Assembly (NCBI GenBank): GCA_041674405.1
Contig: JBAYVT010000003.1
Span: 74,074 to 138,073 of the forward strand
DNA length: 64,000 nucleotides
Direction: 5' to 3'
Source of the DNA: Patescibacteria group bacterium
GTDB taxonomy: Bacteria; Patescibacteriota; UBA1384; XYA2-FULL-43-10
Positions 1-64,000 of the stretch are shown here, piece by piece. Both the position numbers and the translations under genes were made by a program. The number at the start of each line of letters is the position of its first letter. Positions within the stretch are counted from its first letter, which is position 1. The notes beneath the pieces are model-generated. The model did no database searches and had not been told where the DNA came from. It saw only the letters and a list, made by a program, of their open reading frames with translations.

Positions 1-712
1 ACTCCATACTTACTACCGCATCCTCCGGCCCGAGCAGCCGGTACCCCCTCTCCTCGTGCACCAAGCCGAGCTTCTCGGTCACTACTACCGCTTCCTCGCC
101 ACAAGGCACGTGAACCGAGTAGAACATGAGAATGTCGGAGACCAGACTCACCTCGTCCACCCACAATCTCGCCATCTCTTCGGCGATTAGCGGCCCGCAA
201 CGATCCCACCAGTACACATCAGACGACATAGCCGCTAGGTCCACTTCCTGGAGGAACGACCATGTCATGCCGTGACAGGTATAATCCTCCAGATCTCCTT
301 CCGGGTCGAATGGCCGTCTCCAGAGAAGAAGCTTGGCCAGAGCTGTTGCCGTTCCCCGACCCTTGAGCAACTGCTCCAGCTTGTTGAGCAGATCCGCAGG
401 ATGTTCCCCATAACCAGCGAGAACGCGGATCGCCACCTCAGGATCTATCCCTTCGGGAAGGCGCGAGCCAGATGGAAACAGGTGTCCGAGCATACCCTCA
501 ATTGAGGGATCCATCCCCTCGGACCAGCCGCAGTTGGGACATTGCGGCTTCCAAATCGTGTCGTTCGGAACGCTGGAATGCGCTCGCTCAATCGGGTAGT
601 GGTGGCAGCGTTTGCAGGTCAGTCCGTTTCGCCGCCTAGACCTTAGGTAGATGATGGAAACCAGCAGTGCTGCAATCAGCAAAGCCAGTCCGTGCGGAAT
701 ATAGTTGGTCAT
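1..712 (-). CDS. hypothetical protein with N-terminal TM helix and CxxC...CxxC zinc-ribbon-like motifs; 3'-truncated at window edge
   Basis: Open minus-strand frame from ATG at 710-712 (GGAGG SD 8 nt upstream) to window start, not in ORF track because no stop in window. Translation MTNYIPHGLALLIAALLVSIIYLRSRRR...CKRCHH...CPNCGW. About 58% GC versus AT-rich flanks. Confidence 0.45.
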   Translation of the reverse strand, partial: MTNYIPHGLALLIAALLVSIIYLRSRRRNGLTCKRCHHYPIERAHSSVPNDTIWKPQCPNCGWSEGMDPSIEGMLGHLFPSGSRLPEGIDPEVAIRVLAGYGEHPADLLNKLEQLLKGRGTATALAKLLLWRRPFDPEGDLEDYTCHGMTWSFLQEVDLAAMSSDVYWWDRCGPLIAEEMARLWVDEVSLVSDILMFYSVHVPCGEEAVVVTEKLGLVHEERGYRLLGPEDAVVSME

Positions 713-816
713 TACGCAACCTCCAAGAAGAGTGTTCCGGCTTTACTCGTTCCTGTTATAACAAAAAACGAAACTGAAGTCACGCAGTTTAATGCAGAAT
801 TTAATAATAATAAATA

Positions 817-2838
817 TTAGATCGTTTCCGGCGCCGTGAATTGGCTATTGTATAGAGAAGCGTAAAAGCCGTTTTTCTTAAGAAGTTCAGGGTGTGTTCC
901 CTGCTCGACAATATTGCCGTCGCGCATCACTAAAATTAAATCGGCTTCGCGAATTGTTGAGAGACGATGAGCGATAACAAAGCTGGTTTTATCCTTCATC
1001 AAATTTTCCATCGCTTTCTGGATCAAAATTTCTGTTCGAGTATCGACTGAGCTTGTCGCTTCATCGAGGATTAGCATTGGAGTCTTGGCGAGCATCGCCC
1101 GGGCGATAGTTAAGAGCTGTTTTTCACCCTGGGAAATATTGTCGGCCTCTTCGTTAATCTCCGCCTTGTATCCTTCGGGAAGAGCGTGAATGAAGTGATC
1201 AGCATGCGCCGCCTTGGCTGCCTCAATGATATCTTCTTCCCTCGCATTAAGTTTACCATAGGCAATGTTATCACGGATCGAGCCATTGAAAAGCCAGGTG
1301 TCCTGTAAAACCATGCCAAAAGTTTTTCGGACATCGGCGCGTTTCATTTCGCGAATATCAATGCCATCAATTTTGATCGCGCCCTTATTTACATCGTAAA
1401 AGCGCATAAGAAGATTGACCATCGTCGTTTTACCGGCACCGGTCGGGCCGACGATAGCAACTTTCTGGCCGGGTTTAATATTGGCATTGAAGCCCTTGAT
1501 GATTACTTTGTCCGGGTTATAGCCAAAAACAACATTATTAAACTCCACGCCACCTTTCACCTTATCAATAACAACAGGGTTAGCTGCTTCGGGAACTTCC
1601 TCAGTTTCATCTAAGAATTCAAAAACGCGTTCAGCCGCAGCAGCCGTTGACTGCATCACATTGGCAATCGTCGCTGATTGTGCAATCGGCTGATTAAATT
1701 GATTCATGTATTGAATGAATGCTTGAATGTCTCCAATTTGTAACCTTCCCTTAAAAGCAAGCCAGCCACCCAAAACGGAAATGCCGACAAATCCAAGATT
1801 ACCGATAAAATTCATAATCGGGAACAAAAGACCAGATAAAAACTGTGACTTCCAGGCGCTATCGAAGAGTTTATTGTTAATTTTCTTGAATTTCTCAACT
1901 GAACGTTTCTCGCCGTTAAAAACTCTCACTACATTATGGCCGGCATACATTTCTTCAACATGGCCATTCAAATGCCCGAGTTGATCTTGTTGTTCTTTAA
2001 AGAAATGTTGGGACTTTTTGACGATAGAAGCAATTAGCCCAAAGCTAATCGGCAAAATCACAAGCGCGACCAGAGTAAGCAACCATGAGATTGTAAACAT
2101 CATTATAATGATGCCGATGATCATCGTGACTGCAGTGACCGTCTGGGTCAAACCTTGGGTTAGAGTTTGACTTACTGTATCGACATCATTGGTAACGCGC
2201 GATAAAACCTCACCATAGGTGCGCGAATCGAAATACTTGAGCGGCATTCGGTTAATTTTTTCCGAAATATCACGCCGGAATTGATACGTGATTTTCTGCG
2301 AAACTCCGGTCATAATCCACCCTTGAATATAGGTAAATATGGATGAAAGAAGAACCAGTATGAGAAGAATGATCGCGATATGCCTAACCTTGGAAAAATT
2401 AATACTCGGGCGATGCGTGAGATCTAGATTTGTGATGCGATCACGAATATTTGAAGGAATTTTGGAAACCATATCCTGTGGTAAATTCTTGATGAATTGG
2501 CCTCCGGTTGTTCCAGAAGGCACGGTCACGCCCTTTGGTAAAGAACCGATTATTGCGTCATAAGCCTTCATGTCAATGAAATCGGATACGACTTGGTTGG
2601 TCATATTGCCCAATATTTTCGGAGAAAGGATCGAAAATATTGTCGAAGCAATAGCAAAGATGAAAACGACGACGATTGTTACCAAAAATGGGCGCATGTA
2701 GGCGAGAAGTTTTTGCATCGTTTTCTTAAAATTCTTTGGTTTTTCCGCCATCATGCCCATGGCGTGCCCTGGCCCGCCCATTGGCCCGCCGCCACGCTTT
2801 TTTGGCGCTTCCGTTTTTGGAGTATCTTTGTCTGTCAT
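817..2838 (-). CDS. ABC transporter permease/ATP-binding protein (type I exporter, MsbA/multidrug-like), subunit 1
   Basis: Six-TM region followed by Walker A GPTGAGKTT, ABC signature ISQGEKQLL and Walker B ILDEATSSVD. Gly/Met-rich N-terminal extension. Confidence 0.9.
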   Translation of the reverse strand: MTDKDTPKTEAPKKRGGGPMGGPGHAMGMMAEKPKNFKKTMQKLLAYMRPFLVTIVVVFIFAIASTIFSILSPKILGNMTNQVVSDFIDMKAYDAIIGSLPKGVTVPSGTTGGQFIKNLPQDMVSKIPSNIRDRITNLDLTHRPSINFSKVRHIAIILLILVLLSSIFTYIQGWIMTGVSQKITYQFRRDISEKINRMPLKYFDSRTYGEVLSRVTNDVDTVSQTLTQGLTQTVTAVTMIIGIIIMMFTISWLLTLVALVILPISFGLIASIVKKSQHFFKEQQDQLGHLNGHVEEMYAGHNVVRVFNGEKRSVEKFKKINNKLFDSAWKSQFLSGLLFPIMNFIGNLGFVGISVLGGWLAFKGRLQIGDIQAFIQYMNQFNQPIAQSATIANVMQSTAAAAERVFEFLDETEEVPEAANPVVIDKVKGGVEFNNVVFGYNPDKVIIKGFNANIKPGQKVAIVGPTGAGKTTMVNLLMRFYDVNKGAIKIDGIDIREMKRADVRKTFGMVLQDTWLFNGSIRDNIAYGKLNAREEDIIEAAKAAHADHFIHALPEGYKAEINEEADNISQGEKQLLTIARAMLAKTPMLILDEATSSVDTRTEILIQKAMENLMKDKTSFVIAHRLSTIREADLILVMRDGNIVEQGTHPELLKKNGFYASLYNSQFTAPETI

Positions 2839-4616
2839 TTTGCTCCCTTCGCGGCTAATTTTTCACCATCTAGGCTGACCTGATAGGCTGAAAGTTCGCC
2901 GGGAGAGAGCTGTGATGATGCAATTTCCCGATAAATATCGCTGGTCTTCATCAGCTCCGAATGAGTCCCCTGCCCAACAATTTTGCCATCATCGAGTACC
3001 AAAATTTTATCAGCAGACAATATCGTTGAAATTCGTTGGGCAACGATCAAAATCGTTTTATTCTTGACCTCTTTTTTGAGTGCCTTTCGAAGCGCTGCAT
3101 CAGTTTTGAAATCAAGGGCAGAAAAACTGTCATCAAAAATATAAATTTCCGGTTTGTGGATTATTGCCCTCGCAATGGAAAGCCGTTGTTTTTGGCCGCC
3201 GGAAACATTGTGACCGCCCTGGGCAATATTAGATTTATATTTATCAGACAGATCTTTTATAAATTCCTTGGCTTGGGCAATTTCTGCCATTTTTCTCACT
3301 TCGGATTCCGATGCCTTTGGCGCACCGTATTTTATGTTGCTCTCGATTGTACCGGAGAAAAGAACGCCCTTTTGCGGCACATAACCGATTTTGGAATACA
3401 GATCTTCAAGTTTCATTTTGCGGACATTGATTCCATCAATCAAAATTTCGCCGGATGTAACATCATAAAATCTTGGGATCAGAGAAATCAAAGTGGTTTT
3501 TCCCGAACCGGTCGAGCCAATGATAGCGGTTGTTTCACCTGGATTAGCGACAAAAGAAATGTTGCAAAGCGCCGCCTCATCTGCGCTTTTGTATTTGAAA
3601 GTTACATCTTTAAATTCAACCAAACCCCTGCCTACTTTTGCAACTTTAACGGGCTTTTTTGGATCCGCAATCGTGGGCTTAGTTTCCAAAATCTCAGAGA
3701 TCCGGGCACCAGAAACCGAGGCACGTGGCACCATGATAAACATAAATGAAAGCAAAAGGAATGACATTATAACTTGCATCGCATATTGCATGAAGGCGAG
3801 CATGTTCCCTACCTCTAAATTCCCGGAACCGATTAGGTGGGCACCAAACCAGATAATGGCAATTGCAGTCAAATTGAAAATAAGCATCATTGCCGGTTGC
3901 ATTATAACCATTACCTGGTTTACAAATAGATTGGTATTGGTAAGGTCAACATTGGCTTTCTCAAATTTATTTTCTTCAATATGTTCATTATTGAAAGCAC
4001 GAATAACGCGTAACCCTGTAAGATTCTGGCGCGTGACCATGTTGAGTTTATCAACAAGCTTCTGCAAAAGCTGAAATTTCGGTAGAGCAATAGTAAAAAG
4101 CACAATAATCACACCAATTAAAATGCATACAGCAAGCGCAATAATCCAGCTCATTGACGGAGCCAGATCATAGGCCTTTATGATTGCGCCAACGCCCATA
4201 ATCGGTGCCTGCAAAACCATGCGTAGCAATAACACTAAAACCATTTGAATCTGCTGAATATCGTTGGTCGATCGTGTAATTAATGAAGCAGTGGAAAATT
4301 TATTAAATTCAGAGAGCGAAAAACTTTCGACTTGAGAGAAAACCTTGTTTCTAATATCCATTGAGTAACCGGTGGCAACTCGAGCAGCAAAATAGCCAAC
4401 ACCGATTGTGGCCACACCTCCCAAAAGTGAATATAGGAGCATGGTCAATCCGGTAGAGAGAATAACATTATTGTTATTTAAAACAATACCTTCGTTTATG
4501 ATCTTTGCCATGTAATCCGGAAGAAGAAGAGTGGTATAAACAGAGACTGACACCAAAATAAACAGAGCAACAATCTGCCAAATATATGGCTTCAAATATT
4601 TAAGAATTTTCAACAT
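2835..4616 (-). CDS. ABC transporter permease/ATP-binding protein, subunit 2 of heterodimeric exporter
   Basis: TM domain plus Walker A GSTGSGKTT, signature VSGGQKQRLSIARA and Walker B IFDDSFSALD. The 4-bp overlap with the downstream partner suggests translational coupling. Confidence 0.9.
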   Translation of the reverse strand: MLKILKYLKPYIWQIVALFILVSVSVYTTLLLPDYMAKIINEGIVLNNNNVILSTGLTMLLYSLLGGVATIGVGYFAARVATGYSMDIRNKVFSQVESFSLSEFNKFSTASLITRSTNDIQQIQMVLVLLLRMVLQAPIMGVGAIIKAYDLAPSMSWIIALAVCILIGVIIVLFTIALPKFQLLQKLVDKLNMVTRQNLTGLRVIRAFNNEHIEENKFEKANVDLTNTNLFVNQVMVIMQPAMMLIFNLTAIAIIWFGAHLIGSGNLEVGNMLAFMQYAMQVIMSFLLLSFMFIMVPRASVSGARISEILETKPTIADPKKPVKVAKVGRGLVEFKDVTFKYKSADEAALCNISFVANPGETTAIIGSTGSGKTTLISLIPRFYDVTSGEILIDGINVRKMKLEDLYSKIGYVPQKGVLFSGTIESNIKYGAPKASESEVRKMAEIAQAKEFIKDLSDKYKSNIAQGGHNVSGGQKQRLSIARAIIHKPEIYIFDDSFSALDFKTDAALRKALKKEVKNKTILIVAQRISTILSADKILVLDDGKIVGQGTHSELMKTSDIYREIASSQLSPGELSAYQVSLDGEKLAAKGAK

Positions 4617-4709
4617 AGATCATTATTTTACTACTCTTGGCAGCCAAGGTCAAGAGAGGCTAAAGCTTAAGATCACTAGCTAATTTTCATCCAAGCCGGA
4701 AATCTTTTG

Positions 4710-5597
4710 TTAGAAATGGAGAGTCTCAATGGAAGTATCAATCTCGTCCATGTATTTTGCAAAACTTAGTGACTCTCGAGGAGTTGTTGTCATAAGGCTA
4801 ACAAAATCTGCATGAACTTTTTTGTCTTGCGCATCAGTTGGGCTCGTTCCATATTGCTTGGAAAGAGTGGCCACTTCGGTAGAGAACGATGTTAATTGCC
4901 GGTTTATCTCAATAATCGCATCGTGATCGGGATTATAAACAAATGCATGATATTCAATCGGTATACCGTAATCCTGGCTATGCGTACCGATCATTGCAAC
5001 ACCTTTGGATTTTCCATCCGTGCTTTTCAAATAATCCATATAAACCCTATCAGCCTTGGCATAGGTCAAAAATTCAACGCTGTATTTATTTAGATCATTC
5101 TTGATATTATCGGTCAATTTACCGGCATTATACAAGTCCTTTACCGCCGCAAGGAGGGATACCCTATCGGAAGCAGACAACTGATACGGCTCGTCACTTC
5201 CTGCGCCTTTTACCCATTCGGAAATTTTATATTCATTTATTACCCCATATACTTCCCCGCCTTTGTTTATAGCATATGTCGTAATTTGAGTCGAAACTCC
5301 TGAAGTATCAGCCTCTTTGGTCAGGGTCCAAGAATCCGGATATTTAAGAGTACCATTTGTGAGCGGAAGAGTTAGTGTTTTCCAGTTTGAAGTGTCGACA
5401 ACAGCTTGAGAGGATAAAGAATTTTCGGATGACGAAGAGTTTGAACTTTTTGCATTAATTTTTGCATTTAAATCATCAACCTGTGACTGCAAATCGTTCT
5501 TTTCCTTCACATACTGGCTATTTAAATAATAGTAGCCGCCGGCCCCGAGAGCTGCCATTACAACTACTGTGATAATCACGATCCAAATTGGTTTCAT
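4710..5597 (-). CDS. hypothetical membrane-anchored protein (N-terminal TM, coiled coil, Ser-rich linker)
   Basis: MKPIWIVIITVVVMAALGAGGYYYL TM anchor. No recognisable catalytic motif. Confidence 0.5.
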   Translation of the reverse strand: MKPIWIVIITVVVMAALGAGGYYYLNSQYVKEKNDLQSQVDDLNAKINAKSSNSSSSENSLSSQAVVDTSNWKTLTLPLTNGTLKYPDSWTLTKEADTSGVSTQITTYAINKGGEVYGVINEYKISEWVKGAGSDEPYQLSASDRVSLLAAVKDLYNAGKLTDNIKNDLNKYSVEFLTYAKADRVYMDYLKSTDGKSKGVAMIGTHSQDYGIPIEYHAFVYNPDHDAIIEINRQLTSFSTEVATLSKQYGTSPTDAQDKKVHADFVSLMTTTPRESLSFAKYMDEIDTSIETLHF

Positions 5598-5651
5598 ATC
5601 CCTCCTGTTTTATGTTCCTGCTACTATTATAGTTTTTTTGCAAGCAATATC

Positions 5652-5676
5652 AAAACGGCTCACCGTGAGCCGTTTT
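5652..5676. terminator. rho-independent terminator-like hairpin (aaaacggctcac/gtgagccgtttt) followed by T-rich tract
   Basis: Perfect 10-12 bp inverted repeat read in sequence, between the two minus-strand genes. Confidence 0.4.
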
Positions 5677-5851
5677 GATCATTTATTTTTAAAAAATTTA
5701 GAATCCGTATGTACTTAAATTTTACATTTAGGCCAATTTTGCAAAAAATAGTATTGATTCAAAGCGGGATACTAAGCGCTGGAGGGGGTAGCGCTTAGTA
5801 TCCCGCTCCCCTTTGCTGCAAGCTAAAAGATATCACTTATCAGCTTGCGGC

Positions 5852-6400
5852 TTATTGCGTTACTTGAATCACGACCGCTTGAATAACTCCGTTCGAATTC
5901 GGCCGGCCACGAACGATTATTTGGTCATCAACCTTAAGATCGCCTTTGGAGATTATTTTCCCGTCTGCGTTATAAATAGAAGTTGAGTCAAGAATTGCGA
6001 CTGAAGTATCGGAACTGCCGTTAGTCATAGTCAAATTATCGCCATTTACAGCGGTAATTTTTCCTTCATGCCCGCCTCGTCGCATGCCGGATTCCCGCAT
6101 CCCGCCGTTGCGATATTCACCCATCATATTGTCACCAAATCCGCCCATCATGTCCGGCCCTGTTCGTTCAACCGACACTCTTTCAAATTTTCGCTCACTG
6201 TGGCCATGAAAAAAGGCATGTCCTACAGCCGCCATTCCACCAACCAAAATTACAACCGCGATTATTGCCAAAGTGATAATTGCCGCTTTGTTGTGGTGGC
6301 GGTATTTATCCTCGAATTTCGGGGAAATTTTTTCTTCTTTCGGGCCTGGTTTTTCCTCAATTTTATCTTCTTGCATTTGCTCCTTTCCGGTGCCCAGCAC
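5852..6400 (-). CDS. hypothetical membrane protein with Gly/Met-rich low-complexity segment
   Basis: Single TM helix (AIITLAIIAVVILVGGMAAV) and a G/M-rich region (GGFGDNMMGEYRNGGMRESGMRRGGHEG). Confidence 0.45.
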   Translation of the reverse strand: MLGTGKEQMQEDKIEEKPGPKEEKISPKFEDKYRHHNKAAIITLAIIAVVILVGGMAAVGHAFFHGHSERKFERVSVERTGPDMMGGFGDNMMGEYRNGGMRESGMRRGGHEGKITAVNGDNLTMTNGSSDTSVAILDSTSIYNADGKIISKGDLKVDDQIIVRGRPNSNGVIQAVVIQVTQ

Positions 6401-6525
6401 CAGATCAGCTGATGCTGGGACCTGTTCTAATGAAGTATGAATATATAGTATAAAAAGAGTCTGAGAAATGGCTTAGTATGTTTGTCAAATTTTGGCTAAT
6501 CATATTCATTCATATCTGTCACCCC

Positions 6526-6550
6526 AAAAACCACACAAGTGTGGTTTTTT
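6526..6550. terminator. bidirectional rho-independent terminator (aaaaaccacac aa gtgtggttttt)
   Basis: Perfect 11-bp stem with A-run upstream and T-run downstream, immediately after the 3' end of the histidine kinase gene. Confidence 0.55.
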
Positions 6551-6575
6551 AAGTATTAACGGACATTTCTCTGGA

Positions 6576-7628
6576 TTAATAAAGAGGCAGATTGACTGTG
6601 AAGGTGCTGCCCTCATTGGGTTTTGAGTCGGCAGAAATAGCTCCACCATGTAGTTCTACTATGCGTTTGGCAATTGAGAGCCCAAGGCCATAACTTTTTG
6701 TTTTGTCTTTTGATCTAGAAGAATCGGCCCGGTAGAAACGACCAAAAATATGCGGCAGATCAGAAGGCTCGATACCAACACCCTGATCCTTGATTTTAAT
6801 TTCGGCATGCTGGTGTTCCTTTTTTATCATGATAGATATTTTTGACTCCTCTGGGCTGTATTTGATCGCGTTATCAAGAAGTATGACAAACAATTCAATC
6901 AAGCTCGGCCTATCACCCTTAACTTTGGCTTCGGCAAAATCATTTTCAAAACTTATTTTTTTGCTTTTGGCAATTTTTTCAATTTTTTCATAGGCCTCAA
7001 CAGCAACTTCTGACAAAGAAATTTCTTTGAATTCTTTGTGCGAGTTATCTTCATATTTTGCCAGTTTCAAAAGGGCGTTAGATAGCGTTTCCAATTTTCC
7101 AATTTCTTCCAAGTTGCTATTTAGTAGTTTTTTCGCTTCGCTCAAACTGATTTTTTGGTCGCGCAGGTTCACCTCAATTTCTGATCTCATGGCCGTAAGC
7201 GGGGTTTTTAGTTCATGAGAAGCGTCGGCAGCAAAACGGCTTTGTGCCAACATCATATCTTCGATCGGCTTTAGAGCCCTTTGCGCAAAATAGTACGATA
7301 AGAGTGACGACAAAACCAAAATTAACAGATTGAAGTAGATTAGATTCAATTGCAGGCGACCATTGGTTTCATCGATCTGTTCGTCGCGAATTTTTTCAAG
7401 TTCAGAGATGATCGGATTGCAGTTAACTTCTTCGCAAACGTTTTGCGAAGGTTGAATATTTTTTAAAATTCCGGTTTGGCGCCTTAAGCCCTGTCCGACC
7501 TCTCTGGCAGAAATTTGATAAATGGCCGCAGAAAAAGACACGCTAATGATCATAATGATCAAAACATAGAACAACGTAAGTTTAAGATAAGCGATTTTAA
7601 AATGCATAATAGATATCTCAAATTTCAA
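6576..7628 (-). CDS. sensor histidine kinase (two TM helices, HisKA + HATPase_c)
   Basis: H-box ADASHELKTPLTAMRSE. N, G1 and G2 boxes DQGVGIEPSDLPHIFGRFYRAD...GLGLSIAKRIVELHGG. Confidence 0.85.
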   Translation of the reverse strand: MKFEISIMHFKIAYLKLTLFYVLIIMIISVSFSAAIYQISAREVGQGLRRQTGILKNIQPSQNVCEEVNCNPIISELEKIRDEQIDETNGRLQLNLIYFNLLILVLSSLLSYYFAQRALKPIEDMMLAQSRFAADASHELKTPLTAMRSEIEVNLRDQKISLSEAKKLLNSNLEEIGKLETLSNALLKLAKYEDNSHKEFKEISLSEVAVEAYEKIEKIAKSKKISFENDFAEAKVKGDRPSLIELFVILLDNAIKYSPEESKISIMIKKEHQHAEIKIKDQGVGIEPSDLPHIFGRFYRADSSRSKDKTKSYGLGLSIAKRIVELHGGAISADSKPNEGSTFTVNLPLY

Positions 7629-7719
7629 ATATCAAAAGTCAAAGCTAATGTATTGTACTATATTATTTTTCGGATTTTAAGATGCAAATTTGAGATTTAA
7701 GGTTTGGGTTTTGAGCTAA

Positions 7720-8391
7720 TCAGCCTATTTTGTATCCGAATCCTCTTACCGTCTGAATCAATTCCGGTTTTTTGGGGAATGGCTTATCGATTTTGTTTCG
7801 CAGGTAACCGATGTAAACCTCAACGGTATTGGGCAAAATATCAGCATCGTAGTCCCAAACATGGGCGATAATGCTGTCTTTGGTCAAAATCCTTTTTGGA
7901 TTTCTCATCATGTATTCCAATAGTGCAAATTCCTTGTTTGAAAGCAGAATTTTCTTCTCGCCACGCAATACATCGAATGTCGAAGTATTCAGGGTTAAGT
8001 CTTCGATTTTGAGGGTATCGGGGGTTATTTCCTGTGGACGGCGCATCAGCGCGCGAACCCGAGCCAAAAGTTCTTCAAAGGCAAAAGGCTTGGTAAGATA
8101 GTCGTCCGCTCCTGCATTCAAACCCTCTACCCTGTCTTCAATCTTATCTTTGGCCGTGAGAATCAAAATAGGCGTATTATTTTTCTTGTCGCGTAAAGCT
8201 CGGCAGATATTTATTCCATCAACCCCGGGTAACATTCTGTCCAAGATTATCAGATCGTACTCAATCGTTGCGGCCTGGCCAAGCCCATCTTCCCCATCAT
8301 AGGAAACATCAACAGCAAAAGATTCCTGGGAAAGCCCTTTTTTGATCGCATTTGCTATCTTATGATCGTCTTCGATTACTAATATCCGCAT
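7720..8391 (-). CDS. response regulator, OmpR/PhoB family (receiver + winged-helix)
   Basis: MRILVIEDD...DLIILDRMLPGVDG receiver domain. C-terminal VRGFGYKIG winged-helix signature. Confidence 0.9.
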   Translation of the reverse strand: MRILVIEDDHKIANAIKKGLSQESFAVDVSYDGEDGLGQAATIEYDLIILDRMLPGVDGINICRALRDKKNNTPILILTAKDKIEDRVEGLNAGADDYLTKPFAFEELLARVRALMRRPQEITPDTLKIEDLTLNTSTFDVLRGEKKILLSNKEFALLEYMMRNPKRILTKDSIIAHVWDYDADILPNTVEVYIGYLRNKIDKPFPKKPELIQTVRGFGYKIG

Positions 8392-8399
8392 GTTTTTAT

Positions 8400-8752
8400 C
8401 TTATAACTAATATGTAACAACTAATAATCTGTTGAATAATTTCCCTCAGTTTTTCGTTTAAAGCCCCGAAGAGACCATTGGGGTTATTAGTTCTAAGTTG
8501 ATAATATACTATATTATCTGAGAAATTGCTGTGATTTTTAACTAAAAAGTTAAATCTAATAACTAATATCCAAATGAATAATCTTCTTTGGTTTTTCGTT
8601 TTTCGCCCTGAAGGGGCCCCTTTGGGGTTATTAGTTTTAGGGTTAATATCTGTGCTAGAATAAGTTGTCTATAATTTTTGAAAGGTTCCTTTGGTTATTA
8701 GTTTTTTCGCCCCGACGGGGCCCCATTGGGGTTATTAGCTGTTAGATAATTT
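8400..8752. promoter_or_regulatory. divergent promoter region containing three copies of a ~45-bp repeat unit (TTTTCGTTT...GCCCCGA(A/C)GGGGC...TTGGGGTTATTAGTT) plus AACTAATAA/TTATTAGTT inverted half-sites
   Basis: Copies at ~8450-8492, 8592-8636 and 8691-8740. Each carries a GC palindrome and the TTGGGGTTATTAG(T/C)T motif, and lies between the divergent RR and PHP genes. Confidence 0.4.
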
Positions 8753-9520
8753 ATGGAATATATTGAAAAATTTGGAAAAGCTGACCTTCATATTCATAGT
8801 ACTTTTTCTGATGGCAGCAATTCAATCGAGGAAATTCTTGATTATACGGAAACAAAAACCGACCTCAATATCATAGCCATTTGCGATCATGATACGGTCG
8901 AAGGTGCATATTTGGCAAAAAAGATTGCTCATGAAAAAAATCTTAGAATAAAGGTTGTTATTGGCGAAGAAATCTCAACAAAGGAAGGACATGTGGTTGC
9001 TCTTTTTATCGAGAAAGCCATCCCCCCAGGTTTATCGCTGCCCGAAACATTAGATCAGATCGAATATCAAGGTGGTTTGGCAATCGCTCCTCATCCCATG
9101 TTTCACACTAGAGTTCGTGGTAAAGATGAGGCGGTAATGGATGGAATCGGTTTTGTGAATTTGATCAAATACAAGGAGAAGTTCACCGGTGTTGAGATTG
9201 TGAATGCCACCCCTTGGATGGGACGCAAGAATTTAAATGCCCATTTTATAAATAGCTCTCTTGTGTTCAAATCGGAAACCGGCGGATCGGATGCCCATAT
9301 TCTTGATGCGATCGGAAAGGGCTACACGGCATTCGAGGGCAAAGATATTAAGAGCTTGAAATATGCACTTGAAGTCGGGCAGACGATTGCCATAGGTGTC
9401 CGCTGGAAAACATTGTCGCTTCTAAAATATGCTTTCTTTTTTATCCCGAAAGGAATTCGTATTTTTTTCTTCACTCTGCTGCATGGTTTCACCAAAAAAC
9501 GGCCACAAATCGATCTTTAA
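8753..9520 (+). CDS. PHP-domain metal-dependent phosphoesterase
   Basis: N-terminal DLHIHSTFSDGS PHP motif with additional His/Asp-rich motifs. C-terminal hydrophobic tail. Confidence 0.7.
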   Translation: MEYIEKFGKADLHIHSTFSDGSNSIEEILDYTETKTDLNIIAICDHDTVEGAYLAKKIAHEKNLRIKVVIGEEISTKEGHVVALFIEKAIPPGLSLPETLDQIEYQGGLAIAPHPMFHTRVRGKDEAVMDGIGFVNLIKYKEKFTGVEIVNATPWMGRKNLNAHFINSSLVFKSETGGSDAHILDAIGKGYTAFEGKDIKSLKYALEVGQTIAIGVRWKTLSLLKYAFFFIPKGIRIFFFTLLHGFTKKRPQIDL

Positions 9521-9584
9521 GCATTATCTCAATAAAGTTTTATATGATAATTTGTAAAGAATGCCTACTCCCTTGGGCATTCTT

Positions 9585-10298
9585 TTATTGCGCTCCCAAG
9601 CTCGCAAGCAACACTTTTGGATCAACCCAGTTTGAGAGATCAGACTTTGTCGGAACGTAGCCGCGGACATCAATCCCCGACTCCTTGTGCAGCCCGAAAT
9701 GCAAATGCTTTCGGACGTTTCCATTGGTATTCGAGCATTGCGCACCAAGCTCGGCTAAATTTTCTCCAGCCACAACGCGATCTCCAACCTTAACAGCCGT
9801 AGTTGATAGATTGACGTGGCCATAATACGCAGTATAGATACTTCCGCCTAAGTTATACTCGATAACGATTAGGCCGCCATAACCGGTGACTGAGCTTGTC
9901 TCACGCACCGTGCCATCGGCAATTGATTTTGCAATAACCGGTAAATTTAGTTCGTTTGGAAAAATCTCGAGATCATCGGCAGTGTGATAGCCGACATAAT
10001 ATGTTGCATTAGGACAAACTTTTTTATCCGGATTTGTGGTTCCTCCCGGCGGATAATACACACCGAAATCATTTGCCATGATACGTGCAGCAAAATTATC
10101 GAGAGGATAAACCAAAGTTGGCACCGATTCAGTTTGTGAAATTGGGTTCTGGCTTGAAGAGCCTGAAGGCGCTGGATTTGTTGTTGTGTCTGTCGACTGA
10201 GAAATTTTAGCCTTCCTGTTCTTCAAAAGATAAAAACCACCACCGGCGGCAGCAAGTATTATCGCTCCAATAATGAGTAGTGGAAGGATTTTTTTCAT
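9585..10298 (-). CDS. M23 family metallopeptidase (LytM-like), membrane-anchored
   Basis: N-terminal TM. HxxxD (YHTADDLEI) and HxH (HLHFGLH) zinc-binding motifs. Confidence 0.8.
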   Translation of the reverse strand: MKKILPLLIIGAIILAAAGGGFYLLKNRKAKISQSTDTTTNPAPSGSSSQNPISQTESVPTLVYPLDNFAARIMANDFGVYYPPGGTTNPDKKVCPNATYYVGYHTADDLEIFPNELNLPVIAKSIADGTVRETSSVTGYGGLIVIEYNLGGSIYTAYYGHVNLSTTAVKVGDRVVAGENLAELGAQCSNTNGNVRKHLHFGLHKESGIDVRGYVPTKSDLSNWVDPKVLLASLGAQ

Positions 10299-10327
10299 CA
10301 GGATTTTTTAGCGATATCAACAGAAAG

Positions 10328-11023
10328 TTATTTTAGCGAGCTATCGCCATCATTAAACCCAAACTCGATGTGCGAGCGGTCGCAGAATGGCTTGTTCTTG
10401 GATTTGCCGCAGCGGCAAAGGGTGACGCGGTTGCGGACTTCGTAGGTTTCACCATTTGCAGATTCTACTGGAATTTCCCCTTTCACCCAAAGTGGACCGG
10501 AAATTTTCATGTCTGGATCTTCAATAATGCCAATAGACTTTTCAAGCTTTGGTTCAATAATTTTTCCCGTTTTCTTGTCGCGCACAACGAGACGGCCAGA
10601 CGGGCAATCGCAGCATTCTTCTATAAGCATTTTTTTGGAATCTGGGTCAGATGATTCTCCTACTAGATTCCAGGCAGTATCTCCGCGATCGCAAAATCTG
10701 CCCGAGGCGCAGATTTTGCTCTCATCATACATAACTGCATCCGGACCATCCAAAACTTCGGCCTTGTCAAAAAAATTCTCAAATTCTGCTGTTTCTGTGC
10801 AATCAACACCAGCTGTCATATGTGTTTTATCACAATATGGCTTACTCTTAGATTTCCCGCAACGGCAGAGGTGATAATGTTCACTCTTGGGAAATTTTTC
10901 GCCGTCTTTCCACCTCTCCGAAATCCCATTGCCATCGCCGACAATTATTTGCCTCTGAAGCGGAACATTCCCGGTCACTTCGTAAGGCCCATCTTTAATA
11001 ATTTTAATCCTCTTCTTTGACAT
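10328..11023 (-). CDS. CDGSH-type iron-sulfur domain protein (two CDGSH motifs)
   Basis: CRCGKSKSKPYCDKTH and CRCGKSKNKPFCDRSH match C-x-C-x2-S-x3-P-x-C-D-x-[ST]-H, plus additional Cys clusters. Confidence 0.7.
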   Translation of the reverse strand: MSKKRIKIIKDGPYEVTGNVPLQRQIIVGDGNGISERWKDGEKFPKSEHYHLCRCGKSKSKPYCDKTHMTAGVDCTETAEFENFFDKAEVLDGPDAVMYDESKICASGRFCDRGDTAWNLVGESSDPDSKKMLIEECCDCPSGRLVVRDKKTGKIIEPKLEKSIGIIEDPDMKISGPLWVKGEIPVESANGETYEVRNRVTLCRCGKSKNKPFCDRSHIEFGFNDGDSSLK

Positions 11024-11256
11024 TTTCGCCTCGACTTTATGATCTTTATGAACTTTAACTACATAGAATTATATCAGCTATCACCAAGTTATTATTGTAG
11101 AAGTTAACAAAAGAAGCTCTTGTATTCAATCATAATGAATCTGAGATGAAAGAATCCGGCGAGATGATGGAGAAAATGGATAAAGACATGGATAGTAAGG
11201 ACATGTCTTCGGGTGAGATGTAATTACAACGCTTCTTTTTGGCTCAAAGCTTAAGC

Positions 11257-11294
11257 AAAAAAGGGCGGTGAGAAACCAGTCTACAGCTTCTCAC
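11257..11294 (-). terminator. rho-independent terminator for the aminotransferase gene (stem gtgagaa/ttctcac, U-tract on minus strand)
   Basis: 7-bp inverted repeat with a 13-nt loop, preceded on the plus strand by aaaaaa. Confidence 0.4.
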
Positions 11295-11315
11295 TCGATC
11301 CCCCCTACTTCTTGA

Positions 11316-12491
11316 TTACCCCGCCTTCATGGCGCGGGCGATCCGGTCCAATCCCTCCTCGATCTCCAGATCGTTGTACGTAAGGCTCATCCGGAAGTAG
11401 CCTTCCCCGCCCGCGCCGAACGCCGAGCCCGGGGTGAGGACGACGTGCGCCGTTTCCACCAGATGCTCACAGAACTCCGCACTGGTCGAGAACCCATCCG
11501 GGATCGGCGCCCAGATGTAAGGAGTCGCCTGAGGCGGTTCGATGCTCCAGCCCAGCGAGTTCAAGGTACCGACGACGAGGTCCCGGCGCTGGCCATAGAC
11601 GAAACAGATGTCCTCGCAGGCCCGCCGATATTCTTTGAGCACCCGGGCACCGGCGAACTGGATGAAACGAGGGGTCCCATTGTCGGTGTTGCCCTTGTAG
11701 CGCTTCAGGTACGACAACACCTCTGGGTTGCCGACGGCCGCGCCGATCCGCCACCCGGTCATGTTAAACCACTTGCTGTGAGAGATGATCTCCACAGCGA
11801 CCTCAGACGCCCCTAGTACCTCCAGGATGCTCGGCTGCCGGATGTTGCCCAGATTCACCAGGCTGTAGGCGGCGTCGTGGACGACAAGGAGCTTGTGCTC
11901 CTTTGCGAATTCGACGGCCTCAGCGAAGAAGTCGAGGCCAGCCACCGCAGTGGTGGGGTTGTTGGGGTAGTTGAGCCAGAGGATCTTCGCTTTCTGGCAA
12001 ATCACCCCCTCGATACTACCCAGGTCGGGGAGCCAGTACGGCGGCTCGAGCTTCATGTGGTAGGTGTTCGCCCCGAACATGTGCTGGGCGATCTCGTAGG
12101 TAGGGTATCCGGGGTCAGGCACAATCCCGAGATCCAGCGGATTCAGGAAGGCCCCAGCGAGCTGGACGATCGCCTCTTTGGACCCACTCGTCCGCAAGAT
12201 CTGGTTGTCCTCGAGCGTGACGCCGAAGTAGCTCTGGTAGAACCGGCACACCTCGGAGTCGAAGTCCGTGACAGGCATGTCATCCCCGTAGCGAAACCGA
12301 TCGGGATCCGTGACATCGTTGGCGGCACGGACCATCTCATCCACAGCACAAAGCGGAGTGGGCATGTCGGGGTCGCCGATTCCGAACGAGACGACATGGA
12401 CACCGCTCGCCTTGAGAGTGTTGATCTTCTCCCGCAGCGAGGCAAACGGATATGGCGGCAATGATGCGAGACGGCCTGAAGGCTCAAGCAT
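11316..12491 (-). CDS. class I/II PLP-dependent aminotransferase (LL-diaminopimelate/Ala aminotransferase-like)
   Basis: N-terminal LPPYPFASL...SFGIGDPDMPTP. PLP-lysine motif SHSKWFNMTGWRIG. About 62% GC island in the AT-rich backbone. Confidence 0.8.
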   Translation of the reverse strand: MLEPSGRLASLPPYPFASLREKINTLKASGVHVVSFGIGDPDMPTPLCAVDEMVRAANDVTDPDRFRYGDDMPVTDFDSEVCRFYQSYFGVTLEDNQILRTSGSKEAIVQLAGAFLNPLDLGIVPDPGYPTYEIAQHMFGANTYHMKLEPPYWLPDLGSIEGVICQKAKILWLNYPNNPTTAVAGLDFFAEAVEFAKEHKLLVVHDAAYSLVNLGNIRQPSILEVLGASEVAVEIISHSKWFNMTGWRIGAAVGNPEVLSYLKRYKGNTDNGTPRFIQFAGARVLKEYRRACEDICFVYGQRRDLVVGTLNSLGWSIEPPQATPYIWAPIPDGFSTSAEFCEHLVETAHVVLTPGSAFGAGGEGYFRMSLTYNDLEIEEGLDRIARAMKAG

Positions 12492-12761
12492 GAACGAAAC
12501 TCCTCCTGGAATGTGATATGCGTCCCGAGCGAGATAAAATTAACACATTTTATCATTTTTGTCTAGTCAAATAGCAGCATGATTTGTGAATTTCAATACC
12601 AAGCGATCTTTACAGAACGCTTCATTTTTGCTAAAATTCTTGTGTGTTTGAGAGTTATTCCCTCCGTCTCCAGCTTGCTGGAGCCGAGAGTTACCCGATA
12701 GCTCCCGTCTCCAAGCAAAACTTGGAGCCGAGGTCTCGGCTTGATATAATCAAGACGGACA

Positions 12762-13019
12762 ATGGCAGACCATTTTATTTACATTTTAGTAAGTAAAAAC
12801 GCCCCCAAAACTTATATAGGTGTAACATCAGATATCGAAAAGAGAATATCTGAACACAATTCTGGCTCAAATGCTTACACCAGAAAATATAAGCCTTGGA
12901 AGCTTTTTTATTCCGAAAAATTTGATGATAGATCAGTGGCATTAAAAAGAGAAATTTATCTGAAATCGCACGCAGGGCGGAACTTCATAAAAAAGCTTTT
13001 TCAAAATATTCCCCGATAG
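12762..13019 (+). CDS. GIY-YIG nuclease superfamily protein (small stand-alone, UPF0213-like)
   Basis: YILVSKNAPKTYIGVTSDIEKRISEHNSG GIY-YIG motif. 85 aa. The last 10 nt overlap the tRNA-Asn 5' end. Confidence 0.75.
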   Translation: MADHFIYILVSKNAPKTYIGVTSDIEKRISEHNSGSNAYTRKYKPWKLFYSEKFDDRSVALKREIYLKSHAGRNFIKKLFQNIPR

Positions 13020-13084
13020 CTCAATGGCAGAGCGCTTCGCTGTTAACGAAGATGTTGCTGGTTCGAGTCCAGCTCGGGGAGCCA
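13010..13084 (+). tRNA. tRNA-Asn (anticodon GTT)
   Basis: Cloverleaf read by hand: acceptor tccccga/tcgggga, anticodon loop CTGTTAA, T-arm ggttcgagtcc, discriminator G and encoded CCA. Confidence 0.85.
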
Positions 13085-13221
13085 AGAAAAAAGATTGATT
13101 GTGTAATCAGTCTTTTTTCTTTGTTCAGTAGAATGGACTCGAACCAAGGATGGGGTCGGGAAACATGGGTTTCCCGCTGAGGAAAATACTAAAAACCGAG
13201 GGTTTTTAGAGTGGTTCATAT

Positions 13222-13247
13222 GTCCAGCTCGGGGGGCCAAAGAAAAA
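13222..13247 (+). repeat. decayed direct repeat of the tRNA-Asn 3' end (gtccagctcgggg.gccaa.gaaaaa)
   Basis: 13-nt identity with tRNA 13067-13079 plus a similar A-rich tail, about 150 bp downstream. Resembles an att-site scar. Confidence 0.5.
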
Positions 13248-13255
13248 TGACACTT

Positions 13256-14107
13256 TTATGATTTTGATCCTTGAAATGTCCCACTGCAGCGTCCCGAGCT
13301 CCAGGTGCCGGAGACTTTGCTACCGGAAAAAGTCATATTTACGACTGTTGGGGTGGAGCCAGCGCTAAGCGTCTCAGCCGCCTTACCATTCGAATCGATT
13401 TTTGCATTGCCGCCCCAAGGATTTTGAACCTCGCCGCCAGTGACATAGAAGGCTGTCAGCTCGACTGACGAGTCACAATTCGGCTTTTGCATTGTAGTTT
13501 GGTAATAACCGTCCCAGTTGTTGCTGATTGGCCCGCCAGGCAAGTCGGTCGTTACATTGGTGACAGTGTGGTGAATGTACGGCCAGATAAAGACAAAAAA
13601 GACGACGACTAAAATTATGAACATAGCAGCGACTGCACAGCCACTAGCAGCTGTCTGCTTCTTTGCAGCCGGCGGAGACATTTCTGCGGCAGAATTCTCT
13701 TCTTTTTTGTTAGATTCTTTCATCTTGAGATTCTTTTTGTTCTGTTTCACTAAGGCCCAGATTCCAAGGATAAAAATTGCCAAGCACAACAAGGTTATTC
13801 CGAGAACTAATTCGGTAGCATTTTTAGTTTTATTGCCAGTGAAAAAATAGGCGGTTGTCCCGCTCAGGGCCAAAAAAGAAATGATGATCAAAAAAATTAA
13901 AAGGCAGGAAAGACAACCTGTGTTTTTCGCCGGAGGAGCAACCGGTTTAATGTCCTTGTCTTTATTATCACCAGGGACGTCGCCAATCAGATTGCCGCAT
14001 TTTGGGCAGAACTTATCTTTCGCCTCGACTTTCTCGCCGCATTTAGAACAAAACATTCCCCCTCCGAAATTTTTAGGTGATCTGACAACATCACAATTAT
14101 ACCACAA
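13256..14107 (-). CDS. hypothetical membrane protein with N-terminal zinc ribbon
   Basis: CSKCGEKVEAKDKFCPKCGN zinc ribbon, then 3-4 TM helices and a C-terminal extracellular domain. Confidence 0.5.
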   Translation of the reverse strand: MWYNCDVVRSPKNFGGGMFCSKCGEKVEAKDKFCPKCGNLIGDVPGDNKDKDIKPVAPPAKNTGCLSCLLIFLIIISFLALSGTTAYFFTGNKTKNATELVLGITLLCLAIFILGIWALVKQNKKNLKMKESNKKEENSAAEMSPPAAKKQTAASGCAVAAMFIILVVVFFVFIWPYIHHTVTNVTTDLPGGPISNNWDGYYQTTMQKPNCDSSVELTAFYVTGGEVQNPWGGNAKIDSNGKAAETLSAGSTPTVVNMTFSGSKVSGTWSSGRCSGTFQGSKS

Positions 14108-14157
14108 GTTGCGGAAACTTATGTTTTGCTGCCTTATTATAGATCAATTTCAAATTC

Positions 14158-15387
14158 TTACTTTAGGCTTTCTGATGCTGCGGTGATCAGATCGGAAATA
14201 AGTTTTTCTCCGGTTGTCTGGCCGCGATTCGCCTGCATCGCCGCCCAATCAGCATTCAGAGTTTCATCGCCCATCGCTGTAATCAGCGCTCCGGCACGAT
14301 CAAAATTATTTTTCTCGCGATTATGCTCGCCAAAAATCAGCGACATTGCCTCAAGTTTGTTGGCAACGCCGGTCATCTTCTCATCTTTGGACGCAAGGCT
14401 TTTTTCAAGATCGGCTTGCGCCATTACAAGATTATTTTCTGCATTCTTTTTGTCATTGGTTAAATTTCTATTTAGGATAAATAGCCAGGCGGAGACTGCG
14501 ATGAAAATTAACATTAGAGATGCGGCTATCATGCCAAAAGCTCCAATGCCGGATTTTTTTCGTAAGTATAATAACCAGTATAAAAATAAGGCGATAAGAA
14601 TGAGCAGAACCGCTCCGGCAATATAATATATAAGATATGGGTTTTCGGAAGCTGAATTATTCCCCACATTTGCCGTGGTAGTTTCGACACCTGTTTGACT
14701 GCTGTCGTCTGTCGCGGTCGTCGCTGCCGTCGATGCAGCGCCATTGTTTTGTGATGTGCCAGAAGCTGAATTTGCCGATTGTCCGCTTCCACTCGGAGCA
14801 GCCTGGCTTCCGGTTCCTGAAGAACCGCTGCTACCTGTTGTGTCTCCGCCATTTGCGATATTCTCTGTAAAATTTACGGTTACTGAAAGAGTCAATGACG
14901 GCGCACCGGGAAGCAATGAACTTGCTGTGTAGGTGACAATTTTTTCTCCCGGGGTTGATGACTTCAGAGTGAACTCTCCTGTCCCAGAAATTAGATTGTA
15001 GTCCGGCAGGATTCCACCGCTGCCGCCCAATGGGTTTGGAGACACATTGTTGCCCGAACCGGAAATCGAAAGGGTCATTTTATTTGAATAAGCCGCTGCT
15101 CGGCATAGCTGGCCATCGTCAGTATCAACCGTTGCCGGCAATGGAGTCTGCGGCGATGCCCCATCACTACAGTCAATCTCAAAAGGAGTTTTCTGGGTAT
15201 AGTAAGCGCCATACCAAAAATTAATCGTGTCGCTTCCATCTGCAACTGCCGTAGTTTTGTTGTAGGTAAGTGTGATTTTTGTAGCATCGACTGAGCTCAC
15301 AGTTTCCATTGCCGACACTTGGTTTACAATTAGAAACGGCAAACAGAAAGTTGCAAATAATGCTCCTAAAACTAGAACTTTTTTCAT
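14158..15387 (-). CDS. secreted/surface protein (signal peptide, Gly/Ser/Thr-rich linker, TM, C-terminal coiled coil)
   Basis: N-terminal MKKVLVLGALFATFCLPFLIVNQVSA. Low-complexity S/G/T segment. Internal TM. Confidence 0.5.
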   Translation of the reverse strand: MKKVLVLGALFATFCLPFLIVNQVSAMETVSSVDATKITLTYNKTTAVADGSDTINFWYGAYYTQKTPFEIDCSDGASPQTPLPATVDTDDGQLCRAAAYSNKMTLSISGSGNNVSPNPLGGSGGILPDYNLISGTGEFTLKSSTPGEKIVTYTASSLLPGAPSLTLSVTVNFTENIANGGDTTGSSGSSGTGSQAAPSGSGQSANSASGTSQNNGAASTAATTATDDSSQTGVETTTANVGNNSASENPYLIYYIAGAVLLILIALFLYWLLYLRKKSGIGAFGMIAASLMLIFIAVSAWLFILNRNLTNDKKNAENNLVMAQADLEKSLASKDEKMTGVANKLEAMSLIFGEHNREKNNFDRAGALITAMGDETLNADWAAMQANRGQTTGEKLISDLITAASESLK

Positions 15388-15445
15388 ATTTCCTCCCTCC
15401 TTGTTCGATTTACATTGGTGCGTCTAATCCTCCGAGCTGGTAATA

Positions 15446-16810
15446 TTAGCTCTGGCTTTTCGGCGGTGTTGGAGGCGCAGGTGCTGGCCCGACATTTGCT
15501 GCAGTCGGAGTTGGCGGTACGGCCGTCGGTTTCTTTTTCCTCGTAGCAAGAATAATGATCAATATCAATATTATTAAGATAATTGCGCCACCGATGATTC
15601 CCGCCCACAACCAGTTCATCACCCATCCTGATTTTACTGAAATTTTGTTTGATCCGACTGCCGTTGTGAATGTCAGTTGTTTGAATCCCTTGGTCACTAT
15701 AAGCTCGTTAGAGACAAACTTCTTTGTTTTGTAACCAATTCCCTCCATCGCCGCCTTGATTGCAGTCAGATCGTTGTCAGCTACATTCCTGCCAAGAATA
15801 TAGATTAGTGTGCGTCCCTTCTGGGAAGCGATTTTAGCCTTGTCATCATAGACCTTCTTTATTACAGGAGTTACGACAGCATCAGTATTAGCTCCTTCGC
15901 CGGTTGGGACTACTGGAACGACATCGGGATAGCTGGTACCACCCCCGCCGACATCGCCTCCTGTACCTCCGGCGCCAGCGGTTGCGCTAATAACCATGTT
16001 GTATTCCGAAGCCGCAGTTTCACAGCCTGAATTAATATCACAGTTGATGCCAACATAGACTACTTGATCAGACGAAAGATCAACGCTGACTGTCTTAATT
16101 TCGCCAGCGTTTCCTGCCATTTCATATCCAAGTTCCGTGCGATTGCTGTCAAAAACTTTTACTGTCGGCACAGCCTTGGTATCCGGAGTAAGCTTGACAG
16201 AAAAAGGTCCCGCCTTGGCAGAAACAGCATAATAATCGTCGGTATCGACAGACGAATAGTATCCTGTGTAAGTCCCCGGATTAAGAGACATGGCTGATGT
16301 GATTGCTTGACCGGCGTCAGTGGTCGATCCGGCGTCGAAGCGGTCGGTTAGGGAAACTTCAAACGTGCCTGATTCCGTTCCCCAGGTGTCATCGGAAAGG
16401 CGGATGTAGAAAGTATGTGTGCTCTTGGTAGAATTGGCGAGTGCAGCGACTGTGATCGGAGCAGGGGCGTCTTCAAATTCCGAGACCATTGACTCTTTAT
16501 CATCGGAAAATAACTCGATTGTATTCAGTGTTCCATACTGCGCATTTTCAGTCAGAACTTTGAATGTTCCAGTGACCTTCAGCTCCTGTCCGGCTTTAAC
16601 GCTAATTGAGTAAAAATGTTTTTCGTTCTCCACCAGTCTACCGACGGTGTAGCTGCCGGCAGCAATTCCAACCGCGGTATCAATCGTACTGCCGCCGCTT
16701 GGCAAACTTGCGGCTTGAACCTTGGAAAAAGGAATGAAGATAGTCATTAAGGATAAAACCAAAAGAGATGCACAAATTTTGCCAAAGAATTGCGCAGTGT
16801 TTTTTATCAT
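15446..16810 (-). CDS. surface protein with signal peptide, repeated beta-sandwich (PPC-like) modules, C-terminal TM anchor and Pro-rich tail
   Basis: Signal peptide. DxxDxYY-type motifs (DTDDYYAVSAKAG). C-terminal TM followed by PTPTAANVGPAPAPPTPPK. Confidence 0.5.
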   Translation of the reverse strand: MIKNTAQFFGKICASLLVLSLMTIFIPFSKVQAASLPSGGSTIDTAVGIAAGSYTVGRLVENEKHFYSISVKAGQELKVTGTFKVLTENAQYGTLNTIELFSDDKESMVSEFEDAPAPITVAALANSTKSTHTFYIRLSDDTWGTESGTFEVSLTDRFDAGSTTDAGQAITSAMSLNPGTYTGYYSSVDTDDYYAVSAKAGPFSVKLTPDTKAVPTVKVFDSNRTELGYEMAGNAGEIKTVSVDLSSDQVVYVGINCDINSGCETAASEYNMVISATAGAGGTGGDVGGGGTSYPDVVPVVPTGEGANTDAVVTPVIKKVYDDKAKIASQKGRTLIYILGRNVADNDLTAIKAAMEGIGYKTKKFVSNELIVTKGFKQLTFTTAVGSNKISVKSGWVMNWLWAGIIGGAIILIILILIIILATRKKKPTAVPPTPTAANVGPAPAPPTPPKSQS

Positions 16811-16835
16811 TTTCCCTCCTTAAAAATTATTTAAC

Positions 16836-17441
16836 TTAGAAATACCAAAAAATCCGCTGTACGCCAGAGCGCAAAAGCTCTTTGAAAATTTCCGGATTCA
16901 TCATATTGACCATAACGAGAGCGACTATAATAATTATCACCGAAAGCCACTTGGTGTAGGGCCCGGCTGTACGAAACAAAAGAATTAGTGATAAAACAGC
17001 CATCAATGTCGGTCCTAAGATCTTGATGTCGCCGAGGGGGACGTACTGGCCTCCGGCATAGATGGAATCCAAATTGAGATATTGTCCGAGATCATAGCTT
17101 ACGCCGAAAGCAATAAAAATTATTTCCAGGACGATTACGACTGCCAGCGCCCACGAAGCGAATGTTGTTGACTCTCCCTTGGTTCGGTAAATTTCATATC
17201 CGACGACTGGCAACATGAAAAGCGACAGAATGAGCACGCTGTGAGTGGCAATCCCGACCAGCAATCCGATTATTGCCCAGACCGTGAGAATGCTACAAAT
17301 CATCGCGGGAGAAATTTTATCTTTGGTTTTCTTTTTCTCTGTATCGGGTGGGCTTGCCTGGAAGTCTGCACTCTTTTGATATTCAATCTCCGTACCCTCC
17401 TTGGCAACGGGTGCCGGCCCGTCTGATCCGCCTCCTATCAT
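16836..17441 (-). CDS. hypothetical polytopic membrane protein
   Basis: Five to six predicted TM helices and a basic N-terminus. Confidence 0.45.
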   Translation of the reverse strand: MIGGGSDGPAPVAKEGTEIEYQKSADFQASPPDTEKKKTKDKISPAMICSILTVWAIIGLLVGIATHSVLILSLFMLPVVGYEIYRTKGESTTFASWALAVVIVLEIIFIAFGVSYDLGQYLNLDSIYAGGQYVPLGDIKILGPTLMAVLSLILLFRTAGPYTKWLSVIIIIVALVMVNMMNPEIFKELLRSGVQRIFWYF

Positions 17442-17450
17442 TGGTCCTCC

Positions 17451-18401
17451 TTAATTTAACTTAGAAAAAAGCTTCTCGAATATTTTCTCAACTTCATCTT
17501 TGTTCAAAAATCCCTCGGCTCCTATCGTACTTGTTTTCGGGCTGACCTCCGTCCGGTGATATGTAGCACCTTCAACTCGTTCGCTGATTTTTTTCGAATC
17601 AAACTGGCTTACCGATTCGCAAGGAGTGGCGCCATCCGGTAATGATTCGTAGCTATAGAGCAAAGAGCCGGTAATCAAATAATTCTTCACTCGAACTGCA
17701 ATACAAAAACGTTTTTTCTCGTCTTGGATCAAGAATACTGCTGGTCGGCCGAGCACCGTTCCTTGCTCATTCTGAAGCCCCGATTTTTCTCTTTCCGCCT
17801 TTATTTTCGGGGCCGAGCTCTTCATCAGGGATTGCATCTTGTCCATTTGAGCTTTTTGCGTCGGAGTCATTTGAGCTTGAACTACTTTGCTATTCAAAAC
17901 TTTTTCGAGATCCATACCGGCCGGTGCACCGGGGATTTGCGAGTTATATAAATTACCTTCCGCCGTGTCACTTTGATTCTTCATAGCTTCTCCGGCGGTT
18001 TTTTCGTCTGGATACTCGACGACAATTATATCTGCTACCATGTCGTACTCTTCAGGATGAGATTTGTTCATCTCTTGCCTTAGTTTCTCAATGGTCTCGA
18101 CGGTGACTCCCGGCATGTACCCAGAGGCTGCGCAAGCTTTCATCCCTTTGTAAAAATCCGCCAGATTTCCACGGGTCATTTCTTTCGAATATTTTACTCC
18201 GGTGGCCGCAACCGGTTCTGGCCCGCCAGAAATCAAGCCGCCATCCACCAGAGTGCGATCCATCTTAATCTCGGGGCTAAAATGACCGACAGAAACGACG
18301 GTCTGATTTACTGAAGATGATTTTTTGAACGATTTCCATTGGCTACCGGACAGGGCATCATCGATGGCTGAAATGGTTTTGTTAGATTTTTTGGCTTTCA
18401 T
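17451..18401 (-). CDS. hypothetical protein
   Basis: ORF with compositionally normal protein. No motif recognised. Confidence 0.45.
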   Translation of the reverse strand: MKAKKSNKTISAIDDALSGSQWKSFKKSSSVNQTVVSVGHFSPEIKMDRTLVDGGLISGGPEPVAATGVKYSKEMTRGNLADFYKGMKACAASGYMPGVTVETIEKLRQEMNKSHPEEYDMVADIIVVEYPDEKTAGEAMKNQSDTAEGNLYNSQIPGAPAGMDLEKVLNSKVVQAQMTPTQKAQMDKMQSLMKSSAPKIKAEREKSGLQNEQGTVLGRPAVFLIQDEKKRFCIAVRVKNYLITGSLLYSYESLPDGATPCESVSQFDSKKISERVEGATYHRTEVSPKTSTIGAEGFLNKDEVEKIFEKLFSKLN

Positions 18402-18595
18402 CGCGAGCTCATCATAAATTTCTTGCTACAATTAGCATTGTACCACTCCGCTACAATAATAAAAGTAGAGTAAAGCACCTTCTTGTGGTCGTGCAAATTT
18501 ATTTTAGCGAGAGATGAAAGAGAAAATGGTAATGTAATTTTGCGTTTATGATAATCAGCATTGTAGCACCACCAATGCAAGCGTATATTTAAAGC

Positions 18596-18958
18596 ATGAA
18601 AAAATATGCAACGGTTGAGGATTATATTTCTTCATACGATCCTGAAACTCGGGAGAAATTGGAATTGATGCGGAAAATTATTAAAGAAGCCGCACCGGAA
18701 GCCGTCGAATCGATCAGCTACGGCATGCCTGGTTATAAACTGAACGGAAAGCAGTTTCTCTACTTCGGCGGATTTCCTACCCACATCGGTTTTTACCCCC
18801 TGCCGTGTGCGATCAGAGAATTTTCCCACGACATTAAGAAATTCAAACACTCCAAGGGGGCAATTCAATTTTCCCTTGCTGAACCTTTGCCGATAGGGTT
18901 AATAAAAAGAATGGTTAAGTATCGAATAAGTGAACTGGAAGATAATAACTCGTGTTAA
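18596..18958 (+). CDS. DUF1801 (YdhG-like) domain protein
   Basis: MKKYATVEDYISSYDPETREKLELMRKIIKEAAPEAVESISYGMPGYKLNGKQFLYFGGF resembles the YdhG/DUF1801 family. Confidence 0.55.
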   Translation: MKKYATVEDYISSYDPETREKLELMRKIIKEAAPEAVESISYGMPGYKLNGKQFLYFGGFPTHIGFYPLPCAIREFSHDIKKFKHSKGAIQFSLAEPLPIGLIKRMVKYRISELEDNNSC

Positions 18959-19620
18959 TAAATATAGAGGAACCGATTATAAATTATCTTTCGAATCTAT
19001 ACAATCTACCCGGGACGGTCAGCTACTGCGAGCAAGCAATCGGCCACATAATCAAACGGCCATTTGATACCGGTGGCAATATTGTCTTTCTAATTGTCGG
19101 GATAATAATTTTATTGGTGGGCAGAAACAAAGCACTCGCTAGAGCCTTCGGTTGGACGACAATTTTGATCTGGCTTCTTTCATCGATCTGGGATGCAACT
19201 GCTAGTTTTCTCTTTCAGATTTTCGATTTCACCGGAATGTTTATTTTCGTAACATTGCTTTTATTTTTGAATTTCGAGCGAATGGGGTTAAAAGTGGCTA
19301 AAATTTATCGCTGGCTGGTTGTGATTCTCGGCGCGGCGATATTTTTGGTATTTGGTGGACTTTCGCCTCATGTTTTCTTCGGCGCATTGGTTTTTGCCGT
19401 CATAATTACTGAATTTTTGGCGAGGCAAAAATATTCAAGAAAACTTTGGTACTTGGGCTTGGCTTCTTTCGCCACCGGATTCATATTTTGGATAATTGAT
19501 ATGAATAAACTCATTTGTGACCCGACAAAAATTTTCTCTGGCCGCAACTTAGAGCACCTATTTTTCTCGATAGCAATATATCTTCTGTGTGTACATTATA
19601 GTAAGATTCAAGAAGAATAA
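18952..19620 (+). CDS. hypothetical polytopic membrane protein
   Basis: Five to six hydrophobic helices. Confidence 0.45.
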   Translation: MLINIEEPIINYLSNLYNLPGTVSYCEQAIGHIIKRPFDTGGNIVFLIVGIIILLVGRNKALARAFGWTTILIWLLSSIWDATASFLFQIFDFTGMFIFVTLLLFLNFERMGLKVAKIYRWLVVILGAAIFLVFGGLSPHVFFGALVFAVIITEFLARQKYSRKLWYLGLASFATGFIFWIIDMNKLICDPTKIFSGRNLEHLFFSIAIYLLCVHYSKIQEE

Positions 19621-19631
19621 TTGAGGGTAAT

Positions 19632-20222
19632 ATGAATATTTTTCTTACTTCACAAGCGTCGAGGGTTTTGGATAAGATTGTGGAAATGCTACCAAAACCA
19701 CCCAGAGAACTCAGGGTGGCATTTATTCCGACAGCATCCGATCCCTACGAAGAGCATCCGTGGTTAGATGAGGATCGAGCGAAGTTTATCGAACTTGGAT
19801 TTAATGTTATTGACTTCGATTTGAAGTATAAAACAGAGGATGAAACGCGCCAAGCTCTTAAAAATTTTGATATTTTGTTTGTTGCTGGTGGTAACACATT
19901 CTATCTTCTGAGCGAAGCAAGGAAGAGCGGGTTCTGCAAAGTTGCAAAGGAAATGGTTGAAGCTGGCAAAATTTACATTGGATCTAGTGCGGGAAGTTAC
20001 ATCGCTTGCCCAACAATCGAAGCAGCCACATGGAAAAATCCGGAGAAAGAACGATTTGGGCTGGTTGATCTAAGGGCTTTGTGCTTCGTAGATTTTATAC
20101 TCACAGCACACTACAAAGACAAATATAAGGATGCAGTGGCTGAAGGCAAAAAAACTTCTAGATACCGTGTAGTTGTATTAACTGACGAACAATTTGTTGA
20201 TAAAGATGGAAAAATTTACTAA
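19632..20222 (+). CDS. peptidase S51 family (dipeptidase E/cyanophycinase-like)
   Basis: VAFIPTASDP, FVAGGNTFYLL and IGSSAGS (nucleophile Ser) motifs. Confidence 0.65.
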   Translation: MNIFLTSQASRVLDKIVEMLPKPPRELRVAFIPTASDPYEEHPWLDEDRAKFIELGFNVIDFDLKYKTEDETRQALKNFDILFVAGGNTFYLLSEARKSGFCKVAKEMVEAGKIYIGSSAGSYIACPTIEAATWKNPEKERFGLVDLRALCFVDFILTAHYKDKYKDAVAEGKKTSRYRVVVLTDEQFVDKDGKIY

Positions 20223-20574
20223 AAATCTAATAGCCCCTTGTGGGATGAACTGCGGAGTTTGTCTTCACTATTTACGGGCAGAAAATAAATGCCCTGGTTG
20301 CTTTACCGGTCGTAAAGTAAATAGTCGACCGATCAAGTGCGGGCGCCGCCTATGCAAAAGCCGAACTGGCGTTTTCTGCTTCGAGTGCAATAAGTTCCCT
20401 TGCGACAGCATTGAGCGATTAGATGCGCGCTATCGTGAAAAATACGGCATGTCGGAAATTGAGAATTTACTATATATAAGAGACAATGGAATTGACGAAT
20501 TCTTAAAATCGCAAGGGAAGAAATATATCAAAGGCGACAAAATATATTGCGTGCATGATAAAAAATATTATTAG
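20194..20574 (+). CDS. Cys-rich putative metal-binding protein (DUF3795-like)
   Basis: CGMNCGVCLHY...CPGC...CGRRLC...CFECNKFPCD. Overlaps the upstream gene by 29 nt. Confidence 0.5.
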   Translation: MLIKMEKFTKNLIAPCGMNCGVCLHYLRAENKCPGCFTGRKVNSRPIKCGRRLCKSRTGVFCFECNKFPCDSIERLDARYREKYGMSEIENLLYIRDNGIDEFLKSQGKKYIKGDKIYCVHDKKYY

Positions 20575-20585
20575 AAATCTAAGCC

Positions 20586-20912
20586 ATGAAAAATAGTACA
20601 GCAAAATTTTTCCTTTGGATTCCCAGAATTCTCTCGATCCTTTTCATTATCTTCATCAGCATATTTGCTTTGGATGTTTTTTCTGAATCACAATGGCTAT
20701 TTGCTCTTTTAATGCACCTGATCCCCACTGCTATTTTGATTATATTAACAGCGATTGCCTGGAAAAACGAGTGGATCGGCGGAATGATATTTTTTGCATC
20801 TGGAGTGATTTTTTTGATTGCGACTCGCCTTGAGGCCTACATAATCGCTCTCCCATTAATTGCCATCGGGGTATTGTTTTTACTGAGTAAAAAATATGGT
20901 CTAAAGAAATGA
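20586..20912 (+). CDS. small membrane protein (3 TM)
   Basis: Hydrophobic throughout. RBS-compatible spacing. Confidence 0.4.
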   Translation: MKNSTAKFFLWIPRILSILFIIFISIFALDVFSESQWLFALLMHLIPTAILIILTAIAWKNEWIGGMIFFASGVIFLIATRLEAYIIALPLIAIGVLFLLSKKYGLKK

Positions 20913-20919
20913 GGTGTAA

Positions 20920-21429
20920 ATGGCAAAACAATTAAATGAGAATGGAAAAGAGCTGGGACCGAATGATGAAACCGGCTGCTGCCCGCGATTTGATCCCAAA
21001 CCGTGGGATGGAAAAGTTATTGAATGGGAAGCTAAAAAGTTTATAAAAGACCGCGTCAGAACGTTTATGTTCATGCCGATTAACTTTGGCAAAGTAATGA
21101 CTAGAGCGATGAAAAAGATCGATGATTCAGATGCCAAGTCAGACGTCGGACTCTGCTTATCTGACCATACTTCAAAATGGAATATGGACATTTACATTGC
21201 CGTATCCAAAGAAGTTAAAGACGCGGATAATGTGACGATTTCCGGCAAGTTTTTATCCAAAGTTTACGATGGCCCGTTCAAAGATACGGGCATTTGGTGT
21301 AAGGATTTCGAGAATTATGCAAAAAAAGAGGGTCACGAGATTAAAAAGTGGTACATGTCCTACACTACCTGCCCTGCCTGTGCCAAAAAATACGGCCATA
21401 ATTATGTGATTGTCTTGGGACAAATTTAA
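20920..21429 (+). CDS. hypothetical protein
   Basis: Soluble 169-aa ORF with CCPRF and CPAC motifs. No family recognised. Confidence 0.45.
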   Translation: MAKQLNENGKELGPNDETGCCPRFDPKPWDGKVIEWEAKKFIKDRVRTFMFMPINFGKVMTRAMKKIDDSDAKSDVGLCLSDHTSKWNMDIYIAVSKEVKDADNVTISGKFLSKVYDGPFKDTGIWCKDFENYAKKEGHEIKKWYMSYTTCPACAKKYGHNYVIVLGQI

Positions 21430-21497
21430 TTCAAATCTTATGGGAAAAATAAGACTGAAGAGATCACAATAAATTCTTTGGAGATATCATTAAAAAA

Positions 21498-22112
21498 ATG
21501 AAAAAAATATCAATTTTCGGTTTTCTTGGGACCGCTACATATCTTTTAACAATTATCATCGGTGGACTTTTTAGAGACAACTATCGGCTTTTTATTGACC
21601 CGATCAGCCGTATTTTTGCACGAGGCCTTCCTGGAAGCTGGGCCATTGCCCTGTTTCTTACACTAGGCAATTTTTTGATAATTGCGATCGCGATTGGGAT
21701 ATTTATTCGCTCAAAAAATACTTTTATCAAAACCGGAATGATTTTTTTGATTTTTTCAGGGATCATCGCGAGCATACTGTATAATTTTTTTCCAATGGAT
21801 CCATGGCTCGGCGGCCGGACCCCGGCAGATGTCATACACAATGATATTTTTGGGGTTGTTGTTGCGAGTATTATTTTTGCCTTGTTTTTCTTTGCCCTGG
21901 GAGCCAAATTTGAACTGAGATACAAGAGTTTGTCCAAATATCTTTGGGCGACATTTATTGCGTTCCTCGCAGTTAGTGTTGCCGGCGGAATATCCTGGGA
22001 TAATTTTCCCTATCTCACCGGCTCACTTGAGAGTATTTTTTTGTTAATCTTCATGCAATGGCTCATTGTGATTTCAAGAACGCTTCAACTAGAGCATAAT
22101 AAAAACAATTAG
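21498..22112 (+). CDS. hypothetical membrane protein (DUF998-like topology)
   Basis: Six TM helices. Confidence 0.45.
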   Translation: MKKISIFGFLGTATYLLTIIIGGLFRDNYRLFIDPISRIFARGLPGSWAIALFLTLGNFLIIAIAIGIFIRSKNTFIKTGMIFLIFSGIIASILYNFFPMDPWLGGRTPADVIHNDIFGVVVASIIFALFFFALGAKFELRYKSLSKYLWATFIAFLAVSVAGGISWDNFPYLTGSLESIFLLIFMQWLIVISRTLQLEHNKNN

Positions 22113-22201
22113 ATGTTTGGAAGGAAAATGAACGAGGACCAAGAGCCCAAAAAAGAAGTTTTTGAGGAAGACGACGAATCGGAATGGGAATAAATTTTAT
22201 A

Positions 22202-23116
22202 TCAGTAGGAATGGGTTGAAAAGAAAGCCCGAGCTTCATCTCGAGTTGAACTTATAGGCACTCCGCTTTGATAGAGCATCCTGATCGATCTTTGATCATT
22301 GGCCTTAAGCCCACCCCAATACATCATAATCGGATTACCCATCTCTGACTCTCCCAACCTATTCGAATGGCCCATAAAACCAACCGCATGCATCATTTCG
22401 TGCTTTAGAGACCAGCATTTTTCTTCGTTGCCCCAATCGCTATTATTTGGAAGATAGATTACCGCCGAGGTCATATTCCCTAAAGTATCATTTGTCGTAT
22501 CCGCAAACGGTAAATAATTACCATTCATTTCCCGAAGTTCCTCCATTGTGACCATCTCGATCCTTATCTGCATCGCCGGTTGGTTGGCATCATGAACAAT
22601 CCTAACTCCTCCAGAATTATTGTTGAAATCAGCAATGAACATATCAAGACATTGGTTATACTCTGATAAAATTACGCCAGGCCGCCCTGCGGCATAAATT
22701 GTACTTCTCGACCAACGTTTTGTATTCCTGGGTTCAAATTCACCGATACTGGAATTTGCTAGATCAAGATAGAAATCCAAGAAACTGACAGATGCGGCTG
22801 GAGGTGTCGTTCCTGGATTTGATCCTCCGGAGTTATCTTGTCCATCTGATTTATCACTTTTGGGCGCATCTTTTGTATCAGGAGTTTTTGTTTCCGGATT
22901 ATCTGCCAGATTTTCAGCCGAGGGTTCTTCGTTGGGAAAATTTATTTCGATATCGTCTTTTGAATTTGGACCGAGAAAATATGAGCGATAACTAGCATAT
23001 CCGGTGACAGCAAAAAATAAAAAAATTATTACTCCAAGAATGATCCAGCGGGTTTTTTTGGGGGTTTTGGCCTTTTGTTCTTCGCCAGGTTTTTGATCTT
23101 CCCTTTTTTCCATCAA
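22202..23116 (-). CDS. putative secreted/membrane-anchored zinc metallopeptidase
   Basis: N-terminal TM anchor. Low-complexity acidic linker. HEMMHAVGFMGH (HExxH...GH, metzincin-like). Confidence 0.5.
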   Translation of the reverse strand: MMEKREDQKPGEEQKAKTPKKTRWIILGVIIFLFFAVTGYASYRSYFLGPNSKDDIEINFPNEEPSAENLADNPETKTPDTKDAPKSDKSDGQDNSGGSNPGTTPPAASVSFLDFYLDLANSSIGEFEPRNTKRWSRSTIYAAGRPGVILSEYNQCLDMFIADFNNNSGGVRIVHDANQPAMQIRIEMVTMEELREMNGNYLPFADTTNDTLGNMTSAVIYLPNNSDWGNEEKCWSLKHEMMHAVGFMGHSNRLGESEMGNPIMMYWGGLKANDQRSIRMLYQSGVPISSTRDEARAFFSTHSY

Positions 23117-23217
23117 AATTTATTATATTCCTCCGTCATCAAGTTGAAAATAAGTTTATGCTTGAGTAAAATAAAAGCAATATTGATATTGCTTAGTTGA
23201 TTTCGAAATGGAGTCAA

Positions 23218-23334
23218 ATGGAACAGTGGATTTTGATCCTTGGCTGGGGGTCGCCGATAGGCATCGGGATTTTCCTAGTCGCCATAGCGACTATGGTTTA
23301 TATTCTGTCCAAGGCCAACAAGAAAAAAGAATAG
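23218..23334 (+). CDS. small hydrophobic peptide (38 aa), unannotated sORF
   Basis: GGAG SD 5 nt upstream of the ATG. MEQWILILGWGSPIGIGIFLVAIATMVYILSKANKKKE is a single TM with a basic C-tail. Confidence 0.3.
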   Translation: MEQWILILGWGSPIGIGIFLVAIATMVYILSKANKKKE

Positions 23335-23354
23335 GAATATTCTAAAATATTTCA

Positions 23355-23633
23355 TTGGACGAAGGAATCATGAGACGATGGTTCCACTGGATTTTTTTGG
23401 GAATTGGAATCGTGCTCTTAATTCTTGGTGCAACCCTGGCATTTTATTACTACTACCGCTTGCCGATGGAGATCAAGTCCGGCGAATTCACCCACACAGC
23501 GATTGATGTCGTCCAAAGTAGCGGCAAATCGCCAGGAATTGTAACTTGGAAAATCGGCTCAAATACCTATACAATCGATAATTCGGGTGATGGCGGTGGG
23601 GCCTCCACTAAAGATACTGATACAAAAAAATAA
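23355..23633 (+). CDS. small membrane protein
   Basis: N-terminal TM helix. 92 aa. Confidence 0.4.
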   Translation: MDEGIMRRWFHWIFLGIGIVLLILGATLAFYYYYRLPMEIKSGEFTHTAIDVVQSSGKSPGIVTWKIGSNTYTIDNSGDGGGASTKDTDTKK

Positions 23634-23847
23634 TTGACCTCGAGGAACTCTTTCGCTATATTTTAGCTGTTGGAAAAATGTTCTCGTGTTCTGCCCTTGG
23701 AACAATCAAACGAGCCCAACCGGAAAACTCAAGGGCCCCAAAAACTATTCAAATGCGGACTTGCCTCGAGTCGAAAAGGTTTACCTCGAGCTTAGTCGAG
23801 AGGTCGAAATTGGATAGTCTTATCAACCTAACTTCGCTGGAGAATTC

Positions 23848-24048
23848 ATGGATAATAAAGAATTCAACAAGGCCTTCGATGAGGCAACAAAGAAGAAAAT
23901 GCTCGAAGAGCCGGAAATTTGGTACAAACCGCGAAGGCACAGATGGGATGAGTGGGGCTCGCCGGTCGGACTGGGAATCTGGTGGTTGCTATTCTGGGTT
24001 ACACCAGCAATCGTCATCTACATCCTCCATCTCGCCGAACTGATCTAG
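23848..24048 (+). CDS. small membrane protein
   Basis: SD ggag upstream. C-terminal TM LGIWWLLFWVTPAIVIYILHL. Followed by a terminator. Confidence 0.35.
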   Translation: MDNKEFNKAFDEATKKKMLEEPEIWYKPRRHRWDEWGSPVGLGIWWLLFWVTPAIVIYILHLAELI

Positions 24049-24058
24049 CAAGCAAAAT

Positions 24059-24090
24059 AAAAATCGCCCGACATTTCTCGGGCGATTTTT
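24059..24090. terminator. bidirectional rho-independent terminator (aaaaatcgcccga/tcgggcgattttt)
   Basis: Perfect 13-bp stem flanked by A-run and T-run. Confidence 0.55.
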
Positions 24091-24182
24091 ATTTGGCAAA
24101 CAATTTGAAAGTTTGCTCAAGAATATTGCAAAAAAGGCAAATTTATTGTATAAAATATACGCTCAATAAAACGGAGAAATCT

Positions 24183-24476
24183 GTGACTCGGAAAGGAGTT
24201 GCTGCGGTACCTATGACCGAAACCACCAACCACAAGAGACAGAGACAAGCCCGACTCCGCACTCGCCAACCGTTAATGCTTGACTTGAGCGACGGCGAGC
24301 TTCTGAAAGAGCTCGGCAACAGCGTCCGCGTCCACTTCCGGTGCGGCCACATTGAATGGGTCGACACTCGCACCCTCCTAGCTCAAGACGGAGGTCGAGC
24401 CGTCGCCACTGCAGCAGTCAAGTACAATGCGGTGATCCGTCGGAGCCAGACGTACTGCCCGGCCTGCAACAAGTGA
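24183..24476 (+). CDS. small GC-rich hypothetical protein with C-terminal Cys/His cluster (start GTG 24183 or ATG 24213)
   Basis: About 60% GC. Own promoter-like TTGCAA...TATAAAAT upstream and own terminator downstream. HFRCGH...YCPACNK. Confidence 0.4.
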   Translation: MTRKGVAAVPMTETTNHKRQRQARLRTRQPLMLDLSDGELLKELGNSVRVHFRCGHIEWVDTRTLLAQDGGRAVATAAVKYNAVIRRSQTYCPACNK

Positions 24477-24500
24477 CGACTTCGCTACTCCGTACACCGC

Positions 24501-24569
24501 GCCCATTCCTGCAACTCGGGAATGGGCAAGGCCAGAGAGATCAAATAATTGATCATTCTGGCCTTTTTT
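24501..24569 (+). terminator. tandem hairpins ending in TTTTTT (rho-independent terminator)
   Basis: gcccattcc/ggaatgggc and ggccagaga...tctggcc stems, then a T6 tract. Confidence 0.55.
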
Positions 24570-24786
24570 GGATCAATTTCCATATTTATCTCCATACTCT
24601 CGAGCTAAAATAGAAATAATTTAGAATGTAAAACCTAAAGCTGGGACGATAAGCGAATATTCGGATCTAAATAAACATTAAAAGGTGGTAACCAACAGAT
24701 TGTAGCTAGTGATTTTGGAGGAATTACTCTTTATTTGGCCTCTACAATTATCTATAATTAAATTATCTATTAACAAAAAGGAGCTT

Positions 24787-25935
24787 ATGAAAAAAGTTCT
24801 CGCAGCAATAGCGTTATTGATTACAATATCAATGATGCCCTCGATGGCGTTGGCGGCAGATTTTCGAAGCGCAAAACAAGGACCTCTCGATATTGGAAAA
24901 GATGAAGCGGCCAAGAATCTATATGCCGCAGCCAGCACGATAAATACTTCCGCAAACATTAAAGGAGATTTGGTTGCTGCCGGAAGTTCGATCAACGTGC
25001 AAGGTGATGTCGAAGATAGCTTGGTTGCCGCTGGGTCCAACATAAATGTCCAAGGCAAAATTGGCCAAAATGCAAAACTGGCAGGGTCGAATATTAATCT
25101 GACTGGCAATATTGGTGGCGATTTGTTAGCAGGCGGAGCAATGATTTCCGTTTCTGATTCCTCAACCATTGGCGGCGACTTGATAGCTGGCGTAACGACT
25201 CTTTCGTTGAGCGGAACAGTTAGCGGCAAAGCGCGAATTGCCGGAACGGACGTTACATTAAACGGAAAAATTGATGGTGATACCGATATTTGGGCAACCA
25301 ATGTAACCCTCGGCGACAAAGCAATAATTAACGGAAAATTAACCTATCATTCCCCGAACACAGCTGCAATTTCTGAATCTGCGAATGTAAAAGGTGGAAT
25401 TGACTATCAAAAGACAGAAAACCAAAAGCAATATTACAGCAAAGCAAAGATGTTCGGGCTTTTCGGAACACTTGGAATTTTAGGCATTCTTGCAACACTT
25501 GCCTTATTGTTTGTTGTCGTTTATTTGCTGCCCAAAACAAGCAAGAATTATGTTACGGAAATGCTTTCTTCTTTTTGGAATAATCTCGGTTGGGGTTTCC
25601 TCACACTCGTTGCCGTACCGGTAGGCCTAATAATCGTTTCAATTACCATAATCGGGGTTAAACTCGCCGCAATTCTATTCCTTCTTTATGGTGCGCTTTT
25701 AGCAGTCGCAGGGATCTATGGCACTATTGCAATCGGCGCCCAACTGCTTAGATGGTTCGATTCCCGCCTGAAGGAATTTCGTGTTGATTGGCTAACAATT
25801 CTGATAGCGACGCTTGCAACAATCATCCTTGCTTTGATTCCGATTGCTGGCGGCCTAATTGTCTTCGCTTTCATGCTTGTCGGCCTCGGGCAACTAGTTC
25901 AAAATATTACTCGGTTTCTAAAAAGCCAACGCTAA
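24787..25935 (+). CDS. membrane protein with N-terminal signal peptide, bactofilin-like beta-helix repeats and C-terminal multi-TM domain
   Basis: True start at 24787 (AAAAGGAG SD). Repeated GDL(V/L)AAGS.IN(V/L)QG units. Four C-terminal TM helices. Confidence 0.55.
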   Translation: MKKVLAAIALLITISMMPSMALAADFRSAKQGPLDIGKDEAAKNLYAAASTINTSANIKGDLVAAGSSINVQGDVEDSLVAAGSNINVQGKIGQNAKLAGSNINLTGNIGGDLLAGGAMISVSDSSTIGGDLIAGVTTLSLSGTVSGKARIAGTDVTLNGKIDGDTDIWATNVTLGDKAIINGKLTYHSPNTAAISESANVKGGIDYQKTENQKQYYSKAKMFGLFGTLGILGILATLALLFVVVYLLPKTSKNYVTEMLSSFWNNLGWGFLTLVAVPVGLIIVSITIIGVKLAAILFLLYGALLAVAGIYGTIAIGAQLLRWFDSRLKEFRVDWLTILIATLATIILALIPIAGGLIVFAFMLVGLGQLVQNITRFLKSQR

Positions 25936-26012
25936 TTTTCTACTTGACCACGGTTTGCTCAATATCTATAATTGTAGTGTATTATTTTTGATTTAATTAT
26001 CGAGGGGAGTTT

Positions 26013-27358
26013 ATGAAAAAAGTACTCGTGTATGTAGGACTGGTCTTGTCGATAGTGGCTGGTTTAGTGTTGTTTGCGTCAAACGATTCCAAGGCAGCGG
26101 CCGAGGGGCCAACATGTAATTTTATCCCCGATAATACAAATTCTCTCTATGGAAAGACAGCACAAACAATACTCTGGCTGAAACATTCACAACAACCTTT
26201 GACAAAATAACAAAGGTTGATGTCAAGGCAAACAGCTTAGGAGGCTTTACCGGCACTATCACGGCTGCGATTTATTACGAGCCTGAGATGGGCATAGCAG
26301 GCATGACGACACGGAAATTTACAAATATGTCAGCCATGGATGATTATGAATTTACTTTTAATTCCCCTTTCACCGTACACCCTGGAGTAAATTACCAATT
26401 AGTGCTGTGGCTCACAGACAAGAATGAAGCTGATTTGTCGGGCACTTTTTATTGGAGGGTTTCGACAGATGCATCTTGCTATCCCGATGGTTATATCAAG
26501 ATCAATACAATAAATGATTACCCGGCTTTGGATTTTGGTTTCCAAGTTTACGGAACAAAGGCATCGGTCCCAGCAGATGGTGATAATCCTTCTGACCAAA
26601 CTGAAGAAACGACCGGGTCTACGCCATCCGAAAATGTTTCATCATCTATTGCCAAACCGACTTCCCTTGCTGCGGCATATGTCTCTGATTCAACACCCAA
26701 AGGCGTGAAATTGACTTGGAAAGCATCAACAACTACAGATATCGATGGCTATCGCATTTACCGCTCAACCGTGAAGGGAAAGAGCTATTCCAGGATTGGG
26801 CAAGTTGAAAAGACCAAATTGGAGTTTGTCGACCAGGCCGCCGAAGCATCACAAACATACTATTATGTAGTCCGTGCTTATAAAGCTTCTGATGAATCAG
26901 CGAGTTCCAACGAAGCTTCGCTTCAGGTTCCAGCCGATGCCGCACCTATTTCACCACAAAATTTGCACGTTGTTTCATTTACTGACTCTAAAATCAAAGT
27001 TGCTTGGGATAAAAATCCGGAATCAAATATCACAGCTTATACCTTGGTGATTTACAAAGGAGACAATGTTGTCGAGACAGTAACCCTGCCAGTTGCAAGC
27101 ACAGAAAATATTTTTTCAAATTTAAGTGCCAATACCGATTACCGCATTACGGTACTTGCTTCAAACGATAAAGGTATCTCCTCTTCCGTATCCGAAATTA
27201 CGCAGAAAACCGCAGCGGGCGCAACTCAAGTTTCTGCCGGGAAATTCGAAATGACGACCTTGACCTGGATATTGTCCGGAATAGCGGTCCTCTTGATCGG
27301 CACCTTGATACTCCTAATTTTGCGACGAAAAAGATTGGCAAAAAAGATCATACGATAA
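26013..27358 (+). pseudogene. frameshifted gene for Fn3-domain surface protein (signal peptide in frame 0, body in frame +2)
   Basis: The 26013-26210 ORF has a signal peptide and ends LWLKHSQQPLTK*. The +2 frame is open from 26135 and continues without stop into 26288..27358. The overlap is 26135-26210. Confidence 0.45.
26288..27358 (+). CDS. surface protein body: two to three fibronectin type III domains and C-terminal TM anchor
   Basis: Fn3-like segments (GVKLTWKAS...YYYVVRAYK and PQNLHVVSFTDSKIKVAWD...YRITVLASN). C-terminal TM followed by RRKRLAKK. Confidence 0.55.
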   Translation: MGIAGMTTRKFTNMSAMDDYEFTFNSPFTVHPGVNYQLVLWLTDKNEADLSGTFYWRVSTDASCYPDGYIKINTINDYPALDFGFQVYGTKASVPADGDNPSDQTEETTGSTPSENVSSSIAKPTSLAAAYVSDSTPKGVKLTWKASTTTDIDGYRIYRSTVKGKSYSRIGQVEKTKLEFVDQAAEASQTYYYVVRAYKASDESASSNEASLQVPADAAPISPQNLHVVSFTDSKIKVAWDKNPESNITAYTLVIYKGDNVVETVTLPVASTENIFSNLSANTDYRITVLASNDKGISSSVSEITQKTAAGATQVSAGKFEMTTLTWILSGIAVLLIGTLILLILRRKRLAKKIIR

Positions 27359-27412
27359 CAAACTGGAAAAAAGCAGATTTTATAAAGTCTGCTTTTTTCG
27401 TATAATCAGTGC

Positions 27413-28048
27413 ATGAATAATAAAAAACTTCTAATTTGGATGACTTGCTATGGCGGCTGGGCACCGGATTTAAGATCGAGGATTGAAATTCGAGGTCATG
27501 ATGAGTATTTAAATGGCGTCGTCGATTTTGTGGTAAAAAATAACAAAAATATAGTCAGCTTTTTTATTTCTGGCGGTATGTTTGATAGTAAGGGCAGGAC
27601 CGAATGTGAGACAGTTAGACCGGAACTTATTCGTCGCCTTGCAGTAAAAGGCATCCAAATCAATATTGAAACTGATAAAAAGAGTATTACAGGCCAAGAG
27701 ATAATGGAAAAATTTCTATCAACTTGGCAATCAGAATATTCCGATGCTGATCCCGTTTTATTTGTTGACCAAGTTCGGGCTGAAGTTAATAGATACTCTT
27801 TTCATTATTATTGTAAGAAACTAGGTATCGATAATCTTAATGAAGACGTAATCCATCCACTACACCGCCTCGACGATCACCCAGACAGCACATTAGAAAA
27901 ACAAGCTAAAAAACTTAAGATGATGAAGGAAAAAGGCGTTGACTTCGTCGAAAAAGAAGAACGGAAAATTCGTCTTGAGCTAGCTAAAAATAGCGAAATT
28001 AATACGATTTGTAGAAGAAAAGATAGTAAACAAGGCCATAAACAATAG
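27413..28048 (+). CDS. hypothetical protein
   Basis: 211-aa ORF. No motif recognised. Confidence 0.45.
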   Translation: MNNKKLLIWMTCYGGWAPDLRSRIEIRGHDEYLNGVVDFVVKNNKNIVSFFISGGMFDSKGRTECETVRPELIRRLAVKGIQINIETDKKSITGQEIMEKFLSTWQSEYSDADPVLFVDQVRAEVNRYSFHYYCKKLGIDNLNEDVIHPLHRLDDHPDSTLEKQAKKLKMMKEKGVDFVEKEERKIRLELAKNSEINTICRRKDSKQGHKQ

Positions 28049-28124
28049 CAGCTGCGACCAAATAAATCACTATCCATAACCAAACCGGCGTCTTCCCGTA
28101 GCCGCCCTTATCCTCTTCGGGCAT
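27999..28124 (-). CDS. small membrane protein (41 aa), unannotated sORF overlapping 3' end of upstream convergent gene
   Basis: AAGGAG SD 5 nt upstream of the ATG at 28124. MPEEDKGGYGKTPVWLWIVIYLVAAAIVYGLVYYLFFYKSY. Confidence 0.35.
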   Translation of the reverse strand: MPEEDKGGYGKTPVWLWIVIYLVAAAIVYGLVYYLFFYKSY

Positions 28125-28270
28125 ACTTCTCCTTTTTTAATTAACTGCTTCGATTTTATTTGATAACTCTGCTGTAATCATTGTAGTTTTCTTCAATTTT
28201 GTAGAAAAAATGATCGACTTTTATTTCTATCCTCGCTAAAATGTATAAAGAATTAAAAAAGTGAGGTTTT

Positions 28271-28828
28271 ATGAGCAAAACACAGGAGAATTTACTTAAA
28301 GCGTTTGCCGGCGAATCGATGGCGAGAAACAAGTACACATTCTTTGCCAAGAAAGCGACAGCTGAGGGATTAATTTGGATTGCTAAAGTGTTTGAGGAAA
28401 CGGCCGACAATGAGCGGGCGCATGCCGAGGAAGAATACGAAAAAATGGAGCCAGCTGTCGAGATGACAAATACTTACGACATTAATTCTTTGGGCACGAC
28501 ACTCGAGAATTTACGCCATGCCGCCGCCGGCGAGAATTTTGAATGGACGAAAATGTATCCAGAATTTGAGAAAACCGCGGAAGAAGAAGGAAACGCTGAA
28601 GCTGCCAAACTTTTCAAGGAGATCAAAGAGGTCGAAGAGAAACACGACGAGCGCTATACAATTCTTGCGGACAAACTTGAAAAGGGTGAACTATACAAAT
28701 CCGAGAATGAGATTGAATGGAAATGCCTAAATTGCGGATACATTCATAAAGGAACTTCCGCACCCGACAAGTGTCCTCTCTGCACCAAGCCACAAGGCTG
28801 GTATATGGGATTGGGAATCGTCAGATAA
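28271..28828 (+). CDS. rbr: rubrerythrin (ferritin-like diiron domain + C-terminal rubredoxin-like CxxC...CxxC)
   Basis: LLKAFAGESMARNKY, ExxH motifs. CLNCGYIH...CPLCTKP. Confidence 0.85.
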   Translation: MSKTQENLLKAFAGESMARNKYTFFAKKATAEGLIWIAKVFEETADNERAHAEEEYEKMEPAVEMTNTYDINSLGTTLENLRHAAAGENFEWTKMYPEFEKTAEEEGNAEAAKLFKEIKEVEEKHDERYTILADKLEKGELYKSENEIEWKCLNCGYIHKGTSAPDKCPLCTKPQGWYMGLGIVR

Positions 28829-28865
28829 CTAGTCCTTAGTTTGTAGTCCTTAGTTTGTAGTAATG

Positions 28866-28894
28866 AAAAAATGACCATGTGATGGTCATTTTTT
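28866..28894. terminator. bidirectional rho-independent terminator (aaaaaatgaccat gtg atggtcatttttt)
   Basis: Perfect 13-bp palindrome between convergent rbr and rpoD. Confidence 0.55.
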
Positions 28895-28944
28895 CATATT
28901 TGTATTTGCTGAGGACTACGGACTACTCACTAGAGACTAGCGAA

Positions 28945-30063
28945 CTATTTCAGGTAGTCTCTTAACTCTTCTGATTTTTCGTGTTTCTTGAGTTTTTGCA
29001 GGGCTTTAGCTTCGATCTGGCGAATTCGTTCGCGGGTGACGCCGAATTCCTGGCCGACTTCCTCAAGTGTATGCGTGCGTCCGTTCTCAAGCCCAAATCT
29101 CATACGCAAAATTTTCTGCTCGCGCGGTGAAAGCTCGCCAAGAAACTCGTTAACGTGGCCCTTAAGAAGTTGATAAATCGCCGATTCCTCCGGCGACAAG
29201 TTCTTGTCGTCTTCGATAAAATCGGAAAGTTTAGAATCCTCCTCTTCGCCCACGGGTGCTTCAAGAGAAACTGTTTCTTGTGAAATTTTGATAATATGTT
29301 CGACTTTATCAAGATCAAGCCCCATTTCTTGGGCAATTTCCTCCGGAGTCGGTTCGCGGCCAAGATCCTGAACCAGTTGGCGTTGGACACGGATCAACTT
29401 GTTAATCGTCTCAATCATGTGAACCGGAATCCGAATTGTTCTCGCCTGGTCGGCAATAGCTCGAGTTATCGCTTGGCGAATCCACCAAGTGGCATATGTC
29501 GAGAATTTATAGCCTTTTTTATAATCGAATTTCTCAACTGCGCGCATCAATCCCGTATTTCCCTCTTGGATCAAGTCGAGAAGCGATAGCCCGCGGCCAA
29601 GATATTTTTTGGCAATGGAAACAACCAACCGCAGATTAGCTTCGGCCAACTTTTTCTTCGCAACCTTGTCCCCTGATTCAACTCTCTTTGCTAGGCGGAC
29701 TTCGTCTTCAGTGGACAGAAGAGGAATGCGGCCGATTTCACGTAAATACATGCGGACAGAATCGTCATCGGCAATTCCTGATATATCAAGGTCTTTGTCA
29801 TATTTACTTTTGGCTTTGTCATCGCCGATTGCAGTTGCAATTATTCCGCCAGGTGCACTTTCTTTGAATTCGATGCCCTTTAGGAACATATAATCAAATA
29901 TCTCATCGAGTTCAGCAACATTTTTTTCCGGCTCCGGCATCGCCTGGATCATTTCTCTTGCCGTAACAAAACCATGGGATTTACCTTTTCCAAGAAGCTT
30001 ATTTACCTCTTCTGAAAATGGCAGTGGTTCTTCTTTTTTGAGTTGAAATACTTTTTTTGCCAT
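28945..30063 (-). CDS. rpoD: RNA polymerase sigma factor RpoD (sigma-70)
   Basis: Regions 2.4/3 [27 protein letters not shown]. Region 4.2 [23 protein letters not shown]. Confidence 0.95.
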
Positions 30064-30077
30064 AATATATAACCCCC

Positions 30078-30190
30078 AAAAACTAAATTCTAAGCCCTAA
30101 ATCCTAAACGATCCTCAAACAATCTCAAATCCGCATATTTACACTTTTGAAATTTTGGATTTTGGATTTATTTTGAGTTTAGGATTTTTT
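30078..30190. repeat. AT-rich imperfect palindromic element (CTAAATCCTAAAC ... GTTTAGGATTT) upstream of rpoD
   Basis: Arms at ~30083-30132 and 30157-30189. Shares the CTAAATCCTAAAC core with the element upstream of ppsA. Confidence 0.35.
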
Positions 30191-30222
30191 CGTATAACAA
30201 TCGTGATTATATCATTTCACGC

Positions 30223-31971
30223 CTACTTAATCAACTCTTGGAACTCAGAGAGAAGTTTTTTAATCTTCTCGTGATCGCCGGACTCTTCGGCCGCTTTTAT
30301 TCGAGCAGCAAAATCGAGCTTGATATGTTCATTCGAATCACGCTTAATTCGCTCAACCAAAAATTCGATTTCTGACTTTAATACATTCTCATCACCTATT
30401 TCAATATCTGCTACTGATAATGCCGCGATCCCGTCCAAGGCGAGCTTTTCTTTGGGCAAATATTTGTCTGCCTCCATTTTTTGATCAGCAATTTCATTCA
30501 GGAATTTAATCACCGGCTGATTTTCCGACTCCAGACTTGAAAGGCGCAGTTTTTTTGTGTCGACGAATTTGGTCACTTCCGGTTTGGCCCACAAAATCCC
30601 AGCCAAACGCTCAACCGCGGTTAGATTTGGGGCTTGGGCCTGCTCCACAGAGCCTTTTTTGGCCTCATCGGATTTGGTTTTTGAGAGCGCATCCAAGAGC
30701 GAGGATTCAGAAATGGCTAGCTTGCCCGAAAGATACTTCAAGTAGTGCTCCTTTTCAATATCGGAATATATAATTTTGATCACGGGCAATATTTCTTTGG
30801 CAATTTTTTTCTTGGCAGAAACTGAAAGATCGGGATCTTTGCGAACAAGAAGATCAATCCAATACTCAAGTGCCGGCTTAGACTCTTTTACTGCCCGCTC
30901 CCAATTTTTTGGGTCAGCCTTGATCGCTTCATCGGGGTCCTTGTAAACTTTAGGCAAAGAAATTATCCGTGCAGTAATGTCATTTCGCAGTGCAATTGTA
31001 ATCGCTTTCTTCATCGCCGCTTCACCCGCCACATCGGAATCGAAAGAAAAAGCGACTTCTGATGCGTAGCGAGACAATATTTTGAGCTGATCTTCGGTCA
31101 AGGCCGTTCCGGACGAAGCAACGACATTTTTAAAACCGGCCTGATGACAAGCGATCACATCCATATTGCCTTCAACAAGAATGGCAAGATCAGCCTCTTT
31201 AATCGCCATTTTTGCCTTATCAAGCCCGTAAAGCACCTTGCCCTTAGTATAAATCTCCGTCTCAGCGGAATTGACATACTTTGCCTGCTTCTCATCGTCT
31301 TCCAGAACGCGTGATGTAAAAGCAATCACCGAGCCCATGACATTGTCAATCGGAAACATGATTCGGCCGCGAAACCGATCATAATAATCGCCTTTCCCAC
31401 TCTGCGCCATTAACCCGGCTTTGGCGATCTCCGGCGGTTTGAACTTGAATTTAATGCCAAGAAATTTGCGTAAAAAATCCCAAGAGTTCGGCGCATAGCC
31501 AATGCGAAATTCACTTATCGTCTCATCGGTCATCCCACGTTTTTTCAAATATTTACGCGCTTTTTCAGCCTTCGGATGATCGGTAAGAATTTTATGATAA
31601 AGTTTTGCAGCAATCTCGTTAATTTCATAAAGGCGAGTTTTTTGATCGGCCCTGTGTTCAACATTGCCATATTTAACCGATTGCGATTTTAATTTTATAC
31701 CGGCGCGATCAGCAAGGATTTTTAGAGCATTGTAAAAATCTATGCCCTCAATTTTCTCAATGAAGGTAAAAATGTCGCCGCCTTCCCCACAGCCAAAGCA
31801 CTTGAAAGTTTGCCTCTCCGGTGAAACCATAAAGGAAGGAGTTTTTTCATTGTGAAAAGGGCAGGCTGCCTTATAATTGACGCCCGCCTTCTTAAGCGTA
31901 AGATAGCTTGATATCACCTCGGTAATATCAAGCCTCTCCTTTATTTGTTCGACTTCATCCATGTAGACCAA
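30223..31971 (-). CDS. dnaG: DNA primase DnaG
   Basis: Zinc finger CPFHNEKTPSFMV...CFGCGEGG. TOPRIM LVEGNMDVIACHQAGF. Conserved dnaG-rpoD arrangement. Confidence 0.95.
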   Translation of the reverse strand: MVYMDEVEQIKERLDITEVISSYLTLKKAGVNYKAACPFHNEKTPSFMVSPERQTFKCFGCGEGGDIFTFIEKIEGIDFYNALKILADRAGIKLKSQSVKYGNVEHRADQKTRLYEINEIAAKLYHKILTDHPKAEKARKYLKKRGMTDETISEFRIGYAPNSWDFLRKFLGIKFKFKPPEIAKAGLMAQSGKGDYYDRFRGRIMFPIDNVMGSVIAFTSRVLEDDEKQAKYVNSAETEIYTKGKVLYGLDKAKMAIKEADLAILVEGNMDVIACHQAGFKNVVASSGTALTEDQLKILSRYASEVAFSFDSDVAGEAAMKKAITIALRNDITARIISLPKVYKDPDEAIKADPKNWERAVKESKPALEYWIDLLVRKDPDLSVSAKKKIAKEILPVIKIIYSDIEKEHYLKYLSGKLAISESSLLDALSKTKSDEAKKGSVEQAQAPNLTAVERLAGILWAKPEVTKFVDTKKLRLSSLESENQPVIKFLNEIADQKMEADKYLPKEKLALDGIAALSVADIEIGDENVLKSEIEFLVERIKRDSNEHIKLDFAARIKAAEESGDHEKIKKLLSEFQELIK

Positions 31972-31996
31972 TTGTATAGAAAAAAATCACTTTGGT

Positions 31997-32512
31997 CTAA
32001 TTAGCATCAAATTGCATACAATATTTGGCATTTTGGTTTTGCAGCTTTTTGGGCTTCTCTTGCTTGATGTGATATGCCAACACAAGCTCGTCATATAAGC
32101 CTTCAATCAGTTCATATCTGCGCGCTTCTGCAAGATCCACCCATGCAAAATCAATTATTTCATCACCTAATTTTATTCCGCCCCCAGCATAATCAGCGGC
32201 AAAACTTATCACAATGGTCGGAATGTTATCTGGCCGTATAAAAACTAAATTTTTTATATACGAAATATTCCTAATTTGGATCCCAACTTCCTCGGCACAT
32301 TCTCGCATTACCAAATGGTCAAGAATGTGATGCCAATGCTGTGAGGTATTTTTGGGTCGATGAATATAATCGTTCAAATTTAATTTTCCACCGGGGAAAC
32401 CCCATAGTCCCGCCATGGCAGTTTCTTTTTTCGATCTCCTAACAATCAAAAACTTGTCGCCTCGCATTATCGCCGCCGTTGCCACCACATAATGGTTGTT
32501 CTCTTCTTTCAT
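31997..32512 (-). CDS. NUDIX hydrolase
   Basis: Nudix box GGKLNLND...RECAEEVGIQI (REx2EExGU). Confidence 0.8.
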   Translation of the reverse strand: MKEENNHYVVATAAIMRGDKFLIVRRSKKETAMAGLWGFPGGKLNLNDYIHRPKNTSQHWHHILDHLVMRECAEEVGIQIRNISYIKNLVFIRPDNIPTIVISFAADYAGGGIKLGDEIIDFAWVDLAEARRYELIEGLYDELVLAYHIKQEKPKKLQNQNAKYCMQFDAN

Positions 32513-32619
32513 AAACCTCCTTGGGATTATTATCCCAAGGATAAACCTGCCGGTTTTGCATGTAAAAAAATAAAAAATGCCAATTACTTATTGACACTAA
32601 ATGTCGTAGGAAAGAACAA

Positions 32620-33282
32620 CTATTCAAAATAATTGCATTCGCAAGGAGTTTTCTTGCAGACATGGCAGCCATCTTTAAACATGGCCAGAAATTCATCTTT
32701 AAAGTCAATTTTGAAATAATTAAATATTCTAAGCAGCATAACAAAATAATCCGCTGTTAATATTTCGATCTCTCGAAATCGGCTTTTTCTTTTTTCTCTC
32801 ACAAAGGCGCGAAAAGCTGACATGAGTTCCTCGAATTTAGAGCGCAATTTTAAATGGTAATTTTTTACTTTTGAAACTGGATATATTTTTAGAAGTATTT
32901 CCTGCCACTCGGAAATATCTTGGGGTTTTCGTGATGGCGGCCGACCGGTTTTCTGCGATTTTTGTGGTTCTAATTCATTGCAAATACAAGGAATTTCAAG
33001 GCAGAAAGGGCATTTATAAGAATATCTTTTCCAGAGATTTTCCGGCAAATCAATGTGAAACCGATTTACAAAAGCAAAAAGCCATGCGAAAGAGACCATC
33101 ATATTATTAAACGCTTCGGGAAGCCTATTTTTATTTTGTTCTTCCATATATGCGGTAAGAAAACGCTGATGGTTATAAAGCAGATCTTCGACAGAATAAA
33201 GGCGATCATCGGGTACCTGATAGATTGCTTCAATACGAAGAAGGATATCGTTCAAGGATAGATTTTCTTCATTTGTTCTCAT
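32620..33282 (-). CDS. MazG-like nucleotide pyrophosphohydrolase domain protein with Cys-rich C-terminal extension
   Basis: EEQNK...FAWLFAFVNRFHIDLPENLWKRY resembles the MazG all-alpha NTP-PPase helix pair. CPFCLEIPCIC and CHVCKKTPCEC clusters. Confidence 0.45.
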   Translation of the reverse strand: MRTNEENLSLNDILLRIEAIYQVPDDRLYSVEDLLYNHQRFLTAYMEEQNKNRLPEAFNNMMVSFAWLFAFVNRFHIDLPENLWKRYSYKCPFCLEIPCICNELEPQKSQKTGRPPSRKPQDISEWQEILLKIYPVSKVKNYHLKLRSKFEELMSAFRAFVREKRKSRFREIEILTADYFVMLLRIFNYFKIDFKDEFLAMFKDGCHVCKKTPCECNYFE

Positions 33283-33315
33283 GCATTCATAGTATCATAT
33301 TTGTCAAATTGGCCT

Positions 33316-33353
33316 TTAAAAAGAAACCGCCCGTGCCAGCATAGCTGACACGG
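33316..33353 (-). terminator. terminator-like hairpin after GC-rich gene (cgtg.cagc ata gctg.cacg, U-tract on minus strand)
   Basis: Inverted repeat preceded on the plus strand by an A-run. Confidence 0.4.
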
Positions 33354-33391
33354 ACCGGTCTCCCCTTTCTTTGGTTTGTTGCCACGCGACG

Positions 33392-34501
33392 CTACCCACC
33401 TTCCGGGCTGGTCAGGACCTCCTCAATGACCAGGATTGACCTCTCCAGATCAAGGCCATCCAAGATAGCCTCACATTCGTTCAGAATCAGCCTGGCGCCC
33501 TCCATCGCCGTTGTCTCTCCTGTCCTCTGAGTCTTAAGAGACTCGATCCGGGCACGAAGGGTTTCGATCTCTCCCTCGATTCCCTCGATCTCGTGATCAA
33601 GGCGGTCAACTTCGAGACGATGCCCCTCGATTTCTTCTCGCACCTTGTCGGACGCTTCCTTCAAGTCCTGGTACGGACCAGAGGCAAGAAATCTGTGCAT
33701 CCACTCGAGACACGCCCGGGATTCGCCATCATTCGGCCTGCGCCCAAGCATCTGCGAGATGGTGCCAAAGGCACAAGATGTGAGAGAGTAGTGCCCGTCC
33801 ACGCGACACAGATCCCGCTCCTTCACGCGAGCAACGGCATCACGCACACCCTCATTGGTCACTCGGCTCGGTGACCCAAGTATCTCGCCAAGGGCCCTCC
33901 GTGCGGCGCCCTTGACTTGGCCCTCGGTCAGCACAAGCCTACTCTTTGTAGTCATCCCGCGAATGATCTCGTAGAGCACGAGCCCATCCTGATCGCTGAA
34001 GCGCAAGAGTGCTTCCATTGCTGCGTCGTGTTCGGCTTCCTCGGAGTTGGGTGGTAGGACCTGTTCCTGTTCGGTGTGCTCAATCTCCTCAGTCTCATCA
34101 ACCTCGAGGGCCTTGCCAGTCACGACTGCGTCGAGGCGGTTGAGCAGTTCGATGATCTGTGCCGGGCTCGGGCCATTGCTATCGGTGCTATAGACCCGGT
34201 AGGTGAAAGTGCCATGCATGGCCCGCCGGGGCATCTTGCACCTGATGAGGGCGTAATCCCGATCACCGGGATTGTCTACGCGCACTCCCCAGACACGATC
34301 CTCTTTCGGGCCACTTGTGGTGTCCACATCTGGTATCGAGATGGCCTTAAAGGGTCCGTGAAGGCCGGCTTCATCGAACTTCCCAGCTAGCCATCTCGGA
34401 AAACCAGGTGGCGACCACGACCCTGACGGGTGTCTGGCACTCCCGACGACCTCTACGCTCGTTGTTCCTACCATTGCTTCGAACTGTCTACGTTTTGCCA
34501 A
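33392..34501 (-). CDS. hypothetical protein, GC-rich (about 60% GC), N-terminal globular domain, acidic linker, C-terminal coiled coil
   Basis: Long ORF with protein-like composition. LEVDRLDHEIEGIEGEIETLRARIESL coiled coil. No catalytic motif recognised. Confidence 0.5.
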   Translation of the reverse strand: MAKRRQFEAMVGTTSVEVVGSARHPSGSWSPPGFPRWLAGKFDEAGLHGPFKAISIPDVDTTSGPKEDRVWGVRVDNPGDRDYALIRCKMPRRAMHGTFTYRVYSTDSNGPSPAQIIELLNRLDAVVTGKALEVDETEEIEHTEQEQVLPPNSEEAEHDAAMEALLRFSDQDGLVLYEIIRGMTTKSRLVLTEGQVKGAARRALGEILGSPSRVTNEGVRDAVARVKERDLCRVDGHYSLTSCAFGTISQMLGRRPNDGESRACLEWMHRFLASGPYQDLKEASDKVREEIEGHRLEVDRLDHEIEGIEGEIETLRARIESLKTQRTGETTAMEGARLILNECEAILDGLDLERSILVIEEVLTSPEGG

Positions 34502-34662
34502 AGCGGTTCACCTCTCCCTGAAAGCGTTGGTACGGCAACACACTTATACCACAAAAAGCCAAAATTGACCAGCATAATAGCTGATCTTATTGCTAGCGAT
34601 TAATATGAAAATGCTAAAACCGAAAAAAGGTCAACAAAAATATTTTAATATTGAGGTTGTTC

Positions 34663-34941
34663 TTAAATCCGATTGATCTTTAAAACTGAATCTTGCAAAG
34701 AGGCTTCCACTTCTTGCCCGATTTCCAGATTTAAATTTTGGCGCAGGGTTTTCGTCATACCAATGAATTGATCAATTGAACCATCAATAATAATGGCAGA
34801 TAATCCATTAATAATTGATTTACCCTTACAAACGCCGAGATTCTTTTGATTCTTTGGGCTTAGAGCACACAGAGGAGTGCTTTTGACATCTTTAAATTTT
34901 TTTAACGTCTCTTTCTTAAAACCACGAACGATTAGTTTCAT
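34663..34941 (-). CDS. small protein, possible TOBE/Mop-like domain
   Basis: SPKNQKNLGVCKGKSIINGLSAIIIDGS...GQEVEASL loosely matches the TOBE pattern. Weak. Confidence 0.3.
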   Translation of the reverse strand: MKLIVRGFKKETLKKFKDVKSTPLCALSPKNQKNLGVCKGKSIINGLSAIIIDGSIDQFIGMTKTLRQNLNLEIGQEVEASLQDSVLKINRI

Positions 34942-35141
34942 AATTCTCCTTTGAATTTAAATATTTGTACAAAGAATAATAATATTTCACTACTTTACAT
35001 AATAACAGAAATATTGTTTTACTTAGCCAATGGTTCAATAATAGTCATTTGATCAATAATATTTCATTTACTATATTTCTCTGGTATAAGCATATTATGG
35101 TTGTCTCGACGTTATCCTAAAGGAAGGACTGGTGGATACGA

Positions 35142-36518
35142 TTGAAAAAGGTACCGACTAACCGTAATCCGAGGAGAGGCAAGCTGGAAGGAGAGGGAAA
35201 GACCAAGCGGCTGTACCATGCAGTCGGCAGAGGATTTGGGGAGGTGGTGATCGTAGAGCAGAAGAACACGATCACCAAGCACAACGACCCCTCCCAGACC
35301 GAGGAGTTCGAGTCTAAGGGCCGCTGTTCCACGACATTCGCCTCGCGGGTTTTCGAGCTGCTCACCGCGGCCGGAATCCCCAATGCCTTCATTCGCCAGA
35401 CGGGCGACAACGAGTTTCTCATGCACAGATGCAAGATGCTGGGACTCGAGGTCGTCATCCGCCGTCTCGCGATGGGCAGCTACTTTGACCGCAACCCCCA
35501 CATGAGGCCCAAGGCTGGTGATCCGGCTCCGCGCCTCCACCGGCTGGTCATCGAGATGATGCTGAAGACCACGGAAGGGATCGTTCCGCTCTTGAACGGA
35601 AGCACGCACGACACCGGCATCCGCGATCCCAAGCGGCAAGATCCGCTCATTGTGGATCCATCGGCCGAGATCTGGAAGCTCGCACACCCGCATCTCCCGC
35701 TCTGGGACACCGAGTCCTACATCGGCGAGATCGAGGCCAATCGCGTGATGGATCCTGTCCATCTCGAACAGATCGAACGGCTGGCGCGCCTCATCTTCCT
35801 TCTCCTGGAGTCAGCACTCACCAATGTGGGTAGCCGACTGGCGGACCTCAAACTCGAGTTCGGCTTCCTGCCAGACGGAACACTGGTGGTCGCCGACGTG
35901 ATCGACCCGGATTCGCTCCGGCAAGCCGTGTGGAACAACGATCTGGACGCGTGGATAGACTTGAGCAAGCAGAGCTTCCGGGACGGCATAGGCCTTGAGG
36001 AAGTCGAGCGCAAGTACCTGAACGCGGCCATGCTCGCGGAGAGGATCCGTGTTCCTCGCCAAGCGCTCATCACGTGGATAGGATCGCCCAAGGACACCCA
36101 CCCGCCGGTGGACAGTAAGCTACTGCTTCACACCGGCATCACCCATGAGAAGGTCATGATCTCGGGACACAAGCAGCCCGAGCACGTTCTTCCCGAACTC
36201 GAGCACCTCCTCGCCCAGTACCCCGATGGCGGCGTGATTATCGCCAAGGTGGGGATGTCCAACGGCTTGGGCCCGATCCTCGCCGCTCGCACCTCTCTGC
36301 CCGTGATCTCGGTCGTCGCCAACGCGGCCCCGGACGATCACGGGGTAGTACACCTGGAAGATGCGTGGAGTTCGCTTCGCATGCCCTCAGACGTGCCGAA
36401 CCTCACGGTGCTAAGCGAGAAGAACGCCATCACCGCGGCGCTGAACATCCTTGCCCGGAAGGATCCGGTGCTGTACATGTTCCGGCAGTACGAGATCGAG
36501 AAGCTTGCGGCGGTGTAA
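35142..36518 (+). CDS. bifunctional SAICAR synthetase (PurC) / class II AIR carboxylase (PurE) fusion, PAICS-like
   Basis: N-terminal domain: EGKTKRLY...GIPNAFIRQTGDNEFLMHRCKMLGLEVVIRRLAMGSYF (PurC). C-terminal domain: ITWIGSPKD...ISGHKQPE...VIIAKVGMSNGLGPILAARTSLPVISV (PurE, HK as in class II). TTG start in track, uncertain. About 62% GC. Confidence 0.75.
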   Translation: MKKVPTNRNPRRGKLEGEGKTKRLYHAVGRGFGEVVIVEQKNTITKHNDPSQTEEFESKGRCSTTFASRVFELLTAAGIPNAFIRQTGDNEFLMHRCKMLGLEVVIRRLAMGSYFDRNPHMRPKAGDPAPRLHRLVIEMMLKTTEGIVPLLNGSTHDTGIRDPKRQDPLIVDPSAEIWKLAHPHLPLWDTESYIGEIEANRVMDPVHLEQIERLARLIFLLLESALTNVGSRLADLKLEFGFLPDGTLVVADVIDPDSLRQAVWNNDLDAWIDLSKQSFRDGIGLEEVERKYLNAAMLAERIRVPRQALITWIGSPKDTHPPVDSKLLLHTGITHEKVMISGHKQPEHVLPELEHLLAQYPDGGVIIAKVGMSNGLGPILAARTSLPVISVVANAAPDDHGVVHLEDAWSSLRMPSDVPNLTVLSEKNAITAALNILARKDPVLYMFRQYEIEKLAAV

Positions 36519-36574
36519 CCGCCAGCGAGCCCGTACAAAGTTCTTCCATCCCGGAAGACAATAGCAGCAAACGC

Positions 36575-36603
36575 TTCAGGCGGCCCGACTCGGGCCGCCT
36601 GAA
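36575..36603 (+). terminator. strong GC hairpin after purCE (ttcaggcggcccg act cgggccgcctgaa)
   Basis: Perfect 13-bp stem. Weak U-tract. Confidence 0.45.
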
Positions 36604-36897
36604 ATGCTACAGAATCAAAATTCTCATTAATTATCCGATGATATACCGACATAAAATACATTAAGAGAAGGAGGCCCGCGCAGTACAGTCGGGCCTCGTT
36701 GCTCGGCGGATTACCGCCATCGGTCACCTTCTTCTCTCCTTGTGATTCTTTAGCGCCCAACGAATGAGAAACTATTAAAAATTAGACGAAATATTTCCAG
36801 CAGAATCAACAATACTAAGTTTATTGTTTGGCATATGCAAAAGTATTTCAGCATGACTGCAAAAATTGAAATAGAGAATATATTTGAAAACGATAAT

Positions 36898-37710
36898 TTA
36901 CTTGCGATATTTTTTCAGCAATCTATCGCTTACCGGAACAATTATCATCAGCCCGGCTAATAGTCCCAGGACCAGCCACTTATTTTCGGAGACAGGATTT
37001 TGCGGCCCGGTTTCCGGCAAAGCTGTTATCGTAGTAGTTGTAGCGGGTGTAGCAGGATTGTTAACAACAATTCTAACTGTTGACGAAAGATAAGTGTCCT
37101 CGCCTTCAGCCTTTGCCTTGTCGAGATCAAATACCCCCGCAATCCTTTCTGCATCTGGACCAACAACATAAAATGTGCCAGTTATTACTGTCTGATCGGG
37201 AACGTCAGATTTTATTCTAGCCGAGATTGACCCAATCTCGGCGTCCATCGTGGTGTCCAGACCATTACTCAAAATAATTGCTTCGGGCGAAGAATATTCG
37301 AAAGCATTAGTGTCAAGGTCCAAATCTCCCATTCCAGAGCCGAAAATATCAAGATTCTCAAGATATTCCGCGTTTGTGAAAGAAACGCCAAAAATCGGGT
37401 TTATGCTAGTGTTACCCTCGACCCGAGTGAGTCCGAGAAAGGTCAAATTATCACCAGGACTTGCTGTCAACGTTTCGCCAAGGCCACCGGCCATTTCCGG
37501 ATTGGCCGAATAGTCGGAGTAGTTATACAAATCATCATTTGTCGCCTCAAGAAAACAATTCTCTATCTTGCACACCAATGCGGCCATATAGAGAGAATTC
37601 CCCTCTCCTAAGTCGTAGTATGTTTCCGGAGTAGCGCCAGCAATCGTGGGAAATAATGAACTTATAGCCATAGCGATCATCGTAGTCCAGACTAGACAAA
37701 ATTTTTTCAT
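36898..37710 (-). CDS. LPXTG-anchored cell-surface protein (sortase substrate)
   Basis: N-terminal signal peptide. C-terminal LPETG followed by a hydrophobic helix and KKYRK. Confidence 0.65.
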   Translation of the reverse strand: MKKFCLVWTTMIAMAISSLFPTIAGATPETYYDLGEGNSLYMAALVCKIENCFLEATNDDLYNYSDYSANPEMAGGLGETLTASPGDNLTFLGLTRVEGNTSINPIFGVSFTNAEYLENLDIFGSGMGDLDLDTNAFEYSSPEAIILSNGLDTTMDAEIGSISARIKSDVPDQTVITGTFYVVGPDAERIAGVFDLDKAKAEGEDTYLSSTVRIVVNNPATPATTTTITALPETGPQNPVSENKWLVLGLLAGLMIIVPVSDRLLKKYRK

Positions 37711-37769
37711 ATCCCTCCCTTATTTATAAATACATTATATCAAATCAGGCTATTGACAGATATAAAGTC

Positions 37770-38357
37770 TCAAAGATATTTCACGGTTTTTTTTGTTATC
37801 ACCGACGCCGTTGTCTGAGCTTTAGACATCTTGATGTCTCTGATATAGAATTCGGCCGACGTTAGTTTTTTGTAGTCGGTTATTTTTTCAATGAACTCAA
37901 TTCCGTTTAAATGATCATATTCATGCTGGATAACCCGTGCAAGAATGCCGTCGCAGCTAAGCTGAAACTTTTTTCCGTTTTGACCGGTCGCTTCAATTGT
38001 GATTTCTTTCGGCCTTTTCACCGGTCCGAAGATCTGGGCATTTGCGAAACTGCCACATCCTTCGTAGGCGATTGATTCTTCGAGAGAACTTTTGATAATT
38101 TTCGGGTTAATGTAGATTCTTAATTCATCAGATTGATCAGCTGTTCTGAACTTTGTCTCTCGCGGTTCTGTAACAAAAATTTTGAAATTTTCACCAATTT
38201 GAGGAGCAGACAGCCCGACGAGAAGCTCTTTACTCCTCAAGCTATCGATCAGATCATCAATCACTTGCTTGGTTTTTGGGTCCCCAAAATCAGTCACAGC
38301 TTTATTCTCAGCCTTCAGCCTTGGATCGCCAACTTGTATTGTTTCGCGAACGGCCAT
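37770..38357 (-). CDS. def: peptide deformylase
   Basis: GLSAPQIG, EGCGS and QHEYDHLNG motifs. Confidence 0.9.
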   Translation of the reverse strand: MAVRETIQVGDPRLKAENKAVTDFGDPKTKQVIDDLIDSLRSKELLVGLSAPQIGENFKIFVTEPRETKFRTADQSDELRIYINPKIIKSSLEESIAYEGCGSFANAQIFGPVKRPKEITIEATGQNGKKFQLSCDGILARVIQHEYDHLNGIEFIEKITDYKKLTSAEFYIRDIKMSKAQTTASVITKKTVKYL

Positions 38358-38359
38358 AA

Positions 38360-38824
38360 TTATTCCTCAATATTTTCAAACCTTCCATCCTCATATGGCG
38401 GCAGACAAATTTCATATGCTGTCAGCGCCGAATCAGGCGCCGCTTCCCATTGCATCGTATCATCAATTCCAATTGAAAAATATTCCGGTTCCTCATCTTC
38501 CTTCTCTACATCATAGATTTTTTGGCTCCCATCAGGTTTTGTAACGGTCAATTTGCCTTTGCCGGCAAGATAACCTTCAATTGTTGATTCTCCTTTGAGG
38601 ACTCGCTGCAATGGTGTTTTCATACCTGGCTGAACGCGGATAACACCGAGGTCCTTATCAGGATCGTCATCGAAAGTGTAGACATCACACTCGACCCCAT
38701 CGATGACTTGCATAGTCTCGATGAACGAGACCGGTTGCCAGTCATGTTCGTGCCTAAATGCACCAATCTTGTCATGATTTACTTCGGCATATTCGCTTGG
38801 GGTTGTGCTGCCTTGTTCGTTCAT
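38360..38824 (-). CDS. hypothetical acidic protein
   Basis: 154-aa ORF directly upstream of def. No motif recognised. Confidence 0.45.
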   Translation of the reverse strand: MNEQGSTTPSEYAEVNHDKIGAFRHEHDWQPVSFIETMQVIDGVECDVYTFDDDPDKDLGVIRVQPGMKTPLQRVLKGESTIEGYLAGKGKLTVTKPDGSQKIYDVEKEDEEPEYFSIGIDDTMQWEAAPDSALTAYEICLPPYEDGRFENIEE

Positions 38825-38929
38825 CGCATGCTCCAGTGAAATTGATATTTACTAATATTACCAGAAAGGCTGAAATTCTCAGCCTTTAGCTCCGTTGGTA
38901 TCTTCTCAAATTCTATGGATTATGCAAAA

Positions 38930-39805
38930 TTATAACCCAATTTTAACCAGAACAACACCAAAAATTAGGATTAAGCTGCCAATAATTGTTTCAAGTTTTG
39001 GCTTATCTTTGAAAAAAATAAAGCTGAAGAGCAGAGCAAAGAAAACCTGCGATCGAAAAAGCGCTGTGACAATTCCTACGTTTCCACCGCCTATCGATAC
39101 AAATCCCAAAATATTGCCCATTGCGAATAACACTCCCAGGGCAAGTAATACCCATATATTCATTGAGATCTGAGATATTACTGCGCTTCTTCTGGCAAAT
39201 AAATAAGGCAACAACCCAATGATTATTACCATATTTTCTATGAATAATGTAAAAATGACGTTTTTCGGAAATGTTCCTAGAATTGCAATTTTGTCGAAGA
39301 CTGAAACAAATCCAAGCGCGATAACTGAAATAAGCATTAAGAAGGCATATTTGTTTTTTACTAGAATTTTGAATGGTTCAAGTAATCCCTCTTTTGCAGT
39401 ACTGACATTTATTGTATAAATTCCGACAAGCGAAACCATGCTTCCCGCCAGAGAAATCAGGGAAGGTCTTTCTGAAAGCGGCGGCAAGAATGCCAGTGTC
39501 ATGGTGACAATCGGACTCAAAATAATTATTGGATATATTTGAGATATGGGAGCATCTTTGATCGCTCTAAATTGAGTAATTCTCGATAGTGTATAGAAAA
39601 TGGTTGAACATAGTACGCCAACAATAAATAGGACGCTGAGATTTGGAATCCCATCTTTGAGAGCAAAATAAGACATTAGGGTAGTCGAGATCACAATCAT
39701 CGTCCAGAACAGAATGACTGGGTCGACTTTATTTAAAATTCTTTTGTTTAGAACAACAAGAATTCCAGATACGAAAGCGGCAGATAGAGCAATATAAAAC
39801 CACAT
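38930..39805 (-). CDS. EamA/DMT-family transporter (10 TM)
   Basis: Ten hydrophobic helices arranged as two 5-TM repeats. Confidence 0.55.
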   Translation of the reverse strand: MWFYIALSAAFVSGILVVLNKRILNKVDPVILFWTMIVISTTLMSYFALKDGIPNLSVLFIVGVLCSTIFYTLSRITQFRAIKDAPISQIYPIIILSPIVTMTLAFLPPLSERPSLISLAGSMVSLVGIYTINVSTAKEGLLEPFKILVKNKYAFLMLISVIALGFVSVFDKIAILGTFPKNVIFTLFIENMVIIIGLLPYLFARRSAVISQISMNIWVLLALGVLFAMGNILGFVSIGGGNVGIVTALFRSQVFFALLFSFIFFKDKPKLETIIGSLILIFGVVLVKIGL

Positions 39806-39852
39806 ACTTTATTCCAATCAGTTTTGCAGTTCAGTTTTATTTAATGTGTAAT

Positions 39853-39943
39853 TGGCGGTGGGAGAGGGATTCGAACCCTCGAGACCCTTGCGAGCCTACA
39901 CGCTTTCCAAGCGTGCGCACTAGACCAACTATGCGATCCCACC
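39853..39943 (-). tRNA. tRNA-Ser (anticodon GGA), class II with long variable arm
   Basis: Reverse-complement cloverleaf read by hand: acceptor ggtggga/tcccacc, anticodon loop TTGGAAA, 18-nt variable arm, T-arm gggttcgaatccc, discriminator G and CCA. Confidence 0.8.
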
Positions 39944-39989
39944 AACGGACAAATTCTACCATATTTGAAGCTAAAAAAGAAGTCCCGAC

Positions 39990-40720
39990 AGCCTAGAAGG
40001 CTCCCGGGAGATTCCTCGAAACCTGGATCTTCAGTCAGCGTCCGCGGCGAGCCGCACCTTGGTCCCTCCAACCGCTCCCACTATGGGCCTTCGGAGTAAC
40101 GCCCCTTGCAGGTTTGTTCCTCCCGTTGGGCTTCGTGCTCTTGGTCTTAACCTTACCCAAGCTAGACACCTCCCTGTAATCTACAGCCGAGATGGAAATA
40201 ATATAGCTGATCAGATTCAATTGGTCAAATGAAAGGAACAGCTCCGGCGAATGCCGGAGCTTACGACTTGCGTCCCAACTCAAATGAAGATGAAAGGAAG
40301 AGGGCTGCCGCAGAGAGTTTATAGCCGTGCCAAGGCATCTCTCTGCAGCTTGGTGCAATTCGGTGCTGCAGCCGTTGTTGCGATCATTGCTTCAATATAG
40401 GAGTATACTCACGCAGACCACCGACGGCCAGGCGCTATGGCCCGGCTTGTCACACCATGGGCTACCACCTCCTTACGGGAGGAGAAAAACGGCGACGCAG
40501 TGCCGCTTCTCCAATATTAATATAACACTGCAATATGCAGTGTCAAATAGCCTAAAATGGTGTATCCTGGGCGCGCGGCTGGGCGCGCCCAGGACCGGAT
40601 GGTAATGTGCGGCAAAGCCGCGAATCCCCCGGGATGGATTGGATAGGGGGTGGTTGCTTGACTTTGGCCGACTCTGGCCTTAAGTCCAGCGGGTATGTAA
40701 GATAAATGTTAGCACGAGAA
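39990..40720. other. GC-rich (about 57%) ORF-poor hairpin-dense segment: candidate structured ncRNA (RNase P-like motifs?) or decayed foreign gene
   Basis: No ORF over 110 aa, and those present are low complexity. Perfect hairpin ctgggcgcgc/gcgcgcccag at ~40567-40592 and several more. CCCGGCUU / AAGCCGGGCCAUAG-like strings at ~40435-40455. Confidence 0.2.
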
Positions 40721-40786
40721 AAAATATTGTCAATAAAATATACCATCACGAAGATGGTATATTTTTTAACCACAAAAAATTTATTT

Positions 40787-43138
40787 TTAGCGATCGATAA
40801 TTTCCGAAAGCATAAGCCGCTTCTCAACCGAAGCAATGATTCGCCGTGTAGGCACGATCATATCCGGTGAGACCGAGACAGAAGTTGTGCCAGCCTTCAC
40901 CATCATTTCGGTGATTTCCGGATATACACTAGGAGCTTGGCCACAGATCGAGCAAGTGACATTTCGCGCACGGCAAGTTTTTATGACGTATTGGATCGAA
41001 GACACAACCGCTTCATTTCTTTCGTCAAATAACGCAGCCAGATCCTGATTGTCGCGGTCTGCTCCCAAGGTTAGCTGGGTCAGATCATTCGAACCAATGG
41101 ATATGCCGTCAATCCCAAGATCGAGAAATTTATCAAGCAAAATTACATTGGAAGGAATTTCACACATCATCCAAAGCTTAAAATCCGGTGATTGGATTAG
41201 GCCATTATCTTCCACGAGCTTTTTAACTTTTTTCATTTCGTCAACGGTACGAACAAACGGAATCATGAGCCACAAATTTTTGAGATCATATTCATCCCGA
41301 ACCCTCTTGATCGCATCTAGTTCCAATTTGAAAAGATCAGGCTCTTTGATATAGCGGGAAGCGCCACGATAGCCAATCATCGGATTGTTCTCTGCCGGCT
41401 CATATTTTTCACCGCCCTTTAAACCTTTATATTCATTTGTTTTAAAATCTGTCGCGCGGTAAACTACCGGACGAGGAGCAAATGCCTGGGCAATGGTTCG
41501 CATACCTTCTACGAGCTTGTCTGTGTATTCTTTCCCTCTTCCCGCCTCAAACATTGCTCTCGGGTGTTCACCAATTTCGGCTATCATGAATTCCGCGCGC
41601 AAAAGACCAACTCCATCAACCGGTTCTGCCGCTATTTTTTCTGCAAGATGCGGCTCGGCTAAATTGACATAAACTTTTGTGCCGGTAACCGGAACTTCCT
41701 CAGAAACAAGTTTGCCAGCAGGAGTCCCTGGAGCCGTTGCGACATCTTCAGGGGCCGACTGGCTTTTGATTTTGCCTTTATAGACCAAGCCCTTGCCGCC
41801 ATCGACAGTGATCATTTGCCCAGTTTTAAGAACATGAGTAGCGGTGCCGGTGCCAACAACGCAAGGAATGCCCAATTCACGCGAGACAATAGCTGCATGG
41901 CAAGTTCGTCCTCCGGTATCGGTAACGATAGCTTTGGCACGGCGCATCGCCGGCACAAAATCAGGAGTTGTTTGCTCAGTGACAAGCACATCGCCAGAAA
42001 CGACCTTGTCTATTTCGTCAGGTTTATGAATAAGTTTGACCGGTCCAAATGCTGTGCCTAGAGACGCTGCAGCACCCTTTAAGAGTACTTCCGCTTTCCC
42101 GGCATCAATATCCCCTTGTTCTTGTGTCCCCGGCTGCTCTAATTTCTCATCTCGATTTTCGATTTTCCGCTTACCCAAAGTCGTGATCGGCCTTGACTGC
42201 ACCATATAAATCTTTCCCCTTTCAATAGCAAATTCCGTATCCTGCGGTTTACCATAATGTTTTTCGATAAGCAAGCCGATTTTCGCCAGCGCAATAATTT
42301 GATCATCGGTAAGTTTTTGTTTTTTGCGCAACTCTGCTGGAACATTTACATGCTTTTCGCCCTCTCTTCCGGATTTGACAATTTTCCAGGGTTGTTCATT
42401 AATTTCTTTTTCAAGAATTTCAAAAGGATCTTTCGATATCACGTATCTGTCTGGAGTGACAGAACCGGAGACTAAGGCCTCGCCGTAGCCGTAACCGGCT
42501 TCGATAGAAAGTTTGTTCAGATCTTCAGAAACAGGGTCGACGGTAAACATTATTCCCGAAAACTCAGAATCAACCATAACTTGCACAGGAACCGCTAAGC
42601 CAACCTTCATATGATCAAATTTATTGATAATGCGATAATAAATCGCCCTTGCCTCGAAGAGCGAGGCAAAGCACTTTTGAACCGCTTCTACCACTTCGTT
42701 ACCTCCGGTGATATTCAAAAAAGTGGCTTGCTGACCGGCAAATGAAGCATCAGGCAAATCTTCCGCAGTTGCGGACGACCTTACTGCAACAGAAAATCCA
42801 CCCAGCTCCCTGTAGTGTTCTTTGATTTCCTTGATAAGATCGGCCGGCATTTTTGCGGCGATAATTGCCGATTTAATTTTTTTTGCAACATTATTAAGCT
42901 CGCGGCTTTTTTCTGGATCGAGACCTTTCAGAGAACTGATGATTTTTGAGCGAAGGTTTGTTTTCTCGAGAAAATAAAAATAGGCGTTAGCGGTGACGAT
43001 AAATCCATTTGGTACTGGAATTTTAGCGTTATATAGCTCACCAAGGTTTGCGCCCTTGCCACCAACCCGTGGAATATCTTCCTTGTGCGCTTCAGAGAAC
43101 CACAATATAAGCTTTGGGTTTTTCTTTTTCTTAAGCAT
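40787..43138 (-). CDS. ppsA: phosphoenolpyruvate synthase (pyruvate, water dikinase)
   Basis: N-terminal PEP/pyruvate-binding domain (IPRVGGKGANLGEL). Phospho-His GGRTCHAAIVSRELGIPCVVG. C-terminal PEP-utilising domain NDLTQLTLGADRDN. Start moved to the ATG at 43138 with an AGGAGG SD (track used GTG 43174). Confidence 0.8.
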   Translation of the reverse strand: MLKKKKNPKLILWFSEAHKEDIPRVGGKGANLGELYNAKIPVPNGFIVTANAYFYFLEKTNLRSKIISSLKGLDPEKSRELNNVAKKIKSAIIAAKMPADLIKEIKEHYRELGGFSVAVRSSATAEDLPDASFAGQQATFLNITGGNEVVEAVQKCFASLFEARAIYYRIINKFDHMKVGLAVPVQVMVDSEFSGIMFTVDPVSEDLNKLSIEAGYGYGEALVSGSVTPDRYVISKDPFEILEKEINEQPWKIVKSGREGEKHVNVPAELRKKQKLTDDQIIALAKIGLLIEKHYGKPQDTEFAIERGKIYMVQSRPITTLGKRKIENRDEKLEQPGTQEQGDIDAGKAEVLLKGAAASLGTAFGPVKLIHKPDEIDKVVSGDVLVTEQTTPDFVPAMRRAKAIVTDTGGRTCHAAIVSRELGIPCVVGTGTATHVLKTGQMITVDGGKGLVYKGKIKSQSAPEDVATAPGTPAGKLVSEEVPVTGTKVYVNLAEPHLAEKIAAEPVDGVGLLRAEFMIAEIGEHPRAMFEAGRGKEYTDKLVEGMRTIAQAFAPRPVVYRATDFKTNEYKGLKGGEKYEPAENNPMIGYRGASRYIKEPDLFKLELDAIKRVRDEYDLKNLWLMIPFVRTVDEMKKVKKLVEDNGLIQSPDFKLWMMCEIPSNVILLDKFLDLGIDGISIGSNDLTQLTLGADRDNQDLAALFDERNEAVVSSIQYVIKTCRARNVTCSICGQAPSVYPEITEMMVKAGTTSVSVSPDMIVPTRRIIASVEKRLMLSEIIDR

Positions 43139-43173
43139 GCCCCTCCTACCCGCTCCGCGGGGAAATCTAATCA

Positions 43174-43250
43174 CTAAATCCTAAACTCTAAATATGTTTT
43201 GAAATTGATTTTTGTATTTCGAATTTGTTAAAAATTTAGGATTTAGGTTT
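43174..43250. repeat. AT-rich palindromic element (CTAAATCCTAAACTCTAAAT ... AAATTTAGGATTTAGG) upstream of ppsA
   Basis: Inverted arms at 43174-43193 and 43231-43246. Core shared with the rpoD-upstream element. Confidence 0.35.
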
Positions 43251-43289
43251 TTGAATTTAACAATGTAATTGTACCACAAATATCAAGGG

Positions 43290-43751
43290 TCAATCACTAC
43301 TTACAAGCTCATTAAAAACCTTCTTTGCAAGATCGAAGTCATAACCTTTTCTGTATAGGCTTCCCAAAATTTTTTGATAGAGCCTTCCACGATCAGTATC
43401 TTTGTTCCTGTCAAGAATCTTCTGACCGATTTCGAGCGCATTTTTATATTCGAGATCTGAATCAATATTTGATAATACATCTTCTATTAACCCGCTTGAT
43501 ATATGTGCCTTTATCAGGCGAACTTTAATTTTTTGCTTCCCCTCGCCAGATAATGATTTGGAACGAACCATATTTTTTGCAAATTTCTCATCATCAAGAA
43601 ATTTTTTCTGGATCAAAAATTGGATTGTTTCTTCTATTTCATTCTCGGGAAATTCTTTCAATTTGAGTTTGTTTCGAACTTCAAAAATGCTTCTGTCTCG
43701 AAGCTCGAGTAAATATAGCGCATAATTAAGCGGGCTATCTATTTTTTTCAT
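43290..43751 (-). CDS. recX: RecX family regulatory protein
   Basis: Immediately downstream of recA. Helical repeat protein of about 150 aa with a RecX-like N-terminus (YALYLLELRDRSIFEVRNKL). Confidence 0.6.
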   Translation of the reverse strand: MKKIDSPLNYALYLLELRDRSIFEVRNKLKLKEFPENEIEETIQFLIQKKFLDDEKFAKNMVRSKSLSGEGKQKIKVRLIKAHISSGLIEDVLSNIDSDLEYKNALEIGQKILDRNKDTDRGRLYQKILGSLYRKGYDFDLAKKVFNELVSSD

Positions 43752-43841
43752 TACTTAATCAGGTAGATTTTTCACTCGACCCAAAGGGTCCCCTTTCCTG
43801 AAGGAAAGCCCTAGGCTTGGGGTTCAGAATGACAATCTTTG

Positions 43842-44888
43842 CTACAGCGCCTCATTTCGCGCCTTGTCTTCGGCAACGGACTTATCTTTTATTTCTTCAG
43901 CAATCTTCGGGTTTTGCTTCAAAAATTCTCTGGCACCTTCCTTGCCTTGGCCAAGTTTCTCGTCGCCATATGAAAGCCAGGCACCGGCCTTATCTACAAT
44001 TCCAAATTTGATTCCAAGATCAACAAGTTCTCCTTCATAATCGATGCCCTGATTGAACATAATGTCGAATTCCGCAGTTTTGAATGGGGGAGCAACTTTG
44101 TTTTTGACAACTTTAACAGCCACATGATTCCCAACCTGATCCTCGCCTCGTTTCAAAACTGCTTTGCGGCGAATATCTAAACGGACAGATGAATAAAACT
44201 TTAACGCATTTCCGCCAGTCGTCGTTTCAGGATTCCCAAACATCACACCGATTTTCATACGAATCTGGTTGATAAAGATTAATACTGTTTTTGATTTGGC
44301 AACAGCGCCAGTCAATTTGCGAAGTGCTTGTGACATCAGCCTAGCCTGAACGCCCATCATCGAATCACCCATCTCGCCTTCTATTTCCGCTCGCGGAACC
44401 AGGGCAGCAACAGAATCAACAACGATGACATCTAGAGCATTGGAACGGATAAGCGTCTCTGTTATCTCTAGCGCTTGTTCGCCGTTATCCGGCTGGGAAA
44501 TAAGCAGATTTTCAAGGTCAACGCCAATTTTCTTGGCATATTCCGGGTCAAGCGCATGCTCGGCATCGATGAATGCCGCATTTCCACCGCGTTTTTGGGC
44601 CTGTGCCACAATTGACAAAGAAAGAGTCGTTTTACCGGACGATTCCGGACCATAGATTTCGATCACTCGGCCGCGTGGCACACCGCCAACACCGAGCGCA
44701 AGATCAAGTGCAAGTGAACCAGTCGGAATTGTTTCCACGTTTAGGCGAGCGCCATCGCGCATTGTCATTATTGCGCCCTTGCCAAATTGTTTTTCTATCG
44801 AAGACAACGCTGCCTCCAGCGCCATCGATTTGCCACTGCTTACGGATTTTTTATTTTCAATTTCCTCTTCGCCTTTTTTTCTCGCCAT
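43842..44888 (-). CDS. recA: recombinase RecA
   Basis: Walker [11 protein letters not shown]1/L2 regions. [14 protein letters not shown]. Confidence 0.95.
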
Positions 44889-45019
44889 AATATCTCCCTG
44901 CTTAATTCAAATATTTTGTCTCAAATCTTAAATAATAATTGCTAATTTCTAATAAAAAACAAACTTCCCAGATTTTGCGCTTAGCATTTTGAAGTTTGAA
45001 TTTTAGCTTTATTTTTGTT

Positions 45020-45730
45020 TCAGTTTGATACCCGTATTGGGATGGCTTCTGCTGTCACCGGTTTGTATTCGACGGTATAAGTCAGCGCTTTCTCTTTGTT
45101 GGTTTTTCCCTGGGATTTTACCTCGATAACGTTTACGCCTTTTTGTAATTTGTATTCAGTTGCAAACTGGCCATCTGAAGAAACCTGAATCTGGTCTTTG
45201 TTAACATAAACTTTTGCGCTTGTATCGGTAACACCGGTAATTTCTATCACATCTTTATCAAACACGGCATTATCGTTCGGCGATATTACCTGAAGTTCCG
45301 GTGCGCCTGCAAATCCATAAACCTGATAAACAATGTATCCAAATACTGCAATTATGAATGTACTGATCAAAACAGGAACAAAAAGGCGTGGCGTTAAGAG
45401 AAATTTCATTTCCTTTATATTTCTTTGCGGCAGGATATTTCCCTCTTCTTTCGAAAATCTGATATTTTTTTCTTTTTGGTACTTTTCAAGTATTTTTTTC
45501 TCGTCTAATCCTAAATATTTTGCATAACGCAAAACAAAACCTTTGGTGTAAGCATCGGCCGGCAAATTCTTCCAATCATCTTCCTCGAGAGCTTCCAAAA
45601 ACTTGCCGCGAATTTTGGTTTCCATTTCAGCATCAAGCAGAGAAATCTTTTTGCGCGCTCTTGCGCGCTTGAGTTTCTGCCCAAGTGTTGGGTCTGTTTT
45701 AATTTTTCGAAGTGAAAATCCGGCAGTCAT
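45020..45730 (-). CDS. RodZ-like cytoskeleton protein (HTH + TM + C-terminal beta domain)
   Basis: N-terminal LGQKLKRARARKKISLLDAEMETKIRGKFLEALEEDDWKNLPADAYTKGFVLRYAKYLGLD matches the RodZ HTH. Single TM. Confidence 0.5.
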   Translation of the reverse strand: MTAGFSLRKIKTDPTLGQKLKRARARKKISLLDAEMETKIRGKFLEALEEDDWKNLPADAYTKGFVLRYAKYLGLDEKKILEKYQKEKNIRFSKEEGNILPQRNIKEMKFLLTPRLFVPVLISTFIIAVFGYIVYQVYGFAGAPELQVISPNDNAVFDKDVIEITGVTDTSAKVYVNKDQIQVSSDGQFATEYKLQKGVNVIEVKSQGKTNKEKALTYTVEYKPVTAEAIPIRVSN

Positions 45731-45907
45731 TTCTTAAGTCCGTAGTTAGTAGCCCTTAGTGAAAATTCAAAAAGCAAAATTATTGATTTTGTTTGTTTCT
45801 GACACTTTGTTTTGGTGTTTTATATTTCGGGAAAAGTTGTAATTCTAATCGTGGATTTATCGGTGCCAAATCAGTGGAATAAATTATTGGTCGTTCTCAT
45901 CAAATTA

Positions 45908-48112
45908 TTAATGGTAAAAGTTGTTATATTCATCCTTGTCATCCGGAACATCGTCGCCTGACGGAATGAAACCTTCCGAGCCCGTATCAGAAACCAGAAC
46001 GTCTCTGGGTTTGGCACCATCGGCCGGCCCGATTGCCCCGTTTTCTTCCAGAATATCTAGAAGCCGTGCAGCCCTAGCATACCCTATTCGAAGCCGTCTT
46101 TGCAAAAGTGAAGCCGAAGCCTTGCCTGCTTGCATCACAACTTTAAGCGCATCATCATACAAATCGTCCTCGGCTGAACCATCACCAAATGCGCCGCTTG
46201 ACCCTTTGGACGATTTAAATTGCAATATTGTGTCATCATAATCAGGCGGGCTCAATTCTTTCAAAAAATCAACCAAGTCATTGATTTCTTTATCAGACAC
46301 GAAACAACCTTGAATACGGCGTGGCTTTGTGAGTCCATTGCCGACAAACAGCATGTCGCCGTTGCCAAGTAGTTTTTCCGCGCCGGACATATCAAGAATC
46401 GTGCGCGAATCAACTTGTGAAGCAGTAGCAAAGGCAATTCGGCAAGTAATATTTGCCTTGATCAAACCTGTTAGAACATCAACGGATGGGCGCTGCGTTG
46501 CAACAATCAAGTGCATCCCGGTTGCTCGCGCCATTTGTGCCAGGCGGACGATCGAACCCTCAACCTCGTTGGCTGAAGTCGCCATAAGATCCGCTAACTC
46601 GTCGATAACAATGACAATATAAGGTAACTTTCCTTCTGGGCCGGGGCTCTCATTATAAGCAGTGATATTCCTCTTCCCTAATTCTGAAAACATTTTGTAA
46701 CGGCGTTCCATTTCCCAAATTGCCCACTTTAAGGCAGACACCGTTTTGCCGACCTCGGTCACAACTGGCGTCAAAAGATGTGGAATATCATTGTAGTTTG
46801 TAAGTTCAACTCTCTTTGGGTCAACCATTAGCAGTTTCAGGTCGTTTGGCGAATTATGGAAAAGAAACGTCGTAATGATTGTATTGATACAGACCGATTT
46901 GCCCGAACCGGTAGCACCAGCGATTAAGACATGGGGCATTTTTTCAAGGTCAACAGCATATGAGGTACCGGCCACATCTCGCCCAAGGGCAATGGTTAGC
47001 TTTGACTTAACTGCCTTGAATTCTTGCGAGACCATCACCTCTTTCAATGTAACTTTTGCCGGCACTTTGTTCGGATTCTCGATGCCGACAGAGGATTTGC
47101 CGGGAATCGGTGCTTCCATACGAAGGCTCTTGGATGCTAGGGCGAGCGCCAAGTCGTTGGCGCGAGCAGTAATCTGATTTAACTTCACGCCCTCAACCGG
47201 CTTAAAAGTGTACTGCGTGACCGTTGGGCCAATATTGACTTCCCCCATTACTATGTCAATTCCAAAGTTTTTGAGTGTTTTTTGAATAACTTCAACATTT
47301 TTCTGAATATTGCCCGGATTGGCAACGTCGTCAGAGTCCTTTAAAATTTCAACCGGCGGATACTGCCAGCTCATATCTCTGGCAACAATTCTTGGTTCTG
47401 CCTCAATCACCGGTGCCTTCGCCACCCCCTCTCGCGGTTTCTTCATCGATGCTAGCTTGTTTCTTAGTGTCTTAAAAACCGAAACCCGGTTTCCACGATT
47501 TACCTTAACATCATCGTCGTCTTCCTTGTTTCCTTTCGCACTCTCCCAGCCAAATAACTGAGTGAATGAAATATTAAAAATCATCATCAGCGCAATAACG
47601 TCTAGTGCAAATGTGATAAGAAAAGATGCAAACAAACCGACGCCCTTTCGAAGCGGATCAGAGATCATATAACCCAAAATCCCTCCGCCAGAACCCGCAA
47701 ATGCGGCCTCTCGAGTGTCTAAAAGCGGGATAAAAAGATGAAGTGTTGCAGATAAAAATATGATCAACAGGATAAACCCGATGAACCTAGAAACCCTTTG
47801 CTTGTCGCGATTCGGAAATAAAAGGAGCACGCCGAACCAAAAAATAATTATTGGGAAAACATAGCCAGGAAAACTTCCAAAGATTTTGCGTATTATATGC
47901 GCTACCGAACTGCCAAAATTTCCCGCCATTTCAAAATAACCCAAAAGTATGACTACAGCAAAAATAAGGACTAGAATGGCAAAAATTTCCCGCCAGGTGC
48001 CAGCTCCAAGGCCAAGGGTAAAATCAAAGACAAAATCACCCCAATCATTTTCTTTCTGATACCACTTTGGATGCTTCTGCTTGTGTTTCGGATACTTCCG
48101 TTTGCGACCCAC
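45908..48112 (-). CDS. ftsK: DNA translocase FtsK/SpoIIIE
   Basis: Four N-terminal TM helices. Walker A GATGSGKSV. C-terminal gamma winged helix (LLQRRLRIGYARAARLLDILEENG). GTG start. Confidence 0.9.
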   Translation of the reverse strand: MGRKRKYPKHKQKHPKWYQKENDWGDFVFDFTLGLGAGTWREIFAILVLIFAVVILLGYFEMAGNFGSSVAHIIRKIFGSFPGYVFPIIIFWFGVLLLFPNRDKQRVSRFIGFILLIIFLSATLHLFIPLLDTREAAFAGSGGGILGYMISDPLRKGVGLFASFLITFALDVIALMMIFNISFTQLFGWESAKGNKEDDDDVKVNRGNRVSVFKTLRNKLASMKKPREGVAKAPVIEAEPRIVARDMSWQYPPVEILKDSDDVANPGNIQKNVEVIQKTLKNFGIDIVMGEVNIGPTVTQYTFKPVEGVKLNQITARANDLALALASKSLRMEAPIPGKSSVGIENPNKVPAKVTLKEVMVSQEFKAVKSKLTIALGRDVAGTSYAVDLEKMPHVLIAGATGSGKSVCINTIITTFLFHNSPNDLKLLMVDPKRVELTNYNDIPHLLTPVVTEVGKTVSALKWAIWEMERRYKMFSELGKRNITAYNESPGPEGKLPYIVIVIDELADLMATSANEVEGSIVRLAQMARATGMHLIVATQRPSVDVLTGLIKANITCRIAFATASQVDSRTILDMSGAEKLLGNGDMLFVGNGLTKPRRIQGCFVSDKEINDLVDFLKELSPPDYDDTILQFKSSKGSSGAFGDGSAEDDLYDDALKVVMQAGKASASLLQRRLRIGYARAARLLDILEENGAIGPADGAKPRDVLVSDTGSEGFIPSGDDVPDDKDEYNNFYH

Positions 48113-48127
48113 AATCCCCTCCGGGGT

Positions 48128-48244
48128 AAATTACAAATTACAAGAAACAAATCACAAATAATATCCAATCAGCAATTTCCAATCTCGATACCTTTAGTTG
48201 GAATTAATTTGATATTTGGAATTTGTCATTTGTAATTTGATTTC
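48128..48244. repeat. AT-rich palindromic element upstream of ftsK (AAATTACAAATTACAAG...ATTTGTCATTTGTAATTTG)
   Basis: Inverted arms at ~48128-48160 and 48221-48244 with a nested TTCCAA/TTGGAA inverted repeat. Confidence 0.35.
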
Positions 48245-48339
48245 ATTATATCTCCATTGAACACAATGCGCAATAAATGGTATCTTTAGTTTTAATCCGC
48301 TCTACGATAGCGGCAACCTAGAACCGGAAAGGACAGACT

Positions 48340-48864
48340 ATGTTACCGTATCTTACGGTTTTGCTAGTAGCCGTAGTTGTGGTAGCAGTTGCAGTAACAC
48401 TCGTGCGGTCAAGGAATATTGCCGCATTCGCAGACAAGGCTGTTGCAGACCTTGCGTCGGGATCATGCGAGATCCGCTTCAGGCGGATCGAGCACACAAT
48501 CGACGGCCATCATAGAGGAGTGCTGCTTATGATGTGCCTTCACGAACCGGTCGAGCGCTTTACGCGTCTTTCGATTATGCGTCGCGTTAGGGTTGTTGTT
48601 GAAGTCGAGGGAGAATTCCCCTATCGTTGCACGCCCTACAAAATGGAACTCTCAGTGCGCGATGCCGACCTCGCTGGTGTTGCATACCTAACGCTAAGGG
48701 GCAAAACCCCTCTTTGGGTTGTCGATCCAGTCTGGAAGCATACGTTCGCAGTGCTCGTGCCCGAAAGCTTGCAACCAGGAGGGTCGGAGAAATTTATAAC
48801 CCGAATAAGGGTAACTCTACCAACCTGGCCGAGTAAGCGTAAACTCGAGCTAACAATTCCTTAA
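48340..48864 (+). CDS. hypothetical membrane-anchored protein, moderately GC-rich
   Basis: N-terminal TM (LTVLLVAVVVVAVAVTLV). About 55% GC. Confidence 0.45.
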   Translation: MLPYLTVLLVAVVVVAVAVTLVRSRNIAAFADKAVADLASGSCEIRFRRIEHTIDGHHRGVLLMMCLHEPVERFTRLSIMRRVRVVVEVEGEFPYRCTPYKMELSVRDADLAGVAYLTLRGKTPLWVVDPVWKHTFAVLVPESLQPGGSEKFITRIRVTLPTWPSKRKLELTIP

Positions 48865-49070
48865 GCCGCCCAGAACCGCGAACGCCACCCCGGTCGGGGT
48901 GGCGTTTCCACGTTAAATTGCTATTTTGTTTTCCCTGCGGACTAAGGACTACTCACTACTATCTAGTCCTAAACCTCAATAACTACAAGGATGACCACCC
49001 CACTTCGCCAAGGCTACGCGGGGCAAGACTCATTTCAGAGCAAGAGTCGATAATAGATAATCGTTGTGCA

Positions 49071-51032
49071 TTATACCTCGATCACTACAGGGATGACCAT
49101 TGGCCTTCGTTCTGTCTCCGTATATAGGAACTCTCCCATGTCGTCGCGGATTTTCTGCTTGATCAGATTCCAGTCGGGCTGGGTTTTGGCTTCGGTGTGT
49201 TTGGCAAAAAGCCGTTTGATCTCAGCACGGGATTTGTGCACCAGCTGTTCGTTTTCACGCATATAGATGAAGCCGCGAGAAATGATATCGGGAGAGGTAA
49301 CAATCTCGCCAGTCTTGTGATCAACGGTAACAATAATGACAAAAATTCCATCCTGGGCCATTGCCTTTCTGTCGCGAAGAACGATGTTGCCTACATCGCC
49401 AACGCCGAGGCCGTCAACCATCACATAAGATGCAGGAACGCGCTTGTTGGTAACCGAGCCCATATCTTTTGAGAATTCAATTACCTGGCCGTTATCGGCA
49501 ACGAGGCAATGCTCTTCGTCGACGATTCCCATATCTTGGGCAATCTGCGCGAGTAGCATCAATCTGTGGCGTTCGCCGTGGGTCGGGATCAAATATTTCG
49601 GGCGGACAAGCGCGATCATCAATTTCAGGTCTTCCTGCTTGGCATGGCCAGAAGTGTGAACATCCATAAGTTTTTGATAGATTACGCGCGAGCCGGCGCG
49701 ATACAGATTGTCCATAAGCTCGGAAACAGATCGCTCATTACCTGGAATTGGCGAGGCCGAAAGAACAGTCGTGTCGCCTCTTTTTATCTTGATTTGGCGA
49801 TGTTCACCAAGGGCAATTCGGGTCAGGGCAGCGCGGTCTTCTCCTTGCGAACCGGTACAAACAATTATTACCTTATTATCCGGATAATTTTTTAACGCAT
49901 GAACATCGATGACGGTATCCTTCGGCACGACAAGAGCGCCAAGCGAGGTAGCAATCTCGTATGATTGGAGCATCGATCGGCCAACAAAAGTAACTTTGCG
50001 GTCGAATTTCTTGGCGACATTCAAAATTTGCTGAATACGCGAGATCAAAAGTGAGAATGTTGCGATGATTAGGCGCCCTTTGACCTGATCCATGATTTTG
50101 AAAATCGTATCTTCGATTTCTCGCTCAGATATTGAAACCCCTGGTTTTTCGACATTGGTACATTCGCAAATTAGCGCCGCTGGTTTCTCTCCGCCGAGCA
50201 TAGCAATCTGTGAAAAATCGACCGGCTTGCCATCAGCTGGGGTATGGTCAAATTTCCAGTCGCCAGTATGAATAACCAGACCTTCTGGCGTGTCGATCGC
50301 AAAACCCATCGCCTGTGGAATTGAGTGAGTAAGCCGAAAAGTCCTTACCTTAAATACCCCAAGCTGAAGTACATCTTTGCCAGCTTCGATCGTATTTAAT
50401 TTAGCTCCCTCGGCCAGGCCAAATTCTTCCATCTTGCCACGAATAAGGCCGATAGCAAGGGGCGATGAATAGATCTGGGGCGAGCCAAGCTTTTCATAGA
50501 TGTAAGGTATGGCCCCAATGTGATCCAAGTGGCCATGAGTGATGAGAAGGGCACGAATTTTATGCTTGTTTTGCTCAAGATACGAGACATCGGGAATGAC
50601 GAAGTCAATGCCTGGCATATCCTGGTCCGGAAACATAAGCCCGGCATCGATAATGATAATGTCGTTCTTATACTCTAGAACCATCATATTTTTACCACCA
50701 GTTTCTTCATTGCCACCGATAGGAATGATTCGAAGCTTTGGCTCTATAAAAAATTTGGTGTTTTTGCCTTCGGTTGATTGGGCAGTAAATCTTGGTTCAT
50801 CAACTTTTCCCGAAATTTTAGCATAGTCAAAAGATCTGCCACCCTCGGGTTTTTGCACAGGACGAGAATTTCGTTTATGCGGTGTTTTCTGACCGGATGA
50901 TCGGCTAACAAAAGCCTGATCGCCCGCAACGGTGCGCACAGGTGAAGAAACGCTGTGTTTTGGCACAGGTTTGTTTGCTCGGATGTTTCTCGTTGTCCGT
51001 CCACCTGTGTTTACTCTTTGCATTTTTTCCAT
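49071..51032 (-). CDS. rnj: ribonuclease J (beta-CASP metallo-beta-lactamase) with ~100-aa basic N-terminal extension
   Basis: HGHLDHIGA (HxHxDH). Beta-CASP motifs. IIPLGG-like start only after a K/R/S/P-rich 100-aa leader. Confidence 0.9.
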   Translation of the reverse strand: MEKMQRVNTGGRTTRNIRANKPVPKHSVSSPVRTVAGDQAFVSRSSGQKTPHKRNSRPVQKPEGGRSFDYAKISGKVDEPRFTAQSTEGKNTKFFIEPKLRIIPIGGNEETGGKNMMVLEYKNDIIIIDAGLMFPDQDMPGIDFVIPDVSYLEQNKHKIRALLITHGHLDHIGAIPYIYEKLGSPQIYSSPLAIGLIRGKMEEFGLAEGAKLNTIEAGKDVLQLGVFKVRTFRLTHSIPQAMGFAIDTPEGLVIHTGDWKFDHTPADGKPVDFSQIAMLGGEKPAALICECTNVEKPGVSISEREIEDTIFKIMDQVKGRLIIATFSLLISRIQQILNVAKKFDRKVTFVGRSMLQSYEIATSLGALVVPKDTVIDVHALKNYPDNKVIIVCTGSQGEDRAALTRIALGEHRQIKIKRGDTTVLSASPIPGNERSVSELMDNLYRAGSRVIYQKLMDVHTSGHAKQEDLKLMIALVRPKYLIPTHGERHRLMLLAQIAQDMGIVDEEHCLVADNGQVIEFSKDMGSVTNKRVPASYVMVDGLGVGDVGNIVLRDRKAMAQDGIFVIIVTVDHKTGEIVTSPDIISRGFIYMRENEQLVHKSRAEIKRLFAKHTEAKTQPDWNLIKQKIRDDMGEFLYTETERRPMVIPVVIEV

Positions 51033-51062
51033 TTAGTTTTTCCTTTAGTTCAAAAGAACATA

Positions 51063-51695
51063 TTATATTAGTTTTGTTTGAATTGGCTTATCGTCGTTAT
51101 CTGGTTTGATATTCCCTTTAGTCTCCTGCTCTTTGATTTTTTTAAGAACCGCTGGTACTTTTTTAAAATCGTCCATAAGCGTGCCTCGCAATCCGCCATT
51201 GTGCAGGGCTGCCGCCGGGTGGTAGAGGGCGAAGTAAACTTGGCCATTCGGCCGTTTGACCGCTTTGCCATGGAGCTTAGAAATCCCACCTGCTGCCGGT
51301 ATAAATGTATTGCATGAGTGCCGGCCGAGGCAAACGATGAGTTTGGGTTTTATAATTTCAAGTTGACGATTAAGATACGATTTGCAAGCCTCTTTCTCCG
51401 TATCTTCCGGATCCCGATTTCCCGGGGGTCTACATTTTACCGTGTTTAGAATAAAAACTTTTTCACGTGTGAGGCCAATAGAGGCTAGCATTTCGTCTAA
51501 GAATTTTCCGGCGGCTCCGCAAAAAGGGATGCCTGCCAGATCTTCCTTCTCCCCCGGCGCTTCGCCAACAAAAAGTATGTCAGCGTCGGGGTCTCCGCTT
51601 CCAGGAACAGTATTAGTCCTTGATTTCGAAAGTGGGCATAGTGCACACTTAGAAACTTCACCTGCAATAATATCGAGTTCTTCTTTCTTATTCAT
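51063..51695 (-). CDS. uracil-DNA glycosylase, family 4
   Basis: CALCPL...GEAPGEKEDLAGIPFCGAAGKFLD motif. Start moved to the internal ATG at 51695 (track start is TTG 51749). Confidence 0.75.
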   Translation of the reverse strand: MNKKEELDIIAGEVSKCALCPLSKSRTNTVPGSGDPDADILFVGEAPGEKEDLAGIPFCGAAGKFLDEMLASIGLTREKVFILNTVKCRPPGNRDPEDTEKEACKSYLNRQLEIIKPKLIVCLGRHSCNTFIPAAGGISKLHGKAVKRPNGQVYFALYHPAAALHNGGLRGTLMDDFKKVPAVLKKIKEQETKGNIKPDNDDKPIQTKLI

Positions 51696-51804
51696 CAAAA
51701 AGAGAAATAAATGATTAAAAAATCGCTTAATTAGAGTCCTGTCCCTCAAAAGTTAATCTCATTGTACCAGGTGCGAATAAAAAAGTCAATAGATAAAGGT
51801 GGTG

Positions 51805-51826
51805 CCCCCGCCTAGACGGCGGGGGG
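51805..51826. terminator. GC hairpin (cccccgcc tagac ggcggggg) at 3' end of hypothetical gene
   Basis: 8-bp stem overlapping the stop codon. Weak U-tract. Confidence 0.3.
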
Positions 51827-52261
51827 TTCGTGTTCGGTTGCCCGATCGGTGATCCGCTTAAACAAAGTTTCAACACCGATCAAAGGCATGGCTGCTTGGA
51901 ATGCAGCCTGTATGGTTGTGCGGTCAAGCGGCTTCCATCCGCTCGAGCCGCATTGAACAAGCGCGCGGACTTGTTCAAAAAGTTGTTCCGTCGGGACCCT
52001 GCCGGTAGCATTGGTATAGCCACCGGATATCCCGCCGCAGACTGAACGTGCTGTCAGCCTGAGAAGTTGGGCATTTGGTTCGCCTTGGGGCTTGTTCGTT
52101 CGGACAGACACGATTAGTCCTGTTCGGTTAGAATCATTCCAGAAGTAGAATTCGGATTCCTCGGTGCCATCATAGCTGCGCTGTCCCGTATAACATCCGA
52201 TGTACCGATATCCGAGAGGCGCCAGCTTTCTCTGAAGCCTTTTCAGCGCTATCACCTCCAA
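51812..52261 (-). CDS. hypothetical protein, moderately GC-rich
   Basis: 149-aa ORF. No motif recognised. Confidence 0.4.
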   Translation of the reverse strand: MEVIALKRLQRKLAPLGYRYIGCYTGQRSYDGTEESEFYFWNDSNRTGLIVSVRTNKPQGEPNAQLLRLTARSVCGGISGGYTNATGRVPTEQLFEQVRALVQCGSSGWKPLDRTTIQAAFQAAMPLIGVETLFKRITDRATEHEPPAV

Positions 52262-52433
52262 GCGATCTAAATTAATATATCAATAAGAGTGACATAAATT
52301 CAATCTAAATAAAGAGCCGGAAATGCAAGGCTTAAGAAAACTTTTTAGAAATTATCCATAGATTTTGACCTACTCGACTCTAGAATTTTCTGTTAGTGGC
52401 TGATTAGTGCTCGTAAATAATTTTTTGCAAATG

Positions 52434-52463
52434 TTGAATTTTCTCTCCGCCTGGTGCTACAAT
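52434..52463 (+). promoter_or_regulatory. sigma-70-type promoter for purN (TTGAAT - 18 nt - TGcTACAAT extended -10)
   Basis: Hexamers read directly from the sequence. AGGAGA SD before ATG 52509. Confidence 0.45.
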
Positions 52464-52508
52464 TTTTTTGAGGCGTTTCTACTCACAGACTACGGAAGGA
52501 GAATTGTC

Positions 52509-53123
52509 ATGAACAAGCTGTTGTTGGGCGTCTTGATCTCAGGAGGGGGCACCAACCTCCAAAAGATCATTGATCGTATCGGGGATGGCACCCTTTGTGC
52601 TGAGGTCGCTGTAGTGATCTCGAACAAAACCGATGCTTACGGCCTCGAACGTGCCAGAAATGCTGGCATTCGGGCTGTATTCCTTGACCCGAAAAGCTTC
52701 TCCAGCAAGCACGAGTTCGACCAGGCAATAGCCGAGGAACTTCAGCACTCAGGCGTTCAGCTCGTGGTTATGGCCGGATACATGAGGCTGCTCGGCAAGG
52801 AAGTCCTCGACGCCTTCCCGGGCAAGGTAATCAATCTTCATCCCGCTCTGCTGCCCTCATTCAAGGGGGAGCACGGGATTGCGGATGCCTTCGCCTATGG
52901 GGTTAAGGTCACCGGGGTAACCGTGCATTTCGCCGATGGCGAGTATGACACTGGCCCCATTATCGCGCAAACGCCAATCGCTGTGCTTGAGGACGACACA
53001 GTGGAGTCGCTCGAGCAGCGCATTCATGATGCTGAGTACAAGATCCTACCTCGAGTCATCCAGTTATTCTCGGAGGGCCGCGTCAAGATCGATGGTCGCC
53101 GCATTCACATCGACCAGAGGTAA
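52509..53123 (+). CDS. purN: phosphoribosylglycinamide formyltransferase PurN
   Basis: LISGGGTNLQ, VVMAGYMRLL and NLHPALLPSFKG motifs. True start at 52509 (track start 52407 is upstream read-through). About 56% GC. Confidence 0.85.
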   Translation: MNKLLLGVLISGGGTNLQKIIDRIGDGTLCAEVAVVISNKTDAYGLERARNAGIRAVFLDPKSFSSKHEFDQAIAEELQHSGVQLVVMAGYMRLLGKEVLDAFPGKVINLHPALLPSFKGEHGIADAFAYGVKVTGVTVHFADGEYDTGPIIAQTPIAVLEDDTVESLEQRIHDAEYKILPRVIQLFSEGRVKIDGRRIHIDQR

Positions 53124-53261
53124 GCCACCGAGGTTCGTCTGAAAAAGGCTCTGCACTCCTTTATCCTCTTCAGGCGAGCCTTTTTCTATTCATAGAATAT
53201 GATTAAAAAAATTCCCCGAAGAAATTCGGGGAATTTTTTCTATGAGATTAAATTTTTACAA

Positions 53262-55412
53262 TTAGTTATTTCCGGCCAATGCTTTCATTGAAAGTGAAAT
53301 CCTGCCCTTCATTGGGTCGACTTCAATCACTTTGGCAGTGACCATCTGTCCAACTTTGAGAACATCAGAAACCTTTTCGATTCGTTTGTCGGAGATTTGC
53401 GAGATGTGAATCATGCCGTCGATCTTCGGGGTGATTTGGACAATTGCACCAATCTCTTTTCCAGACATCCTGTCCTTCTTGATATCGATGATTTCCCCGG
53501 TGATGATTTCGCCTGGCTGAACCTCACGCATCATCGCCTTGATTTGCGAGATTGCTTTGGCGCCCATCTCTTGATCAGTTGAGGAGACAAGCACCGTACC
53601 GTCGTCTTCGATATCGATACTGATGATTTCTTTGCCACCGCAATCTTCGACAATCTTCTTGACATTCTTGCCGCCCGGGCCAATAAGCTCTCCTATCTTG
53701 TCAGGATTGATTTTGATCGATTCAATTCTAGGAGCATACTTGGACATTTCTGCCTTTGGCGCAGGCATGACTTTGGCTATTTCGTCGAGAATCTCAAGCC
53801 GGGCCTTTTTTGCCTGTGCTAGCGTGTCGCGGACGATATCCATAGTCAATCCCTCAATCTTGGTATCCATCTGGATCGCTGTCACACCATCGCGAGTTCC
53901 GGCAACCTTGAAATCCATGTCGCCAGAAAAATCTTCAAGTCCCTGAAGGTCGGTAAGGATTTTATATACAGATGCGTCTTCATTTGTGACCAAACCCATG
54001 GCAATACCAGCAACCGGTTTCTTGATCGGAACGCCGGCATCCATAAGCGCCAAGGTCGAGCCGCAAGTTGCCGCCATCGATGTTGAGCCATTGGATGAAA
54101 GGATTTCCGAGACTAGTCTAATAGTATAAGGAAACTCTTCGCTTGATGGGATCATTGGCTTTAAGGCTTTTTCTGCCAAATAACCATGGCCAATTTCACG
54201 CCTGGAGGCACCGCGAACGGGGCGAACCTCGCCGGTGGAGAATGGCGGGAAATTATAGTGGTGCATAAATCTCTTCGTGGTATCTTCTCCCATCGTGTCA
54301 ATCAATTGTTCCATGCCGGGAGATCCAAGCGTAGCGACGGTCAATGATTGAGACTCTCCGCGGGCAAAAAGGCCTGATCCGTGAGTGCGTGGAAGAAGGC
54401 CAATTTCAATATGCAATGGCCTGATTTCTTCCATACCTCGTCCATCGGGGCGTGAGTCATGTTCAAGTATACTCTCTCGCACTTCGTTGTTCACAACTTT
54501 GGCAAAGGCACCCTTTAAGTCAATCTGTTTGTACGTTCCCTCAAAGGTCTGTAGTATCTCCTGTTCAAAGGCCTTGATCGTTTTTTCGCGCGATTCCTTG
54601 TCAAGCGCCCGAAGCTCGGCTCGCAACCTATCTGCAACCAAATTATGAACCTCTGCATGAATTGCTACAAACGGATCGGGTGCAAATCCCTTTTCCTCTT
54701 CAGTAACAATTTTCCTGTGTTCCGCACCAATCTTTTTCTGAATATCAAGAACAGGCTGAATTGAATCAACCGCAAGCTTGATTCCCTCAAAAATTTGTTC
54801 TTCCGGAATTTCATTTGATTCGGTTTCAAGCATCATTACTCTGTCCTTTGCGGCAGCAACTGTCAGAAATAGGTCAGATGCTTCGATTTCATCCTCTGTC
54901 GGGCAAACCTTGAGTTTGCCATCAACAAGCGAGACATTTACCGCTCCGACAGGTCCCTTATATGGAGCCTTGGTCATCAAAAGTGCCGTGGATGCGGCAA
55001 TGATTGAGATTGCATCAGGCTCATGAACGCCATCGTAGGAAAGAACTGTCACGACAACCTGGACATCATTTCTATAAGTTTTTGGGAATAGAGGGCGGAT
55101 TGGCCGGTCAATTTTGCGCGCTGCAAGAATTGCCGCCTCAGAGGGCCTTCCTTCACGCTTAATAAAACGGCTACCGGAAATTTTTCCTGCAGCATAAAAT
55201 CGCTCTTCGTAATCAACGAGAAGCGGAAAGAAATCAACTCCTTCGCGGGTATCATCGGCAACCACTGCAGTTGCTAAAACAACCGTCTCGCCATACGTAA
55301 GTGTAATTGCGCCCTCCGCAAGCCCTGCTAATTTCCCCGTTTCGAACACTAGTTTCTCACCGGCAAAATCCACCTCGTAACGATGGACCTTATACTCTTC
55401 TACCTTCGCCAT
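53262..55412 (-). CDS. pnp: polynucleotide phosphorylase
   Basis: Two RNase PH domains, a KH domain and a C-terminal S1 domain (GQMVTAKVIEVDPMKGRISLSMKA). Confidence 0.95.
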   Translation of the reverse strand: MAKVEEYKVHRYEVDFAGEKLVFETGKLAGLAEGAITLTYGETVVLATAVVADDTREGVDFFPLLVDYEERFYAAGKISGSRFIKREGRPSEAAILAARKIDRPIRPLFPKTYRNDVQVVVTVLSYDGVHEPDAISIIAASTALLMTKAPYKGPVGAVNVSLVDGKLKVCPTEDEIEASDLFLTVAAAKDRVMMLETESNEIPEEQIFEGIKLAVDSIQPVLDIQKKIGAEHRKIVTEEEKGFAPDPFVAIHAEVHNLVADRLRAELRALDKESREKTIKAFEQEILQTFEGTYKQIDLKGAFAKVVNNEVRESILEHDSRPDGRGMEEIRPLHIEIGLLPRTHGSGLFARGESQSLTVATLGSPGMEQLIDTMGEDTTKRFMHHYNFPPFSTGEVRPVRGASRREIGHGYLAEKALKPMIPSSEEFPYTIRLVSEILSSNGSTSMAATCGSTLALMDAGVPIKKPVAGIAMGLVTNEDASVYKILTDLQGLEDFSGDMDFKVAGTRDGVTAIQMDTKIEGLTMDIVRDTLAQAKKARLEILDEIAKVMPAPKAEMSKYAPRIESIKINPDKIGELIGPGGKNVKKIVEDCGGKEIISIDIEDDGTVLVSSTDQEMGAKAISQIKAMMREVQPGEIITGEIIDIKKDRMSGKEIGAIVQITPKIDGMIHISQISDKRIEKVSDVLKVGQMVTAKVIEVDPMKGRISLSMKALAGNN

Positions 55413-55439
55413 ACTGAAAAATCCTTTCTAGAAGGATGA

Positions 55440-55760
55440 GAGATGAGTTCGTGAAAGTGAAAGGAAACGACAATCCGTTGATACAATCGTTTATACAGTA
55501 GTTGAACCAGTAGTAATACTATTGTTTTAACAACCGTATCAACTACCGAGTTAACTATGTGTCAACTGAGTTCCCGGAAATTTCTTTTGCAATTTCCTCT
55601 CACCTACCAACCCATCCTTCTTGTTACTAATTTATATTGTATTTACCTCACAGAATTTTTTCACAGAATTTCACAGATAATTTCGCTGGTCATACCCACA
55701 CTGAACCTTTTTCATGAGCGTTTTCTGTGTCCTTCTGTGAATTTTTCTGTGGAGTAATAT
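55440..55760 (-). promoter_or_regulatory. structured rpsO-pnp intergenic leader with multiple inverted repeats (CACAGAA x3 / TTCTGTG x3; GTTGATAC/GTATCAAC)
   Basis: Repeats read at 55649-55680 and 55723-55752, and an inverted repeat at ~55467-55546. Position matches the known pnp autoregulatory leader. Confidence 0.4.
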
Positions 55761-55767
55761 TCCGCTC

Positions 55768-56055
55768 TTATTTCCGTAAACCTAAATCGGAAATAAGCTT
55801 CTCGTATTTCTTCTCATCTGACTTTTTCAGATAATTCAGAAGTCTTCGTCTTTTACCAACCATCGAAAGAAGACCGCGGCGGGAATCAAAATCTTTCTTG
55901 TGCTCCTTTAAATGCTTGGTAAGATCAGAAACCTTTTTGGTCAAAACTGCGACCTGTACCTCTACTGAACCTGTATCGTCTTTATGCGATCTGTATTTCT
56001 TAATCAGATCAACCTTTTCCCCTGCCTTCTTCGTGTTTTTCTTTACTTCTGCCAT
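55768..56055 (-). CDS. rpsO: 30S ribosomal protein S15
   Basis: [13 protein letters not shown]...[27 protein letters not shown]. Start taken at ATG 56055 (MAEVKK). The track ORF extends to GTG 56121. Confidence 0.85.
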
Positions 56056-56207
56056 GTGTATTGGCTGCGCCAAGTAGAAAGTGTAAAGCGTAAAGTGCAA
56101 AGTTTTTGAATCGCTTTTCACTTTGATCTTTTCACTTTAACCTGACGAAGTCTCCTAATTACTTATTAACAAATTGATATTACAACATTTTGCTTGTTTT
56201 TACAAGC

Positions 56208-57392
56208 TTAATTCGTCTTCGGTTGTTCTACTGGCTGAACCAGTTTACCGTTCATCTCTTTCGTGTATTCCCGAATTTTTTGAATAATGGCCGACGAGCC
56301 GTTCTCAAGCGTAACATCAGACACTTCGAAACCGGCAGCTTGCGAATGGCCGCCCCCAGAAAATAGTTTCGCTATAGCAGAAACGTCGACACCTTTTTCG
56401 ACTGAACGAAGCGAGCCGTTCAAAATTCCGCCTTTTTCAGAGAGTAAAAGAACAAATTTGGCGCCAGAAACGGTTTTCAAAAGCTCGTCGATCACTCCAC
56501 CAGATTCAGACTCAGCTGCACCCACTTCAACATAATCATTGGCAGAAAGAGAACTCCAGACAAAGCCATAATCTTTTTCGTCGTGGATATTGGCGAGTGC
56601 TCGGCCCCAAAGTCGTAGTGTTGAAAGAGGCCGTGTTTTATAAATATTTTTGATAATTTCGTCGCGCTTGGCACCAGCTGCTACCAACTGGGCTGCGACA
56701 GTAAGCGATTTCGGAGTTGTATTCGTATTTTGGAACGAGCCGGTATCGGTGACTATTCCGGTAAGTAAAAGGGTGGCAATCTTTTCATCGAATGGCGATT
56801 TTTCCGGCGATAGTGCTTCCAACAAAGAAACCAATATCTCTGCAGTTGAGGTTGATGTCACATCGACCAAGTTCACTTGGCCAAAATAATCATTGCCGGA
56901 ATGATGATCAATGTTTATGACCGGTGTCTCATAAAACAGATCGGGATTTTTTTCAAATGGCGTGCCCAACCGTTCGAGATCTGGAGAATCCAATACTATA
57001 ATAAGATCAAAATTGAAGCCCCCTTCCGGAAATTCAACCATCTCTTTCGTAAATACGCCCGATTTCGGCGAAATGATAATATTGAGCTTATCATCAGAAA
57101 CCTTATACATTATTTTGTCAGCTTTCACATCCTTGGTCGAAAGGGAGATAACAAAATCGCGAACACCGGCAAAATCACGGGAAATTTCGGAGACATTTGG
57201 CAAAAAATTGAAGACCTCCGGAGTAGGCTCGTTGCAGACGGAAATTGCTTCCTTGCCGATGTTTTTGAAGAATGACAAAAGCGCCAGAGAGCTGCCAAGA
57301 GCATCTCCATCAGGATCCTTGTGGGTGAGAATTAAAATCTTTTTCGCCTCCTTAATTCTCGTCACCGCTTGTTGTTTGGGCGAAAGTTCCAC
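56208..57392 (-). CDS. nrnA: bifunctional oligoribonuclease/pAp phosphatase NrnA (DHH-DHHA1)
   Basis: ILILTHKDPDGDALGSSLAL DHH motif. GGGHSQAAGF DHHA1 motif. Confidence 0.8.
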   Translation of the reverse strand: MELSPKQQAVTRIKEAKKILILTHKDPDGDALGSSLALLSFFKNIGKEAISVCNEPTPEVFNFLPNVSEISRDFAGVRDFVISLSTKDVKADKIMYKVSDDKLNIIISPKSGVFTKEMVEFPEGGFNFDLIIVLDSPDLERLGTPFEKNPDLFYETPVINIDHHSGNDYFGQVNLVDVTSTSTAEILVSLLEALSPEKSPFDEKIATLLLTGIVTDTGSFQNTNTTPKSLTVAAQLVAAGAKRDEIIKNIYKTRPLSTLRLWGRALANIHDEKDYGFVWSSLSANDYVEVGAAESESGGVIDELLKTVSGAKFVLLLSEKGGILNGSLRSVEKGVDVSAIAKLFSGGGHSQAAGFEVSDVTLENGSSAIIQKIREYTKEMNGKLVQPVEQPKTN

Positions 57393-57557
57393 TTAGTTAC
57401 TTAAGAACTTAGAAACTTATGAACCCAAGAACAGCTTGATACAATTTTGTCCTTTGGTTCTTCAGTCCTTTCGTTCTTCAGTTAATGATAAACACTCGAA
57501 TATAGCGGAAGGTGTTTTGAAAGTCAAGATGAATTTAAATGCAAACCGCAGTTCAAT

Positions 57558-57624
57558 GGCTAGCCTTGGCTAGTCGCCGCGCTGCTAGTCAATTTTCTAG
57601 CTGCTGTCTAGCCAAGTCTAGCAA
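57558..57624 (+). promoter_or_regulatory. inverted repeat (GGCTAGCCTTGGCTAGTCG ... GTCTAGCCAAGTCTAGCAA) upstream of the rpsT promoter
   Basis: 17/19 complementary arms about 30 nt apart. Confidence 0.3.
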
Positions 57625-57645
57625 TATTTCGGCTATCATTATTCC

Positions 57646-57674
57646 TTTACAATTGTTTTTCTTTCTGCTACAAT
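57646..57674 (+). promoter_or_regulatory. sigma-70-type promoter for rpsT (TTTACA - 17 nt - TGcTACAAT)
   Basis: Hexamers read from the sequence. AAGGAAAT SD and ATG 57701 follow. Confidence 0.5.
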
Positions 57675-57700
57675 CAGTTTCGTATCAATAAGGAAATATT

Positions 57701-57961
57701 ATGCCAATCAAAAAATCAGCAAAAAAGACACTACGCATAGAGCACACAAGAACTGCACAAAACGACCTTACTAGGGCTAAGATTAAGGGTGCACTCAAAG
57801 GCGCAAAGATTGCTATAACCAAAGGCGAGAAAGATGCCGATAAAAAAATTTCCGCCGCATACAGAGAGCTCGACATCGCTTCAAAAAAGAACGTCATCCA
57901 TAAAAATAAAGCCGCCCGTCTTAAATCAAGGTTGGCAAAAAAAGTTTCTAAATCTGCATAG
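57701..57961 (+). CDS. rpsT: 30S ribosomal protein S20
   Basis: MPIKKSAKKTLRIEHTRTAQNDLTRAKIKGALK...KNKAARLKSRLAKKV. Confidence 0.85.
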   Translation: MPIKKSAKKTLRIEHTRTAQNDLTRAKIKGALKGAKIAITKGEKDADKKISAAYRELDIASKKNVIHKNKAARLKSRLAKKVSKSA

Positions 57962-57964
57962 ATT

Positions 57965-58001
57965 AAAAAAATCACCAAGGATACGCCAAGGTGATTTTTT
58001 A
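57965..58001. terminator. bidirectional rho-independent terminator (aaaaaaatcacc ... ggtgatttttt)
   Basis: Stem atcacc/ggtgat with A-run and T-run, between convergent rpsT and the giant surface protein gene. Confidence 0.55.
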
Positions 58002-58014
58002 TTTTGCAAAAATT

Positions 58015-61000
58015 TTATTGCCCAAATATTCTGACCCAGCTAAATGCTTTTTGAAAGGCCTGAATAATCAGATTAAGCGCCGATTGCTGGGCCCGTTGTG
58101 TGATTACGGCGTTATCTTCACTCAAACCAATATTGCCGGCAGCATCTTTAGACACTGCACGCAAATGATAAGTTTTTGAGGGATCTAGATTGGAAATAAC
58201 CACTACATGGGCATTCGAATACGAGAGATCTTCTTGAGTTTTCGATCCATATGAATCAGACGATACTCCTTCGCCATATTCAACTTGTGATGTTCCCGGC
58301 TCATCTGTTCTCCAGGAAACCACAATCTGTGCTTTATTTCCATCACTGCCCGATGCGGTTTTCGACTCAATAGTTAAATCAGTAACTACTGGCGGCCTGG
58401 AATCCAGGGCGGTCTTAAAAGTATTTGTATCAGAAGTGGCAGTATTTCCATACTGATCAATGCCGGTTGCGTAGACCTGATACTGCGTGTTGTCGCTTAA
58501 ATTACCAATCTCCAAAGAATGCTCCTTTACTTTCTCCGATGAAGAAATTTCTTTGAAACTGCCACCGATGGGCCCGAAATGGATCGAGGAAGTGGTTTCC
58601 ACATTTGTGGTCCACGTGACGCTCATAGTGGCGTATGGCTTATCCGTGACCGGTTGAAAGCGCAAATTGGTTATTTTTGGCGCCGGCGGTGTAGCGAATG
58701 TTGCACCACCAGAAAAATCCGCGCCTAACGAAGTGACCGCGTCAATCGCAATCTGATAATTTGTTCCTGGCTCTAAGTTACTAAGCTCATATGTGAAGGC
58801 TGTTGCTTGGCCAGGCAAAGGCACAGGATCCCCGTAAACCCCTGCCCCATACCGAATCGAAATACTGGATAAATAATTTGTTTGAAATGAAAGTAACGCC
58901 CGCGTCGGGGAAATTGTTTCTGCTTTGGGATTAATTATTCGCGGAGTAGTTGCCGTAGTTGTTTCAAACCATTCGGATTCTCCAGCGTTCGCCGACTGAT
59001 CAAGCCACACAAGCTTGTAGCGGTACGTTTTTTCCGGTTTCAAGCCGACTACCGTTACATTATGCGATAAGCCATAAGTTTGATTACCCTGTTCTGACAC
59101 ATAGACATTGCCATCATATACTTGAACAAGCGAGGTTGTATTTTTGCTTGATGTCCAAGTAACCGCCATCGATGACGGCCCTGCAGTGACATAGGGCCCA
59201 TCTATGATGTGGGCAATGCCGGTGGAACAGAAAATTGCCGTTTGCCAAGAGGATAAATTACCAGCATGATCTTTTGACCTTACATAGAAAACGTTGTCAC
59301 CTTCCTGCATCGGGGACACCGTCATTGTGGTGTCTGTAATAAATGCCACTGGCCCATTTGTCCAACGTTTATATTCATATCCCGCCAGGCTGGATCCGCC
59401 AGAATCCGAGGCATCCGGCCAGGTGAATGTAAATGTTGATGCCGTTGAACATCCCGTTGGAGAAGCATTGATATATTCTGGTGGTTGAGGCGTAACAGTT
59501 TCATATTTGTAGACAAGATATACCTCTGGGGCAACCAAATCATTAGGCGGACCGGCATCATTTTGTGTCTGGATGATTAGATAATATGTGCTGCCCGTCA
59601 CAAGCTCATCTGATACGGTATAATTCTGAGTTGCCCCAATCGCTCCTACATGTGCTTGATAATCACCCGCAGTAGAAGGAATAGCAGACGGATCCGTTCC
59701 AAAATATACCCAATACCCTTTTATGCCAGATTCATTGTCTGCTGCTCCCGACCATTCAAAGTACGGAGCCCCGAAATTATACCAATTATTGGTGGTAAGT
59801 TCGGTCCCTTTTGCTGCAGTGTCATATGCATGAAAAGTAGTCGGATTTTCTGGTGGGGTTACATCGCCTTGCTCTTCAGCGGATAACGATAAAAAAGTAT
59901 CTGGAGCACTCTGGTTGTTGTATTCGGTCAAAAGCCAATCGGCGCTGCGGGCAGTACTTGATACTCTGATATCCTCCAAACTGCCTTGAAAATTTTTCTC
60001 GTAAGCCAAAGAGCCGCTTGATTTTCCTATCAATAAACTACCGGTATTGGCAGCTATTGCCATGGCTTTTGACTTAGTCCCTTTTGAAACGCCGTTTTCT
60101 AAAATTGTCAGGGTACTGCCATCGTATGTTCCTGCTACTTGTGTCCATGTACTCGCAGCTAATGCATCGGATGAATATACTGCCGCACCTTCCCCTGTCT
60201 GCCAAATTGCATGGTTAGTATGATCCGGAGTAGTAAATATTTTTCCATCATACACCCCGGCACTCACTACACCGGCGCCATATGTGGCTGCCTTTGTCCA
60301 CCCAACACCGTCATCATATCTTTCAAGAGTCCCCAGATAATTGCCTCCTCTTGTGCCCGCATAAAGCTTTCCATTGTATGAAACTAACGCATAGACATTG
60401 TATGTGGTGGCAGTGCCAGACAAGGCAGTCCAAGTTGTGCCACCATCAAAACGATAGGCAGTAGTGGTAGCTACAGAAGCATATATTGTATCGTTAAATA
60501 CCAACAATTTGCCCACATTACCCGGGGATCCGATACTGGTCCATGTCGTGCCTCCGTCGTAGCGATAAACTCCAGTACCGCCAGCATATAATTGGCCATT
60601 GAAAATGACCAAGCTATTCACACCGGCCATTGCGCCCGGGCACCCCACGCTGGTCCATGTCGTGCCTCCGTCGTAGCGATAAACCACGCAGGCCGCACCA
60701 TACGTCCCTGCATAAATTTTTCCATTGTATACAACCATCGAATTTACCCCGCGGTTCAGCGAAGAGCCAACTGCAGTCCACGTGGTATTTCCATCCCATT
60801 CAAAGATTGTGCCTGTACCATTACTCCCCGTACCCGTACCGATGTAAAGTTTTCCACCAAACACTACGAAGCTGGCGGCGCCATTCCATGTCATATTGGT
60901 TATAGTACCTACGCCTGTCCAGGTTGGGCCATCATCGAGCCGATATATAGTACCATTATCGCCAAAAATAAATAATTTTCCGTTAAAGACAATTTGAGCC

Positions 61001-61836
61001 GGCGTCCACCAAGTCCCGGTTGCAGGATTTCCGAGATTTACCGCCGTCTCAGCACCGGTTGTAATCTGAAAATATGGCTTGTCATCATGACCAACTTTCA
61101 GAGAGTAATTGCTTTTCGACACCACACTATTTATCTCTGAACCAGAATCGCGTTTGACCCAACCCTGAAGAGTTAGGTTTGATGTAATATCAAGACTATC
61201 GGAATCCCCGACAGAAACCTGCCCAGTTAATCCATCAAACCCGAGTGCTTTATTGATTTCACCCGTTGCACCGTATGTAATTCCGCTCGCAGAGGCAGTG
61301 CCATCGTTATTATTCGCAGTTGAATCATAAAGCGTGCCTGATGCTTCATTATAATGCTGAACCATTTTATAATTTGTATCCCAAACATTGGTTGGATCAG
61401 CTTGCGGAGAGCAAGAATCATTGCCATAGTACAAATACAATATGGTATCGGAAGTTGAAGAAATATTGGATTTAACCCACGCAACTGTTGCTCCCGTTGA
61501 AGAATTGTAGTTCTCAAGCTCATACGGAATTTTGGTCGATCCGTCGGAGGACGTGAACAATAAATCGTCGCCATCAGTTTGAGCATGGGCGACAATATCG
61601 GAGTCTGACGCAAGTTTAATAAGGACCGGAAAGCTGGACTGATTGGAAGCAACTAACGTGTGGTCTATCGTAACAACTTTCCGATAACGCCAAGCATAAT
61701 CATACCAAGACGATGCGTTTGCTTTTTTCTGGTCCTGCCGCATAAGAAAAGTATTCACAACAGCAAAAGTGACAATGGATATTATCACCAAAATCAGCAA
61801 GAAGCTATTCCTTTTTCCCTTCTTTCCCCTCAACAT
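58015..61836 (-). CDS. giant (1273 aa) secreted/surface protein: N-terminal TM/signal, DUF2341-like and LamG-like jelly-roll, Kelch/beta-propeller repeats (YDGGTTWTxxG), Fn3-like C-terminal modules
   Basis: N-terminal hydrophobic anchor. DGDDLLFTSSDGSTKIPYELENY...VAWVKS (DUF2341-like). LamG-like ...GSLEDIRVSSTARSADW. At least seven repeats of Y(R)YDGGTTWT. Confidence 0.7.
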   Translation of the reverse strand: MLRGKKGKRNSFLLILVIISIVTFAVVNTFLMRQDQKKANASSWYDYAWRYRKVVTIDHTLVASNQSSFPVLIKLASDSDIVAHAQTDGDDLLFTSSDGSTKIPYELENYNSSTGATVAWVKSNISSTSDTILYLYYGNDSCSPQADPTNVWDTNYKMVQHYNEASGTLYDSTANNNDGTASASGITYGATGEINKALGFDGLTGQVSVGDSDSLDITSNLTLQGWVKRDSGSEINSVVSKSNYSLKVGHDDKPYFQITTGAETAVNLGNPATGTWWTPAQIVFNGKLFIFGDNGTIYRLDDGPTWTGVGTITNMTWNGAASFVVFGGKLYIGTGTGSNGTGTIFEWDGNTTWTAVGSSLNRGVNSMVVYNGKIYAGTYGAACVVYRYDGGTTWTSVGCPGAMAGVNSLVIFNGQLYAGGTGVYRYDGGTTWTSIGSPGNVGKLLVFNDTIYASVATTTAYRFDGGTTWTALSGTATTYNVYALVSYNGKLYAGTRGGNYLGTLERYDDGVGWTKAATYGAGVVSAGVYDGKIFTTPDHTNHAIWQTGEGAAVYSSDALAASTWTQVAGTYDGSTLTILENGVSKGTKSKAMAIAANTGSLLIGKSSGSLAYEKNFQGSLEDIRVSSTARSADWLLTEYNNQSAPDTFLSLSAEEQGDVTPPENPTTFHAYDTAAKGTELTTNNWYNFGAPYFEWSGAADNESGIKGYWVYFGTDPSAIPSTAGDYQAHVGAIGATQNYTVSDELVTGSTYYLIIQTQNDAGPPNDLVAPEVYLVYKYETVTPQPPEYINASPTGCSTASTFTFTWPDASDSGGSSLAGYEYKRWTNGPVAFITDTTMTVSPMQEGDNVFYVRSKDHAGNLSSWQTAIFCSTGIAHIIDGPYVTAGPSSMAVTWTSSKNTTSLVQVYDGNVYVSEQGNQTYGLSHNVTVVGLKPEKTYRYKLVWLDQSANAGESEWFETTTATTPRIINPKAETISPTRALLSFQTNYLSSISIRYGAGVYGDPVPLPGQATAFTYELSNLEPGTNYQIAIDAVTSLGADFSGGATFATPPAPKITNLRFQPVTDKPYATMSVTWTTNVETTSSIHFGPIGGSFKEISSSEKVKEHSLEIGNLSDNTQYQVYATGIDQYGNTATSDTNTFKTALDSRPPVVTDLTIESKTASGSDGNKAQIVVSWRTDEPGTSQVEYGEGVSSDSYGSKTQEDLSYSNAHVVVISNLDPSKTYHLRAVSKDAAGNIGLSEDNAVITQRAQQSALNLIIQAFQKAFSWVRIFGQ

Positions 61837-61870
61837 GTTACCTACATTTTATCCATTTTCAGGCAATCAA

Positions 61871-62428
61871 TCAAATATTATATCTCGGCAATCCAACTCC
61901 TTGAAAAACCGGGTAAATCATAAATATCGCTTTGCCAACAAAAAATCGTTTTTCCACCGGGCCGAAATATCTCGAATCATTTGATTGGGGCCGATTGTCG
62001 CCCATTAAAAAATATTCATTATTTTTCAGCGTCCACGTGCCGGATGGAAAAATCTCTGTCCCAGGCGAAATATATGATTCTTCGAGAGCTTTTCCGTTGA
62101 TATAAACTTTATTTTTGGCGATCACCACCTTTTCCGTCGGCAGGCCGATTACTCTTTTTAAATATTGTTTGTTTTGCGGATCGCCAGGATACTTAACAAT
62201 TACTACTTCTCCTCTCTCCGGGTCAGCCTCTCCGCGATAAAAACTTTTGTCAGATAGCATCATTTGCTTATTCATGAAGCTCGTTTCCATCGACACCCCG
62301 TCAACAAGAAATATCGAGTACCAGTATGAGTTTATTATCGTTACGACGATAACGACTAAAATTAACCATTTCAAGATATCAAAAAAAATACCCCCGCCAT
62401 ACAACAATTTTGAAATCGATGAATTCAT
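61871..62428 (-). CDS. lepB: signal peptidase I
   Basis: SPase I boxes: GVSMETSF (box B Ser), YLKRVIGLP (box D Lys), GDNRPQSNDSRYFG (box E). Confidence 0.85.
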   Translation of the reverse strand: MNSSISKLLYGGGIFFDILKWLILVVIVVTIINSYWYSIFLVDGVSMETSFMNKQMMLSDKSFYRGEADPERGEVVIVKYPGDPQNKQYLKRVIGLPTEKVVIAKNKVYINGKALEESYISPGTEIFPSGTWTLKNNEYFLMGDNRPQSNDSRYFGPVEKRFFVGKAIFMIYPVFQGVGLPRYNI

Positions 62429-63927
62429 TACTCAAATCCAGGTTCCCTAAGTGCGGCGAAACTACGCGCAACATAACTGACAATTGGAAAAAGAGATAGG
62501 CAAAATTCGTCTAAGCCGAGGCCGACCTTATCTGTCAAAAACCATTCAGGGATTATGAAATTGTGTTCTTCAAATCTCTTTGCCCATTCAACTTCGCAAT
62601 CAAGGACAATTGCATATGGCAGATATGCCTCAAATAATTCTATTACCGTCGGCGTATAAGGAATCGGTTTTGGGTTTGATAAAAATTTTTTAAAAGCCAA
62701 CCAGTTGGACAGCGCCTCGTTGCCAATTTGCGTTCGAAGCGGAATATTTGAAGCGGAAAATGCTACGATCAGGGCCGAAACCATCATACCAACCCAGAAA
62801 AATGAGGAGTAAGTCGAGATAAGTTGGAATCTCAGGCTTAGGATGAAGGCGGTTAATCCAAAGAGGAAAGTCAGGATTCCAATCAATCGATATTTTGCAT
62901 GAATACTTCTCGGGTTGACCTTGAAATAACCAAGCCGTGTTGTAATTGCATAAATCCCCGCAGAAACTATCGACATTTTTTTGCTGTAGAGGTGATTATT
63001 GATTCTACGCTCAATTTCGGCTCGGTCGGATGTCAAATTATTGCGAAATATTTTTGATAATAAAATTTTTTCATACCCCAAAAGACGATCATCAAACCTG
63101 CCTTTAGAGAAGGCAAATCCCCGCTCCCGATCAAGTATGACTATGTCTTTACGGCGGGCAAGGTCAATCAGCGTGGCGGCAATCTCACGAGAACCGACTT
63201 TGCCGCGAAACAAGGCTCCGACAATAGCCGGCGGCAACGCCATCGGCGGCGCAGATATTTCACGATCAGGCGAATCAATTTTATTGATTCGGTAGAGATA
63301 TCGCAGAAAAAATGTCATATAAAGGAACGTAATAATCGGTAGAACAAGCGCCAGAAGAAGCCAAACATTAAATTCAAGCCCGCGGAAGAAATTGATTATC
63401 TGGTCAATGATCGGGTGGTTTATCACTCCTTTTGGGATTTGGGCAACAATAGTAATCGTGGCGTATGCCGAAACTTGTGAAGCGTCATATTCTATCGTAT
63501 CTGGATCATTTACATACGTCTGCGTTGACCCAACTCCATGAATCGCTAGAATTTCGTGCTTCGTTTTGTAAGCAGAACCTTTTGGTAAGCTGAGCAGAAT
63601 CTTTAACTGGTCATAATATTCACCGCCATTATCCAAGACCGGAAGGCGGATTTCATCATATCCGTTCACCAACTCCGTTTTACCGACATTCTTGCCGTTT
63701 AATCTGATAATGCCATTATCGTCAACCGAGACACTAATAACAGAGTTTTGATTGCTATTCCCTATATTTATGCTCTCTACATCAGCCGAATATTTATTTG
63801 TTTGAATAAAGTTAAATGCCAAAAACGCAAGCAGAAAAACTCCGCAAAAGAAAATAAACTTGCGTGAGTAAAATCCAATAAGACCACTCCGTCTCTTAGC
63901 TACTTTTGCTGCACTTTTTTTGTTCAA
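62428..63927 (-). CDS. hypothetical membrane protein (N-terminal TM, extracytoplasmic domain, central multi-TM cluster; DUF2207-like topology)
   Basis: Hydrophobicity pattern only. 1-bp overlap with lepB. Confidence 0.5.
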   Translation of the reverse strand: MNKKSAAKVAKRRSGLIGFYSRKFIFFCGVFLLAFLAFNFIQTNKYSADVESINIGNSNQNSVISVSVDDNGIIRLNGKNVGKTELVNGYDEIRLPVLDNGGEYYDQLKILLSLPKGSAYKTKHEILAIHGVGSTQTYVNDPDTIEYDASQVSAYATITIVAQIPKGVINHPIIDQIINFFRGLEFNVWLLLALVLPIITFLYMTFFLRYLYRINKIDSPDREISAPPMALPPAIVGALFRGKVGSREIAATLIDLARRKDIVILDRERGFAFSKGRFDDRLLGYEKILLSKIFRNNLTSDRAEIERRINNHLYSKKMSIVSAGIYAITTRLGYFKVNPRSIHAKYRLIGILTFLFGLTAFILSLRFQLISTYSSFFWVGMMVSALIVAFSASNIPLRTQIGNEALSNWLAFKKFLSNPKPIPYTPTVIELFEAYLPYAIVLDCEVEWAKRFEEHNFIIPEWFLTDKVGLGLDEFCLSLFPIVSYVARSFAALREPGFE

Positions 63928-64000
63928 TCTCCCTCCGCGACACTTTATAAATCCAATAGTCCGTCGCGCCCCTCGTAGTGAAGATTTGTTTGCGAACCTG

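Follow-up and report, generated by a model that had tools for sequence, protein, structure and literature searches.

The 361-bp intergenic region (8392-8752) between the divergent genes for an OmpR-family response regulator and a PHP phosphoesterase holds three related units, which we interpret, with moderate confidence, as copies of a lineage-specific, modular, palindromic and non-coding intergenic repeat of the REP/MITE kind. They appear to have been gained recently, as copies of a small repeat element with a hairpin, and this mobile-element reading, though not proven, is closer to the evidence than the reading of the units as operator sites, one of the two proposed in the first-pass annotation, because the units are absent from the orthologous promoters (L104 on the one hand, L004 and L005 on the other).

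The window analyzed in this study is a 64-kb stretch of chromosomal DNA from an uncultured bacterium of the Patescibacteria (CPR). According to Pfam, it carries the response regulator gene (RR, or RR1; 7720-8391, minus strand) and the PHP/PHP_C phosphoesterase gene (8753-9520, plus strand), and the RR gene is followed by a histidine kinase gene (6576-7628) and a gene for a DUF5666 protein. The RR itself is 75-86% identical to many response regulators, several of which come from Candidatus Berkelbacteria. The sequence of the 361-bp gap is identical in three separate assemblies (the 152-kb contig k141_137659 of ENA ERZ27247358, a Logan contig of SRR6484325 and a JGI contig of 3300037067), indicating that it is not an assembly artefact. 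Adding the loci L116 and L118 brought the covered part of the source contig to 83 kb.

Each of the three repeat strings quoted in the first-pass annotation was recovered by exact matching, once each, at 8451-8492, 8592-8636 and 8691-8740. The number of units therefore stands, but the length of ~45 bp given for them does not, since the first two align over ~112 nt (8393-8507 against 8535-8650), with the third copy being partial. Units U1 (8393-8507, plus strand; nhmmer E = 3e-30) and U2 (8535-8650, plus strand; E = 5.5e-33) are 69-74% similar and are both composed of three modules, L, H and R, with U1 the most degenerate and U2 the most intact copy. Unit U3 (8686-8750, plus strand; E = 4e-17) comprises H and R only, with a second direct copy of CCTTTGGTTATTAGTT on the left instead of L. 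The L module is an AT-rich stretch of ~68 nt that contains several AACTAATA motifs and has TTTTTCG at its 3' end; the H module is a stretch of ~24 nt, TCG-CCCY-GAM-GGGG-CCCC-WTT-GGGG, that forms two adjacent 4-bp G/C (G4/C4) hairpins; and the R module consists of GGTTATTAGTT plus a tail (TTATTAGTTnTAnG..ATAAT) and contains TTATTAGTT. R corresponds to part of L in inverted complement, which gives U1 and U2 imperfect terminal inverted repeats, with arms of 13-23 nt that are 78-92% complementary. The arms of U1 lie at 8390-8412 and 8485-8507 (23 nt, 78%), and those of U2 at 8551-8563 and 8627-8639 (13 nt, 92%, or ~20 nt at ~80% if gaps are allowed). U1 adjoins the start codon of RR. The first ~11 nt of U2 (to 8545) overlap a conserved stretch, Block A, and the true left edge of this unit is therefore placed near 8546.

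The H cores, all on the plus strand, are found at 8463-8483 in U1 (GCCCCGAAGAGACCATTGGGG, a degenerate twin hairpin), at 8603-8627 in U2 (TCGCCCTGAAGGGGCCCCTTTGGGG, with two adjacent 4-bp G/C hairpins) and at 8707-8731 in U3 (TCGCCCCGACGGGGCCCCATTGGGG). A GC palindrome had been ascribed to every unit; it is perfect in U3 (GCCCCGACGGGGC) only, with one G-T pair in U2 (GCCCTGAAGGGGC) and a broken hairpin 1 in U1 (GCCCCGAAGAGAC). Pairwise identities among the copies range from 63 to 70% for L and from 70 to 77% for H plus R, in which U2 and U3 form the closest pair (77%), and all three pairs of L copies outscore 2000 of 2000 dinucleotide shuffles. Similarity within the L family does not track physical distance, with the L module of U2 being as close to an L copy 11 kb away, upstream of a second RR gene (70%), as to that of the neighboring U1 (69%).

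Tandem Repeats Finder returned a trivial 7-mer only, so the units do not constitute a true tandem array. Nor are they a CRISPR array, in agreement with the first-pass annotation: they are spaced 144 and 104 bp apart, the copies are 70-77% alike, and the Pfam results contain no cas family. We also discarded a replication origin, given that the sequence has no TTATCCACA-like DnaA box and that the skew does not turn at 8.5 kb. The stretches between the units are unique and unrelated to each other, and the possibility that they represent diverged duplicates was rejected, with 474 of 1000 shuffles equaling their similarity score.

These two unique inter-unit blocks are the only sequence in the gap that is shared with relatives. 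Block A (8503-8545), between U1 and U2, has the core GAGAAATTGCTGT and is conserved in L104 and L004; it aligns without gaps to L104 across its whole length and includes a 20-nt exact match in a relative (E = 1e-5). A consensus promoter scan finds minus-strand promoter-like sites here, and Block A is probably the promoter region of RR. Block B (8647-8669, plus strand), between U2 and U3, is conserved in L004, L005 and L104 with the pattern ATCTGT(G/T)nTAGAAT..GT, which contains TGnTAGAAT; the segment TGCTAGAAT within it (8653-8661) is likely the extended -10 element of the PHP promoter. The conserved unique blocks are presumably functional pieces of promoters. Because only these blocks are conserved with relatives, the three units are best regarded as lineage-specific additions, and because the inter-unit blocks are unique as well as conserved, simple tandem duplication does not account for the arrangement.

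The comparison with orthologous regions, which had been suggested as a check on the operator reading, gave a result that goes against it. Locus L104 has the same gene order (zf-CDGSH, M23 peptidase, PHP, RR, HK) and an RR that is 85% identical to the RR of the window, and both L104 and L105, which share this synteny and this degree of RR identity, have an RR-PHP gap of 184 nt that carries none of the units. In L104 this gap is free of GC hairpins and of TTATTAGTT, and none of the L, H and U models matches it significantly. What it does hold are a TYCATAAAG array with a 9-nt period, Blocks A and B and, for RR, the ribosome-binding site GAGGAG, whereas the RR gene in the window is without a Shine-Dalgarno sequence. 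U2 and U3 are likewise absent from the regions upstream of PHP in the loci with the closest PHP homologues, L004 (81% identical) and L005 (80%). In these two loci, Block A is separated from Block B by 25 nt versus 111 nt in the window, and Block B from the PHP start codon by 28-31 nt versus 83 nt; AT-rich intergenic alignments at 80-85% protein identity are ambiguous, and loss of the units in the relatives is a less likely alternative to their gain. On the RR side, U1 occupies the entire stretch between Block A and the ATG. Two contigs from the same dataset (SRR30681611), L004 and L103, end within the RR-PHP gap at GC hairpins or no more than ~10 nt from them, and we infer that a multi-copy sequence would break the assembly in this way.

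Related modules were found at two other sites on the source contig. A fourth H-type copy (43776-43822, plus strand) is located between recA (43842-44888, minus strand) and recX (43290-43751, minus strand). Both of its ends match the cores of the units, the loop of hairpin 2 is expanded by 22 nt, and the minus strand reads AACCCCAA ... GGGYCGA..GAAAAA. Locus L120, whose recX is 65% identical, represents the corresponding empty site: only GAAT occurs in place of the 47-nt insert, while both flanks are kept, namely TGTCATTCTGAAC and, across the insert, GTGAAAAATCT (GTGAArAATCT, followed by an ATG). No target duplication is visible at this insertion in the comparison with L120. The second site is an L copy at L118:15437-15502 (nhmmer E = 1e-4 with the unit model and 3.5e-15 with the L-only model) that abuts the ATG of a second OmpR-type response regulator gene, RR2, whose product is 51% identical to RR1 and which lies downstream of a MASE3-PAS kinase gene. 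There is also a marginal L-like match at L116:537-571. In L004, which comes from a different species, an H-like core (CTCGACCCAAGGGATCCCCTTT) upstream of Block A resembles the recA-recX copy (22 nt, 91%, E = 0.04); when that region is compared with the whole window, only the orthologous block scores better. Over the 83 kb of the source contig the tally amounts to three units in the RR-PHP gap, a single H copy in the recA-recX spacer and a single L copy at RR2, with no further full-length unit. All four H copies in the source genome are intergenic, and all follow AAC on the minus strand, that is, in the sense of recA and RR.

The idea of a miniature element inserted three times, the other suggestion of the first-pass annotation, thus gains from the related modules at two further sites and from the empty site, but no target-site duplication or transposase came to light. 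The Pfam results for the 83 kb, in which about a quarter of the genes are without a family and a few short ORFs were unscanned, contain no transposase, integrase, reverse transcriptase or Cas families, and specifically no RAYT (Y1 transposase) gene, TnpA or TnpB. No parent transposon or IS with matching ends was found within the same 83 kb, and no target-site duplication could be defined at the AT-rich junctions with L104 and L004, which are ambiguous. In public collections, the pattern TTTTCG-N14-24-TTGGGGTTATTAG matched 38 loci in GTDB representative genomes, 52 in JGI metagenomes and 2 in IMG/VR, all of them hairpin-free chance matches that fall within coding sequence or unrelated DNA; those collections do not include the source genome, and a pattern spanning the unit would miss copies that consist of H or L only. 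The intergenic region had no blastn match in a phage database. Rfam yielded nothing better than E = 1.8 in 8300-8850 at permissive thresholds, and only two tRNAs in the whole window at the gathering threshold. A literature search found nothing relevant on MITE or REP elements described in CPR/Patescibacteria.

Under the REP/MITE-type interpretation, the ancestral gap would have been compact, at ~184 bp, and the addition of the units would have brought it to 361 bp. The element may spread, or may once have spread, as a small non-autonomous repeat, possibly through a transposase acting in trans on its hairpins or inverted repeats, or else through recombination between copies. Effects on regulation would then probably be secondary, as side effects of where a copy landed. 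U1 would form the leader of RR, in place of the 9-mer array and the Shine-Dalgarno sequence of relatives; the right arm of U2 would occupy the -35 position of the likely PHP promoter; and U3, lying between the likely -10 of PHP and the PHP ATG, would probably place a stable hairpin in the 5' UTR of PHP. Each of these positions could influence expression of the adjacent gene.

The main rival explanation, though an unlikely one, is amplification without mobility. It would take L, alone or together with H and R, to be a promoter or leader module of RR genes that was copied from RR2 to RR1 and then duplicated inside the gap by short-homology recombination, providing RR1 with tandem promoters or leaders. 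Indeed, each of the two RR genes on the contig has an L copy directly at its ATG, oriented the same way relative to the gene in both cases, a placement that would be unlikely for random insertion and that suggests L may serve as a leader or in regulation, and the L copies are 63-70% alike while the two RR proteins are only 51% identical. Short homologies that could be recombination junctions are present as well: the left edge of U2 has ATTTTTnAACTA in common with the ancestral Block A, and both RR-adjacent copies start with CATG(A)TTTTT. However, no RR gene is associated with the H copy in the recA-recX spacer, which has the appearance of a clean insertion, the orthologs of RR1 are without L, no gene follows the L module of U2, and L contains no promoter at the threshold of the consensus scan.

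A bolder version of the mobile-element interpretation, which we consider distinctly improbable, would make H the unit of mobility: a very small and so far undescribed mobile twin-hairpin element of Patescibacteria, mobilized in trans by a single-strand transposase (Y1, IS200/IS605- or RAYT-like), that inserts directly 3' of AAC without target duplication, with the L-H-R units being composite carriers of promoters or leaders that rewire two two-component regulators. If this were true, it would be the first REP-like system described in CPR.

Doubtful for several reasons, and to be rated at little more than one chance in ten in our view, is the possibility that the short boxes form an operator array, in which the GGTTATTAGTT and AACTAATA boxes bind the adjacent OmpR-family RR or another transcription factor and so control the divergent promoters. 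The clustering itself is confirmed, the motifs being much commoner than chance would give. TTGGGGTTATTAGTT, with at most 3 mismatches, has 7 matches against 2.1 expected, a number that 0 of 100 shuffles reach, and 4 of these lie at 8478-8740; exact GTTATTAGT occurs 4 times against 0.41 expected, 3 times inside the RR-PHP gap; and the 64 kb contain 20 AACTAATAA sites at one mismatch, 9 of which fall within 8405-8740. The GGTTATTAGTT box is present on the plus strand at 8482-8492, 8626-8636 and 8693-8703, with the variant GGTTATTAGCT at 8730-8740, and inverted AACTAATA copies are found at 8405, 8419, 8554 and 8561. The complementary AACTAATA sites noted earlier near the RR start are indeed there, at 8405 and 8419, with further ones at 8540-8569. 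In all, nine boxes lie within ~340 bp, against practically none in the remaining 63.6 kb (starts at 8405, 8419, 8540, 8554 and 8561 in one orientation, and at 8484, 8628, 8695 and 8732 in the other), three of them are identical 11-mers despite diverged surroundings, and an exact TTATTAGTT also occurs 8-16 nt upstream of the start of RR2.

This last site, however, is part of a whole L copy, and since the boxes are embedded in repeats of 45-112 nt, the copying of whole units explains their recurrence. The box is missing from the orthologous RR-PHP regions (L104/L105 and L004/L005) and from the region upstream of RR in a Berkelbacteria relative (L106), although the recognition region of the regulator is unchanged: RR residues 177-200, 202-205 and 214-221, which we take to include the recognition helix from our reading of the OmpR/PhoB fold, are invariant in six of six RRs (that of the window and five orthologs, at 79-86% identity), so that a change of DNA specificity is unlikely. 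RR1 and RR2, by contrast, differ in the recognition region, yet both have the box upstream. Sites of OmpR/PhoB regulators consist of head-to-tail direct-repeat half-sites ~10-11 bp apart, center to center, whereas the boxes here are spaced at 7, 14, 37, 65-67 and 104-144 bp in mixed orientations. In relatives, the RR promoter has another repeated motif, the TYCATAAAG array. Finally, a conserved pairing of PHP and RR had to be abandoned, as it is not kept more widely in CPR genomes: among the loci compared, the more distant PHP homologues adjoin LytR, acyltransferase or HisRS genes, and in a Berkelbacteria relative RR comes after rplT.

It is very unlikely that the units act as plus-strand RNA elements, with the hairpin and the following UUAUUAGUUUU serving as an intrinsic terminator or attenuator, or as the end of tandem small RNAs upstream of PHP. 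On the plus strand, both U1 and U2 are picked up by a terminator scan (3 sites versus 0.5 expected), U3 would fall in the 5' UTR of PHP downstream of the conserved TGCTAGAAT, and the long units fold better than shuffles on this strand (z = -1.9 for U1 and z = -2.7 for U2). The short units and cores, however, fold no better than shuffles (z from -0.6 to -1.1), and the hairpin plus TTATTAGTTTT, though flagged, has no upstream plus-strand gene to terminate and no convincing promoter ahead of it in U1 or U2. Covariation was not found in the hairpins of five copies, in which the G/C pairs are invariant apart from one G-T pair and one broken stem, hairpin 1 of U1, and there are no compensatory changes; MAFFT placed the hairpin of L004 in a different register. 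The clear terminators of this genome are of another style, with long A/T-flanked stems, the recA-recX copy is without a T-run on the transcribed strand, and the elements match no Rfam family and are absent in relatives. That the repeats encode small hydrophobic peptides, for example of the type I toxin-like kind, is extremely improbable: ORFs of 29 aa (8574-8663) and 26 aa (8665-8745) do run through U2 and U3 with similar hydrophobic products (FVFRPEGAPLGLLV and LVFSPRRGPIGVIS), but this likeness follows from the repeated DNA, T-rich sequence giving Phe, Leu and Val codons by default, the matching frame in U1 is stopped (TAA at 8458-8460), both ORFs lack a ribosome-binding site, one of them has TTG as its start codon, and the recA-recX and RR2 copies have no such ORF.

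If the interpretation as a REP/MITE-type repeat is correct, then even a streamlined CPR genome carries small palindromic repeats, and these have approximately doubled the size of a promoter region between close relatives, taking the place of a ribosome-binding site and of a leader array. It would also follow that short boxes clustered beside a regulator gene need not be an operator, the two readings having been separated here by the comparison of orthologous loci. Annotation in this lineage would then find better candidates for real control elements in the TYCATAAAG arrays and the unique Blocks A and B, and the L, H and R models would provide a handle for finding more copies.

Among known systems, the arrays bound by OmpR/PhoB regulators (pho boxes, the F1-F4 sites of OmpR) resemble this region in having several short AT-rich boxes in a divergent promoter beside an OmpR-type RR gene, but here the boxes sit within longer repeats that carry a GC hairpin, are not conserved, and have ill-fitting spacing and orientation. 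The REP and BIME sequences of Proteobacteria, which are mobilized by the RAYT Y1 transposase, share more with the units: they are short (~24-40 nt), GC-rich, imperfect palindromes that are confined to intergenic DNA, occur singly or as clusters joined by AT-rich linkers, are present in some related genomes but absent from others, and are found inside operons (as between recA and recX here) as well as in promoter regions. Unlike these, the cores described here have no 5' GTAG/GTGG head, beginning instead with TCG (after TTTTT, on the plus strand) or following AAC (on the minus strand), and are built from two 4-bp hairpins instead of a single long stem; moreover, the host is a member of the Patescibacteria, and the 83 kb contain only 4 copies and no RAYT gene. 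MITEs of the Correia, RUP and BOX type are comparable in being non-coding units, of ~110 nt here, with imperfect inverted-repeat ends, in their positions beside promoters and in 5' UTRs, and in a modular build with partial copies, for which L, H and R recall boxA, boxB and boxC of the pneumococcal BOX elements; the differences are that no target-site duplication can be defined, no parent IS was found, full-length copies occur at one locus only, and the copy number appears to be low in the 83 kb covered. The PATEs derived from IS200/IS605 are also centered on hairpins, and the four H copies after the same trinucleotide AAC, together with a recA-recX insertion that has no target duplication, are as one would see for Y1 insertion 3' of a short target. 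PATEs are far longer than the element found here, however, no TnpA or TnpB was found in the 83 kb, and AAC could equally be part of the element, so that the resemblance to PATEs and Y1 insertion is only a lead. The element family appears to be undescribed, but of a familiar kind.

An array of two to four copies of TYCATAAAG, repeated with a 9-nt period on the gene-sense strand, closely precedes a ribosome-binding site or a start codon at loci in the window, elsewhere on the source contig and in two relatives. We find it in the window at 11033-11053, upstream of the zf-CDGSH gene (10328-11023, minus strand), on the source contig about 2.9 kb past the window end (L116:7050-7092), upstream of a DNA polymerase A gene, and in the two relatives upstream of the orthologous response regulator (RR) gene (L104:4950-4990 and L004:50-90). 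At these loci TAGTTAAAAG, which is conserved, and an element resembling TATAAT come first, and the array follows them. The RR promoter of the window genome carries no TYCATAAAG array. Compared with the repeat units of the gap between the RR and PHP phosphoesterase genes, the array is the better candidate for a genuine operator or leader. The window RR gene also has no Shine-Dalgarno sequence at 8375-8391 (TAAGATAAAAACATG), whereas its L104 ortholog has one (GAGGAGCACATG, L104:4985-5003); for PHP, a Shine-Dalgarno sequence is absent from all four loci compared.

A repeat copy consisting of the AT-rich module L only is present on the source contig about 2.6 kb ahead of the window start (L118:15437-15502), where it directly adjoins the start codon (ATG) of another OmpR-type RR gene. 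This second RR shares 51% identity with the window RR, and its gene has a MASE3-PAS histidine kinase gene upstream. Thus, L stands at the start codon, in the same orientation, in both RR genes on the contig. The recA-recX spacer of the window (43752-43841) contains a 47-nt insert of the hairpin type (module H); the corresponding spacer of a relative (L120:1900-2283) is without this insert and holds instead an inserted gene for a 93-aa GIY-YIG nuclease, indicating that this spacer received a different insertion in each of the two lineages. In the closest relative (sample SRR30681611), two contigs stop at GC hairpins of the RR-PHP gap or no more than about 10 nt from them (L004:1-45, L103:1-40; CCCCGCC...GGCGGGG and ATTCCCGA...TCGGGAAT), which suggests that the assembly was broken by multi-copy hairpin repeats carried by that genome.

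Adjoining the tRNA-Ser gene (39853-39943), the stretch 40000-40850 has no convincing genes and several GC-rich stems, for example one of 12 bp at 40565-40594 (10 of the 12 pairs G/C). It may be an unrecognised structured RNA, and it has no match in Rfam, even at E<0.1. Two patches reach 53-56% G+C (11001-12000 and 35001-37000) in a window that is elsewhere mostly at 38-47%; they fall on an aminotransferase gene (11316-12491) and a SAICAR synthetase/AIR carboxylase fusion gene (35142-36518), respectively, and may have been acquired horizontally.

Three perfect, long palindromes flanked by A/T (5649-5679, 28863-28897 and 53206-53239) look like bidirectional intrinsic terminators. Long, A/T-flanked palindromes are the terminator style of this genome, in contrast to the short G4/C4 hairpins of the repeat units.

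Follow-up and report, generated by a model that had tools for sequence, protein, structure and literature searches.

The GIY-YIG gene and the tRNA-Asn copies around it

The window, i.e. the whole 64-kb stretch of DNA that was analysed, contains a cassette of ~320 nt, ~250 nt of it cargo, in which copies of a tRNA-Asn gene enclose a small nuclease gene, the sole open reading frame (ORF) between the tRNA repeats. The order is tRNA promoter, tRNA-Asn positions 1-13, an inserted element that we call module X, tRNA positions 14-22 (which give the ATG), the GIY-YIG ORF and a complete tRNA-Asn. The features of the locus are as follows.

12609-12637, + strand: sigma-70-like promoter, TTTACA-17-TAAAAT with TG (promoter scan, 10/12 matches)
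12650-12690, + strand: truncated upstream copy of the unit (local alignment, direct repeats)
12692-12704, + strand: duplicated tRNA-Asn 5' fragment, positions 1-13, i.e. acceptor 5' strand, U8 A9 and D-stem 5' strand (repeat search)
12705-12759, + strand: module X, a 55-nt perfect four-way junction (folding, conservation/covariation in 12 loci, covariance model)
12760-12769, + strand: duplicated tRNA-Asn D-loop piece CAATGGCAGA, positions 13/14-22, with the ATG at 12762 as ORF start
12762-13019, + strand: gene for an 85-aa stand-alone GIY-YIG nuclease, UPF0213 / bacterial Slx1-like (Pfam, PDB matches)
13010-13084, + strand: intact tRNA-Asn(GTT) (ARAGORN; Rfam tRNA, 70.3 bits)
13079-13126, + strand: AT-rich hairpin and T-run directly 3' of the tRNA (22-nt arms, 86% complementary; unlisted by the terminator scan)
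13208-13247, + strand: decayed tRNA-Asn 3'-end copy, with T-arm 3' half, acceptor 3' strand, CCA and flank

The 5' fragment reads TACCCGATAGCTC, as against TCCCCGATAGCTC in the intact tRNA-Asn gene; CCCGATAGCTC is present at just two sites, the fragment and the gene (expected 0.02), and when X is excised the copy matches the gene at 23 of 24 positions. At its other end the ORF overlaps the intact tRNA-Asn by its last 10 nt, such that the stop codon TAG (13017-13019) corresponds to U8-A9-G10. A sequence-only reading of this DNA had assigned the hairpins described below to an ordinary divergent region between an aminotransferase gene and the GIY-YIG gene; this placement is abandoned here, because the module sits in a duplicated tRNA-Asn 5' fragment and the ORF ends in a real tRNA. 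The tRNA-Asn 5'-end copy split around the hairpins had been overlooked in that reading. Further downstream, 13222-13247 is 88% identical to 13067-13092, and this 3'-end repeat encloses only ~155 nt. By analogy with locus L082, where the cassette lies between the two halves of a split resident tRNA, the decayed 3'-end copy is possibly the right-hand remnant of a disrupted resident tRNA-Asn.

The promoter-like sequence at 12609-12637 is presumably a tRNA-Asn promoter that was captured and now serves the entire unit; 11 of 14 related loci have a comparable TTTACA/TTGACA-17-TAnnnT ahead of the tRNA fragment. The terminator scan identified no + strand intrinsic terminator from 12420 to the tRNA, and the hairpin at 13079-13126 is the probable terminator of the unit.

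The ORF product matches Pfam PF01541 (7e-20) over residues 4-73, and its PDB matches are 1ywl (4.8e-12), 1zg2 (1.6e-10) and SLX1 (1.9e-5). The catalytic residues Y7, Y18, R28, H32 and E64 are invariant among 16 sequences, as expected of the Slx1/UPF0213 lineage, and a protein identical to the window ORF product was also found (P0001), although an exact look-up of the product gave no match. The 85-aa protein contains no DNA-binding domain, and scores 22.6 bits against the NCBIfam group I intron endonuclease model, for which the cut-off is 56. No Shine-Dalgarno-like motif precedes the GIY-YIG ATG in the window sequence; the same D-loop ATG is the annotated start in eight of the 12 loci with an X1-type module.

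Module X and its truncated upstream copy

Module X folds into four helices around a junction.

12705-08/12755-58, + strand: P1, closing helix CCGT/ACGG (missed by the sequence-only reading)
12709-15/12721-27, + strand: P2, i.e. hairpin 2, CTCCAAG/CTTGGAG, loop CAAAA
12728-31/12736-39, + strand: P3, the "third hairpin" of that reading, palindrome CCGAG-nn-CTCGG
12740-12754 (arms 12740-45/12749-54), + strand: P4, a fourth hairpin CTTGAT-ATA-ATCAAG, the loop and stem of which carry TGATATAAT (likewise missed)

The four helices are mutually compatible, and the junction contains zero unpaired nucleotides, with a one-step branch-migration ambiguity (alignment, RNAalifold). The third hairpin had been reported to overlap a -10 element, which proves incorrect: CCGAGGTCTCGG occupies 12728-12739, apart from TGATATAAT at 12742-12750, which is inside P4. 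Relative to shuffles, the two strands of X give z-scores of -4.0 and -5.1 as RNA and of -5.2 and -6.1 as DNA; the folding is equally good on either strand, as RNA or DNA, which counts against the explanation favoured below. The wobble pairs in the alignment of X (~4 G.U versus 1-2 C.A) are too few to assign strand or molecule.

A covariance model of X scores 87 bits at the window locus and locates no second full copy elsewhere in the 64-kb window. At the gathering threshold, Rfam identifies two tRNAs only in the whole window, and a search of 12480-13300 at E <= 10 gave just one 14.5-bit chance match over 12650-12760, such that no Rfam family covers the hairpins. X holds no conserved unpaired nucleotides that might form a ligand or effector pocket, loop length and sequence being variable in the 12-locus alignment.

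The sequence-only reading described two tandem hairpins as direct repeats with compensatory changes in their stems. Both hairpins are present, hairpin 2 within 12704-12732 (CCCGTCTCCAAGCAAAACTTGGAGCCGAG) and hairpin 1 within 12663-12688, which reads TCCGTCTCCAGCTTGCTGGAGCCGAG; the earlier transcript of the latter had one extra G, and its true stem pairs CTCCAG with CTGGAG (12668-73/12678-83) around a CTTG loop, which a seventh C-G pair would shrink to 2 nt. The description as direct repeats stands, in that the 9- and 10-mers which the two have in common, CCGTCTCCA and TGGAGCCGAG, are exact repeats at close range, with no enrichment beyond chance elsewhere in the window, and the two units align over ~40 nt (GAGAGTTA...CCGTCTCC...TGGAGCCGAG) with a score of 38, against 15.3 +/- 3.1 for shuffled sequences and reached by none of 2000 shuffles. 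The truncated copy consists of the flank GAGAGTTA, a tRNA-start remnant TTCCC, the P1 5' strand CCGT (12664-67), hairpin 1, which is a copy of P2, and the P3 5' arm CCGAG (12684-88); it is joined to the full unit at a GAG microhomology and folds alone with a z-score of -3.0. To judge by this alignment, hairpin 1 (12668-12683) is what remains of a second, incomplete tandem copy of the unit. The stem changes do preserve pairing (G-C to A-T, with one extra pair or shift), but because hairpin 1 is a duplicate they do not amount to independent evidence of covariation.

Recurrence in other CPR loci

Another 11 distinct loci, belonging to Saccharibacteria, Berkelbacteria and further ultra-small bacteria of the CPR, have the same layout. 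The architecture of the window is repeated in L001, L005, L006, L007, L022, L041, L082, L084, L085 and L086, and in these ten the left fragment matches or nearly matches the tRNA-Asn acceptor sequence of its own genome. Alignment of X1 (A1, MAFFT) comprises 12 distinct sequences, a small sample, in which 94.6% of helix cells are paired, as against 84% in shuffles (a value of 94.6% being reached by none of 500) and 27-44% with slid partners. Double changes are found in nine pairs, all in P2 or P4, whilst the junction-proximal pairs of P1 and P3 are invariant across the 12 loci, and RNAalifold independently finds the same four helices. The four-helix fold is under selection. The earlier suggestion of a selected secondary structure is thus borne out, through compensatory changes that keep the helices in 12 distinct related loci, and the comparison of homologous regions proposed with it reveals both conservation and covariation. 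X1 has diverged alongside ORFs of 60-73% identity with its helices kept by compensatory change, indicating selection rather than recent spread.

Where X is followed by a GIY-YIG gene it lies upstream on the coding strand, with a constant spacing of 3 nt from P1 to the ATG, and the ORF ends at -12 to +23 of tRNA position 1 in 14/14 loci. In L035, L082 and L084, X is also found 3' of the intact tRNA, within decayed copies of tRNA-Asn that no ORF follows; such an occurrence beyond the tRNA is easier to reconcile with a boundary element acting in DNA than with an mRNA leader. The flanking genes are different in every locus, and the aminotransferase is absent from all the others. A scan of 185,579 species genomes with the X pattern returned 72 matches, of which 69 are chance occurrences in GC-rich genomes; the low-GC matches all lie directly after TAGCT[CT] of a tRNA-Asn copy. 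No X was found in IMG/VR, where all 77 pattern matches are due to chance.

Related GIY-YIG genes occur in the same layout before tRNA-Gln (L088), tRNA-Glu (L090) and tRNA-Arg (L091, L171), and also in L170, and L092 is a tRNA-Asn cassette with another hairpin. In these sister cassettes the D-arm of the truncated tRNA copy holds different GC-rich hairpins, non-homologous but in the same place: the embedded hairpin is always in the D-stem by the cloverleaf junction, at positions 9/10 to 13/14, or 21/22. One of them, X2, is identical at 29 of 30 positions before tRNA-Glu and tRNA-Asn, where the ORFs are only 56% identical. The palindrome of X3, CCTGCCTGCCGGYAGGCAGG, turns up in IMG/VR at 54 sites spread over 47 stretches that differ widely in GC content, with several copies per contig, and also inside a tRNA-Met variable loop. 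Some of the hairpins may be independent insertions, X3 being promiscuous in unrelated contexts. All hairpin types have common GC-rich inverted ends, CCNGYC...GRCNGG.

Several loci bear on mobility. L022 contains a perfect 343-nt tandem double, in L001 a single tRNA is preceded by two different cassettes, one after the other, and in L082 the resident tRNA-Asn is split around a cassette bearing a tRNA-Asn with a different acceptor stem. From the tandem double, the serial cassettes, the split tRNA, the X2 identity and the differing flanks we infer that the cassette is, or formerly was, mobile. No empty site was found for the window by way of the neighbouring aminotransferase, the next best relative of which belongs to other phyla and reaches just 54% identity.

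Candidate roles and relation to known systems

The reading that we favour, and which we regard as evenly balanced between right and wrong, is that the hairpins belong, as arms, to a conserved cis-acting module, X, itself one component of a small selfish cassette lodged within a tRNA gene. Such a cassette would target the D-arm region of tRNA genes, leaving the resident 5' fragment on its left and regenerating, or bringing, a working tRNA on its right; a single transcript from the captured tRNA promoter would then comprise leader, nuclease mRNA and pre-tRNA. X would act by its shape: the left tRNA repeat, being broken, could neither fold nor compete as a tRNA, and its recombination with the right repeat, i.e. 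deletion of the ORF, would be blocked. Nuclease synthesis might also be kept low, as the AUG lacks a Shine-Dalgarno motif and lies 3 nt from a stable junction; where the stop codon falls inside the tRNA, RNase P cleavage would yield a non-stop mRNA and limit expression further. The invariant junction core of X is probably bound by the structure-specific nuclease of the cassette itself. The role of X, as RNA leader or as DNA junction or immunity site, is one that we infer. The regenerated tRNA keeps any putative target sequence, which leaves self-immunity unaccounted for; this, like the lack of a DNA-binding domain in the 85-aa protein, counts against the explanation favoured here.

A related proposal, possible but on balance doubtful, places the function of X at the DNA level: as an extruded or single-stranded junction, it would be a putative site of cleavage, recognition or immunity for the Slx1-like nuclease, and would mark the point at which the cassette (X, D-loop copy, ORF and tRNA 1-13) entered the tRNA D-arm by break repair. 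The closest solved relatives of the protein are UPF0213 and SLX1, members of a family of junction- and branch-specific nucleases (PMC1564403), and X forms a perfect junction in which no nucleotide is left unpaired and branch migration is ambiguous by one step, with DNA z-scores of -5 to -6 on both strands. The constant D-stem position of the hairpins beside the cloverleaf junction and the presence of X at a right-hand border without an ORF (L035, L082, L084) also agree with such a site, and the tandem double of L022 is what would be expected of re-insertion at a regenerated site. However, a break at X would hit the donor and not the recipient, the regenerated tRNA would still be a target, and neither the constant 3-nt spacing between P1 and ATG nor the orientation to the ORF would be required.

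Taken further, UPF0213 mini-nucleases could be the engines of an unrecognised class of mobile elements that nest in tRNA genes, recognising cloverleaf or four-way-junction DNA, cutting the D-stem and being copied in by repair, with capture of the promoter and regeneration of the tRNA; we advance this shape-targeted scheme tentatively, and consider it unlikely. Targeting by DNA shape and not by sequence would allow one family to invade tRNA-Asn, -Gln, -Glu and -Arg.

The sequence-only reading had also offered a protein-binding operator pair. In its most explicit form, an internal promoter would comprise TTGGAG (12722-27), a 17-nt spacer and TGaTATAAT (12742-50), giving a near-leaderless GIY-YIG mRNA, with the spacer palindrome CCGAGnnCTCGG as repressor operator. 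The extended -10 is perfect, the spacer measures 17 nt, the ATG lies 11 nt past the -10 with no Shine-Dalgarno-like motif, and the palindrome is invariant in 12 loci; moreover, I-TevI provides a precedent for a GIY-YIG enzyme that represses its own promoter. We nevertheless judge this improbable, because the -35 matches at only 3/6 positions and is unlisted by the promoter scan, and the arrangement exists in three of 12 loci only (the window, L006 and L085), the operator proposal failing with it. L041, L035, L082, L086 and L007 lack either a correctly spaced P4-loop TAnnnT or a TTG -35, and in L022 the spacing is 19; furthermore, covariation in the P2 and P4 helices is not needed by a promoter, and a strong promoter is already present upstream.

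It is quite improbable that X is an independent miniature palindromic insertion, akin to mitochondrial GC clusters or MITEs, that landed in a defunct tRNA fragment and has no effect on the GIY-YIG gene. The 54 IMG/VR sites of X3 in various contexts, the near-identity of X2 (29/30) in two tRNA contexts with ORFs 56% identical, and the inverted ends CCNGYC...GRCNGG common to all types are in keeping with such an origin, but X1 is found only in the tRNA-Asn D-arm context, once per locus, its divergence is accompanied by compensatory changes, and no target-site duplication was seen. A dispersed MITE- or REP-like repeat is rejected, as the 64-kb window holds one full and one adjacent truncated copy and the scans find X1 in the tRNA-Asn D-arm only.

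A classical cis-regulatory RNA or sRNA (riboswitch, attenuator or sRNA) for the GIY-YIG gene or the divergent aminotransferase, to which a covarying, conserved and stable fold upstream of an ORF might point, is very unlikely, since there is no Rfam match even at E <= 10, no terminator/antiterminator or other alternative pairing, no Shine-Dalgarno motif to sequester and no conserved unpaired core or nucleotides for a ligand, whilst the aminotransferase is missing at every other locus, the element is part of a tRNA fragment and sister cassettes hold non-homologous hairpins at the same place; the small RNA or attenuator of the sequence-only reading is accordingly set aside. A ribozyme or intron reading of X is rejected, given that there is no conserved unpaired core, that sister cassettes have simple hairpins and that X interrupts a truncated copy. 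An archaeal-type bulge-helix-bulge intron likewise fails, as P1 pairs the ends of X directly, without the 3-nt bulges of such introns.

No description of such an arrangement was found in searches of the literature on GIY-YIG/UPF0213 proteins, tRNA genes and CPR. The phage T4 gene segB (PMC2330249) is similar in being a sporadic, apparently selfish GIY-YIG gene among or against tRNA genes. SegB and I-TevI, however, have a DNA-binding domain and exceed 200 aa, whereas the window protein is a bare 85-aa catalytic domain of the Slx1/UPF0213 lineage, and the window cassette differs from segB in that its ORF starts in a duplicated D-loop, ends in a tRNA and is preceded by a four-way-junction module. 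The UPF0213 proteins (1ywl, 1zg2; Dunin-Horkawicz 2006, PMC1564403) are the best sequence matches and share the minimal domain, but for this family no tRNA-gene nesting, tRNA-fragment duplication or hairpin module is described in the literature found; a fusion with a TrmH-like tRNA D-loop methyltransferase, noted in PMC1564403, hints at a link to RNA metabolism. The mobile, palindromic GC clusters of yeast mitochondria (e.g. PMC4478555) may be analogous, as short GC-rich hairpin insertions in AT-rich genomes with free-standing GIY-YIG ORFs, but they are multi-copy and dispersed, whereas X1 is single-copy, covarying and tied to one site and one gene.

Tyrosine-integrase islands and prophages resemble the cassette in inserting at tRNA genes, with an intact tRNA retained and a partial tRNA copy at one end. 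They duplicate the tRNA 3' end and encode an integrase, whereas the window cassette duplicates the 5' end (1 to ~22), split by X; an integrase-mediated tRNA island is rejected, as there is no recombinase ORF and the flanking repeat is the tRNA 5' end. In the autorepression of I-TevI, the operator resembles the homing site and cannot be cut. By analogy, the region upstream of the window gene may be viewed as target tRNA sequence interrupted by X, although the protein is without the DNA-binding domain of I-TevI.

The locus family offers a testable context for the widespread Slx1-like GIY-YIG proteins, the function of which has been unknown since their definition some twenty years ago, and the four-way junction before the gene is the kind of substrate cut by their eukaryotic relative SLX1. 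Module X is a candidate RNA/DNA motif family for Rfam-type curation, and the tRNA fragments and inserted hairpins can mislead the annotation of tRNAs and genes in CPR bacteria. If mobile, the cassette would represent a new and very small form of tRNA-gene parasitism, of ~320 nt and with no recombinase, and would add another selfish element to those for which the tRNA-Asn genes of CPR bacteria are seen as a hot spot. Group I introns at positions 35/36 of tRNA-Asn/Asp in Patescibacteria (Nakagawa 2026, PMC13011429) share both the phylum and this tRNA-gene hot spot. Unlike them, X is 55 nt long, lies in the D-arm of a truncated copy and has no group I core or RF00028-type match, and a group I intron is rejected as its identity. 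Locus L170 appears to carry both a cassette and a group I intron.

Module X within a split tRNA-Asn copy

The sequence-only reading had placed two tandem hairpins upstream of the GIY-YIG gene, and both are present in the window, in a region reading ...GAGAGTTATTCCCTCCGTCTCCAGCTTGCTGGAGCCGAGAGTTACCCGATAGCTCCCGTCTCCAAGCAAAACTTGGAGCCGAGGTCTCGGCTTGATATAATCAAGACGGACAATGGCAGACC...; the stem of hairpin 1 is real, although it had been transcribed with one G too many. The direct repeats described alongside them likewise stand, in that the 9- and 10-mers beside the hairpins recur exactly within this region, with no enrichment elsewhere within the window. Hairpin 2, together with the third hairpin of that reading and a fourth hairpin and closing helix that it had missed, forms a perfect 55-nt four-way junction (X, helices P1-P4), which folds far better than shuffled sequence (z -4.0 to -6.1, as RNA or DNA and on either strand).

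Features of the hairpin region (window positions)
12609-37: strong promoter-like site, TTTACA-17-TAAAAT
12668-73/12678-83: hairpin 1, CTCCAG/CTGGAG, loop CTTG
12705-08/12755-58: closing helix, CCGT/ACGG
12709-15/12721-27: hairpin 2 (P2 of X), CTCCAAG/CTTGGAG
12728-39: third hairpin, CCGAGGTCTCGG, an arm of X
12740-54: fourth hairpin, CTTGAT-ATA-ATCAAG, containing TGATATAAT
12762-13019: GIY-YIG ORF, 85 aa (Pfam 7e-20)
13010-13084: intact tRNA-Asn(GTT)

A covariance model scores the window copy of X at 87 bits and detects no second copy in the window, and an Rfam scan, as proposed in the sequence-only reading, returned no family matching the hairpin region. The first 22 nt of tRNA-Asn are duplicated upstream in split form: TTACCCGATAGCTC (12691-12704) matches 13009-13022, the tRNA-Asn start, CAATGGCAGA (12760-69) matches 13022-31, part of the D-loop, and once X is taken out 23 of 24 positions of the copy align with the gene. 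CCCGATAGCTC is present at two places only, in the tRNA-Asn gene and in its upstream copy (0.02 expected by chance). X therefore interrupts the D-arm of this truncated tRNA-Asn copy at position 12/13. The ORF starts at the ATG within the D-loop copy and stops at a TAG formed by U8-A9-G10 of the intact tRNA-Asn; a scan found no terminator between the promoter-like site and that tRNA. Hairpin 1 is part of a truncated second copy of the unit, which retains the GAGAGTTA flank, a remnant of the tRNA start, the 5' strand of P1, P2 and the P3 5' arm (alignment score against the full unit 38 versus 15.3 +/- 3.1, with 0 of 2000 shuffles reaching 38).

Related loci, covariation and mobility

The window GIY-YIG protein has an identical counterpart in a 'Patescibacteria group bacterium' MAG. 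Relatives were gathered in two ways, from contigs encoding proteins of 50-73% identity and by an X-pattern scan of genome and metagenome collections, giving 11 further distinct loci (L001, L005, L006, L007, L022/L081, L041, L082, L084, L085, L086 and L035) with matching part order: promoter, tRNA-Asn positions 1-13, X, CAATGG with the ATG, GIY-YIG ORF and intact tRNA-Asn; in L035, X lies on the opposite side of the tRNA. These derive from Saccharibacteria, Berkelbacteria and unclassified CPR assemblies, and their flanking genes are different in every locus. Across 185,579 species genomes, all low-GC matches to the X pattern directly follow TAGCT[CT] of a tRNA-Asn copy, the remaining 69 being chance matches in GC-rich genomes; the scan found no true X copy in the viral collection.

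In a MAFFT alignment of the 12 distinct X sequences, 94.6% of cells in the four-helix structure are paired, compared with 84% in column shuffles (0 of 500 reaching the observed value) and 27-44% with slid partners. Changes on both sides occur at nine pairs, all within P2 and P4 (e.g. CTCCAAG/CTTGGAG, CTCGC/GCGAG, CTCGCAA/TTGCGAG, CTTGAT/ATCAAG, CTTAAT/ATTAAG and CTCGAT/ATCGAG), and P1, P3 and the junction-proximal pairs are invariant; RNAalifold independently found the same four helices, the sole difference being a one-step shift at the junction. The pairing and double changes across these sequences thus uphold the earlier core claim of a selected structure, although it is the comparison between genomes that supports it and not the two copies in the window first cited as evidence.

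In L035 (3890-3995, minus strand), L082 (1268-1375) and L084 (485-600), the intact tRNA-Asn lies between 12-19-nt inverted repeats whose left arm coincides with the 3' end of the GIY-YIG ORF; the arms differ by locus yet are complementary (CTTTTTAGCAATT/AATTGCTAAAAAG; TTTCAGTAATTA/TAATTACTGAAA; AAATAAATAAGTTCTTA/TAAGAACTTATTTTTATTT), and may act as a stem in processing or at the level of the DNA. Downstream of the intact tRNA, L084 also has a decayed tRNA-Asn copy (594-700) with an X-like module in its D-arm and, after CTGTT in the anticodon loop, a 31-nt insertion whose ends (TCCGCC...GAGACGGG) resemble those of X. Not every locus uses the D-loop ATG as its ORF start: in L082 (1021-1030) a two-codon mini-ORF, ATGGCATGA, overlaps the real ATG, in L041 (4229-4240) the ORF starts at a second ATG 7 nt downstream, and in L086 it starts 16 nt downstream in a different frame.

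Two identical units stand in tandem before a single tRNA in L022, and in L001 two dissimilar cassettes follow one another, both equipped with a tRNA fragment and a hairpin of their own. A resident tRNA-Asn gene is split in L082: its halves are the left fragment (TCCCCGG...) and a decayed downstream piece that ends in ...CCGGGGAGCCA, and between them lies a cassette whose tRNA-Asn has a different acceptor stem. The left fragment usually matches the acceptor sequence of the local tRNA, which varies between genomes, and this match argues for recent or repeated formation. Such arrangements are indirect signs that the cassette is or was mobile. More distant ORF relatives (50-58% identity) share the layout, with other tRNAs and other GC-rich hairpins.

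Cassettes of distant relatives
L088: tRNA-Gln, hairpin after position 10
L090: tRNA-Glu, hairpin (type X2) after position 10
L092: tRNA-Asn, X2 hairpin 29/30 identical to the L090 copy, ORFs 56% identical
L091: tRNA-Arg, D-loop replaced by two 30-nt repeats
L171: tRNA-Arg, hairpin after position 9
L170 and second cassette of L001: tRNA-Asn-type, palindrome CCTGCCTGCCGGYAGGCAGG at 21/22

In all 14 loci measured, the end of the ORF falls within a range from 12 nt upstream to 23 nt downstream of tRNA position 1, and six of these loci have U8-A9-G10 of the tRNA as stop codon.

Another hairpin type, X3, is a 20-nt perfect palindrome (CCTGCCTGCCGG[C/T]AGGCAGG) that occupies the D-loop in truncated tRNA copies upstream of two GIY-YIG ORFs. 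Loci with X3 include L001 (1404-1712), L170/L214 (about 500-560) and L173-L219, and in IMG/VR it occurs at 54 sites in 47 stretches (GC 0.33 to 0.70), more than once per contig in several copies and frequently with short direct repeats on either side. Candidate explanations are a promiscuous mini-element, a widespread terminator-like hairpin and a technical artefact. In L203 (2239-2330) and L175 (about 8580-8670) it lies in the variable loop of a tRNA-Met(CAT)-like gene, and in L203 ARAGORN still calls a 92-nt tRNA-Met, the insertion being read like a long variable arm. In L170, whose contig is filed as viral in IMG/VR and is CPR-like in appearance, the tRNA downstream of the GIY-YIG ORF (815-1000), where ARAGORN finds none, is interrupted after ...GGCTGT at anticodon position 35/36, the reported group I intron site of Patescibacteria tRNA-Asn/Asp (PMC13011429).

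Possible role of X

The protein belongs to the stand-alone Slx1-like/UPF0213 lineage (PDB 1ywl, 4.8e-12; 1zg2, 1.6e-10; SLX1, 1.9e-5), with the catalytic Tyr, Tyr, Arg, His and Glu invariant in 16 sequences, and it fails the group I intron endonuclease model. A 2006 survey of the superfamily treated this lineage as repair-related, its role unknown, and noted one fusion of a member to a TrmH-like tRNA methyltransferase (PMC1564403).

We give an even chance to the whole of the following picture, in which X would be a cis element, acting by shape, of a selfish cassette that nests in a tRNA gene. A captured tRNA promoter would drive a single leader-mRNA-pre-tRNA transcript; X would disrupt the left tRNA repeat and set a stable junction 3 nt before an AUG without a Shine-Dalgarno sequence, its invariant junction core probably being offered to the cassette's own structure-specific nuclease; and, in loci where the stop codon falls within the tRNA, cleavage by RNase P would yield a non-stop mRNA. 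The main rival, which we consider about half as probable, is that X acts in DNA, serving precisely where the cassette inserted as a junction-shaped site of cleavage, recognition or immunity, in keeping with the kinship to SLX1, the equal folding of X on both strands and the occurrence of X downstream of the tRNA where no ORF follows it (L035, L082, L084). The sequence-only reading, correct as to selection for structure, was wrong as to the kind of element: an internal promoter with operator fits only three of the 12 loci and is unlikely, and a classical riboswitch, attenuator or sRNA is the most improbable reading of all. Little better than the latter is neutral insertion of a mini-palindrome, which the promiscuity of X3 would suit but which the site specificity and covariation of X (type X1) oppose.

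Among known systems, T4 segB (PMC2330249) and other free-standing GIY-YIG homing endonuclease genes are similar to this locus, but its 85-aa protein has no DNA-binding domain, a defining feature there. Islands that target tRNA genes and restore the tRNA are similar too, but the locus has no recombinase and duplicates the 5' rather than the 3' end of the tRNA. The group I introns located at 35/36 in CPR tRNA-Asn genes (PMC13011429) are a different kind of insertion. This arrangement was not found described in the literature searched, mostly outside subscription journals, and an earlier description is possible. The cassette may be a variation on selfish nuclease cassettes in tRNA genes, with a reasonable chance of something more novel.

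Neighbouring sequence in the window

Downstream of the tRNA-Asn, 13085-13250 holds debris of tRNA sequence: 13222-13247 is 88% identical to 13067-13092 (tRNA-Asn 3' end and flank), 13134-13146 is an inverted T-arm copy perfectly complementary to 13059-13071, and perfect hairpins occur near 13157-13176 (CGGGAAAC-ATGG-GTTTCCCG) and at 13189-13209 (CTAAAAACC-GAG-GGTTTTTAG). A resident tRNA-Asn may have been disrupted here, leaving this debris as its right-hand part; alternatively, the debris may be the scar of another insertion. The LL-diaminopimelate-type aminotransferase at 11316-12491 (minus strand) has a GC content of ~0.61, against 0.40-0.46 in its neighbourhood, and its best relatives (50-54% identity) are from Planctomycetota and Fervidibacteria, not CPR; it was probably acquired horizontally.

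What the first reader, a model, noticed from the sequence alone, without database searches (positions are those of the whole stretch)
13010..13247. tRNA-Asn with a decayed direct repeat of its 3' end 150 bp downstream: att-site scar
The 3' part of tRNA-Asn (GTCCAGCTCGGGGAGCCAAGAAAAAA, 13067-13092) recurs at 13222-13247 (GTCCAGCTCGGGGGGCCAAAGAAAAAT), including a GGTTC..T-arm remnant just upstream. Direct duplication of a tRNA 3' end is the hallmark of tyrosine-integrase-mediated integration at tRNA genes. Only about 135 bp lie between the copies, so this looks like the remnant of an excised or deleted element. The high-GC aminotransferase island lies directly on the other side of the tRNA.
Basis: seen in the sequence. 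Interest (0 to 1): 0.6.

Follow-up and report, generated by a model that had tools for sequence, protein, structure and literature searches.

The report
Displaced tRNA-Asn 3' end: insertion scar
A short, slightly decayed second copy of the last third of a tRNA-Asn gene lies 137 bp downstream of the real gene in an uncultivated Patescibacteria genome; it is most likely the ordinary footprint of foreign DNA that once inserted at the tRNA's 3' end, while the more unusual feature is a small GIY-YIG nuclease gene that has rebuilt the 5' end of the same tRNA.

Summary
tRNA-Asn(GTT) is at 13010-13084. Its T-loop-to-CCA segment plus about 10 nt of trailer (13059-13096) recurs at 13212-13250 (33/39 aligned columns; core 17/18). 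There is no other copy in 64 kb, none in shuffles, and two independent assemblies carry it. It is not a second tRNA or a detectable pseudogene, and the 127-137 bp between the copies encodes nothing.

Similarity stops abruptly in the T-loop. Displaced copies in two relatives (L005, twice; L170) and tRNA-Asn fragments in phage contigs stop at or near the same place. This fits a Campbell-type insertion at the T-loop/3'-end sublocation followed by internal deletion.

No integrase, tyrosine or other, was found here or at any related tRNA-Asn, and no intact element was recovered. "Tyrosine-integrase att scar" is therefore plausible but unproven. "Excised" is wrong, because excision would remove the duplicate.

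Unexpectedly, the 85-aa GIY-YIG gene that ends inside the tRNA is preceded by a displaced copy of the tRNA 5' end carrying a conserved structured insert. The same layout recurs in relatives at tRNA-Asn, tRNA-Arg and tRNA-Gln. I found no description of it.

The 3' scar is ordinary. The 5' element deserves follow-up.

The parts
13010..13084 (+). tRNA-Asn (GTT), intact and functional-looking, with encoded CCA.
   Evidence: ARAGORN. Rfam RF00005 scores 70.3 bits, E=4.9e-15. The sequence is identical to the tRNA-Asn of relative L170.
13079..13126 (+). Terminator-like hairpin. It begins inside the tRNA 3' end (GAGCCAAGAAAAAAGATTGATT / AATCAGTCTTTTTTCTTTGTTC) and is followed by a T-run. Under the insertion model this is insert-derived DNA that now terminates the tRNA.
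   Evidence: the repeat finder I1: 22-nt arms, 86% complementary. RNAfold pairs 13086-13100 with 13105-13119. Relatives have the same design of a hairpin that includes the CCA end.
13134..13146 (-). Exact 13-nt inverted copy of the T-arm (TGGACTCGAACCA). It is complementary to the tRNA T-arm (13059-13071) and nearly so to the remnant T-arm. It remains unexplained.
   Evidence: the repeat finder I3, 100% complementary. The centroid fold pairs it with 13212-13226. The low-threshold ARAGORN call on this strand is not credible.
13157..13176 (.). Hairpin A of the spacer (CGGGAAAC-ATGG-GTTTCCCG).
   Evidence: RNAfold. It is unique in the window and absent from viral contigs.
13189..13209 (.). Hairpin B of the spacer (CTAAAAACC-GAG-GGTTTTTAG). 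It lies within the 30-mer (13181-13210) at which the Logan assembly graph branches.
   Evidence: RNAfold. The Logan contigs overlap exactly on 13181-13210. It is unique in the window and absent from viral contigs.
13212..13250 (+). Displaced, slightly decayed copy of tRNA-Asn from the T-arm to CCA plus about 10 nt of trailer. This is the finding. Under the insertion model it is the original 3' end and trailer of the gene (attR-like).
   Evidence: The core 13222-13239 matches 17/18, and similarity ends abruptly at tRNA position 50.
13256..14056 (-). Convergent zinc-ribbon membrane protein gene. It marks the right boundary of the feature, and its stop codon lies 6 nt after the repeat.
   Evidence: The gene is called in the public record. 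Pfam Zn_Ribbon_1. Homologs are 33-49% identical in other Patescibacteria.
12762..13019 (+). 85-aa stand-alone GIY-YIG nuclease gene (UPF0213-like). Its ATG lies in a copy of the tRNA D-loop, and its TAG stop is tRNA nucleotides 8-10.
   Evidence: Pfam PF01541, E=7e-20. PDB relatives 1ywl and 1zg2, both UPF0213 proteins. The overlap with the tRNA is read from the sequence.
12694..12704 (+). Displaced copy of tRNA-Asn positions 3-13 (CCCGATAGCTC), upstream of the GIY-YIG gene.
   Evidence: On its own this is weak (11 nt). The homologous position in L005, L170, L171, L173, L174 and L181/L182 carries 12-22 nt exact copies of the local tRNA 5' end, and L172 and L178/L179 carry near-exact ones.
12705..12759 (+). 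Structured insert ('cloverleaf'): CCGTC | TCCAAG-CAAAA-CTTGGA | GCCGAG-GT-CTCGGC | TTGAT-ATA-ATCAA | GACGG. It sits in the D-loop of the displaced 5' fragment. It is followed by CAATGGCAGA (12760-12769, tRNA positions 13-22), which supplies the start codon.
   Evidence: The region is conserved in L170, L172, L173 and L181-L184 (blastn E from 1e-11 to 0.06). In L178 and L179 it is seen only by reading the sequence. In the consensus fold the closing stem and central hairpin are conserved, and the outer hairpins change sequence but stay hairpins. No Rfam family matches.
12664..12688 (+). Truncated second copy of the 5' part of the structured insert (CCGTCTCCAGCTTGCTGGAGCCGAG). It may be the remains of an older tandem unit.
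   Evidence: Read from the sequence. Compare the two complete tandem units in L173.

Best explanation
The second copy (13212-13250) is the original 3' end and trailer of the tRNA-Asn gene, pushed about 130 bp downstream when foreign DNA inserted by a Campbell-type single crossover within the T-loop-to-3'-end part of the gene. The incoming DNA carried its own copy of that tRNA segment. The gene therefore stayed intact, and its present 3' end and terminator hairpin (13085-13126) come from the insert. Nearly all of the insert, including whatever recombinase gene it had, was later lost by internal deletion. What remains is a 127-bp non-coding, hairpin-rich remnant between an attL-like site (inside the tRNA) and a decaying attR-like site.

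Shown: the partial duplication, its sharp T-loop boundary, the lack of coding capacity, and parallel displaced 3' ends in relatives. Inferred: that a site-specific recombinase did it, most likely an integrase of a phage or island, tyrosine or serine type unknown; the direction (which copy is original); and the later deletion.
For: 1. The duplication is significant and partial. Similarity runs from tRNA position 50 to 10 nt past CCA and then stops dead. A whole-gene duplicate decaying uniformly would not give 17/18 identity next to none.
2. The left boundary recurs. Exact identity starts at (A)GTCC in the window and in the distal L005 copy. A weaker middle L005 copy (p=0.026) also contains GTCC. 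In L170 the significant alignment starts later, at GCTCGGGG, and a GTCCAG 29 nt upstream is seen by eye only. Two IMG/VR contigs carry tRNA-Asn fragments that start at AAGTCCAGC (L132, L152). In L152 the fragment abuts a large serine recombinase gene.
3. Of 41 viral contigs with this 18-mer, 13 carry only a 3' fragment of tRNA-Asn, of attP/attR type. This tRNA end is therefore a much-used attachment sequence.
4. In L005 a 250-aa alpha/beta-hydrolase gene lies downstream of the tRNA, followed by two displaced 3' ends in series, as expected from repeated insertions.
5. In L005 the tRNA part of the distal repeat is 19/19 identical, while the adjoining trailer is only about 67% identical. L170 shows the same trend less sharply (12/13 in the tRNA part). 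This is expected if the proximal trailer is foreign but homologous.
6. Two strains that are 94% identical (L178, L179) lose synteny 38 nt after tRNA-Asn. The downstream flank is therefore a rearrangement hot spot in this clade.
7. About 3% of unrelated tRNA-Asn loci (L024, L034, L067, L116 of about 120) show the same kind of short-range 3' fragment.
Against: No recombinase gene or fragment was found. Six-frame peptides of 13070-13275 hit no Pfam family at E<=1. tblastn with an E. coli XerD sequence, written from memory, finds nothing in the 64-kb window (best E=0.39). The genes downstream of tRNA-Asn in the related loci that were scanned or carry precomputed Pfam annotation include no integrase.

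The spacer has no homolog in any fetched locus or in IMG/VR, so its foreign origin is unproven. No empty-site or occupied-site variant was recovered.

The window and L170 have identical tRNAs and both carry a remnant, but their spacers are unrelated. Either the events are independent or the scar is old and has been reshuffled.

The inverted T-arm copy at 13134-13146 is not predicted by the model. Seven of ten related GIY-YIG/tRNA loci have no 3' remnant.
Confidence: 0.5

Rival explanations
1. By-product of the GIY-YIG element. The nuclease encoded immediately upstream cuts the tRNA-Asn gene. Repair from a donor that carries the element, an intact tRNA-Asn and donor flank was homologous on the left and illegitimate on the right. 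This left the recipient's 5' end upstream of the element (12694-12704) and its 3' end downstream (13212-13250).
For: The same locus has a displaced 5' fragment and a displaced 3' fragment flanking GIY-YIG, the tRNA, the terminator and the spacer. The three loci with significant 3' remnants all carry the GIY-YIG unit. A recurrent boundary could equally reflect a fixed cleavage site.
Against: The repeating unit of the element, seen as two identical tandem copies in L173 and as two different elements in series in L181/L182, contains only the tRNA 5' part, never the whole tRNA or its trailer. Seven of ten GIY-YIG/tRNA loci have no 3' remnant. The rate of 3' remnants is not clearly higher than in unrelated tRNA-Asn loci. 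The changes in the 5' remnant (A at position 2) and the 3' remnant (G at position 72) are not compensatory. In L005 the model would have to include a hydrolase gene in the cassette.
Confidence: 0.15
2. Campbell-type insertion by general (RecA-type) homologous recombination, not by an integrase. A circularised DNA fragment from a related Patescibacteria genome carried the tRNA-Asn 3' end and trailer, and it recombined with the resident gene.
For: The duplicated block includes 35-45 nt of diverged trailer or terminator in L005 and L170. The incoming DNA therefore looks like a piece of another bacterium's tRNA-Asn locus and not like a minimal phage attP. No integrase was found anywhere.
Against: Homology of 20-40 nt is short for RecA-dependent crossover. 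The recurrent left boundary in the T-loop is more naturally explained by a site-specific enzyme.
Confidence: 0.15
3. Decayed tandem duplicate of the whole tRNA-Asn gene (a pseudogene), of which only the 3' third is still recognisable.
For: Tandem tRNA-Asn copies do exist in other genomes (L021, L032, L125). The spacer upstream of the remnant has hairpins at roughly tRNA-like spacing.
Against: Infernal (tRNA model, E<=10) and ARAGORN find no second tRNA. ARAGORN predictions at a 70% threshold are structurally poor. Identity falls from 17/18 to background within a few bases, which uniform decay would not produce.
Confidence: 0.1
4. A functional structured RNA or DNA element, such as a small RNA or processing signal, that mimics the tRNA T-arm and acceptor end.
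For: The spacer plus remnant folds much better than shuffles (z=-3.5, 0/200). The inverted T-arm copy can pair with the remnant T-arm, enclosing two hairpins.
Against: No Rfam family matches. The spacer is not conserved even in L170, which has an identical tRNA. Most of the folding energy comes from a terminator and two simple hairpins.
Confidence: 0.05

Closest known systems
attL/attR duplication at tRNA genes by phage or island integrases, T-loop/3'-end sublocation (Williams 2002, Nucleic Acids Res, cited from my own knowledge)
   Same: There is a direct repeat of the tRNA 3' part in the same orientation. The intact gene is proximal and the fragment distal. The boundary lies in the T-loop, and identity extends a few nt past CCA.
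   Different: No integrase and no cargo are present. Only 127 bp lie between the sites, and the distal copy has already mutated (one substitution, three small indels).
CIME-type remnants: att-flanked elements that have lost their recombination and transfer modules, as described for Streptococcus thermophilus ICESt1-related elements (from my own knowledge)
   Same: Two att-like sites flank DNA with no recombinase gene. Arrays of such remnants can build up by accretion, as L005 suggests.
   Different: CIMEs are kilobases long and can still be mobilised in cis by a related ICE. Here the insert is about 130 bp, one att-like copy is degenerate, and no cognate element is known.
Free-standing GIY-YIG homing endonuclease genes in tRNA regions, e.g. 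phage T4 SegB (PMC2330249). This concerns the neighbouring GIY-YIG unit, not the 3' repeat.
   Same: It is a GIY-YIG gene embedded in a tRNA gene context, with a patchy distribution and signs of repeated insertion.
   Different: The protein is only 85 aa, a UPF0213-type bare catalytic domain, with no DNA-binding domain. The unit is always flanked upstream by a displaced 5' part of the very tRNA it precedes, with a structured insert in the D-loop. It is chromosomal, in Patescibacteria.
[quoted passage not shown]
   Same: The phylum and the tRNA species are the same, and tRNA-Asn is a target of selfish elements.
   Different: Rfam finds no group I intron in 12500-13700. The tRNA here is uninterrupted, and the extra DNA lies outside the gene.

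Membership tests
Integrase-generated att duplication at a tRNA gene | Direct repeat of the tRNA 3' segment downstream of the intact gene, in the same orientation | tested here: met
   13059-13096 vs 13212-13250, alignment score 42 against a null maximum of 26.
Integrase-generated att duplication at a tRNA gene | Repeat boundary at a recognised sublocation (anticodon loop, T-loop or 3' end) | tested here: met
   Exact identity starts at the 3' side of the T-loop (GTCC). The distal L005 remnant and viral fragments L132/L152 start at the same place. A weaker L005 copy is compatible, and the significant L170 alignment starts later, at GCTCGGGG.
Integrase-generated att duplication at a tRNA gene | Integrase gene (tyrosine or serine recombinase) next to one att site | tested here: not met
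   Six-frame Pfam scan of 13070-13275 found no family. tblastn with XerD on the window gave best E=0.39. No integrase lies downstream of tRNA-Asn in the related loci scanned or annotated.
Integrase-generated att duplication at a tRNA gene | Occupied versus empty site among close relatives, or an intact cognate element elsewhere | tested here: inconclusive
   The metagenome scan found only L170 and L171 with this tRNA 3' end. L170 has its own, unrelated remnant, and L171 ends at the tRNA. Spacer pieces are absent from IMG/VR. The Logan graph branch at 13181-13210 hints at a variant.
tRNA pseudogene (whole-gene tandem duplicate) | Residual similarity or cloverleaf over the full length of the tRNA | tested here: not met
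   Infernal and ARAGORN find only one tRNA. The alignment stops at tRNA position 50.
Group I intron in a Patescibacteria tRNA-Asn | Group I ribozyme core interrupting the anticodon loop | tested here: not met
   No Rfam intron hit at E<=10 in 12500-13700, and the tRNA is contiguous.
Free-standing GIY-YIG homing endonuclease gene (for the neighbouring ORF 12762-13019) | GIY-YIG catalytic domain | tested here: met
   PF01541 at E=7e-20. There is only a weak N-terminal match to TIGR01453, the group I intron endonuclease family, below its cut-off.
Free-standing GIY-YIG homing endonuclease gene (for the neighbouring ORF 12762-13019) | C-terminal DNA-binding module that gives site specificity | tested here: not met
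   The protein is 85 aa, all of it nuclease domain. The nearest solved relatives are UPF0213 proteins of 96-107 aa.
Free-standing GIY-YIG homing endonuclease gene (for the neighbouring ORF 12762-13019) | Sporadic presence at a conserved target, with signs of repeated insertion | tested here: met
   Homologs sit immediately 5' of tRNA-Asn, tRNA-Arg(CCT) and tRNA-Gln(TTG). There are tandem or serial copies in L173 and L181. The unit is absent from about 120 other tRNA-Asn loci, including two Patescibacteria.
Free-standing GIY-YIG homing endonuclease gene (for the neighbouring ORF 12762-13019) | Cleavage of the element-free target allele | not testable with these tools
   This needs purified protein and tRNA-gene substrates.

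The most novel reading that the evidence does not exclude
The displaced 3' end and the displaced 5' end are two footprints of one process. A family of bare-domain (UPF0213-type) GIY-YIG elements invades tRNA genes of Patescibacteria and rebuilds the gene around itself. The nuclease break is repaired so that parts of the old tRNA are pushed outward on both sides. This would be a new class of tRNA-targeting mobile element. Its start codon is taken from the tRNA D-loop, and its stop codon lies inside the rebuilt tRNA.
Probability: 0.15. Interest if true: 0.75.

Novelty: new member of a known kind. Interest (0 to 1): 0.4.

Why it matters
On its own the 3' repeat matters little. It marks this tRNA-Asn as a past entry point for foreign DNA in a reduced, uncultivated Patescibacteria genome, and it shows that the tRNA's present terminator may be imported.

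Its value is mainly as a pointer. Re-examining it showed that the same tRNA gene is remodelled on its 5' side by a small GIY-YIG unit. That unit recurs in relatives next to three different tRNA species, always with a displaced 5' fragment of the cognate tRNA and a conserved structured insert.

If that unit is mobile, it would be a compact selfish element that exploits the most conserved sequences in a genome. It would also explain why standard annotation shows 'GIY-YIG nuclease family protein' genes abutting tRNAs in this phylum.

Tried and rejected
1. Second tRNA or pseudogene: ARAGORN at default and relaxed thresholds, and Infernal/Rfam at E<=10, gave nothing credible.
2. Integrase fragments in the spacer: none found by a six-frame Pfam scan. 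A crude XerD tblastn over the window also found nothing.
3. Spacer as a repeated element (MITE): pieces of the spacer are unique in the 64-kb window. They are absent from IMG/VR and have no homolog in about 180 fetched loci.
4. My first genome-contig scan was wasted on a pattern with one N too many. The corrected pattern was too general and returned mostly Acidobacteriota and Firmicutes tRNA-Asn loci. These were useful only as a background set.
5. The metagenome scan with the exact 3' end gave only two relatives.
7. The cloverleaf motif is absent from IMG/VR.
8. The other tRNA in the window (tRNA-Ser, 39853-39943) has no displaced fragments and no GIY-YIG gene.
9. Link to the high-GC aminotransferase: there is only a chance-level 16-nt similarity inside its coding region (E=0.44). 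Rejected.
10. Literature: no paper in the searchable library describes GIY-YIG genes abutting tRNA genes in Patescibacteria.

Full report
OBSERVATION

The window is part of ENA metagenome contig k141_137659 (152 kb). NCBI names its proteins 'Patescibacteria group bacterium'.

ARAGORN places tRNA-Asn(GTT) at 13010-13084 on the + strand, and the Rfam tRNA model scores 70.3 bits. The reported repeat is real:
- 13067-13092 and 13222-13247 match over 26 nt at 88% without gaps.
- The 18-mer GTCCAGCTCGGGGRGCCA occurs only at these two places in 64 kb, and never in 100 shuffles.
- With gaps the match runs from the T-arm (TGGTTC, 13212) through CCA and 10 nt of trailer to 13250. That is 33 of 39 columns, with a score of 42 against a shuffle maximum of 26.

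The independent Logan assembly of run SRR6484325 contains the same second copy. It is therefore not a MEGAHIT artefact.

ANATOMY

After the tRNA comes a terminator-like hairpin whose 5' arm includes the tRNA's own GAGCCA end (13079-13126). The features that follow are:
- an exact 13-nt inverted copy of the T-arm (13134-13146);
- two simple hairpins (13157-13176 and 13189-13209);
- the displaced T-arm/acceptor/CCA/trailer copy (13212-13250);
- six bases later, the stop codon of a convergent zinc-ribbon membrane protein gene (13256-14056).

The interval folds better than shuffles (z=-3.5) but matches no Rfam family. No six-frame peptide from it matches Pfam. Its pieces are unique in the window and absent from IMG/VR. 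It has no significant homolog in any locus I fetched.

WHAT THE COPY IS NOT

It is not a second tRNA. Infernal at E<=10 and ARAGORN at default settings see one gene only, and ARAGORN's 70%-threshold calls have broken acceptor stems and abnormal anticodon loops.

It is unlikely to be a uniformly decayed whole-gene duplicate. Identity is 17/18 in the core and vanishes upstream of tRNA position 50.

It is not related to the group I introns recently described in tRNA-Asn of this phylum (PMC13011429). The gene is uninterrupted and there is no intron hit.

RELATIVES

I reached relatives in three ways: through homologs of the downstream zinc-ribbon protein, through homologs of the upstream GIY-YIG protein, and through a metagenome scan for the tRNA. 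Of ten related GIY-YIG/tRNA loci with downstream sequence, three have a significant displaced 3' end: the window, L005 and L170.

L005:
- A 19-nt exact copy (AGTCCGACCTCGGGAGCCA) lies 971 nt downstream, beyond an alpha/beta-hydrolase gene.
- A weaker, more decayed copy with its own terminator lies in between (GTGTCCAAAACAGGGAGCCA; p=0.026).
- The distal copy's similarity continues for about 35 nt into the trailer at about 67% identity, whereas the tRNA part is 19/19.

L170:
- Its tRNA is identical to the window's.
- GCTCGGGGAACCA plus about 44 nt of diverged trailer lies 92 nt downstream.
- A GTCCAG lies 29 nt further upstream (by eye only), and the spacer is unrelated to the window's.

Exact identity begins at (A)GTCC, the 3' side of the T-loop, in the window and in the distal L005 copy. 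The other two copies are compatible with that boundary but do not establish it.

Two 94%-identical strains (L178, L179) lose synteny 38 nt after tRNA-Asn, right after its terminator.

OUTSIDE EVIDENCE

In IMG/VR the 18-mer occurs in 41 contigs. Twenty-eight are complete phage tRNA-Asn genes. Thirteen are 3' fragments only:
- Eleven start in the anticodon loop.
- Two (L132, L152) start at AAGTCCAGC, the same boundary as here.
- In L152 the fragment lies at the end of a large serine recombinase gene.

These phages infect other hosts, because their tRNA D-loops differ. They do show that this tRNA end is a common attachment sequence with this sublocation. Among about 120 unrelated tRNA-Asn loci, four (L024, L034, L067, L116) have a short-range 3' fragment, so the phenomenon is ordinary.

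INTERPRETATION

The best reading is a Campbell-type insertion with a crossover in the T-loop-to-3'-end segment, followed by loss of almost all the insert. The distal copy would be the original 3' end and trailer. The proximal trailer, including the terminator the tRNA now uses, would be imported.

The contrast between a perfect tRNA part and a diverged trailer in L005 fits this. So do the recurrent boundary and the serial remnants in L005.

What is missing is the enzyme. No integrase or fragment was found in the spacer or the window (a crude screen), nor downstream of tRNA-Asn in the relatives scanned. No intact element or empty site was recovered either.

I therefore give this 0.5 and leave the recombinase type open.

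A RecA-mediated version of the same event (0.15), a nuclease-repair origin (0.15), a decayed whole-gene duplicate (0.1) and a functional RNA (0.05) remain possible.

The 85-aa ORF at 12762-13019 is a bare GIY-YIG domain of the UPF0213 type. Its TAG stop is tRNA nucleotides 8-10. Upstream of it, in order, lie:
- CCCGATAGCTC (12694-12704), which is tRNA positions 3-13;
- a 55-nt insert that folds as a closing stem with three hairpins (12705-12759);
- CAATGGCAGA (12760-12769), which is tRNA positions 13-22 and contains the ORF's ATG.

Every homolog I could place (43-100% identity) ends within -23 to +14 nt of a tRNA start on the same strand. The tRNAs are:
- tRNA-Asn in L005, L170, L171, L172, L173 and L178-L182;
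- tRNA-Arg(CCT) in L174;
- tRNA-Gln(TTG) in L175-L177.

Each is preceded by a 5' pseudo-half of that same tRNA with a GC-rich structured insert in the D-loop. This is clear for tRNA-Asn and tRNA-Arg, and more diverged for tRNA-Gln.

There are two insert types:
- The 'cloverleaf' CCGTC...GCCGAGRTCTCGGC...GACGG. Its closing stem and central hairpin are conserved, and its outer hairpins vary.
- A 20-nt palindrome, CCTGCCTGCCGGYAGGCAGG. Here the pseudo-half runs on to the anticodon stem or loop (L005, and the second ORF of L181).
- L171 carries a different hairpin insert.

L173 has two identical tandem units. L181/L182 has one unit of each type in series. The window has a truncated extra copy of the insert at 12664-12688.

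None of about 120 other tRNA-Asn loci, including a Saccharibacteria and a Dojkabacteria genome, has the gene next to the tRNA. The window's tRNA-Ser lacks it too.

The repeating unit never includes the tRNA body or trailer. This is why I treat the 3' remnant as a separate event.

I found no description of this arrangement in the searchable literature. The nearest analogue is T4 SegB, a GIY-YIG homing endonuclease in a tRNA cluster (PMC2330249), but SegB has a DNA-binding domain and no tRNA-fragment flanks.

UNEXPLAINED

- The inverted T-arm copy at 13134-13146.
- The Logan assembly graph branches exactly at 13181-13210, inside the spacer. This may signal a population variant of the insert.

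VERDICT

The 3' repeat itself is ordinary. Interest is raised to moderate only by the GIY-YIG/tRNA architecture that it led to.

Noticed in passing
window 12664-13019; also L005 7416-7741, L170 (reverse strand) about 705-800, L171 908-1219, L173 4536-5224, L174 2764-3138, L175 2360-2673, L178 2105-2436, L181 1078-1712: A bare-domain GIY-YIG (UPF0213-like) gene always lies immediately 5' of a tRNA gene (Asn, Arg-CCT or Gln-TTG). It is preceded by a displaced 5' pseudo-half of that same tRNA, which carries a conserved structured insert in its D-loop. In the window the ORF's ATG comes from the D-loop copy and its TAG stop is tRNA nucleotides 8-10. Tandem or serial units occur in L173 and L181. 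This looks like an undescribed tRNA-targeting selfish unit.
   Followed up: partly
window 12705-12759: A 55-nt four-way-junction-like motif: CCGTC, hairpin 1, GCCGAGGTCTCGGC, hairpin 3, GACGG. It is conserved in sequence across six distinct relatives, with variable outer hairpins. It has no Rfam match and is absent from IMG/VR.
   Followed up: partly
window 13181-13210 (L002 start, L004 end): The Logan (k=31) assembly of SRR6484325 breaks this locus into two contigs that overlap by exactly 30 nt inside the spacer. This indicates a branch in the assembly graph, so another sequence in the sample shares this 30-mer.
   Followed up: no
window 13134-13146: An exact 13-nt inverted copy of the tRNA T-arm lies 62 nt after the original. 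It can pair with both the tRNA T-arm and the displaced T-arm. No model explains it.
   Followed up: partly
window 11316-12491: The aminotransferase gene has markedly higher GC than its surroundings (the 1-kb bins covering it are 0.49-0.54, against about 0.38-0.45 in most neighbouring bins). It may be a horizontal acquisition. No repeat or tRNA fragment links it to the tRNA-Asn.
   Followed up: no
window 13256-18958 vs L005 6001-7290: Gene order differs around the tRNA. In L005 the zinc-ribbon and DUF1801 genes lie upstream of GIY-YIG and tRNA-Asn on the same strand. In the window the zinc-ribbon gene is downstream and convergent. The tRNA-Asn region is therefore a rearrangement breakpoint between these lineages.
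   Followed up: no
L178 2516-2553 vs L179 4332-4369: Two strains that are 94% identical over 2.5 kb lose all similarity 38 nt after tRNA-Asn, directly after its terminator hairpin. The variable DNA beyond includes an HTH_3 gene in L179.
   Followed up: partly
L152 4284-4301: In an IMG/VR contig, a 19-nt tRNA-Asn 3' fragment (AGTCCAGCTCGGGGAGCCA) lies at the 3' end of a 537-aa large serine recombinase gene. It is probably an attP.
   Followed up: partly

Follow-up and report, generated by a model that had tools for sequence, protein, structure and literature searches.

The GGACTA motif of this patescibacterial DNA is the complement of degenerate (TAGTNNN)4-5 heptad arrays that lie on the strand of the adjacent gene, where each unit reads TAGT followed by three variable bases. 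The three arrays behind the motif were found in the window, the whole stretch of 64,000 nucleotides analyzed here, and they start at, or no more than 8 nt from, a stop codon (that of rubrerythrin, that of rpoD and the ancestral one of RNase J). A terminator-type hairpin is found 0-30 nt past each of the three. We consider the chances about even that these are arrays born by slippage and anchored on stop codons, which act as an all-frame stop and spacer before the terminator. The anchoring of the arrays on stop codons is suggestive but unproven. The window is part of a 152-kb metagenome contig, and the RpoD and RNase J encoded in the window place the source genome in Patescibacteria, near Berkelbacteria.

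Arrays, stop codons and hairpins

The repeat was originally predicted from two near-identical 32-mers, at 28909-28940 and 48935-48966, and these were confirmed: 26 of the 32 positions are equal, including 22 of the first 24. A repeat search of the window returned a 34-nt pair (28899-28932 and 48925-48958) with 85% identity (29/34 nt). In addition, the 14-mer GGACTAMGGACTAC has four matches in the window when up to two mismatches are allowed, compared to 0.20 expected, and none of 100 shuffles reached this number. GGACTA alone is not enriched in the window (19 matches, 14.1 +/- 4.0 expected). A recurrent repeat, restricted to intergenic DNA and beyond chance, is supported. The tandem AGTCCTTAGTTTGT x2 is also present at 28831-28858, and Tandem Repeats Finder describes it with a period of 14, 2.3 copies and 100% matches; the period of 14 (2 x 7) extends with 100% matches over 28830-28861. 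The same word had been proposed to occur there twice in inverted orientation, which holds in part: an exact CTAAGGACTAC match was obtained only for the 11-mer GTAGTCCTTAG at 28843-28853, and the copy at 28830 agrees at 10 of 11 positions. The coordinates of the arrays and the neighboring hairpins are collected in Table 1.

Table 1. Heptad arrays and hairpins of the window; array units are written on the strand given.
Feature	Positions	Strand	Sequence
Rubrerythrin post-stop heptad array (site A)	28830..28864	+	TAGTCCT TAGTTTG TAGTCCT TAGTTTG TAGTAAT
Bidirectional intrinsic-terminator hairpin (site A)	28863..28897	.	ATGAAAAAATGACCAT-GTG-ATGGTCATTTTTTCAT; A-tract on one side, T-tract on the other
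rpoD post-stop heptad array (site A)	28912..28944	-	TAGTCTC TAGTGAG TAGTCCG TAGTCCT; plus-strand form is GGACTACGGACTACTCACTAGAGACTAG of the original prediction
Degenerate relative of the arrays	45737..45761	+	AGTCCG TAGTTAG TAGCCCT TAGTG; three TAG at 7-nt spacing
GC-rich hairpin ~30 nt beyond the site B array	48881..48906	.	AACGCCACCCCGG-TCGG-GGTGGCGTT
RNase J-side heptad array, second copy (site B)	48938..48971	-	TAG (48971-48969), GAC, TAGATAG TAGTGAG TAGTCCT TAGTCCG

Site A, 28829-28944, is the entire spacer between the convergent genes for rubrerythrin (plus strand) and rpoD (minus strand). The rubrerythrin stop codon TAA (28826-28828) is followed by one base (C) and then by the array, in which five stops follow one another exactly 7 nt apart. 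On the minus strand the rpoD stop codon TAG (28947-28945) is followed by TTCGC and by an array with four TAG at 7-nt spacing, the units of which are degenerate, neighbors being alike at 4-7 of 7 positions. The hairpin of site A comprises 16 pairs and a T-rich tail, caps the minimum-energy fold of either strand, and is the only one of the two hairpins that combines a GC-containing stem with a T-run in the manner of an intrinsic terminator. The terminator proper does not include the GGACTA motif. Since the rubrerythrin and rpoD arrays face each other, they appear as a 33-nt inverted repeat around the bidirectional terminator. The independent JGI assembly L016 has the same sequence across site A, which is therefore no assembly artefact.

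Site B lies between a small ORF of the plus strand and the RNase J gene of the minus strand, beside the GC-rich hairpin, which is terminator-like with a weak T-tail and was not called as a terminator. At the equivalent position in the relatives L018 and L019 there are hairpins of the GCGAACGCC...GGCGTTCGCGG type, and stop-rich words follow directly after IEV* in both. In the window, a duplicate of the RNase J end is found 104 nt downstream of the present stop codon, and its TAG is the first TAG of site B. The site B array therefore begins at a former RNase J stop, so that each of the three arrays starts at a stop codon, either present or former. It looks like a small insertion or duplication moved the RNase J stop 104 nt upstream of the old one. 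The duplicated 3' end measures 28 nt (48969-48996 and 49071-49098 on the minus strand, 24/28 identical) and both copies encode VI(P/L)VVIEV*. They are separated by approximately 75 nt of unrelated sequence, which contains a CCCCGCG...GTGGGG hairpin and, at the present stop, a TATAAT-like box.

A third, related string, AGTCCGTAGTTAGTAGCCCTTAGTG, does exist in the window, at 45737-45761 and not at 45725-45752 as first given. It is antisense to both of its neighbors and abuts the start codon, at 45730, of an HTH_25 gene (45020..45730, minus strand). All the sites had been placed in 3' intergenic spacers; they are indeed intergenic, this one being next to a start codon and not in a 3' spacer.

Periodicity and distribution of the arrays

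The window contains nine runs of at least four stop triplets at an exact spacing of 7 nt, all of them intergenic, while the other lags from 4 to 12 yield 0-2 such runs. Runs of at least three units over the whole window are uninformative, as coding sequence dominates them, and only runs of at least four or runs of TAG alone discriminate. In 143 kb of pooled CPR DNA, runs of at least three TAG number nine at lag 7 and four at lag 14, with 0-1 at other lags not divisible by three, and the lag-7 enrichment is the highest for TAG/CTA among the 64 trinucleotides (approximately 32-fold); detecting arrays by TAG runs partly builds in the apparent conservation of TAG. The core triplet interchanges between TAG, TAA and TGA inside single arrays. 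The TAG heptad arrays total seven in the 81.6 kb of the source genome covered, and extending the search to this length gave no additional copy of the GGACTA type. All three reading frames are closed within 24 nt past the stop codon in 10.2% of 157 CPR genes, compared to 3.9% in shuffles (maximum 8.3%) and 2.5% on the antisense strand.

The post-rpoD site could be followed in several relatives. In L017 (RpoD 94%) rubrerythrin is convergent with rpoD as in the window, and the array reads TAGTTCG TAGTTTG TAGTCCT TAGTCCT TAGAACA, the rpoD stop codon being its first unit. The stem sequence of the terminator has been replaced with the A and T tracts kept, and a GAAGAAC-type word, not complementary to the array, serves as the second arm. 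In L154 (RpoD 87%) the rpoD stop is followed by TAAATTTGAA x3, a TAA array with a period of 10, which also covers all three frames. A terminator comes after the array in both genomes. No array was found after rpoD in L008, L010 and L011 (RpoD 81-84%). What persists over a short evolutionary range is a stop-bearing array with a period not divisible by three between the stop codon and the terminator; sequence, pairing and unit do not persist between relatives. The unit sequence itself differs between the window, L017 and L154.

Outside the lineage, 185,579 species-representative genomes contain four matches to the exact 20-mer, roughly what chance would give; JGI metagenomes contain two and viral contigs none. 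All six lie inside (TAGTCCN)n arrays, in genomes of 36-63% GC labeled Acidimicrobiia, Blastocatellia and Saccharibacteria and in two metagenome contigs without a taxon label. The neighbors are housekeeping genes (groES/EL, PPDK, gatC). In four of the six loci (L002, L003, L004 and L005) the stop codon of the gene is itself a unit of the array; at L014 and L015 the arrays are not anchored on a long ORF. An inverted partner is present at L003, L005 and L014. Further stop-cored heptad arrays were noted in two of these contigs, TGATCGG x4-5 and TAACGGA at approximately 1200-1400 of L015, and TAATTCN, TAACACA and TAACAAG at 1587, 1770 and 2469 of L004 (Saccharibacteria).

The repeat is thus not specific to one genome, as had been suggested, and a genome-specific REP was ruled out because the 20-mer matches fall in like arrays of unrelated phyla. 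The (TAGTCCN)3 arrays are also found in 19 viral contigs of 28-68% GC, where they are not anchored on stop codons, have no inverted partner, and mutate freely at the TAG position. Among viral contigs (TAGTCCN)3 occurs at 19 loci, (TAGCCTN)3 at 31 and (TGGTCCN)3 at 82. As heptamer arrays of arbitrary unit are common there, nothing singles out TAGTCC, and no horizontal transfer need be invoked for a shared 20-mer. A BLAST search of plasmids with a synthetic array gave no match, probably owing to low-complexity masking.

The source genome and its relatives contain other repeats. Long imperfect hairpins (-14 to -37 kcal/mol) are found in many co-directional spacers (7600-7719, 30070-30200, 43160-43265, 44895-45015, 48120-48245, 55640-55767 and 57390-57490), the arms being low-complexity words of short period (AAATCC/GGATTT, CAAAT/ATTTG, GAAGAAC/GTTCTTC and CACAGA/TCTGTG). 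Several of them extend from a few nucleotides past a TATAAT-like -10 box to a point immediately ahead of a Shine-Dalgarno sequence. They look like 5'-terminal stem-loops of mRNAs, which is relevant as the genome encodes RNase J. Relatives have these word families as well, at non-orthologous sites, and the family in the spacer between dnaG and rpoD changes from relative to relative or is missing. The dnaG gene of the relative L006 (RpoD 93%; 2931-5789) encodes 952 aa compared to approximately 580, with Pfam hits to Hint and homing-endonuclease domains, which indicates a putative intein that is absent from dnaG of the window. The 3' end of tRNA-Asn, TCCAGCTCGGGGAGCCAAGAAAAA (13068-13091), is repeated approximately 155 nt downstream as TCCAGCTCGGGGGGCCAAAGAAAAA (13223-13246), resembling the att-like scar that an element might leave on integration or excision; just upstream of this tRNA there is a small GIY-YIG-like ORF. 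The divergent spacer 8392-8752 contains three tandem units, 104-144 nt apart, in which the GC-rich hairpin CGCCCYGAMGGGGC is followed by CCNTTGGGGTTATTAG, flanked by AACTAATA/TTATTAGTT words.

Origin, possible role and alternative explanations

Seven is not a multiple of three (7 mod 3 = 1), and three or more units therefore put a stop codon in every frame. In the explanation that we favor, replication slippage of 7-nt units would create the arrays and turn them over. The two near-identical copies may owe their similarity to gene conversion between arrays or to a duplication; a shared preference for TAGTCC units is an alternative. With less weight, a function can be suggested: directly past the gene, the array would serve as an all-frame translational stop and a spacer, so that ribosomes that read through or shift frame would not reach the terminator hairpin, and two facing arrays would lengthen the terminator stem in any read-through RNA. 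Such a barrier is plausible but unproven. The enriched all-frame closure and the interchange of TAG, TAA and TGA appear to support it only modestly. Several observations speak against a selected stop function: the arrays follow a minority of genes, and off-frame stops are already common in AT-rich spacers; many heptad arrays of the source genome have non-stop sense cores such as CAAAT; in viral contigs the non-stop control (TGGTCCN)3 is commoner than (TAGTCCN)3; the copy at 45737 is antisense beside a start codon, L014 and L015 are unanchored, and there is no array after rpoD at 81-84% RpoD identity. It is unlikely, in our judgment, that post-stop arrays with a period not divisible by three form a selected all-frame ribosome barrier that shields the intrinsic terminator across phyla, one that slippage would keep regenerating and that would be retained as every unit carries a stop.

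The arrays could also be neutral slippage debris, i.e., meaningless heptamer microsatellites tolerated from the stop codon outward, with the stops and the pairing as side effects. Any-unit heptamer arrays are common, as the three viral counts illustrate (19, 31 and 82 loci), turnover between close relatives is fast and more distant ones lack the arrays, the cores alone account for the complementarity, sense and antisense strands of 10 hairpin regions fold without asymmetry, and slippage is the published account of the heptamer excess. Less easily reconciled with debris are the closure of all frames past stop codons in excess of both shuffles and the antisense strand, a triplet that stays a stop while the spacers vary (TAG/TAA/TGA interchange included), and a post-rpoD site with TAG arrays of period 7 in two genomes and a TAA array of period 10 in another. 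We regard neutral debris as possible, with the chances somewhat against it. Selection for pairing would instead make the arrays an RNA structure element, extending the terminator into a hairpin of approximately 45 bp that stabilizes 3' ends, or providing an RNase III site in read-through RNA. For the plus strand of the site A spacer, folding gives a single long hairpin of -53.2 kcal/mol (z = -9.0), and for its minus strand one of -47.4 kcal/mol (z = -8.3); the arms at L003 pair at 18/18 positions with a variant unit included, and similar long hairpins fill many 5'UTR-type spacers of the source genome. The complementarity, however, does not go beyond a core-only null, in which the TAGT/ACTA cores are fixed and the three variable positions of each unit are shuffled: the fold of site A is -52.1 kcal/mol against -45.4 +/- 4.5 in the null, at the 6.8th percentile, so that the complementarity of site A is essentially what two facing like arrays must give. 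Moreover, the outer arms in L017 are non-complementary, site B has one arm only, and a transcript ending at the terminator would hold a single arm. An RNA structure element is quite unlikely. A selected inverted repeat is disfavored as the primary feature by the core-preserving null together with the L017 orthologue. Strand-specific RNA selection through G-U asymmetry was rejected, there being no consistent bias between sense and antisense folding in the 10 hairpin regions.

Two further alternatives invoke a binding protein and a mobile element. UAG-N4 repeats might be bound by an oligomeric RNA-binding protein that modulates the terminator, or ACTA repeats might be a DNA site; candidate binders would be HutP/TRAP-like proteins, or S1, Csp or CsrA as proposed for the TAACTGA repeats discussed below. 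HutP binds three XAG motifs, set 4 nt apart, to either side of a terminator stem, and the hut terminator of Bacillus subtilis has at least three U/XAG with such spacers beside the hairpin, as here (PMC2425495). At site A, five UAG in the plus-strand RNA and four in the minus-strand RNA stand at 7-nt spacing directly 5' of the hairpin, which is a pattern of sequence only, and ANGGA words of the CsrA type occur in the complementary strand. However, the hut system is one regulated locus, served by its own protein, and its sites overlap the terminator stem (PMC2425495), whereas several loci are involved here and the arrays are clear of the stem, so that the resemblance is formal only. Nor was a HutP-like protein found among 10 small ORFs scanned against Pfam, like arrays are present in phyla with very different repertoires of RNA-binding proteins, and the spacers, even the period, change between close relatives. 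Binding of this kind is very unlikely to be the explanation. REPs are conserved palindromic units found in tens to hundreds of near-identical copies and linked to RAYT transposases. The original prediction had considered a REP-like element or the end of a small mobile element, and in a REP/REPIN- or MITE-like reading, a small non-autonomous element with the arrays as its arms would copy itself from one intergenic site to another. Such repeats (REP/BIME and REPIN of proteobacteria) are short, lie near terminators of convergent genes and sometimes form inverted pairs, as here; two non-orthologous sites of the window are alike at 29/34 nt, GAAGAAC, CACAGA and AAATCC words recur in non-orthologous spacers of different relatives, and the dnaG-rpoD spacer family differs or is missing from one relative to the next. 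The segment that the copies have in common is, however, a direct tandem array of 7-nt units with no palindromic unit, and in 81.6 kb of the source genome only two copies are alike beyond the 4-nt core and only one copy of the GGACTA type is two-armed, far from tens to hundreds. There are no fixed ends and no target-site duplication (the 34-mer is flanked by CATA...GAGA at site A and by CTAT...CTAT-CTAG at site B), the internal sequences are unrelated and there is no common body, site A enclosing a terminator and site B lacking a second arm. No Y1 transposase/RAYT was found among the 10 small ORFs scanned against Pfam, and the 20-mer is absent from viral contigs. The mobile-hairpin explanation has hardly any likelihood left.

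Known heptamer repeats and wider meaning

Judged by its sequence, the feature belongs to a known class and is a local example of intergenic heptamer simple repeats: four to five TAG at exact 7-nt spacing are found at 28830 (plus strand), 28939 and 48965 (both minus strand), with an excess of period 7 beyond base composition. Heptanucleotides are described as the most abundant long simple-sequence repeats of most prokaryotic genomes, and polymerase slippage has been blamed for them (PMC4679880, PMC4692102). As summarized in these two papers, the LSSRs of Mrazek et al. (2007), including the cyanobacterial STRR heptanucleotides, resemble the arrays described here in consisting of head-to-tail 7-nt units, in being intergenic and phylogenetically scattered, in varying in number and sequence among close relatives, and in their proposed origin by slippage. 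Compared to the LSSRs so summarized, the arrays of the window are degenerate as well as short, with 4-5 units of which only the TAG(T) core is kept, and they begin at stop codons and precede terminators. No description of heptamer arrays that start at a stop and precede a terminator in Patescibacteria was found in the literature searched, which also yielded nothing relevant on the sequence of the motif.

The nearest analogue is the TAACTGA repeat of marine Beggiatoaceae, Cyanobacteria and Bacteroidetes (MacGregor, 2015; PMC4679880), also a stop-bearing heptamer that, read in forward orientation, covers all frames and occurs in distant phyla, with 2-6 copies per set and many sets per genome in intergenic DNA at gene boundaries. 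The TAACTGA sets are mostly located just upstream of start codons and consist of near-perfect copies of one unit (PMC4679880), whereas the arrays here follow stop codons, have variable spacers and include a face-to-face pair. The GGGAATC repeats of Xanthomonas (Rehm et al., 2015; PMC4692102) are intergenic heptamers as well, and some form convergent pairs on opposite strands that can fold into stem-loops or cruciforms, their length and sequence varying between related species. They are G-rich and quadruplex-forming with no stop in the unit (PMC4692102), whereas the units here are TAG-cored without G-runs. Among RNA families, only two tRNAs pass the Rfam gathering score in the window, and E-value scans of both sites gave only sub-threshold matches to generic hairpin (miRNA-precursor) models. 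The complementarity of GGACUAC to 16S rRNA, at the position of primer 806R, is probably a 7-mer coincidence.

If slippage is all there is to the arrays, they call for caution: intergenic motifs of metagenome bins may be heptamer microsatellites that mimic REPs or inverted repeats, and one 20-mer can appear in unrelated phyla without transfer. If, on the other hand, the stop-anchored property is selected, it would be a simple and overlooked means of insulating terminators and neighboring genes from aberrant translation. As a Saccharibacteria MAG carries like arrays, selection of this kind is testable in cultivable Saccharibacteria, and it would offer a functional reading of the long-noted and unexplained excess of heptamers in prokaryotic intergenic DNA.
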